A stretch of 64,000 nt of DNA, taken from positions 12,824,722 through 12,888,721 of the forward strand of contig OZ037766.1 of NCBI GenBank assembly GCA_964035545.1. The letters are read 5' to 3'. The stretch comes from Bugula neritina (taxonomy: Eukaryota > Animalia > Bryozoa). This document shows positions 1-64,000 of this stretch, one piece after another. The stretch's first letter is position 1. Each line of letters begins with the position of its first letter. A model generated the notes under the pieces. It ran no database searches and was not told where the DNA came from. It saw nothing but the letters and a program-made list of their open reading frames with translations. Made by a program: the position numbers and the translations under genes.

Positions 1-2710
1 TGTTAAAGGGTGGAAACTTGGTGTTCGTAAAAGTTCTGCTGCTTCATAGTTTAATGTTATCATTATGTAGATGGAGAAAATGAGTAACTCTAGCGCGTGG
101 GTCACCTCTCAGTCAATTCGGAAAAAGACCTATCAGATTTTGTCTGCGTCTACTGATGATGGTATAGCATCAGTTAGAGAGTATGACAGGGTATGCAAAA
201 ACTTGGTGCCTTCCGATGTTACTGTTGATATGGCCAGCACTGATCTCTCTCTACTTGAGCTCTATTCAAACTCAGAAATGGAAAGACTTGAACTGTTTTA
301 TTCAACTCTTGGAATAAGCGATTCTGACATCATTGATATCACATCGTATGAAAAGCGAGATATCAACATCTTGACTTCTGTCATAGTTTACTGGATTAGA
401 AATTCTCAGCCACAAGTTCATAAGATGTAAGTTGCTTAGTACTTCATATCAAAAATTATTTTATTTATATTTCGATTTTGTGGTGGTTTTTTTCCTTTAC
501 TATTTTATTATTATAATGCATTTATGTTTATTCAACAAGAATTATTTTTACATTTTATTTCACATTAGTTTGTGCCTTTTTTAGTTTTTTCATTATCAGT
601 CCAAATTTGATTGTTAACGAATTTCAATTCAAAGTCTGACATCGAGTTTGTTTCTTAGCAAGCGTTCTTACAAATTTGTTTGGTTCTGTTTCTAATTGAA
701 TATATTGCACATCTACAATTTAATACCTGTAGCCATAGTAACTTTTACTGTACTGTATAATAGTTATGATACTTTGCTTTTGTTGACAGCCATGTGATGG
801 CTCTGTTAGTATGCATCATCAGACTTTCACTAATTGAGCCGCTCCTTTCTCAAGAAGATAGGGTGAGCTTACAAACCGCCCGTTATTCACACCGTCCAAC
901 TCAAGATCAGAAGCATGAACTTGGTCTAGATTTGAATATTATTCATGCTTTATCCCAGTTTCAATGTGTGTTGAGGTTTGTAGTTTTTTTAAATATAATT
1001 ATATGTTTTTTTTCTCATTTGACATTTAGTAATAATATAATTGCATGAGTTTCTAATTTGTATCGAAATATCGATTAGTGTTTGAGTTGAGTTTTAAACA
1101 TGCATTGACTGCATTACAAGAGCTAAATTTAGTGAAAAAACTAATGCCATTAAGCAATAATGTGGTTTTTCTTTACTCGGGCATCACTATTCTAGTATCA
1201 TTGTATGACAATAATAATATATTATACCAAACTTTGTTCTAATTCTTATAATATTTTTACTATTGTTTTGAAGTGCAGATGTTCAATCTTTGATGGTAAA
1301 ATCCGAATGTATTTATGAATGAAGTTCTCTTTATTTCAGTGACTCTCTGGACATGCTGGGTCTGTTGGCAATAGATGTAAATATCAAAATATACGAGGTA
1401 TTTAGTGGGCGTTATATCTACAATCTCTGTATTGAGTTGTATGAGAGAATACAGCCTCTGTGCTATTGCACAGAGCTTCTGGTACGTGGCCAAGATCACA
1501 GCCATTTCTTTCAACAGTGAGTTTCTATCTTGCATACATTGACATATTTTTCTCCTACTTTGTTGTTGGAAGTGATAACTTTGTTTAGGATCAATATTTT
1601 TTGTGTTTAAAAATAATATTTAAGTCATTCACTCAATTTGATTAGTCAACTGTATGAATAAATTTGGGTTGATTAACTAAGCTTATTGTTTGAATTACTT
1701 AATAGCATGAAACTGACATTAGTTTAGAGTTTAGACTGTAGAATACATAGTACAAACTCATTTAGATATACAGTAATAGGTTATGCTCTGTATTTTTATG
1801 GCCAGGTGGTATAAAACGATAGAAGATTCCTGCAAAAGCTCATTACAAACTGTTGGGAATAGTAAAGTAGCCGCTGCTACTATTGCCAAAGCAGAAAAAC
1901 GGGTAGGTCACGTGTCTTACGGTGTAATGTATTCGTAAAGTCTATTTAATTAATACCCTAGTCATTCTTATATTAGTCAGATAAAGTTATCGCAGGTAAC
2001 AATGTTTCAGTTGTCAGACAGCAAGTGGGAGCAGTTGTAGTCAACTAATGCTTGAAAGGTGATTGAATAAAATTAACAACAAACTGGATCTATACACATA
2101 TAGTTACTTTCACACAGTAATGTTGGACTTTGTTATATCTACTTGATATTTGGGTTTTCAGAAAAAGAAAAAGGCTTATAAGGTAAAGTTGCCAGTAAGC
2201 ATTCCGGAATCTTCAAATTCCGAGCAGTCAGAGCAAGAAGATGAAACTGCATCATCAGCTTCCCTCTTAGGAAATCGATTTGCTGCTTTGACTTTGAATC
2301 CAAAGTAGTGTCACCCACCTGACTCACCTGTCTACATTCTTCACTGCTTGTCAAAACATAGAAGTTTTAGTATAAATATTAGGTAATTTGAGACAGTTCA
2401 AATATTGATAAAATATTTTATAAGCTGTCAACATTTTTTAATAGAAATTTATATCTGTTTGTATTTTACAACATACCTTTAAATTTAATAATAAATTTGT
2501 AATAAAATGTTTTCCTTCTAATTTTAGTACATTTATGCATTGAGCATCAGTGATTTTGTTGCTCGCCAGAAAACTATTGTTCATGAAAATATTTTGCTTA
2601 GTTTAATTCCCTATGCTTGAGGTAGTGTTATATAATTTTAATTCTATTATGTCATGCTCCAGTTAGTTACTAAATGCTGTCTTTCTTGCTGTCAGAAGTG
2701 AATACATACT
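1..2710 (+). repeat. Segmental direct duplication, copy A (paralogous to 30076-32494)
   Basis: Exons, introns and 3' flank align almost base for base with 30076-~32494. Homology ends near gtcagaagtga (~2700). Confidence 0.95.
71..2308 (+). CDS. ASTE1: Asteroid homolog (XPG/FEN1-family nuclease), copy 1; 3' exons only, 5' part outside the window
   Basis: Exons at about 71-426, 790-975, ~1274-1481 (one or two small exons), ~1806-1906 and 2162-2308, ending NRFAALTLNPK*. Near-identical to 30146-32068, whose upstream exons carry Asteroid motifs. Internal boundaries are approximate. Confidence 0.75.
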
Positions 2711-3166
2711 ATTGTCAAATAAGACACACATGTATAGCTATAGTGTTATGAGCCACATCTTGATCAACTTCTTACAATAATTTCATATCTCAGGAAAAGG
2801 TCTTCTGCTGGTGAGAAACTGCTGAGGAAACTCAATCTAGAGAGCAACAGACTTTTACTGTTTGTCTAAGAAACAGACAATTTATTTTTCAATACATAAA
2901 ATACACAAAATAATTAAATATCACGTCTATTAATAGAAGATTTTTCTATAAAATGTAACACTACAAAAATTTTAAAGTAATCATTTTACTGATTAGGTGC
3001 CAGAAAATCAAATGGTGTTCAAAGTTAATGTTGAATATATTATAAAAACATATGGCACTCTAAAATGTTGAAATCAGAACTTTTTAATTTCGATATGTAT
3101 TATAAAGTAATATTTATAATTAGTGATTATATAATAATACGTTAACAGTACTACCAGCTATAATAA

Positions 3167-3472
3167 TGTGGTGGCTCGTGGAGCTACCAGCAGCACAACA
3201 TGTGGGGTCGCGTAATTGACCCGGAACAATTGATAGCCAATTAGCGTGTTTAATAGTTAGCAGCAAGTATAGTTTCCCGCTGCTAAGTCAGTCGAAGTTA
3301 GAGTGCTGAATAGACTAGATGTGTAACTTGTCAGATGTATTTGTATCGTTTTTATAATGTATTGTTGTGTGTAAAATATATACTCGTTCACTCGACTTAA
3401 CCTGGTGCAGTTCTATCAAAGTAATTAGACTCTCTGGATAGCATATCAACCCTAAATCTGAAAAACATAACA
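3167..3472 (+). repeat. 5' LTR (306 bp)
   Basis: TGTGGTGG...CATAACA; 3 substitutions seen versus the 3' LTR. Confidence 0.97.
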
Positions 3473-3473
3473 G

Positions 3474-3491
3474 TGGTGGCAGCGGTGGGAT
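3474..3491 (+). promoter_or_regulatory. Primer binding site complementary to the tRNA-Leu 3' end
   Basis: TGGTGGCAGCGGTGGGAT is the reverse complement of ATCCCACCGCTGCCACCA, the 3' end of metazoan tRNA-Leu(AAG/TAG) plus CCA; it starts 1 nt after the LTR. Confidence 0.9.
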
Positions 3492-3503
3492 AGTGCATCC
3501 AAG

Positions 3504-4457
3504 ATGGAGACTGAAAATGCTGGAACTCAACCACCGGCAGTAGAAGGTGAGCGTAGAGACAATGCTGTAGAGACAATGCCTGTTAACCATGTAGTAGAGG
3601 AGCGAAGGGTTCCGCGAGAACTAACTGAAGACCGCTACCGGTTAAAGGCGCCCACCTTCACGGGTGAAGAGGAGGTGGAACAATTTATTCAAGAGTTTAG
3701 CGACGTAATGGACGTCGCCCAGTGGCCCCCTAGGGTGGCCTTGCTGAAGCTTAGAATGGCATTGATGGACAAAGCCAAGCCTTATGGGCTGGGCATAGAC
3801 ATTGATAATATCTTTGCTTCTCTGCGGGCCCGCTTCGGCCTCTCTGCTACAGATGCCAGGGCCCGATTGCAGAGGTTGCGGCGTGATCCCCGCACTCCGC
3901 TGCGGGAGCACGCCGCCGCGGTCATGAAGCTGGCACAGATCGCGTACAGCGACTTGCCCCCAGTCAACCGCGAGAGGTATACCCTCGACGCTTTCATAGC
4001 ATCTGTCGATGATCTGGGTCTCCACCATCAGTTTCTAGCTAGGGGAGTCACCACCGTTGGAGATGCTCTGACTGAGGGGGAAGCTTACCTCCTAGCTAAT
4101 CAAATGCATAAAAGTCGCGGGAGCTCCCGTCAAGTGGAGGTAGACTGCGCGGACACGGCCGCGGGACAAGGGGAGGAAACACCCGCCGCGGCTGCCGTGT
4201 CCCAGTTGGCGACGGCATCGAAAGTCACTCAACTGACAGACATGCTGGCCAAACTGATAGCAACACTGACACCTCAAACCCCAGTGAGTACCGCCATTGA
4301 GCCCGTGCGGCCACCGGCGCCGCCACAGGGAGAAACAGTCAGTTTTTGCTGGGAGTGCGGAAATCAAGGACATTTCCGCCGGTACTGTCCCTTCCTAAAT
4401 CAGGGGTTAAATTACCGCGGCCCGCAGATGTTCCCACCTCTTGCGGGCCGACGATGA
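3504..4457 (+). CDS. gag: Gag with CCHC zinc knuckle
   Basis: 317-aa ORF; capsid-like region (APTFTG...EQFI) and CWECGNQGHFRRYC knuckle. Confidence 0.92.
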   Translation: METENAGTQPPAVEGERRDNAVETMPVNHVVEERRVPRELTEDRYRLKAPTFTGEEEVEQFIQEFSDVMDVAQWPPRVALLKLRMALMDKAKPYGLGIDIDNIFASLRARFGLSATDARARLQRLRRDPRTPLREHAAAVMKLAQIAYSDLPPVNRERYTLDAFIASVDDLGLHHQFLARGVTTVGDALTEGEAYLLANQMHKSRGSSRQVEVDCADTAAGQGEETPAAAAVSQLATASKVTQLTDMLAKLIATLTPQTPVSTAIEPVRPPAPPQGETVSFCWECGNQGHFRRYCPFLNQGLNYRGPQMFPPLAGRR

Positions 4458-7400
4458 AACCTCCAGGGAAGAAGAAACGCAGGTCACCCAGACGGGTACC
4501 GCGTACTGGTAACCAACCGTGGCAACAGCCGCGACGGACCAGCAAGGGGCTCCGCCCCGCCGCTACCTTTTCCATGCCCCTTCACAACAGATTCGCAGGG
4601 CTACAAGCTCAAGAATCTGGATGGGAGCCCACCAAGGTAGCCGGAAATCTAGCCTCGGCACCCCCGAGGCCTACTTACCACCGCCCCAAGAGACCTCCTT
4701 CGCGACCCAAAGCGAGGGAGGTACTCCCTGCGAGAGTAAGGCCTGAAGGGAGAGTTCAGGTGCAGCCCCATGGGAACAGCTATTTCTTGCCCGGTAAACT
4801 GGAAGGCAAAGCTGTTACTTTCCTCATTGATTCGGGCTGCACCACGAACCTCTTGAGCCGCCGACTCTTCGACACCCTCAGTGCTAGGGTCAGGGGCGAA
4901 ATGGAATCATACGAAGGGGAATACGGCACCCTAGCTGACGGGTCGTGCCTTCCCTTCTATGGTATAATTGAGCTGACGGGGCAAGTCCGTGATCAAACGA
5001 TCCAAGAGACGTTCATCGTCAGTCAGCTCAAAGAGGACGCCATCCTCGGGATGCCATTCCTAAAACGGCACGGATGTCACATAGATTTTAGCAAATCTGC
5101 GATGGTGATGTCCGGGCGAGAACTCGCCTGCGTCGACAAGTTCGGCCGCCCTTTAGTGGAAGGTGTGCAAGTGGTACGCAACCGTACCATACCAGGCCGC
5201 TCCCGGGCTACCATTCACTGCAGGGTGAACAATAGCCGGATCTCTGGACTCGGGGTAGTTGAAGGCGCGCACTTGCCAGCAGTCTGAATCAGCTGACTGA
5301 GCAAGGGGAGATCTTAGTGCAGTGCGTCAACCCCTTTACCGAGTCTGTCAAACTTCCGGCTGGGTCGATGCTGGGCCGTTTTCACTCTGTTCAGGAGGAG
5401 GACATAGGCCCGTCGCTGGGTGATGCGACAGAGGCACCTCCTCAGTGCCCTACTCAAGGGCGAGGGGCAGTCCCAGCACATCTCCGGGAGTTGTATGACA
5501 CAGCCTGTAGCGGCTGCGCGAGTAACAAAGAACGCCAAGTTATGGCGAAGTTACTACGCAACTACGGTGATGTGTTCAGCAGCGGAGAGCATGACGTGGG
5601 ACTGACTGGAATTGTCAGACACGAAATACCGCTGACTGCAGGGACAGTCCCTGTCCGGCAGCCCACACGCAGGCTGGGGCCGGAGAAAGAGAAGGAGGTT
5701 AGCCGACAAGTACGGGATCTTCTGGACCGGGGACTGATAAAGCCCGCCCATAGTGCGTGGAGCTCGCCAGTCGTACTGGTCCGGAAGAAAGACGGCAGTT
5801 GGCGGTTCTGTGTGGATTACCGCAAACTCAATAGCGTAACCATACAGGACGCCTACCCTCTACCTCGTATTGACGAGTCATTGGACGCCCTAGCTGGCAG
5901 CAAGTACTTCAGTACGTTAGACTTGCTAAGCGGCTATTGGCAAGTTCCTCTGAGTCCCAACGCCCAGGAGAAAGCGGCGTTTATCACACGGGACGGTTTG
6001 TGGAAGTGGAAGGTGCTGCCTTTCGGGCTGACCTCCGCCCCAGCCACCTTCCAGAGGCTGATGGAACAAGTCCTCAGCGGGCTCCATTGGAAGACACTGC
6101 TGATATACCTCGATGATGTCATCGTGATCTCCCCAGACTTCGAGACGCATGTCGCATGTCGTCGAGAGACTCCGAGGTGCCGGTCTTAAGCTCAAGCCCT
6201 CTAAGTGCGCTCTATTGCAGCCAGAGGTTAAGTACCTGGGGCACGTTGTCGGTCGAAACGGCGTGGCAACGGATCCCGAGAAGGTACGGGCAATAGAAGA
6301 CTGGGTCACCCCCCAAGATTTGACCGGACTCCGGGCTTTCTTGGGGCTGGTAGGGTATTACAGACAATACATACCAGACTTTGCGGGCATAGCACAGCCG
6401 TTAAACCGGCTCACCACAAAGGGAGTGACGTGGCAGTGGACCCCAGTCGAACAAGGAGCGTTCGACCGCCTCAAGGGCTGCCTATTAACGGCGCCCATCT
6501 TGGCCTACCCAGACCCCACTCTGGAGTACATCCTCGACACTGACGCCAGTGACCAAAATGTTGGCGCTGTGCTGTCACAAGTGCAGGAAGGCCGAGAGGT
6601 AGTAGTAGCCTACTACAGCAAGTCTCTCTCACCCACTGAACGGAACTACTGCACTACCCGCAAGGAGTTGCTGGCAGTAATCAAGTCAGTGAAGCACTTC
6701 AGACCATACCTATATGGCAGGAAGTTCCGGCTGCGTACGGATCATGCCTCGCTGATCTGGTTGTGCAAGAGAGCAGAGCCCTCTAGTCAGGTCGCCCGAA
6801 TTCTCATACCGGATCGAACATCGACCGGGCAAGAGACACAGCAATGCGGATGGGTTGAGTCGCCGACCTGACGGAGGTTGCAAACAGTGTCTCAACATCG
6901 CGAAGAGGGATGGAGGTCCCCCGCGATGTGAGTTAGAGACGCTGGCTCACCACGGAGCACCGTTTGATTGGGACCAGGGTCAACTCAGGCAGGGAGTTGA
7001 TGAGTCCCCGGAGGGTGTACAAAACCTCCGCGCTAACCCTGTACTGGCCGGTAATTTTCGAGAGCTGAAGAAGCTCCAAGAAGAGCTGCCTGGAGTCGTG
7101 GCAGACATATATCGGGCCAAAAGGGAAGGGCGACGACCCAGCGAGGAACGCATACGACAGGGATGCGCCGAGTTCCGGCTATACTGTCAGCGTTGGGACT
7201 CGCTGCGGATCGGGCAGGATGGGTTATTAACCATCTCTCTAGCCGCCAGCGGCAAACACCCGGAGAGGAAGAGGGTAGTCTGCCCCACGGCCATTCGCCG
7301 TGAGTTGATATGGGATACTCACAAACAGGCCCACGCAGGGGTCAAGAGAGTGATGTCCAAATTACGACTCCGGTGGTATTGGCCGCAAATGGAGCGTGAC

Positions 7401-8933
7401 GTCCGACTCAGAGTCAAGCAGTGTGAGATCTGCCAGGCCAGTAAGCATAGCCGCCCCCCTGGTGAAGCAGGACGGCGGAGGCTATATGCTGGTAGGCCCT
7501 GGCAAGTAGTCGCTGTAGACCTGGTCGGACCCATGCCCCTGACCCCCAGAGGCAATAATTGGATCCTAGTACTAACCGACCACTTTACTAGGTGGGCGGA
7601 TGCTCTGGCTATCCCAGATGCGTCAGCCCCAACAGTGGCCAGGGCGCTAGACCAACATGTATTCTGTTATTTCGGGCTTCCCGAACAGATACACTCTGAT
7701 CAAGGCGCTCAATTCCAGTCCCAACTGATGAGCGACCTTTGCCACCTCTGGGGAGTAAATCAGAGCCGGACCACCCCCTATCACCCTCAAGGTAACGGGG
7801 TGGTGGAGCGCAACAACCGGATGCTAGGTGATGCGCTCCGAAGTCTCCTCCTTGGACGAGGCCAAGAGGAATGGGATACGGTGCTGCCGCAAGTCATGCG
7901 TGCATACCGTAGCACCCCACACACCAGTACTGGTGAGACCCCAAACCTCTTGATGCTCGGGAGAGAGACTCGTGTCCCTGACCATCTCACCTACCACGTT
8001 CCAGAGCGAGACAACTCGGTTCACGAGTATGCCAGTGAACTATTGGAACGGATGAAGGCCGCACACGAGATACTGCGCAAACAGCAGTGGAAGGTGCGGC
8101 ACGAAGATTCCGATGAACCACCTCTCTACCAAGCGGGAGATAAGGTGTGGATGGTCAATTACCGTAGGCATCGTGAACAGGCTGATAAACTGTAGCCTAA
8201 GTTCGTAGGACCCTACGTGATCGTCGAGGCTATGCCCAATCATACGTACAAGATTGAGCGCTCAGGACAGGAGTCTATCCAGAATGAGTCTCGCTTGAAA
8301 CCGTATTGGGCTAGCCCCGACGGAGTGGGAGAAGCCCCCCCTATGTTGGAGCCCAGGAGGCAGACAACAACGCGCGGGCAACGGCGGCATGGACCTGAAT
8401 ACGAAGTGGTCATACCGCGGGAAGAAAACTTGGTGAGAGAGGAGCGGCAGCTTTTGTCAACAGAAGCGTTTCCGCCACCGCCAAGTCTAATTCCATCACT
8501 TCCAGAAACCGAGCCGGTTCCGGAAGTGCAAACCCCCACGGAGGGAGGGGCTCCATCCGGAGAACAAGAAGAAGTGACCGCTAACGGTGAAGTAGAGACG
8601 CCATTAGAGGCCCCTACTAACGAACCGGCAAGCATGTCACCCCCCCTAGAAAGGGGGCAGCGTACGAGGCAACCCCCCGCATACTTGAAAGACTTTGTAT
8701 GCGACTGCGTTAGAAGCGGCGCGTATGAAAGTCTAGGGGAAAACCGTACGAGAAAAGTATCGAGCAAATGTGGGAGTTGTCAACACCACGAAAATATCAA
8801 CTTTTGTATCGGCAGAAATAGAAATGAAATTCATCCGCCGGGTGCACAAAGTCTTAATCACGCACCCCAACCACGTTGCTCGATCTTTTCATACGCTGAT
8901 GCAGTCAGGAGTAGACGTGTTTCTAAGCAATAG
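4406..8933 (+). pseudogene. pol: Pol polyprotein (aspartic protease, RT, RNase H, integrase) broken by three frameshifts and one nonsense codon
   Basis: LIDSG protease; RFCVDYRKLN, LPFGL and YLDD RT motifs; TDAS RNase H; HHCC and D,D,E integrase (VDLVG, SDQG, VERNN). Frame breaks near 5271, 6155 and 6798; TAG at 8193-8195 in KL*PKFVGPY. Confidence 0.93.
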
Positions 8934-9248
8934 TTCAAACCATTTCACACATTCAGTATGTCTTACGACAACAGATCGTGGGGTGAGTTAACTATATCTT
9001 AATATAGAAACTAGATTGCATCGCTCAGCTCCGACTCACTGAGTCAATCGAGCTGGAGATAGGTTAGTGAAATACCGTAGTAAGAACTCAGTTTGACTTA
9101 GAGATTTTTATAATCTCATTGCAATACGTGTTCTATCTGACTATTCACTACCATAAATCTCTACGAGGTAACTGAATGAGGAGTTGCCAAGCTATTCAAG
9201 CTGACAACACGACAGTGTACTGTACTAACACTGTTGAAACTTTTTCAG

Positions 9249-10026
9249 ATTACACTCGACCCGCCACAACCAGGGTACGGGATAGAGCACTTCCCCCTCC
9301 GCATCCTGAGGAGTATGCTAATGGTGAACGGCCAGAACCACTGCGCCGCCGTTGGCGGTGGGTGTCTCCAGAAACAGAAGAGGAAATAGAGACGGCCTGG
9401 GGGTCCAGAGGACGGACGAGATGCCAGATTTGTGGCGAAGAATGTGCCTCTCACCGCTCCTTGAAGCTACATGTCAATGCTCATCTCCTACTCACATTCT
9501 GCCCCTGCGGGTACAATGATGTTTACCCCTACCCCGTCACCAGACATCGAGCGGCGGGCTGTTTCCCTGGAGAAAACTATGTGGTCGACGCTAAGCTCTA
9601 CCCGGAATTCCTCACCCTGATACGACTCCTAGTAAAGAAGGCAATGCTGCTAGCCGTCCTGACCTCGGGTTTCCAGCGTGTGCTAGACAATGCCAGGCAG
9701 CAATCCCCATTGGTATCTGACCGTCCTCAGATTACGTACACCCCCGAGGAGTTTGCCTATCCAGAAGAAGGAGAGATCTCCCCTACCCCGACGAAGAGAC
9801 GAACCAGGTCTCCCAGTCCCCCCTTACGCCGCAGACGGACACCGTCCCCAGACCCAGTTCGCCTGGCTACAGTAGAGGAACGCCTCCTCCGACTACAAGA
9901 AGAATTCAGTTGGCACCAGATTTACTTAATACTACAACAGGGCTCTTCCAACTAAAAGGATCCGTATGCCGGATGAAACGGAAGCTGCGTACATGCCAAG
10001 CCAAGCACCGGCGTGCACAACAATGA
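9249..10026 (+). CDS. Extra ORF in the env position: C2H2 zinc finger, RSPSP/Arg-rich tract and coiled coil; probably spliced, with a frameshift near 9906
   Basis: ORF 9176-9955 has CQICGEECASHRSLKLHVNAH and RRTRSPSPPLRRRRTPSP. Acceptor ttttcag ends at 9248. A shifted frame continues QLAPDLLNTTTGLFQLKGSVCRMKRKLRTCQAKHRRAQQ* to 10026. Confidence 0.7.
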
Positions 10027-10301
10027 CTCTGGTTCTGCTACCCGGAATAATCCGCAACTTCGTCCTCTTGGGAGAACCCAGGATATCGTGCAAATGCTTG
10101 ACTGCTCGACAGGCTCACTCCTTGTCCAATACCACAGCTAGCCGGTATTCCTCATCTATAGCTGGTCAATTGTATGTAAACGGTTGTTATAATGACTCTG
10201 TCTGTTATTATGTATCTTTAGGTGTATTATGTATTATTTTGGTCTACTGTTGTATGTGGTTAATAATGAACATTTTTTTTATATCAGAAAGAGGGCTTTC
10301 T

Positions 10302-10315
10302 GCTGGTGGGGGCGG
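10302..10315 (+). promoter_or_regulatory. G-rich polypurine-tract-like primer
   Basis: gctggtgggggcgg immediately upstream of the 3' LTR. Confidence 0.6.
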
Positions 10316-10621
10316 TGTGGTGGCTCGTGGAGCTACCAGCAGCACAACATGTGGGGTCGCGTAATTGACCCGGAACAATTGATAGCCAATTAGCGTGTTT
10401 AATAGTTAGCAGCAATTGTAGTTTCCTGCTGCTAAGTCAGTCGAAGTTAGAGTGCTGAATAGACTAGATGTGTAACTTGTCAGATGTATTTGTATCGTTT
10501 TTATAATGTATTGTTGTGTGTAAAATATATACTCGTTCACTCGACTTAACCTGGTGCAGTTCTATCAAAGTAATTAGACTCTCTGGATAGCATATCAACC
10601 CTAAATCTGAAAAACATAACA
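10316..10621 (+). repeat. 3' LTR (306 bp)
   Basis: Direct repeat of 3167-3472, followed by TSD ATAA. Confidence 0.97.
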
Positions 10622-11261
10622 ATAAAGTGTTTTTATAAAATATGGCATCTATCACACAGAGAAATATCTAATACGGTACGCAATTATATAAAATAATATT
10701 ATAAAGATACTATAGTATTGAAAGTATATTATAGAATATAATGTTATAAAATGTAATCATAATAAAGTTTGAAAGCAGTCAATTTGATAATTAATTGTGT
10801 GTAGAAAATTAAGTGATGCTCAAAGTTGATGCACAGTCTTTCTATACTATGATAAAAACATGCCACTCAAATGTTAAAAACCAGAAATTTGTGTGAGTTC
10901 TATGTATGAAATCTCAGCTATAATAAGTGTTCTAGAAAATATGTCATCTGTCATATACTAAAACATTTCTAATACAATATATAAATTCTTATATAGAAAC
11001 AATATAAATTTGACAGTTACTATACAAAGCTTAGTATAATAGAATTATGACAATATGCATAGATTACATGGTATGGTTGTATATTAAGTATAGAATGTGT
11101 TTTGTGACAGTAATTAATAATCAAAAGCTAACAAAAGCAGACGTATGTATAGAGCTCAGGCTGCTATTTCCATCTCATTGTATACTATAAGGTTGCAGGC
11201 AATCTGTTTTTAACTTACAAATGAAAATATTTTTCTCTTCACATTACTTTCATTTCAGTTC

Positions 11262-14200
11262 TTATGACACATCGAAAAGTGATGAGTCATCAAAATGGCC
11301 GTCTGTAACAAGCTGAAAATACCTTTCTTGAGAGAAGAGCTCAATGTTGGCTACTTGATGTGGATAATCACACTCAATGTTCTTGAATGCTTGACTCAGC
11401 ACCACAGCCTGGTAGATGGGACCATCAAATCCTGGGATGTGTTCACTGTCTTTTACATAGCCAACAAACAATCCAGTTGGCCTAAACTCAGCTCCAATCT
11501 TCACATAGACTAAGCTCCCACAATCTCCTTCAATCAGTTTCCTTCAAGACAACATATTATTAATCAAAATATTATTTAAATCAAAGTGAACCTATTTAAA
11601 CTCAGACAAGCAATAGTATAGTTTTATTATTTCTGTGTTTTTTTTTCAAACTATTAAGACTATGATATGTTTTTCATATTTGAAGTAACTTATTAAAACA
11701 TTTTAAAGTATAATGCCTGTCACTTAACCAACTCAACTTACAACTCAGCTTCCGCTGTGACTGCTGATACCAACACAAAGGTCATGTGTTGTCCTAGTTT
11801 TTGTCCATTTCTTTGAAATCGTCTGGTAACTATTCTCCCTAGCATTCCCTTAACCATCACATTTCTTCCAGTCAGCTGATGCAAATCTTTTTCAGTGGGG
11901 ATCTGCAAAAGTTTTGTTGAAAATGGGCTTTCTTGTTTTCGAATCCCATTCATATTATTTGCAGCAATCTCTTCGAAGAAACTTTGCAACTTTTTATCTA
12001 AGAGCTTTTGTAAACATGAGGCCTGCTTGTGATTGATTGAGAAGAGTGCCAAGTCATTCATGAACTTGTGAGGACATTGTGATATATATTGAGGATCACA
12101 ACTTAGTTCTGGACATTCCCATTGCGGTTGTGACTCACTGCTAGACGTAAGTCGAGTGTACCAGTGACGGTAACTAAGCAACACTGGATGCTCCAATTCC
12201 CCAACTTTGCTGCTCTTTTGATTTTCAGTTTTTATGTAGTATTGCCTCCTTGTAGAGCGACTTTCTACTTCTGCTCTCACTCTTGAAATTGCAGACATAT
12301 TTTCATCATCGCTGTCAACATCGTGCACTTGGTCATGGTTTTGATCATTTTTTTTTTCATTGTTCTGATCGTTTGCCGGTTCTGTACCGGAGGGTTTCTT
12401 TGATGGACCCGCTAGTTGGCAACTGTAGGCAAGGGCGTTTTCAAGATTTAGCTCAGTTCTGTCCTCATGCATAGCAGTCTGCTTCATATAAAAGCTATCA
12501 GCTGCAGCTGCTTCTTCATTTTGCTTGTGAGCAAGAACCAGATGTGCTGGAGCCACTGCGTAGACTCTCTTATAAGGCTTATTGTAGTTAGCGCATTTCC
12601 TTTCAGCAATAACAAATGCTTCACAGACAGTCTGCTTTACTGAGTCTCCCCACAGCTTTTCATTCTTTGCAGCTTTCTTTTTGTTGATAGTCAGAATCTT
12701 CTCCCAGCTGAGGGTCTTCATTGTGAATGGATTGTTATTATTTTTCAAAGTTATCTCAAACTTAGTGAGTAATTCACTGTGCAGGTACGTCTGGAGTTTG
12801 GACTGAATTATTGAAACATCTTTTCCAAGTACCAAGATTTTCCTCCAATCAATAGCAGACTGACCAAATGTAAAATCACTTATGTTGTGACTGTCGAGAA
12901 GTCTAAAAGTAAAGACATGGTAAAAAACACACAAAACTAAAAAACATGAATGAACCATTTCAGTTAACAATATCCATAAACTCAAATGTGTTCTTATAAG
13001 AACACTAATATATGTATAACCTTTCAATCAAACTGTGGAGTTCCACGCAATTTAATAACACAATAATAATAAGGAAAGTAACCTCTCAATAGCATTTATT
13101 AGAGACTCGGGTGCAGGTTCATAAGGTGCATCTGAAGACAACTCTCCAGTTACAGGGTTCAGTATCACAGGTTCTACAATTAGTTTTTGTATGGCAAACA
13201 AAACATTTAAATAAAATAAAATACATTTCCCAATCAAAATTTATGTCTCAACATTTATGATCTACAAGATTCAAGCAGAAAAGCTATTTTTAATAAGAAT
13301 TTTCAATAAGTGAAAGTGAACCTACACAGTATATGTACAAGAAAGTAACCATCTTCGTTTTTATAGAATAATCAAAGAAGTCTGCAATTTTGGCTTTGCT
13401 GTACTGTGTTTAGTACTATAACTATCTTAATTTATGATAGTATTGCTTATAATTGTTATTGGAACCGGTTGAAAATGAAATTATAGGAACATTTGGCTAA
13501 GCTGACATATCAAATGTTGAGAACAAGTATAGGCTATTGAAAATTTAACAACACTATTTAGCTTCAAATCTAAATTATTTCTCTTAGACTATGTAACAAT
13601 TATTATGCAAACAAAATATGCATGATGAGGTCACATAGTGATAGTTGAAGAATGCCTGTAATATATAAAATAAAATATCCCCTACATAACAAAACCTAGA
13701 ATAATTATAATACACTGTATCTCACCACTGTTATCTGATAGACTCATAGACTTTTCTTCCACTTGATCATCTGCAGCAGTGTTTTGAGTTACAGTGTCAG
13801 CTGGTGTGCTCACATCTGATGCTGAAAAAAAGTTAGTATTATTAAGTCTTAATAGCTGCCATTACATTAGCACTTAATTTAGTACTCACTTCAATAGAAA
13901 ATTGAAATAGAAAATAGGAATTAGTCTAAGCTCATACACATGATACAATACATAATTATAGTAAATTGTCCTTCATTTTGTATTTTTATTACTGAAGAAT
14001 TCAATATTTCATTCTAGTTATGAAACCAGAGTTATGTGATATATCATTTAGTAGCTGTCAAAGATCATTCAGTAGAACTTTAGAAGGTAAGCATTGACAA
14101 CAGCAAAAGTTGCTAATGGCTTTAATTTAAACTGCTTCAAGCACTATAAGAGACAGGTGCAACAAAAAAGAAATGATTAACAGAGATGTTTAGGTAAAAA

Positions 14201-17200
14201 AGCAATAATTGTGAAAGTGTCAGCATTACAAAGAAGTTCATTAGTGATAACCTTTAAGCCAAGAGAGTTCAGTAAACAAAGCCATAAAAACAGCCAACAG
14301 CCATATAATTATATATAGTAGCTCTGGTAATCATTTATATTAAAAGAAATATATCAACAGTCTACACCATTGGGAATTACGTCTGATTTATACTATTATA
14401 CTATATCCAAGGAAGTTAAACCATTTAAGTGTTGCAGTTGTTACCAATGTATGTTTAGTCAGAACAGCTATAATTATATGCAACAAAGTGAAAACAATCA
14501 ACAGCAAACCATAAATAAAATTGAATATAGGGACTTTAGCTTGCAAAAGGACTATATATACAAAGTTATATATTGTATTTGAGAAATAATGTACTCCTAG
14601 TTGAAAAAAAGTTTGTGGAAAACAAAGAAAATATTTAATAAAATTTTAGAAATGTTATGAGAAAAAGTTTAGCAGACTACAATACTTAAAACATCAAATA
14701 TGCAATAATGAGAACAGATAGCGGACAATGTCAGTTCAAAAGAGAACAACGCTGCATGCATGTGAAGATAGCAATGCGTTATAATACAACAAAACATTAA
14801 AATAGAAACTTGGTAAACCATACTTTCATCAGCAGGTGATGCAGCCCTTTCTTCTTGTTCTTCTGGCAAAGTCTCCCAGTCTGGTTCATTTGCGTAGTAA
14901 AATAAGTTCAGAGCATGCTGCAGTTCCTCTGTAGAAGTTAATTTGTGGACAATTAGGAAAATATTGGAGAAGATGTTAGAAATGCAGCATTTTTATAAAA
15001 GTAATTTGCCAGACTACAAAGTTTGAATCATCAAAATATATAGGAGTGACAACAGACAGTAGATAAAAATAATCTGCCAGCAATTATATAATATACTGAA
15101 ATAATTATAGTAAATAGTAAATCATACTTTCATAATAATCCCTTATTCTTTCTTGTTTCTCTAATTCTTTTCTAATCATGCTGCTTGCTGTGGCATGACT
15201 TTCAAATCCAGAGTCAGCTATGCTCATAGTCGGCATCTCTGTAAAAAAACATATCATTTTGTTGTCCTTCTATAGTAGAAAAATAAATTGTCAACAACTA
15301 AGAAAATATTTCAGGTAAGAAAATCTTGGAATGGCAATTATATTTTTGTAAAGATATTCACAACATAAAATATAAAATTTGACAACAGATAGTGGAGAAT
15401 GCCAGTGCAAGAGAAGTAACACCCATTCAGAGTTAATTATAATTAGGCTTATAGCAATATGCTACAGTAGAAATAGAAACTTTGAAAATCGTACCTCTAT
15501 CAAAAAGCCTATAAGCAGAACTTCTTTGTCCTTCTGATCCAGTAATGCTGTCTGCTGTCGCAGCATTTTGAAATCTCAAATCATGCTTCAACTCCAAGGC
15601 CTGCCCTACTAATACTGAAGTAAATTTATAAATGAGAATTGTGTGAGGTACAATAACTCCACAAAGCAGAAATTATTATGTTTTTGTTTGCATTGGCTAG
15701 CATATCTAATATATCTAGTATATCTAGTTATGTAACTAACTCGAGATTTGCAAACTCTGCAATCGATGTCTGCACGCAATCAAAGGGTTTTTTATGAAAA
15801 CATGTAAAGCAGTATAGAATAAAATGTTAATAGTTATAGAGCATGTATTTCTTCCAGAAGCAACCATTGATATTCAACTTTACAATGAGATGAGACTATA
15901 TAACTATAAGAAAGCAAAATCCTGTCTTAATTTATTTGCTTTGCACGAAGACCAAGACCAAGACCAATCCGAAGGCTTTTATTTTTTGGCTTTAAAACAG
16001 ATTCAGACTGAATATAATTAGCTTTTACTCTGTTTTTAAAAGAGCTCCTTAATTGAGTCAATTGCTCCGCATATTATGAACAAGTATTTCTATAATTCAA
16101 AAGATAATAATGTTGCGTAGTTTAGAAAAATATTTTTTTGTAGGCTGCTATAAGCTTTAAGCTCTTTCATCTTTTGAAAAGAGATTTTTATTTAAATTTA
16201 CAAAGCTCTTTATATATAACCCGCCATTTTGCTGTGATATATTACTTTGTTTATACAACCATCGAAATTCAAATAAAATATACAAATTATCAATACACAC
16301 TGCATTTTATTATCATGTTCAGTAACGCTTGAAATAACGAATTTCAAAGATATTTTTGAAAGCTGTTTCCTGTCCTCGATCTTCACTATTGTCAAAAATT
16401 TTAAATATTGAAGAAATATGGATATCTAGATATACCACTGCAGTAAAATCTGACAGAGTGTAAAAATCACTAAATAACAGACATGAGCAGTGCAGGTGTA
16501 TCTCAAAGAAAAATAGCTGCTAGTTTAGAACTTATGGCTATCTTACCTTCATCTAGGGTGGACTGTCTGGTTTTATATCTATCAGATGCACTCTTCTTTA
16601 TGCTGAAAAGCTTCCCGATTTCATCTGCTGATATTCTTTCAACTATGCTTTTTATTAGTTTTGAATGACCATTAAATGTGATTATATGTATAACTGTTTC
16701 ACCATAATTATTCTGGAGAGTGAGCAAATCTGTCAAGTCAGCTGCTTGTACAGAGTCTAGAATACATTTCACTGTCTCTGTATGACCTCTTTCTGCTGCT
16801 CTGTGTACAGCTGTATAACCAGGGCTATTCTCTATACTGAGTAGTTTGTACAAGTCAGCTTCTGGTACAGAGTCTAGAATACATTTCACTGTCTCTGTAT
16901 GACCTCCTTCTGCTGCTCTGTGTACAGCTGTATCACCAAACCTAGCTTGTATACTGAGTAGTTTGTACAGGTCAGCTGCTGGTACAGAGTCTAGAATACA
17001 TTTCACTGTCTCTGTATGACCTCCTTCTGCTGCTCTGTGTACAGCTGTATCACCAAACCTAGCTTGTATACTGAGTAGTTTGTACCAGTCAGCTGCTGGT
17101 ACAGAGTCTAGAATACATTTCACTGTCTCTGTATGCCCTCTTTCTGCTGCTCTGTGTACAGCTGTATAACCAGGGCTATTCTCTATACTGAGTAGTTTGT

Positions 17201-18912
17201 ACAAGTCAGATGTTGGTACAGAGTCTAGAATACATTTCACTGTCTCTGTATGACCTCCTTCTGCTGCACTGTGTACAGCTGCATTACCATCTCTATTTTG
17301 TGAACTGAGTAGTTTATACCAGTCAGCCGCTAGTACAGAGTTTAGAATGCATTTCACTGTCCCTGTATGACCTCTTATTGCTGCACTGTGTACAGGTGTA
17401 TTACCATCTCTATTTTGGTGACTAGTCAATATTCCGAAGGCCCATTAGTCCGAAGGTCCATTAGTCCGAAGGTCCATTAGTCCGAAAATTAGTACACATG
17501 ATAGTAAATAGCATCCTCACTGAGAATATCATTGATTTCACTCACAATCTAGTTTAAGTTCTTGCTTTGTTAAAGCTGTATGTGGGTGGCATGCGTGTTG
17601 CCTACTTGTGATTGTTTAGCCTGAGATTACACTATGACTAGAAAACAGCTGCATCATCTATCAACATTCCATTGCGGCTGCTTTATAAACAAAGTACACA
17701 GCAAGCTATTCACTAGCCTGTCAGCTAACAGGCCTGTAATTAATAATGTAATAAAGATCACATTTGCAATGTATAAATCACTTATATTTTATAGAAAGTC
17801 TATAAAAGCTATTGAAAATTTCAAAGAAGTTGCTTTGAGGAACAGAAAGATCTACAACATGGTTTTTAAATTTCGATTCTATAGCACAATTAGGTGAGGT
17901 TTTATTTGGCTGGACTGAATTCTTATATACTAATAGTGTGGCCCCAGCAAGGTAGTTACAGCTAGAAGGTTGCCCTTATCTACATATCTTGTGGATATGC
18001 TTGGTTTGGTATATTATGGTGTGCAGTTTTGGTTATTCGATTTTAGAGTAGTGTCCAGGATGTTTATAATTTTTAGTCTTCAATGCATTTTTACAGATAT
18101 CCCTAATTAAAGATATTTTTAATTACAAAGAGATATTTTCAATTGAAATGGATATATGTATAATTTAATTAATATAATAATGCAGTTTAGCAGCTTACAG
18201 ATAATTGAAGAGATTAAATGTGATACCAAATAATTAACTACCAAGCCAGAGATTTACTATTACATTCAATAGTAAAATTCTAAAACAAACCATGCATTAT
18301 TTTTTTGACGCTAACTTCAAATGCAACTTTTTTTTATAAGTTATGAGGTGCCCGTAATTTTTTACAAAAATACAGTACAGTAGACACAAAATGTTTGCTT
18401 GGCTTTAATTTTACCGGTTTCATGTTTCTTATACTTTAGTTTTTCAGTTTTTAGTCAACATTAAGGGCCTATATAAGCTGACTGACTGTAGCTAGAATAG
18501 AATTACAGTCCCCTGTCATTTTTACACTAACTGTAAAATAAGTTATACTAATTAAATGCCAGTAAATTATATAAAAATAGCCAAAGACAAACAGATAATA
18601 AAAAAACTAATAGAAAAAGTTACAATTAACCTATTCTATTGAAGCACATTCCAACATTAAATAAATAATAAATTTTATAAATGATAAAAGGATTTATAAT
18701 GAATTTTTTAAAATTATATTTAGCAAACATCAGTGTATCCTATATGCAAAATTACAATGGTTTGCTAGAAACAACATCGGCATGGTAGTCCCTAGTAACT
18801 TAAGTCCTAAATCGAAACTTGGAGGAAGATTTTACCTATTTACATTTAATTATGAGTAGCCTATACTAGTGCAGGTATGTGTGTGGAGGAGATCGCACAC
18901 GCCCGCACGCAC

Positions 18913-18948
<36 letters not shown>

Positions 18949-21206
18949 TATATATATCTATAAAGGTTGCATTTGGAGTTAGCGTCAAAAAAAAATAATG
19001 GTTTGTTTTAGAATTTTGCTATTGAATGTAATAGTAAATCTCTGGCTTGGTAGTTAATTATTTGGTATCACATTTAATCTCTTCAATTATCTGTAAGCTG
19101 CTAAACTGCATTATTATATTAATTAAATTATACATATATTTATTTCAATTAAAAATATCTCTTTGTAATTAAAAATATCTTTAATTATAGGGATATCTGT
19201 AAAAATGCATTGAAGACTAAAAATTATAAACATCTTGGACACTACTCTAAAATCAAATAACCAAAGCTGCACACCATAATATACCAAACCAAGCATATCC
19301 ACAAGATATGTAGATAAGGGCAACCTTCTAGCTGTAACTACCTTGCTGGGACCACACTATTAGTATATAAGAATTCAGTCCAGCCAAATAAAACCTCACC
19401 TAATTGTGCTATAGAATCAAAATTTAAAAACCATGTTGTAGATCTTTGTGTTCCTCAAAGCAACTTTTTTGAAATTTTCAATAGCTTTTATAGACTTTCT
19501 ATAAAATATAGGTGATTTATACACTGCAAATGTGATCCTTATTACATTATTAATTACAGGCCTGTTAGCTGACAGGCTAGTGAATAGCTTGCTGTGTACT
19601 TTGTTTATAAAGCAGCCGCAATGGAATGTTGATAGATGATGCAGCTGTTTTCTAGTCATAGTGTAATCTCAGGCTAAACAATCACAAGTAGGCAACACGC
19701 ATGCCACCCACATACAGCTTTAACAAAGCAAGAACTTAAACTAGATTGTGAGTGAAATCAATGATATTCTCAGTGAGGATGCTATTTACTATCAAGTGTA
19801 CTAATTTTCGGACTAATGGACCTTCGGACTAATGGACCTTCGGACTAATGGGCCTTCGGAATATTGCTCCGTCCCCCTCTATTTTGTGAACTGAGTAGTT
19901 TGTACCAGTCAGCTGCTGGTACAGGGTCTAGAATACATTTCACTGTTTCTGTATGACCTCCTTCTGCTGCACTGTGTACAGCTGTCTCACCATATTTATC
20001 CTGTATACTGAGTAGTTTGCACAGGTCATCTGCTGGTACAGAGTCTATAATACATTTCACTGTCTTTGTATGACCTCTTTCTGCTGCTCTGTGTACAACT
20101 GTATTACCATCCTCATTCTCCAGACTGAGTAGTTTGTACCAGTCGGCTGCTGGTAAAGAGTCTAGAATACATTTCACTGTCTCTGTATGACCTCCTACTA
20201 CTGCTCTGTGTACAGCTGTATCACCATATTCTTTCTTTATACTGAGTAGTTTGTACAAGTCAGCAGCTGGTACAGAGTTTAGAATACATTTCACTGTCTC
20301 TGTATGACCTCCTTCTGCTGCTCTGTGAACAGCTGTATTACCAGAGTGATTCTGTATACTGAGTAGTTTATACAAGTCAGATGCTGGTACAGAGTCTAGA
20401 ATACATTTCACTGTCTCTGTATGACTTCTCTTTGCTGCTCTGTGTACAACTGTATTACCATCTCTATTCTGTATACTGAGTAGTTTGTACAAGTCAGATG
20501 CTGGTACAGAGTCTAGAATACATTTCGCTGTCTCTGTATGACCTCCTTCTGCTGCACTGTGTACAGCTGTATCATCAAATTTATCCTGTATACTGAGTAG
20601 TTTGTACCAGTCAGCAGCTGGTACAGATTCTAGAATACATTTCACTGTCTCTGTATGACCTCTTTCTGTTGCTCTGTGTACAGCTGTATCACCAGAGTAG
20701 ATATTCTCTATACTGAGTAGTTTGTACAAGTCAGATGCTGGTACAGAGTCTAGAATACATGTCACTGTCTCTGTATGCCCTCTTTCTGCTGCTCTGTGTA
20801 CAACTGTATCACCAAACCTAGCTTGTATACTGAGCAGTTTGTACCAGTCAGCTGCTGGTACAGATTCTAGAATACATTTCACTGTCTCTGTATGACCTCC
20901 TTCTGCTGCTCTGTGTACAGCTGTATCACCAGAGTAGATATTCTGTATACTGAGTAGTTTGTACAGGTCAGCTGCTGGTACAGAGTCTAGAATACATTTC
21001 ACTGTCTCTGTATGACCTCCTTCTGCTGCTATATGCAATACTGTAGTGAAAAAGTTTGTTTTACCTTGGTACGTAAGAAAGTTCTGCATACAAAGTACCT
21101 TCAATCTATCCTCAGTTGACAGAGAAGTCAGTGTCTCTTTGAACTTATCCACATCACCATCTGTAATGTATTCTATTAGCTTTTCCCAAACCTCCTCAAT
21201 TGACAT
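11262..21206 (-). CDS. Ankyrin-repeat (x17) - linker - predicted trypsin-fold cysteine protease gene; 8 exons, 1384 aa when reconstituted; exon 1 interrupted by a transposon
   Basis: Exons on minus: 21206-19877 + 17407-16547, 15614-15495, 15238-15128, 14928-14824, 13821-13726, 13173-13083, 12902-11742, 11541-11262. All introns are GT-AG with matching phases (1,1,1,1,1,2,2). Total 4155 nt with no internal stop. Confidence 0.82.
17417..19876. mobile_element. Non-autonomous foldback / Mutator-like DNA transposon (2460 bp) with ~915-bp inverted arms
   Basis: 9-bp TSD CTCTATTTT (17408-17416 / 19877-19885); GG...CC termini; three subterminal 16-bp repeats (tccgaaggtccattag); arms ~17417-18330 and ~18963-19876; no transposase ORF. 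Removing the element restores the sequence seen in the neighbouring ankyrin unit. Confidence 0.93.
18906..18947 (+). repeat. (CA)n microsatellite in the foldback spacer
   Basis: Direct reading. Confidence 0.95.
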
Positions 21207-21262
21207 TCTCGTTGCTTACTCTACTGTACACAGTTTTAAACTAAACTCCTGCCTTCCAAGTC

Positions 21263-21423
21263 ACTGCGTTTCCATGACTGCGCATAATGCGAATGAATTC
21301 CCGTACGGATTATTTGTGGTTTGTGGTTTGCATTAACTTATAGTTGCGGTTTCATTTGATGTAACTGTTTCCATTAGCCGAATGAAAAGATCCATTCGCA
21401 TAATGCGATAATGGAAACGCAGT
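21263..21423. mobile_element. Small MITE-like element with 13-bp TIR
   Basis: ACTGCGTTTCCAT ... ATGGAAACGCAGT; a related degenerate end lies at ~37610-37659; TSD not evident. Confidence 0.6.
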
Positions 21424-22336
21424 TTGCCGTAATAACTAGGTCAGTGATCAACTGTTGAATAACAGGAAGAATCTGCCCTATGGAGTTGTTATAGGTCACG
21501 AGCTAGTGCACTCGTTACTGTAAATTGATGTCATCACTATAATTATAATATAAATTACAAAGTGTCGCAATGCTAACTGTTTATCACGTATTACTAAGCC
21601 AACAAGCCAGAAGCTAGCGAATCAATCTTCTCCGTCATTCTAAGAATTAATTTATAATTTAGGGGTTGCCTTTCTTCCTGCAGCACCAGTACTCTGTATA
21701 GTCTGCTTCACCCAAGATAGTAACTCTCGTGGGTAGAAGAGTATAAAATAAGTGACCAGAATCTTATAGAATACACAACTATAGCTTATCATAGCAGTTG
21801 ATATGACCATGACCTTTATATTTCGGACTGATGATACATCTCCACCTGTCTCTGTTTACAACTATAGGGATTCTTTTTCTGCAGAGGGGCAAATGTATAT
21901 CTTTACGTGTAACCTGGTGCCAGTATTTAAATAACTCAAGTAATTTTAAGACACATGTCACAGTTTATGCCAAGTAAACTGTTAAAAAGTGACCATTACT
22001 TTCAGTTTCTATCTGATGCTAAATAATACTCCTGCAGTTACAACATTTCACATAAGCTGAGCACTTAGTGCAACTATGCAAAAACAAGAAATTAAACCTT
22101 TGAAAGGTATACATAATATATTATTATATAATAACTTAGTGAGTATATATTATATAATAATATATAGTGATTGTAATTAATAAAAATAGGAAAAATCAGT
22201 TGTACATCATAATGCACCCAGGGATGTAGTGGTACCCATACGGTCCCATACGCCGTATGGCCTAGAAGAAAATAGACTGTTCTAGGCCATACGTCCATAT
22301 ATTTTTTGAAAGATGATTAGTGCACAGGATAGTTGG

Positions 22337-22620
22337 GCATCCTCACTGAGAACATCATAAATTTCGCTCACAATCTAATTTAAGTTCTTGTTATGTTAAT
22401 GCTATGTGGGTGGCATATGCGTGTTGCCTACTTGTGATTGTTTAGCCTGAGATTACACTATGAATAATATGCATCTGTCAACATTCCATCTTCTTATCTC
22501 TACGTGTTCATTGAAGTGCAAAGTGCTGTGCATTGGTGATTACTAAGGAAAACATATTTCATTTTCAGTGTATAAATCACTAATTTGTAGAAAATCTATA
22601 AAGGCTATTGGAAAGATAAA
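22337..22620 (+). mobile_element. Diverged relic of the foldback arm sequence
   Basis: gcatcctcactgaga...gcctgagattacactatga and gtataaatcact...gctattg match 17511-17680 and 17770-17820. Confidence 0.75.
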
Positions 22621-23165
22621 AAGATTTGCTATGCATGAATTTCTCAGGTTTTCGACAGTGTTTGTTTTTATACATTTTTCTGGCATGGACTATTTGCATC
22701 TGTTTAAGATAAGCAGGTGGCTATTCTCAATGATACTGACCATTCATTAAGGTGGTTGTGGGTGTTTTTTCTCATTAGAAAAAAAGTTGTAAATGGTCAA
22801 AATAAACCAGCTGGCTCTCAACTCTTTTTGATTTATTTCTTAAGTATTATATTGTTTTATTTATCACCTTAATCCCCTACCGTCTTTCATACATTGCAAA
22901 TCCAATTATATGTTTTCGAATAATGTATAATTTGCTTGGCATATACTCATATATACCAGTTTTGCTACTTATAATTGGCCTATTATTACAGCAACACATA
23001 ATAGGATATAGTTGAGCTCTTGCAAGTCATTATAAAAGAGAAAGACGTTTTGCTTAAATTTTCTCACTCATTAGTTAAAAACAACTGCTTTATAAATTAT
23101 TTCAAGTGTCTTGTTTAAATTCAGGAATTTTGTAATTGTCAAAGCTCGACTTTTTAATTTTGCAG

Positions 23166-23981
23166 TTTTCTCTGAGTCTTCACCAGAGAATGATGGTATA
23201 TATAGTATTTATTATTTTTTCTTTTTTAATCTAATTATGATTGTTTCTATTTCACTCACTCGTTCCTTCCTAGCATTCAGTCTTGGTGATTCCTTTTAAT
23301 GTTTCAATTATAATATTTTGTATTTACTTTGACTTTGCATTTATGTGATGTTGATAGTTTTTACCATTCACATTTCAAATTGATATTGAAATCACTGCAA
23401 GTTATTTATCTGCTTGCAGCTAAAAAGATTCTGCAGGTAAAGATCACACCTTTGCAGAAGTCATCTAATTCAGAAGAGAAAGTCCGCTCGAAAAGGCGAA
23501 GGAAGTTATACAAACCAGATGAGAACACACTGACTGCTGACTCCACACCTAAAGATGCAAGTTTTATACTGTCAGCAATTTGTGTGTTTTCATACAACTA
23601 TAAGTTAGCATAGATACTATTGATAAGGAAGAGTGTGACTTATTTCTTTGTTTTCATAACTTACAATTTAAAACATGCATAGAAGTTATGTGCCCTTAAA
23701 CTTTCTGCTTCTCAGTTACAGTTGTGTGTGTTTGCGTTCAAACTCTAAGCATTCTTGTATACATATCATTGATCATTTTGATACCATCAGATAGGATGAT
23801 GATTAAGGTCAAACTTTAATAATCTAATTGTTGCTAGCTGAATTTCTTTTGATTACCTAATATGATTCTTTTCAACATATCTAATTTCACTATTTTACAG
23901 GTGCCCAAGAAGAAATCACAGGCTTCTGCAACAAATGTGCATGACATTGTATGCCGCAATATGAAAAGCCGACGATTTTAA
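23166..23981 (+). other. Orphan chain of three putative 3' exons of an unidentified gene (basic, NLS-like)
   Basis: 23166-23195, 23420-23556 (GC donor gcaagt) and 23901-23981 splice in frame to ...FSESSPENDAKKILQVKITPLQKSSNSEEKVRSKRRRKLYKPDENTLTADSTPKDVPKKKSQASATNVHDIVCRNMKSRRF*. Confidence 0.45.
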
Positions 23982-24369
23982 TTATTTTTTTACTGTTGCT
24001 GTACTTTATAGTTTTGTCGTTTAAACTTTATAACTATATTTTACCTTTGTGATATTTATCTTTCTAATTATTTTAATTTCATTTTCATCTGAACCATACA
24101 TATATTTTGCTGTGGAAACATTGCTTTTATAATCATATTTACAGTCAACTACAATACGTTAATTAGAAATATATTCTGGCATAATTGATTGCATTTACCT
24201 GGTCGAATTGTTTTCATTTGCTAACCAACTAAAGCTGCTGTTGATAGTTGCGGAAAACAATAGAACTCATATTGGTATTTAGAATTTCTCTCAGTTTTGT
24301 GCTGATGGAACCAAAAGTTGATATATTTGGTAGCATGAAAGAAATAATTCACTTGAGCAAAACAAACAA

Positions 24370-25165
24370 CAAAAGCCATAAAACTTTCTTGCACTTGGAT
24401 TTTCATTCTTTTGAATATTGGTATTAACGCAGCCGTTGAGAGATACCAGATATCTTCTCCAAAACTCAATTGAAATTTTATTGTGCACGTTGCAGGACAT
24501 GGACATTATTGTGAGTAATCTAAACAAATCCGTACTGGCTAATTTGTCAGACAAACCCAGCATATGCACAATAGAAATAAAAAACTGCAAGACATTGAGG
24601 TAAAAAATTTTGGGGAAACTGCTTTACCCTCGACACCAACTAGCCTTTCTGATTTTGAGAAAATTCCCAACATGATTAGAAACTTTGCAGGTCTGGAGAG
24701 CTGTGTGTATAGTTGAAGATTTTCTGTAAGTGGCGAAATGCTGAAAACACCTTTAATGGCCTCATATTTGCTGTTTTCAACACAAATAGGTTCTTGGTTG
24801 CAGCCATACCAATAGCACCTTTAATTAGTGCAAAGGTTATATACATTAAATCCATCACTCTGGACTTGATAAAACTCAAGCAATTAATTTTGGGAGAATA
24901 CAACTCTGAATTTGAACTATGGGCCATTTAAGTATGTGGCCATACCAATCTAACTTGTTATAACATGTTATTGGATATGTAGTGCAAAGGAATTATTATT
25001 CAATAGATATAATAAGTTTTCTGAGATGCTGCATCTAGAAGCCAGCTTACAAACAAATGAATACTGAATAGATGAAATGAATAATATTTAGTTCAGTTGA
25101 GAATCAGTATAGATTGAAGCAATTTTCACCTTAGCTAGCCATTACAGAAACCTTTCATCATCCAC
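24370..25165 (-). pseudogene. Inverted, decayed partial copy of the Asteroid gene
   Basis: The reverse complement matches 29070-29925 collinearly across exons and introns (e.g. aatggctagctaaggtga; aattcagagttgt; ctccagacct.caaagttt; gagttttggagaagatatc). Confidence 0.8.
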
Positions 25166-26004
25166 CTTTCTCTAGTAAAGATTTAGAAAACACATAAAAG
25201 AGTTCAATCTAAAAACAACTTTTTATGATGGTATTTATTACAGTTTTGACAACTCCAAATAGCTAATAAAACAGGCTCTAGGAATGCGGCATGAAACGAA
25301 TAACGTTAGATGCAACACAAATCTAAGGATCATTAGGTTTAGTGTTTGTAGATATTTTGGTTGGACAAACTCTGAAACAGGCGTGAAACTCCTAACCACT
25401 GCACTCAACGACCACCAAGCTTGCGCTGTTTCAAACGATTTGCAAGTAACGCTGCCTACCACCACACTCCACAGTACCATGATCAGTATGAGTATCGCGG
25501 TGGTAATATTGCTAAAGATAGCAATAGTAATACAAGTTATAAACAAATTGAACATATGTAATATAACAACCATATTTTGATCTAACGACAAAAATCAATA
25601 TAAATATTACTATTAGTATTAGTCTTCTACTTCTAGACATTACATTTACTGTAACAATCTGAATTTCAGTTTCAGTTTGAGTTTGTCACGTTGCATCCTC
25701 AGGCTCATCCTTATCTTCATATTCAAAGTGATATTCATATTGATGTTGACCCTCAAGCTCAGGCTTATTGCAGTAAAATAAATTTAGTCACTATAACTAT
25801 TACATTTACAGTGCTGTTACTCAAACTCATACTGGTACTCACAGTAAATGTAATAACTAATATAAATAATGAAATATCAGTCATACTCATAGTCATAGTG
25901 ATAGTCATAGTGATGATCATTATGATTATTCATTAGACTTAGTGATACTGATTAGACTCATTAGACTAGTCATTACAGTTACACTTACAGTTAGTCATCA
26001 AGCG

Positions 26005-26184
26005 ATCATGATCAAGCATTATCATTATACTTGATCATTTAACTGAATTAGTCAATGATATTGAATCGCAGTATGATGATGTTAACTATTACTAGCCTAA
26101 TAGTTAACATCATCATACTGCGATTCAATATCATTGACTAATTCAGTTAAATGACCAAGTATAATGATAATGCATGATCATGAT
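26005..26184. repeat. Near-perfect 180-bp palindrome
   Basis: 87-bp arms (26005-26091 / 26098-26184), 2 mismatches, 6-nt loop ctagcc. Confidence 0.95.
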
Positions 26185-26755
26185 TAGTATCAGTATTAGT
26201 TTTAGTATTAGAATTAATTTAGATGGCTATTTTATCATATTACTAGTACAATAAGTATAAATATTACATATTGATATGCCTATGCCCTAACCATATTGTC
26301 ATGGTTATGATATTGGTTATCAGTATACTATAGGCTAGACATGGTTATTTTAGTTGACTATTAAAAGTAATACTAATCAATAAATTGACATAGTTAATCT
26401 TAAATTAAAAGTAAATAAATATTAAACAAAGACAAGCTATACTGTTAGAGTAACTCATAATGATATTATAATTGTATTATTTTCAACACAGGCTGAGCTA
26501 TTTTAATAAGTAAAGTTATAGTAATATCTATTGATTAGTTATAGTTCTATAATACACTGCTTTAGCTATTTTCTGTGTTGTAGCTGTTGTATTCTTGAGT
26601 AGAAAGGATAATTTATGTAGATATCATACAATGTAGTATATTTGAGTTCCAGAAAAATACAATTAGTACAGAGAAAATTCACTGTTTATATACAAAAATA
26701 TTACATAGCTTTTTAGTGATAGCCGGTCATAATACAAAATTATAATAGATGCTTC

Positions 26756-26815
26756 ATGGCTATATGCTATATGGTTACATGGCTATATGGCTATATGGCT
26801 TTATGGCTTTATGGT
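26756..26815 (+). repeat. Degenerate (TATATGGC)n short tandem repeat
   Basis: Direct reading. Confidence 0.8.
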
Positions 26816-27260
26816 ATGATATAATTCTCATAGTCAGGGCTGTAGCAGCATCCGTGGCATATGTAACAGTAGCATACTTGCAAGTTAGACTACCTTTATC
26901 TTCTTCTTGCACAAAGTTTCAATATATTTCAGCTTAACAATGGTTCAATATATTATTCAACTCATGTAATGAGGCATATACTCCTGCAGGATTTAGATTT
27001 AAAAATTGAATAATATGTAAGTGAACATTCCTAGTAATCATTAACTCGCTCACATAGGACTAGGTTTATTGTCACTATTCCTCTGAAAAAACGCTAATGG
27101 AAGGGGTTTTTAAAGTGGTCTAATATAAAGACTTGTTTTCTATTGTGGTAGAGGAGCAATTATGACTGAATGCTCTTCCCAACACCAATTGCCTTCAATG
27201 GGATTTAAACCACTGGTCCTGTGTTTATTAAGCCAGTGCTTTAACCACTACTGACTAGAC

Positions 27261-27495
27261 CAGGGGTAGGCAACTAGGGGCTCCAGGGCCACTTGTTGCC
27301 CTTTGACCATTTTTCAGTGACCCTTTCAATGCTTAAGATAAGTAAAAGATGTCATTGATATTCTAAATTAGCACAGCGTGGGTTTGGTGACAAATTTCTT
27401 TCATATAATAAAGTTTAATGTGTACAATTATGTGGCATTTCGTTTTGACTGACTTCTGAACTTGGCCCTCGAGCAAAAGAAGTTGCCCACCCTTG
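27261..27495. mobile_element. hAT-type MITE (235 bp)
   Basis: 8-bp TSD GACTAGAC on both sides; TIR caggggtaggcaact / agttgcccacccttg. Confidence 0.9.
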
Positions 27496-27709
27496 GACTA
27501 GACCATGCCAAGGAATCTCTAACTTTCTTGTTTTAAAGTTAGCACTGCTATAAAATATGTTATGTCATAATTGGTTTTATTGATCGGAATAGACAAAATC
27601 ATAGTATAGATTTCAATTGCATGTTTTAGCAACAGCTAATAACTCTTGAGGTAGTATATGGAGAACTTTTTGAACCGATTTTGCCATACTTCACCGTTGA
27701 TGCCAAGAA

Positions 27710-30700
27710 ATGGGGATAAAAGGACTCGCTCGCTTCATCAATGAAAATGCTGATAACTTCCTGTTGCCGGAGTATTAGACTGTGGTGTGCTGGTTTTAGA
27801 CGGTTACAATGTACTCCATGATTTGTACTATACATCTCCTGCCGAGACAGCTTACGGTGGAGACTATGATGTGTTTGCTGATGCTGTCGCACAATTTTGT
27901 GAGAAGCTGAAAGACAATGGAATTAAACCATATTTTGTGTTTGATGGCTCATCGGACTTGCTTGATGCAAAGTTCGGCACGCGAAAAGAGAGGGCTTTAA
28001 AAAACGAATTCATTTAGCTAGTATGTCAAGTCACCGAAAAAGAGCAAAAATTTTACCAGCTCTTGCCTTCAAAGTAAGTACTATTGAAAATAGGTTGTGT
28101 TGTTGGCAGTAGATTAAGTGTTTTGATGCACTTTATAGATATCCAAATAATGTTCATATTTAATAGTAGCAAACTATGAAATAAAGTGCGAACTATCTCA
28201 AGTTGTGTCTTTTTAGTCTATTGCATTTCGAGTTTGTCTTAAAAGTGGCAGACTCTTCTTTAATATAATTCTAAATTTGTTGATTTCTTGGATTTTATGA
28301 AAATAAGTTATAATATTTATATATCTGTTATCATTGAATTTTACCCTTTTTGTCAAGAAAATATTTTGCTGCGATTATTTCTTTAATGTAAGCTGTAAGC
28401 TAGCATTACTATTTATATAAGTCAAGTGTGCAATTTTGAATTTTTAAGGCGCTTGTTGATAATATTATATTGGAAATTTATTTCTAAGTTGTTATATCTT
28501 CACCAGCTAAATCTACTCAGTTGATTGTAATTATTTGATGTCACTGGTGTAGGTTTGTGTAGAAAAGCTGAAGGAGTTGGATATAAAGTTATGTGTGTGT
28601 GACCACGAGGCAGACGACCAACTGGCTAGTATAGCCTACCAGTGGAACTGCCCCCTGGTGAGCAGTGATGGAGATTTCTTTCTCTTTGATTTGCCCGCAG
28701 GGGTCATTTTTGTAAAGGACCTGATGGAAGCAACAACAACAACTCATAATGGGTAAATAAGCTGCTCTTAAAGATTCATATGTTTTCACTGGTTTTTAAA
28801 AGGTAAATGTTTCTATTCATATTATTAGCATTTAAATAAAATGCCTGCATTTAACTTTTTTTTAATTATGGTGTGTATTTCTGTTGCCTTTTAGTGGTGA
28901 TGTGCTGAAGGCTCCGGTGTACAAAATTTCCAGGTTCTGTGATTTTTATAAAATTAAAGATTCCTCGTTGGTCTCCTTACTCTCTGTCATTTGTGGTAAT
29001 GACTGCTTTGCTGAAGCTATTCTCAGTCCATTTAGAAGAGCTCTGCAGGGGAATACTAGTGTCTTTGATTATAAAAAGTTTCTGCAATGGCTAGCTAAGG
29101 TGAGCATTTTCGCTCTTGTAATCAACTAAGTTTTTACGAGATTTATGTTCTCATATGTAAGCTAGCCTCTAGGTGCAGTATTTCATAAATATTGAATAAC
29201 AGTTTATCTGCACTATCCAATAACATTATACAATAATAAGGTAGATTTACATAACCACGCATCTATATGCCTTAGTATAAATTCAGAGTTGTGTTCTTCC
29301 AGTATCAATTGCTTGAGTTTTCTCAAGTACAAAGTAGTTGATGTACATAAACTTTGTATCATTTATTATCAATGGCTACAGCTTAAAACGTATTCGTGTT
29401 GACAGCAGTTCTATTTTATCGCAGTACAACAGCATAGATGAGGTCCTTAAAGGTATTTTCAGTATTCAGTCACGTTCAGAAAAGCTCAAACAAAAGATAC
29501 ACACAGTTCTCCAGACCTACAAAGTTTCGGCTAATCATGTTGGGGATTTTCTTGAGAGCAGTAAGGTTGGTTGATGCCAAGAGTCAATCTTTCACCTCCC
29601 ATCGCATCATGATGCAAATTTTCATTTCACCAACTTATTTCAAATGTTTATCAGATGTTTAAATTATCTATTGTGCATATGTTCTCACCTATCTCCGCTT
29701 TGACCTGTTCGGGTAGCGGTATTGTGCATTTGTTGAGTTGTGTTTAATAACGAGTTAGCCCGTACTGATTTGTTTAGGTTACTCACGACTATGTTCATGT
29801 GCTGCACAGCAAGCTTCCAGTTGAGTTTTGGAGAAGATATCGTTGTGCTAATATCTCTAAACGTTTGCTTGAAATACTGATATTCAAAAGAAGAATAATC
29901 TCTGTGCAGGTAGGTTTTATGGCTCGTAAATTCGGCCATTTTGTCCTTATACACACATACATAAGCCACAAGCCGTTCTCGTGACCTATAGAATTTTTTG
30001 AGAAGTGGAGCTGTGAAATATGGAGGAAGCATTGTATTTATTTTAGTGGTATAGCTTGTATGAACATCTCCCCTCTGTTAAAGGGTGGAAACTTGATGTT
30101 CGTAAAAGTTCTGCTGCTTCATAGTTTAATGTTATCATTATGTAGATGGAGGAAATGAGTAACTCTAGCGCTTGGGTCACCTCTCGGTCAATTCGGAAAA
30201 AGACCTATCAGATTTTGTCTGCGTCTACTGATGATGGTATAGTATCAGTTAGAGAGTATGACAGGGTATGGAAAAACTTGGTGCCTTCCGATGTTACTGT
30301 TGATACGGCCAGCACTGATCTCTCTCTACTTGAGCTCTATTCAAACTCAGAAATGGAAAGACTTGAACTGTTTTATTCAACTCTTGGAATAAGCGATTCT
30401 GACATCATTGATATCACATCGTATGAAAAGCGAGATATCAACATTTTGACTTCTGTCATAGTTTACTGGATTAGAAATTCTCAGCCACAAGTTCATAAGA
30501 TGTAAGTTGCTTAGTACTTCATATCAAAAATTATTTTATTTATATTTCGATTTTGTGGTGGTTTTTTTCATTTACTATATTATTATAATGCATTTATGTT
30601 TATTCAACAAGAATTATTTTTACATTTTATTTCACATTAGTTTGTGCCTTGTTCGTCCAACTCAAGATCAGAAGCATCAACTTGGTCTAGATTTGAATAT

Positions 30701-32068
30701 TATTCATGCTTTATCCCAGTTTCAATGTGTGTTGAGGTTTGTAGTTTTTTTTAAATATAATTATGTTTTTTTCTCATTTGACATTTAGTAATAATATAAT
30801 TGCATGAGTTTCTAATTTGTATCGAAATATCAATTAGTGTTTGAGTTGGGTTTTAAACATGCATTGGCTGCATTACAAGAGCTAAATTTAGTGAAAAAAC
30901 TGTGTGCCATTAAGCAATAATGTGGTTTTTCTTTACTCAAGCATCACTATTCTAATATCATTGTATGACAATAATAATATATTATACCAAACTTTGTTCT
31001 AATTCTTATAATATTTTTACTATTGTTTTGAAGTGCAGATGTTCAATCTTTGATGGTAAAATCCATATGTATTTATGAATGAAGTTCTCTTTATTTCAGT
31101 GACTCTCTGGACATGCTAGGTCTGTTGGCAATAGATGTAAATATCAAAATATACGAGGTGTTTAGTGGGCGTTATATCTACAATCTCTGTATTGAGTTGT
31201 ATGAGAGAATACAGCCTCTGTGCTATTGCACAGAGCTTCTGGTACGTGGCCAAGATCACAGCCATTTCTTTCAACAGTGAGTTTCTGTTTTGCATACATT
31301 GACATATTTTTCTCTTTCTTTGTTGTTGGAAGTGATAGCTTTGTTTAGGATCAATATTTTTTTTGTTTAAAAATAATATTTAAGTCATTCACTCAATTTG
31401 ATTAGTCAACTGTATGAATAAATTTGGGTTGATTAACTAAGCTTATTGTTTGAATTACTTAATAGCATGAAACTGACATTAGTTTAGAGTTTAGACTGTA
31501 GAATACATAGTACAAACTCATTTAGATATACAGTAATAGGTTATGCTCTGTATTTTTATGGCCAGGTGGTATAAAACGATAGAAGATTCCTGCAAAAGCT
31601 CATTACAAACTGTTGGGAATAGTAAAGTAGCCGCTGCTACTATTGCCAAAGCAGAAAAACGGGTAGGTCACGTGTCTTACGGTGTAATGTATTCGTAAAG
31701 TCTATTTAATTAATACCCTAGTCATTCTTATATTAGTCAGATAAAGTTATCGCAGGTAACAATGTTTCAGTTGTCAGACAGCAAGTGGGAGCAGTTGTAG
31801 TCAACTAATGCTTGAAAGGTGATTGAATAAAATTAACAACAAACTGGATCTATACACATATAGTTACTTTCACACAGTAATGTTGGACTTTGTTATATCT
31901 ACTTGATATTTGGGTTTTCAGAAAAAGAAAAAGGCTTATAAGGTAAAGTTGCCAGTAAGCATTCCGGAATCTTCAAATTCCGAGCAGTCAGAGCAAGAAG
32001 ATGAAACTGCATCATCAGCTTCCCTCTTAGGAAATCGATTTGCTGCTTTGACTTTGAATCCAAAGTAG
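27710..32068 (+). pseudogene. ASTE1: Asteroid homolog copy 2, probable pseudogene
   Basis: Motifs MGIKGL, LVLDGYN, YGGDY, PYFVFDG, EADDQLA, SSDGDFF, ICGND. Frameshifts at ~27775 and ~28000; ~310-bp deletion at 30650 removes an acceptor and most of an exon present in copy 1 (579-892). Confidence 0.85.
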
Positions 32069-33182
32069 TGTCACCCACCTGACTCACCTGTCTACATTCT
32101 TCACTGCTTGTCAAAACATAGAAGTTTTAGTATAAATATTTGGTAATTTGAGACAGTTTGAATATTGATAAAATATTTTATAAGCTGTCAACATTTTTTA
32201 ATAGAAATTTATATCTGTTTATATTTTACAATATACGTTTAAATTTAATAATAAATTTGTAATAGAATGTTTTCCTTCTAATTTTAGTACATTTATGCAT
32301 TGAGCATCAGTGATTTTGTTTCTCACCAGAAAACTATTGCTCATGAAAATATTTAGCTTAGTTTAATTCCTTATGCTTGAGGTAGTGTTATATAATTTCA
32401 ATTCTATTATGTCATGCTCCAGTTTTACATATGGTTTAAAGCCAAAGTTGGTTACTAAATGCTGTCTTTCTTGCTGCCAGAAGTGAGTAGACTAATCATT
32501 GCAGCTTGAGAAATTATTACAGCCGTTGTGGTTCAAATCTATTATAAATTTTGACTATACAATATATATAGCATCTTTCCACATGACTTGTGCCCTAGTG
32601 CATGATAACACCATAAATTATGAGTAGAGAATTATCAGCTATCTCTATCTGAAGATCAGTGATTTTCATGGTTATGCTTTTCATAAGAGAATCAACTGTT
32701 ATGATTGAGAACAACTCTTTATGAAATAAGGCTAATGCATTTGTGCTATAAGCTGTAAATTCAAATTATGTTCTTTCCTCAGTTCCAACTTCCAACTAAA
32801 ATGCACAATTCACCATTTGATAGTCATCAATTTTAAACTGCTCAAGTTGTCTTTTCTTTAACAGTTGGGACACTGGCGTAAAAGTATTGTCGTATTTTAA
32901 CCTTTCAAGACACCGTCATTGACCTGATAAATCGATTTACAGCTGCGTCAGTGTTACGCCCTATCAAACCGACTCCACTATATTGAGTTCTGTTGCGTTT
33001 CCAGCTCCATTGTGATTGCCATTGTTGGAACTTTGATAAAAGAAAGAAAATTTGATCCTCATAACGCCACGTGCTCATAGTGATAGATTCAAAGTGTTTT
33101 AAAAATAGCTCTTTGTATAGAGCTTAAAGTTTTTTTTTAATATTAGTACGATTACTCAACAGTACAAGTCAAAACACAAAAA

Positions 33183-39716
<6,534 letters not shown>

Positions 39717-42389
39717 ATGGTGTCCGAGTGATAATTTGTCTTGGCTTTTCATTTTCTTTGAAAAACGGGTGAATTTGATATTTATGAAGTCTTTTGAAAT
39801 ACTTAGTATAATTATGTACTTAATCTAACCAAACAATCTTAGAATGACTTTCTGTTGTGATCTACCTCTTTCTGTGTTCAGCCTTGATGGCTCTTCTGGT
39901 TATCTTCACTATTTCATTTAAATATTGTTTTCTTGTTTTGTTTTATAATAATGTCATTTAAATATGGCATACTTTTTAGTGTTTACCCTGTGTGTTTCTA
40001 GCTGTGATATTTTAAATTTTTTGTTGTTTTTGTGTGAAGTGTCAATAAAGGTGCTAATTGAATGTGCAATCGTCTAATGGTAATGATTCAAACAAATAAT
40101 TTTCAAGAAACAAAGGAAAATTACAATATTACTCAACAACATAAATAACTTGGATATTTTTATTATGCTATCACAGAATTGTAATAAAGATGCTGCTGTT
40201 TTATTAGATGTATTGACCACCAAAGACTGAATAAAAAATGAATGACATATAAAGTGCTGGGTTTATATAATAGGCGAAAAGTTAGCTTTTTTGTGGTAGC
40301 TAAAATAGCTGTACATAAGCTGTGCCATACGAAATACAGAAAAGCATAGAATAGCTAACATAGCTATAAAGCTGTAGTGATGTGTGATTGTTATTTACCT
40401 AATATGTAACAAAAGCTTTCAATGCTCTTGGAATGTGCCAACATCCAGAGTTTTTCCCAACTTCCATTTTAAATATTAAAATATTCATAATATTTTGATA
40501 TATTACATGATATATGTATATATATGTAATATATAAGTTACATATAATGTTGATCGAGAAATCAAATTTTTGATCTGCGGAATTATTAAATAAATACAAA
40601 ATATACTTGTTACAGAAAAATAATATCCTAAAAGCCTACATTTTGCTCCTAATCTAAACTTAATTTCATCTAAACTTCAATTAGTCAGATAAAATTTACA
40701 CTATTCATTAAGCAATTACAAAAAATTGAAAAGCAGCAACTGTATTTTTAGTATAAAATTGAAGGGGCATGTAATAACTCATGTTTTGTATGCATGTCAA
40801 CTTGGATAAAACATTTTTTAAGCAAGAACTATAAATAAATCCATGTGCATCTATCAGTTATAAACTGAAGTTAAAGTAGCATAAATCGATCCTTTAGATT
40901 TGCTACATAGATAACATTTGTTTAAAACCAAGGGGTTATTTTTATAAAAAGGTTGTCATCTTAATATGACTATAATGTCATTTGTTGAAAATAGTGCCAA
41001 AATCTTTGTACAAAGAGCAATGTGGTGGGGTACATGTTTGGTGAAAATACATGGAATACCCAGGTTAGCTGCAGCCTGTAGGGCGTAGGCTATAGCTTCC
41101 TCCTATTGGTTATAAGCTACATAGCCAAGCTTTCCGTAAATCATCACAGCAGGTTTGAATGAATTGCAAGCTTGTTAGCTGTTTGACTGCTTTACAGGCA
41201 TCCATGTACTTGTTGAGCTGCATTTCAGCAATTGGAACTGTTTAAATGATCATTGCTATATAAATTTAACTATACAAAAAATTTATTGGCTGATCAGGTG
41301 ACTGGCCTAGTTTAGGCTATCTATATTATGTCTGATAAGTACTGTAACTACAGTTTTTATTAATATAATTTACTTTGATTCAACTTTTTGATGTGATGTG
41401 ATTTGTGTTTCCATATATTATTTTATTTTTTAGTTTACAGTTATCAATATAATATTTTAACAACATACACCTATCTATGCCGTATGCACACTGCATTAGT
41501 ATTAACTCATATTACGCTTGGCTTCAATTATAAAACAGAGGCAGTTGGTTCTTTAGAAAGCATACGATTCTTAATATAAAAGCACATTCGATGCCCTTTT
41601 TAGCTTCCATAGCTTCTATCATAATAATCATTGTAATAGCCACTAAATATAATGAACAATTGTATAAATATCAAATATATTTCAACAATATCTCTGCAAG
41701 TCATTATTAAAATACTGCAGTATAAGCTGCAACATTTTATCACTAGCTTGCCAGTATACACTAGCTCAGGAAGCTTGCAATATAGAAAATGCATGCATGA
41801 CATAAATGAGGTATTAAGTTAATAGATTGCTCTTTACATAGCCACAATTGATGGGTGAGCAGATATATTATTAGCCTTTAAAGTTGTGGTGAGCAAAATA
41901 ATATAATCAAGTATGATCAATATTTAGGGCATTTCTATCAAAGTACTAGAGTCTAGACCTTCTGGCTGTTGCGAATAATATGCTACATTAGGCATTGATA
42001 GCAAATTACGGTTATGATTTATGATAAATAATATTATTATATCACGGACGAAATGAATAACATGGAAGTTATCTTCTCTGCTCAGACAACTCGCTCGATA
42101 TAATATTTTATATGACAAGGGATTAGGAGCGCATATCTAGAGAATTATCTCCTATATGCTTTCAAAAACCACTAGGTGGCATTATAACCTAACCTTGACG
42201 CCATCTTGAAGGCTATTACTAGCCAACGTAGTTGTCGCAATTTGTGTGCCCCATTGAGGGATAACAATTAATAAAAACGAAATATTTCAAAGTACAAATA
42301 TGATTATGTGCTGATTTTATCTGTTATTTTCTTTTAAAATTTTATAAATTTTCTTGACCCTTCAACTTTTAGGGAGTCATGGCTGAATA

Positions 42390-64000: not shown

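What the first reader, a model, noticed from the sequence alone, without database searches (positions are those of the whole stretch)
11262..21206. Hidden 8-exon gene: ankyrin sensor array fused to a trypsin-fold protease with a Cys nucleophile (GDCGS)
Seen: six minus-strand ORF-track fragments plus three unlisted small exons splice through canonical GT-AG junctions into one 1384-aa frame. The last two exons supply YAVAPAHLV (His codon 12544-12542), MNDLALFSI (Asp 12055-12053), GRNVMVKGMLGRIV and IEGDCGSLVY (Cys 11522-11520). The GDCGS motif lies upstream of the listed ORF start and is only attached to the rest after splicing 11742 to 11541. Known: His-Asp-GD(S/C)G order is the PA-clan chymotrypsin fold; cellular members usually use Ser, whereas GDCG is typical of picornavirus-like 3C proteases. 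Inference: there is no signal peptide or TM segment, so this looks like a cytosolic repeat-sensor plus protease-effector, an immune-receptor-like architecture lacking an NLR NTPase. The ~160-aa insert between His and Asp could be regulatory or autocleaved. I do not recognise this architecture as a named family, but cannot confirm novelty without a search.
Basis: partly seen in the sequence, partly recalled or inferred. Interest (0 to 1): 0.92.

Follow-up and report, generated by a model that had tools for sequence, protein, structure and literature searches.

The report
Bryozoan ankyrin-fused NAL1-like cysteine protease gene
This bryozoan gene joins a long ankyrin-repeat array to a trypsin-fold protease that uses cysteine instead of serine; it belongs to an undescribed, expanded bryozoan family, and this copy is interrupted by a young transposon.

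Summary
The motifs, their coordinates and the 11742|11541 splice are real. The C-terminal module has no Pfam or PDB sequence match. An AlphaFold2 model of a Bugula neritina homologue (pLDDT 81.5) is a PA-clan double beta-barrel. Its best structural match is rice NAL1 (Z 14.4-14.6), ahead of HtrA/DegS, FAM111A and viral 3C. His, Asp and the nucleophile are kept in all 10 paralogues checked in this genome. Across the family the nucleophile alternates between GDCG, GDSG and GESG, as expected of a live catalytic residue. Only 61 relatives turned up among 1.84 billion representatives, and every named one is from a bryozoan. Partner domains vary: ankyrin, LRR, or a GBP-like GTPase. The ankyrin-protease link is supported by RNA-like contigs of a close relative, by GenBank models, and by collinear paralogues.

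- The first "intron" is a 2.46-kb foldback transposon with a 10-bp target duplication, inserted in a single ancestral ankyrin exon. It brings a stop codon, so this allele may be broken.
- I count nine coding segments, eight ancestral exons giving 1381 aa without the transposon, not 1384 aa.
- The immune-sensor function remains an inference.

First-stage notes s1-467082 and s1-457232 flagged paralogues elsewhere in this genome.

The parts
19877..21206 (-). Ankyrin exon, first part. The ATG is at 21206. It holds an N-terminal leader and about ten 39-residue ankyrin units, and ends in the left copy of the target-site duplication (19886-19877).
   Evidence: Pfam Ank_2 E 2.6e-51; repeat units listed; open frame.
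17418..19876 (.). Foldback-type transposon inserted in the ankyrin exon. It carries long inverted arms and three tandem 16-mers at each end, and it brings a TAG stop 11 codons in.
   Evidence: Arms 17427-18304 / 18987-19866 are 96-98% complementary. Exact 10-bp duplication CAAAATAGAG at 19886-19877 and 17417-17408. At least 20 copies at 96-100% identity on contigs C1-C9.
16547..17417 (-). Ankyrin exon, second part. The right duplication copy is 17417-17408 and the ancestral frame resumes at 17407. It holds about seven more units and a cap, with a GTAAGA donor at 16546.
   Evidence: Pfam Ank_2 E 4.1e-52. The empty-site frame reads SSQNRDGNTPVH. An RNA-like contig joins it to the next exon.
15495..15605 (-). 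Linker exon E2, 111 nt.
   Evidence: Joints 16553/15607 (fuzzy) and 15495|15238 (CT..AC on the plus strand, which is canonical) in run X1. The equivalent peptide is present in B. neritina P0071.
15128..15238 (-). Linker exon E3, 111 nt (contains SIADSGFES).
   Evidence: Joint 15495|15238; equivalent peptides in P0006 and P0071; GT..AG.
14824..14928 (-). Linker exon E4, 105 nt, acidic.
   Evidence: Canonical joint 14824|13821 in X1; equivalents in P0006 and P0071.
13726..13821 (-). Linker exon E5, 96 nt, so skipping it keeps the frame. It is absent from the B. neritina models P0006 and P0071 and may be a cassette exon.
   Evidence: Joints 14824|13821 and about 13729/13174 in X1; missing from P0006 and P0071.
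13083..13173 (-). Linker exon E6, 91 nt (contains PVILNPVTGEL).
   Evidence: Joint 13083/12901 in X1; 90% identical to P0006 residues 455-484.
11742..12902 (-). Exon E7. It encodes a small alpha/beta subdomain, the first beta-barrel and the start of the second. Features: His (12544-12542), an acidic low-confidence insert, a C-x4-C-x9-C-x-H motif, and Asp (12055-12053).
   Evidence: Sixteen own-genome matches. The homologue model covers it with PA-clan matches over residues 54-441.
11262..11541 (-). Exon E8. It encodes GDCGS (Cys 11522-11520), the rest of the second barrel, a C-terminal helix-strand-helix, and the stop codon.
   Evidence: Twenty-three own-genome matches. An X1 contig ends exactly at 11541. 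The same junction appears in annotated P0003 and P0071.

Best explanation
The locus encodes, on the minus strand, a cytosolic multidomain protein of a Bugula-like cheilostome bryozoan. It has four parts:
- an N-terminal array of about 18 unusually regular 39-residue ankyrin repeats, whose variation is concentrated in the hairpin loop;
- a roughly 170-residue acidic, Ser/Thr-rich linker encoded by five small exons;
- a small alpha/beta subdomain;
- a PA-clan (chymotrypsin-fold) peptidase domain of the NAL1-like kind with a His-Asp-Cys triad.

Shown here: the fold, the conservation of the three residues, the Ser/Cys interchange at the nucleophile, the ankyrin-protease linkage, the restriction to bryozoans and the expansion of the family, and the transposon insertion.

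Inferred: the domain is an active endopeptidase. The repeat array (ankyrin here; LRR or a GBP-like GTPase in relatives) selects what is cleaved or controls when the protease fires. By analogy with NAL1 and FAM111A, the protease may act on a bound target or on itself. Copy number, tandem clusters, partner swapping and variable repeat tips suggest a role in conflict, either innate immunity or allorecognition of a colonial animal. I put that at roughly 40%.

In this assembly the single ancestral ankyrin exon is split by a young foldback transposon that introduces a stop codon. This allele is therefore either broken or depends on cryptic splicing of the element.
For: - Gene structure: exon frames are open and phases fit. 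RNA-like, exon-biased contigs of a 90-95% identical relative bridge E1-E2, E2-E3, E4-E5, E5-E6 and E6-E7, and one ends at 11541.
- Annotated homologues: B. neritina EB796_005942 (P0071, 944 aa) carries the same ankyrin-linker-protease order; EB796_007494 (P0006, truncated within the domain) carries it as far as the protease His.
- Collinear paralogues: L019 has an uninterrupted 803-aa ankyrin frame followed by the same linker exons upstream of its protease exon; L018 and L027 carry same-strand ankyrin ORFs upstream of theirs.
- Fold: AF2 model of P0003 with pLDDT 81.5 and pTM 0.77. Foldseek's top 19 hits are NAL1, E 6e-7 to 1e-4. VIA-align gives Z 14.6 over 238 residues for NAL1 and Z 11-12 for DegS, HtrA, FAM111A and alpha-lytic protease. 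An exhaustive search agrees, Z 14.4, with all top 50 being PA-clan proteases. ESM Atlas look-alikes carry Nal1_C, Peptidase_S64, Trypsin_2 or Trypsin.
- Catalytic residues: P0003 has H112, D266 and C378, in a short helix after a strand, at a strand start, and in the loop before a strand. The offsets fit the NAL1 triad H234/D291/S385 (PMC12012508).
- Conservation: the PAH, ND.AL and GDCG motifs are kept in the paralogues. P0031 and P0036 (Cys) and P0050 (Ser) are 65% identical to one another.
- Family range: 61 hits in 1.84e9 representatives. All named ones are Bugula or Watersipora.
- Partner domains: LRR and GBP.
- Transposon.
Against: - No sequence-level link to any protease family was found: Pfam, PDB sequence searches and a profile search of PDB were all blank.
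- hhalign against this genome's own Trypsin_2 protein aligned only 11 columns, at the Asp motif, with probability 0.5%.
- The RNA evidence comes from contigs of a related organism, not this one. Each contig bridges only one or two junctions. The E3-E4 and E7-E8 joints were not among the rows shown.
- No data show how, or whether, transcripts of this allele deal with the transposon.
- Nothing tests activity, substrates or an immune role.
Confidence: 0.7

Rival explanations
1. This particular locus is a dead allele. The foldback transposon truncates translation after the first ankyrin block, and the downstream protease exons are no longer made as protein. Only the paralogues are functional.
For: There is a TAG stop 11 codons into the element. 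The element is young and mobile, with 96-100% identical copies. The only in-frame GT..AG pair lies inside the element and has a weak donor.
Against: All downstream exons are still open with intact splice sites and catalytic residues. The insertion is therefore very recent, possibly heterozygous, or tolerated. Transposon-derived introns are known in other eukaryotes (PMC9860276).
Confidence: 0.45
2. The family is a regulatory or housekeeping protease like plant NAL1. The ankyrin array recruits endogenous substrates such as transcriptional regulators for limited proteolysis, with no role in immunity.
For: NAL1 is the best structural match and is an intracellular protease that degrades regulators within a hexameric cage.
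Against: The evidence is circumstantial. The family is lineage-restricted, has at least 16-23 loci with tandem clusters on contig C8, swaps partners among ankyrin, LRR and GBP-like GTPase, and diverges fast, 21-35% identity between subfamilies.
Confidence: 0.3
3. The domain is a pseudo-protease: a binding scaffold that keeps the fold but does not cleave.
For: No activity data exist. There are large inserts between His and Asp, and some relatives have GESG instead of GDSG.
Against: His, Asp and a Ser/Cys nucleophile are kept in all full-length members examined, despite 21-35% overall identity. The nucleophile position holds only Ser or Cys.
Confidence: 0.1
4. The protease exon pair is a captured 3C-like protease of a picorna-like virus, that is, an endogenous viral element fused to a host ankyrin gene.
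For: GDCG is the picornain-type nucleophile motif. Viral 3C proteases are detectable structural matches, with E 8e-5 to 1e-3.
Against: NAL1 and the cellular HtrA/DegS proteases match better. Family members use Ser as often as Cys. The domain carries a spliceosomal intron at a conserved position and has no flanking helicase or RdRp remnants.
Confidence: 0.04
5. The ankyrin gene and the protease gene are separate neighbours that gene predictors wrongly merged.
For: Many database entries hold only the protease exon. No single read spans the whole gene.
Against: RNA-like contigs chain the end of the ankyrin exon through the linker exons to exon 7. All phases fit. Ankyrin ORFs lie upstream on the same strand in three further paralogues, one with the same linker exons, and the full order recurs in a B. 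neritina model. The protease-only entries stop at exon borders, as expected for single-exon ORF calls.
Confidence: 0.07

Closest known systems
Rice NARROW LEAF 1 (NAL1), an intracellular trypsin-like serine protease (PDB 7Y77, 8PMG, 8PML; Pfam Nal1_C PF25819)
   Same: It is the best structural match: Z 14.4-14.6, 234-241 aligned residues, rmsd about 4 A. The match covers both barrels plus the C-terminal helix-strand-helix, with the triad at corresponding positions. Both proteins are intracellular with no signal peptide.
   Different: Sequence identity is 13-14% and there is no Pfam hit. The nucleophile here is Cys, not Ser. The N-terminal partner is an ankyrin array rather than the NAL1 N-domain. 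This family also has an acidic insert and a CCCH motif between His and Asp. Oligomeric state is unknown.
FAM111A/FAM111B, mammalian nuclear trypsin-like proteases (FAM111A is an antiviral restriction factor)
   Same: Both are cellular, intracellular PA-clan proteases attached to non-protease N-terminal regions. The structural match is Z 11.2-11.7. FAM111A is linked to virus restriction (PMC10469034).
   Different: FAM111 uses a Ser nucleophile and has no repeat array. Identity is 8%, with no detectable sequence relationship.
Picornain 3C and related viral PA-clan cysteine proteases
   Same: His-Asp/Glu-Cys triad on a chymotrypsin fold, with the GDCG motif.
   Different: These are pieces of viral polyproteins, and they are weaker structural matches (E 1e-4 to 1e-3). 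The bryozoan family is a spliced cellular gene family that also uses Ser.
HtrA/DegS/DegP (S1C) and the Trypsin_2 superfamily
   Same: Core double-barrel match, Z 11-12 over 160-190 residues.
   Different: There is no PDZ domain, no HMM match, and the nucleophile is Cys.
Repeat-sensor plus effector immune proteins (NLRs; prokaryotic and metazoan conflict systems with trypsin-like effectors, PMC8195603)
   Same: A repeat array (ankyrin or LRR) joined to an enzymatic effector, in an expanded, fast-diverging, partner-swapping family.
   Different: The ankyrin and LRR members have no STAND/NACHT NTPase. The one GTPase partner is GBP-like. Any sensor function is untested.

Membership tests
PA clan (chymotrypsin-fold) peptidases | Two six-stranded beta-barrels | tested here: met
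   In the AF2 model of homologue P0003 (pLDDT 81.5), all top 50 of 48,161 PDB representatives are PA-clan proteases, Z 9.9-14.4.
PA clan (chymotrypsin-fold) peptidases | His, Asp and a Ser/Cys nucleophile in that order, in conserved motif contexts | tested here: met
   PAH, ND.AL and GD[CS]G are conserved in the own-genome paralogues and in Watersipora and Bugula proteins.
PA clan (chymotrypsin-fold) peptidases | The three residues are adjacent in the cleft between the barrels | not testable with these tools
Only the secondary-structure positions and the offsets relative to NAL1 H234/D291/S385 agree.
PA clan (chymotrypsin-fold) peptidases | Peptidase activity | not testable with these tools
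   Needs expression and an assay.
NAL1-like (Pfam Nal1_C, PF25819) | Match to the family HMM | tested here: not met
   No Pfam hit for P0003, P0004 or P0005 at E up to 10. The genome-wide PF25819 search was blank, but its controls were silent too, so it is uninformative.
NAL1-like (Pfam Nal1_C, PF25819) | Structure closer to NAL1 than to other PA-clan proteases, including the C-terminal extension | tested here: met
   Z 14.4-14.6 over 234-241 residues, against at most 11.9 over at most 209 residues for all others.
NAL1-like (Pfam Nal1_C, PF25819) | Serine nucleophile | tested here: not met
   Nine of the ten exon-8 paralogue matches in this genome read GDCG and the tenth GHCG. Ser occurs in Watersipora relatives.
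Pfam Trypsin / Trypsin_2 (S1) | Match to the family HMM | tested here: not met
   No hit for exon 7, exon 8 or the homologues. The six-frame PF13365 search of the genome hits other loci only.
Picornain-type viral cysteine proteases (3C-like) | Part of a viral polyprotein or viral genome context | tested here: not met
   This is a spliced multi-exon cellular gene with ankyrin exons and many paralogues in the genome.
NLR/STAND immune receptors | Central STAND NTPase domain | tested here: not met
   Only ankyrin families hit in the large exons, and nothing hits in exon 7. The five small linker exons (29-36 whole codons each, 111-91 nt) were not scanned against Pfam; they are too short to hold an NTPase domain.
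Foldback-type DNA transposon (the insert at 17418-19876) | Long terminal inverted arms, a target-site duplication, and many dispersed near-identical copies | tested here: met
   No transposase was sought.

The most novel reading that the evidence does not exclude
Cheilostome bryozoans have evolved a cellular family of PA-clan proteases that use Cys or Ser interchangeably and work as modular, NTPase-independent cytosolic receptors. A variable ankyrin, LRR or GBP-like module would recognise a pathogen or a non-self colony cue, and the NAL1-like protease would be the built-in effector. This would be a new type of animal innate-immune or allorecognition molecule, and (from my recollection of MEROPS, not checked with any tool here) possibly the first cellular cysteine branch of the chymotrypsin clan.
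Probability: 0.3. Interest if true: 0.85.

Novelty: new variant of a known kind. Interest (0 to 1): 0.64.

Why it matters
From my own knowledge of MEROPS, which I did not check with a tool, cysteine-nucleophile members of the chymotrypsin clan are catalogued almost only from RNA viruses. A spliced, expanded animal gene family that flips between Ser and Cys among 65%-identical paralogues is a natural experiment on nucleophile exchange.

The family also links a plant yield gene's protease fold (NAL1) to animals. Its fusions to ankyrin, LRR and GBP-like modules offer a testable candidate for how a colonial invertebrate, one without a well-described receptor repertoire, couples recognition to proteolysis.

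The proteins are in GenBank only as hypothetical proteins and have no Pfam family. Defining the family would improve annotation of bryozoan genomes.

The transposon caught inside a coding repeat, with cryptic splice sites at its ends, is a small live case of exon disruption or possible intron birth.

Tried and rejected
- Sequence searches of the protease module found nothing useful. Pfam was blank for exon 7, exon 8, P0003, P0004 and P0005, apart from a sub-threshold DUF3924 hit that I take as chance. phmmer and a family profile against PDB sequences gave zero hits.
- hhalign of the family profile against this genome's own Trypsin_2 protein (a TYSND1-like ORF in L013) aligned only the Asp motif, 11 columns at probability 0.5%. 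That is no support.
- The PF25819 (Nal1_C) six-frame search of the genome was blank, but its control genomes were blank as well, so it is uninformative.
- A profile search of the 5.8-billion-protein set for relatives outside Bryozoa found only bryozoan or unnamed proteins.
- Viral origin was considered and set aside.
- The reading "two separate genes" was considered and set aside.
Exons were searched separately by reference, and annotated homologues were used for folding.
- Read laying was limited to one call of at most 6,000 letters, so only 11200-16800 was laid. The transposon junctions (17408-19886) have no read evidence.
- The E3-E4 and E7-E8 joints were not among the rows printed.
- The pN/pS figures for repeat positions were computed on positions chosen for being variable, so they are descriptive only.
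- Papers: no paper on this family appeared among the listed results of three keyword searches of the library.

Full report
**What organism and locus.** The window is G000:C2:12824722-12888721 of a 216-Mb animal genome. The best named protein matches are from the bryozoan Bugula neritina. Clear orthologue pairs are 91-96% identical at the protein level: P0003 with L003, and P0070 with L012. The genome is therefore a close relative of B. neritina, a cheilostome bryozoan.

**Checking the observation.**
- The quoted peptides are present on the minus strand at the stated codons: His 12544-12542, Asp 12055-12053, Cys 11522-11520.
- Exon 7 ends at 11742 before a GTAAGT donor. Exon 8 starts at 11541 after an AG. 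The split codon TT|G keeps the frame into KLIEGDCGSLVY.
- The two large upstream ORFs are ankyrin arrays (Pfam Ank_2 E 4e-52 and 3e-51).
- No exon translation contains a TM-like segment (maximum Kyte-Doolittle 19-mer mean 1.05), and the N-terminus is acidic, so there is no signal peptide.

**Gene model.** From the sequence and read joints I get these segments:

| Segment | Coordinates (minus strand) | Length |
|---|---|---|
| E1 | 21206-16547, interrupted (see below) | 2191 nt without the insert |
| E2 | 15605-15495 | 111 nt |
| E3 | 15238-15128 | 111 nt |
| E4 | 14928-14824 | 105 nt |
| E5 | 13821-13726 | 96 nt |
| E6 | 13173-13083 | 91 nt |
| E7 | 12902-11742 | 1161 nt |
| E8 | 11541-11262 | 280 nt |

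- All seven introns are GT..AG and all phases fit.
- The ancestral CDS is 4146 nt, or 1381 aa.
- Exons were handled by reference, and annotated homologues served as the spliced proxy.

**Transcript evidence.**
- Only one run with RNA-like behaviour was available: X1, a "symbiont metagenome" RNA-Seq library held as Logan contigs. Its depth is exon-biased, near zero in introns and 35-550 in exons.
- Its contigs are 90-95% identical to the window, so they come from a related Bugula.
- Its joints support E2|E3 (15495|15238, canonical) and E4|E5 (14824|13821, canonical).
- With fuzzy ends caused by mismatches, they also support E1|E2, E5|E6 and E6|E7.
- The four "between" letters at the E1|E2 joint translate to the B. 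neritina variant STLVGG seen in P0006. This fixes that joint at 16547|15605.
- One contig stops exactly at 11541.
- E3|E4 and E7|E8 were not among the rows printed.

**Independent support for the linkage.**
- GenBank model EB796_005942 (P0071, 944 aa) has the same order: ankyrin array, E2-, E3-, E4- and E6-like peptides, then the protease module with GDCGS. EB796_007494 (P0006, 583 aa) has the ankyrin array and the E3-, E4- and E6-like peptides but not the E2-like one, and it ends about 60 residues past the protease His, so it holds neither the Asp nor GDCGS.
- Neither model has E5. E5 is 96 nt, so skipping it keeps the frame, and it may be a cassette exon.
- Three further paralogues in this genome carry ankyrin ORFs on the same strand 2.4-4 kb upstream of their protease exon; the L019 one is also followed by the same linker peptides.

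**The first "intron" is a transposon.**
- The 2,459 bp between the ankyrin ORFs (19876-17418) form a foldback element. Its inverted arms, 17427-18304 and 18987-19866, are 96-98% complementary.
- It is flanked by an exact 10-bp direct duplication, CAAAATAGAG.
- It has at least 20 copies at 96-100% identity on contigs C1-C9, out of 747 first-look candidates.
- Deleting the element and one duplication copy restores an in-frame repeat, SSQNR|DGNTPVH. The paralogue in L019 has one uninterrupted 803-aa ankyrin frame. E1 was therefore a single exon.
- As assembled, translation stops at a TAG 11 codons into the element.
- An in-frame GT..AG pair exists (TTA|GTCCGA ... GACTAG|T), but it lies within the element and the donor is weak.
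- This allele is therefore either broken or relies on splicing out the element. Transposon-derived introns are documented elsewhere (PMC9860276).

**What the C-terminal module is.**
- Sequence methods are blind to it. There were no Pfam hits, no PDB sequence or profile hits, and hhalign to this genome's own Trypsin_2 protein aligned only the Asp motif.
- An AlphaFold2 model of P0003 was built. P0003 has exon-7- and exon-8-equivalents joined by its annotators and is 65-74% identical to the window's exons. The model used a 44-sequence family alignment and has mean pLDDT 81.5 and pTM 0.77.
- Foldseek against the PDB returns rice NAL1 as the top 19 hits (E 6e-7 to 1e-4), then senecavirus 3C, complement factor B/C2a and thrombin.
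- VIA-align gives Z 14.6 (238 residues, 3.9 A) for NAL1 and Z 11-12 for DegS, HtrA1, Deg2, FAM111A, alpha-lytic protease and elastase.
- The Foldseek-independent scan of 48,161 representatives again puts NAL1 first (Z 14.4, then 13.9). Every one of the top 50 is a PA-clan protease.
- Viral 3C-like proteases in BFVD match more weakly, E 8e-5 or worse.
- ESM Atlas neighbours carry Nal1_C, Peptidase_S64, Trypsin_2 or Trypsin.
- The NAL1 advantage comes from about 50 extra aligned residues. These include the helix-strand-helix after the second barrel, which is encoded by exon 8.

**Catalytic residues.**
- In P0003 the residues are H112 (a short helix after a strand), D266 (the first residue of a strand) and C378 (the loop before a strand). 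These are the canonical PA-clan positions.
- Their offsets within the aligned range match NAL1 H234/D291/S385.
- Most own-genome paralogue hits examined keep PAH (10 of the 12 exon-7 hits; the two without are overlapping loci on one copy), and all keep ND.AL. All ten exon-8 matches keep the Cys: nine as GDCG and one as GHCG.
- In Watersipora subatra the same position reads GDCG, GDSG or GESG. Within a 65%-identical trio, two members have Cys and one has Ser.
- A position that tolerates only Ser or Cys, amid 21-35% overall identity, is strong evidence for a working nucleophile.
- I could not measure triad distances because coordinates are not exposed.

**Clade-specific features.**
- His-Asp spacing is 53-66 residues in the Watersipora LRR-type and P0037 members, 84-100 in others, and 154-163 in the Bugula clade.
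- The extra length is a long helix, a low-confidence acidic stretch (pLDDT 46-70, with DVDSDDEN), and a C-x4-C-x9-C-x-H motif just before the Asp strand.
- In a cytosolic protein that motif could bind zinc. This is my inference only.

**Family range and architecture.**
- HMMER against 1.84 billion representatives found 61 proteins at E 1e-3 or better.
- Every named one is from Bugula neritina or Watersipora subatra. The rest are unnamed assembly products.
- In this genome, exon 7 has 16 matches and exon 8 has 23, with a tandem cluster at C8:8.80-8.86 Mb.
- Partner domains differ: N-terminal ankyrin (this gene, three further paralogues, P0006, P0070, P0071), C-terminal LRR (P0031, P0036, P0050), an N-terminal GBP-type GTPase (P0022; PF02263 at 29.9 bits against a cut-off of 21.1), or none.

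**The ankyrin array.** It consists of about 18 units of 39 residues with a nearly invariant framework. Amino-acid variety concentrates at positions 35-37 and 39 (the hairpin loop) and at 8-9. The transposon landed exactly in one such loop.

**Mechanism.**
- Shown: a cytosolic ankyrin-linker-protease protein with a NAL1-like PA-clan fold and a conserved His-Asp-Cys set.
- Inferred: it is an active endopeptidase whose repeat module chooses the target or gates activity. NAL1 (a substrate-degrading cage, PMC12012508) and FAM111A (a virus-activated protease, PMC10469034) are the working analogies.
- A conflict role, in immunity or allorecognition, is suggested by family expansion, clustering, partner swapping and variable repeat tips. 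I put it at about 40%. A NAL1-like regulatory role is the main alternative.

**Novelty.** The proteins exist in GenBank only as hypothetical or uncharacterised entries. No Pfam family covers the module, and no paper on it appeared among the listed results of three keyword searches. I class it as a new variant of a known kind: the PA clan, NAL1-like, but with a cellular Cys nucleophile and new fusions. First-stage notes s1-467082 and s1-457232 flagged paralogues elsewhere in this genome, and s1-472361 flagged the ankyrin array.

Noticed in passing
window 17418-19876 (duplication copies at 19886-19877 and 17417-17408): A young foldback-type transposon of 2.46 kb, with arms of about 880 nt, three tandem 16-mers at each end and a central (GT)n tract, inserted in a coding ankyrin repeat. 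Its end repeats contain GT donors on one side and CTAAT plus AG on the other, so it could in principle be spliced out in the manner of an introner. Larger copies with arms 6.6-9.6 kb apart (C6:1092350-1099509, C1:31404606-31414261, C4:21674206-21681491) may be autonomous.
   Followed up: partly
window 3500-10500: A GC-rich block (51-57% GC against about 33% in the flanks) is a Ty3/gypsy-like LTR retrotransposon. Aspartyl protease, RT, RNase H and integrase domains sit in successive, differently framed ORFs on the plus strand. A related sequence lies upstream of paralogue L009 (L024). I describe it only.
   Followed up: partly
window 16547-21206: The ankyrin units are 39 residues long, not the canonical 33, with an almost invariant framework. 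Variety is confined to the loop positions 35-37 and 39 and to positions 8-9. This is the subject of first-stage note s1-472361.
   Followed up: partly
P0022 (Watersipora subatra XP_067940310.1): One family member fuses a guanylate-binding-protein-type GTPase domain and a long helical region to the same protease module. Three others carry C-terminal LRR arrays.
   Followed up: partly
L022:4269-7412 (G000:C8, upstream of paralogue L007): A 1048-aa open frame with SCAN, integrase zinc-binding and rve domains lies between paralogues in the C8 tandem cluster. It is a retroelement or a domesticated integrase.
   Followed up: no
L013:1312-2766 (G000:C1:9881649-9883103): A single-exon 484-aa ORF with a canonical Trypsin_2 domain and a Ser nucleophile (GSSGG), resembling TYSND1. 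It was used as the in-genome comparison for hhalign.
   Followed up: no
window 56001-58000: A strong GC-skew excursion (-0.43) appears in the composition profile. I did not examine it.
   Followed up: no
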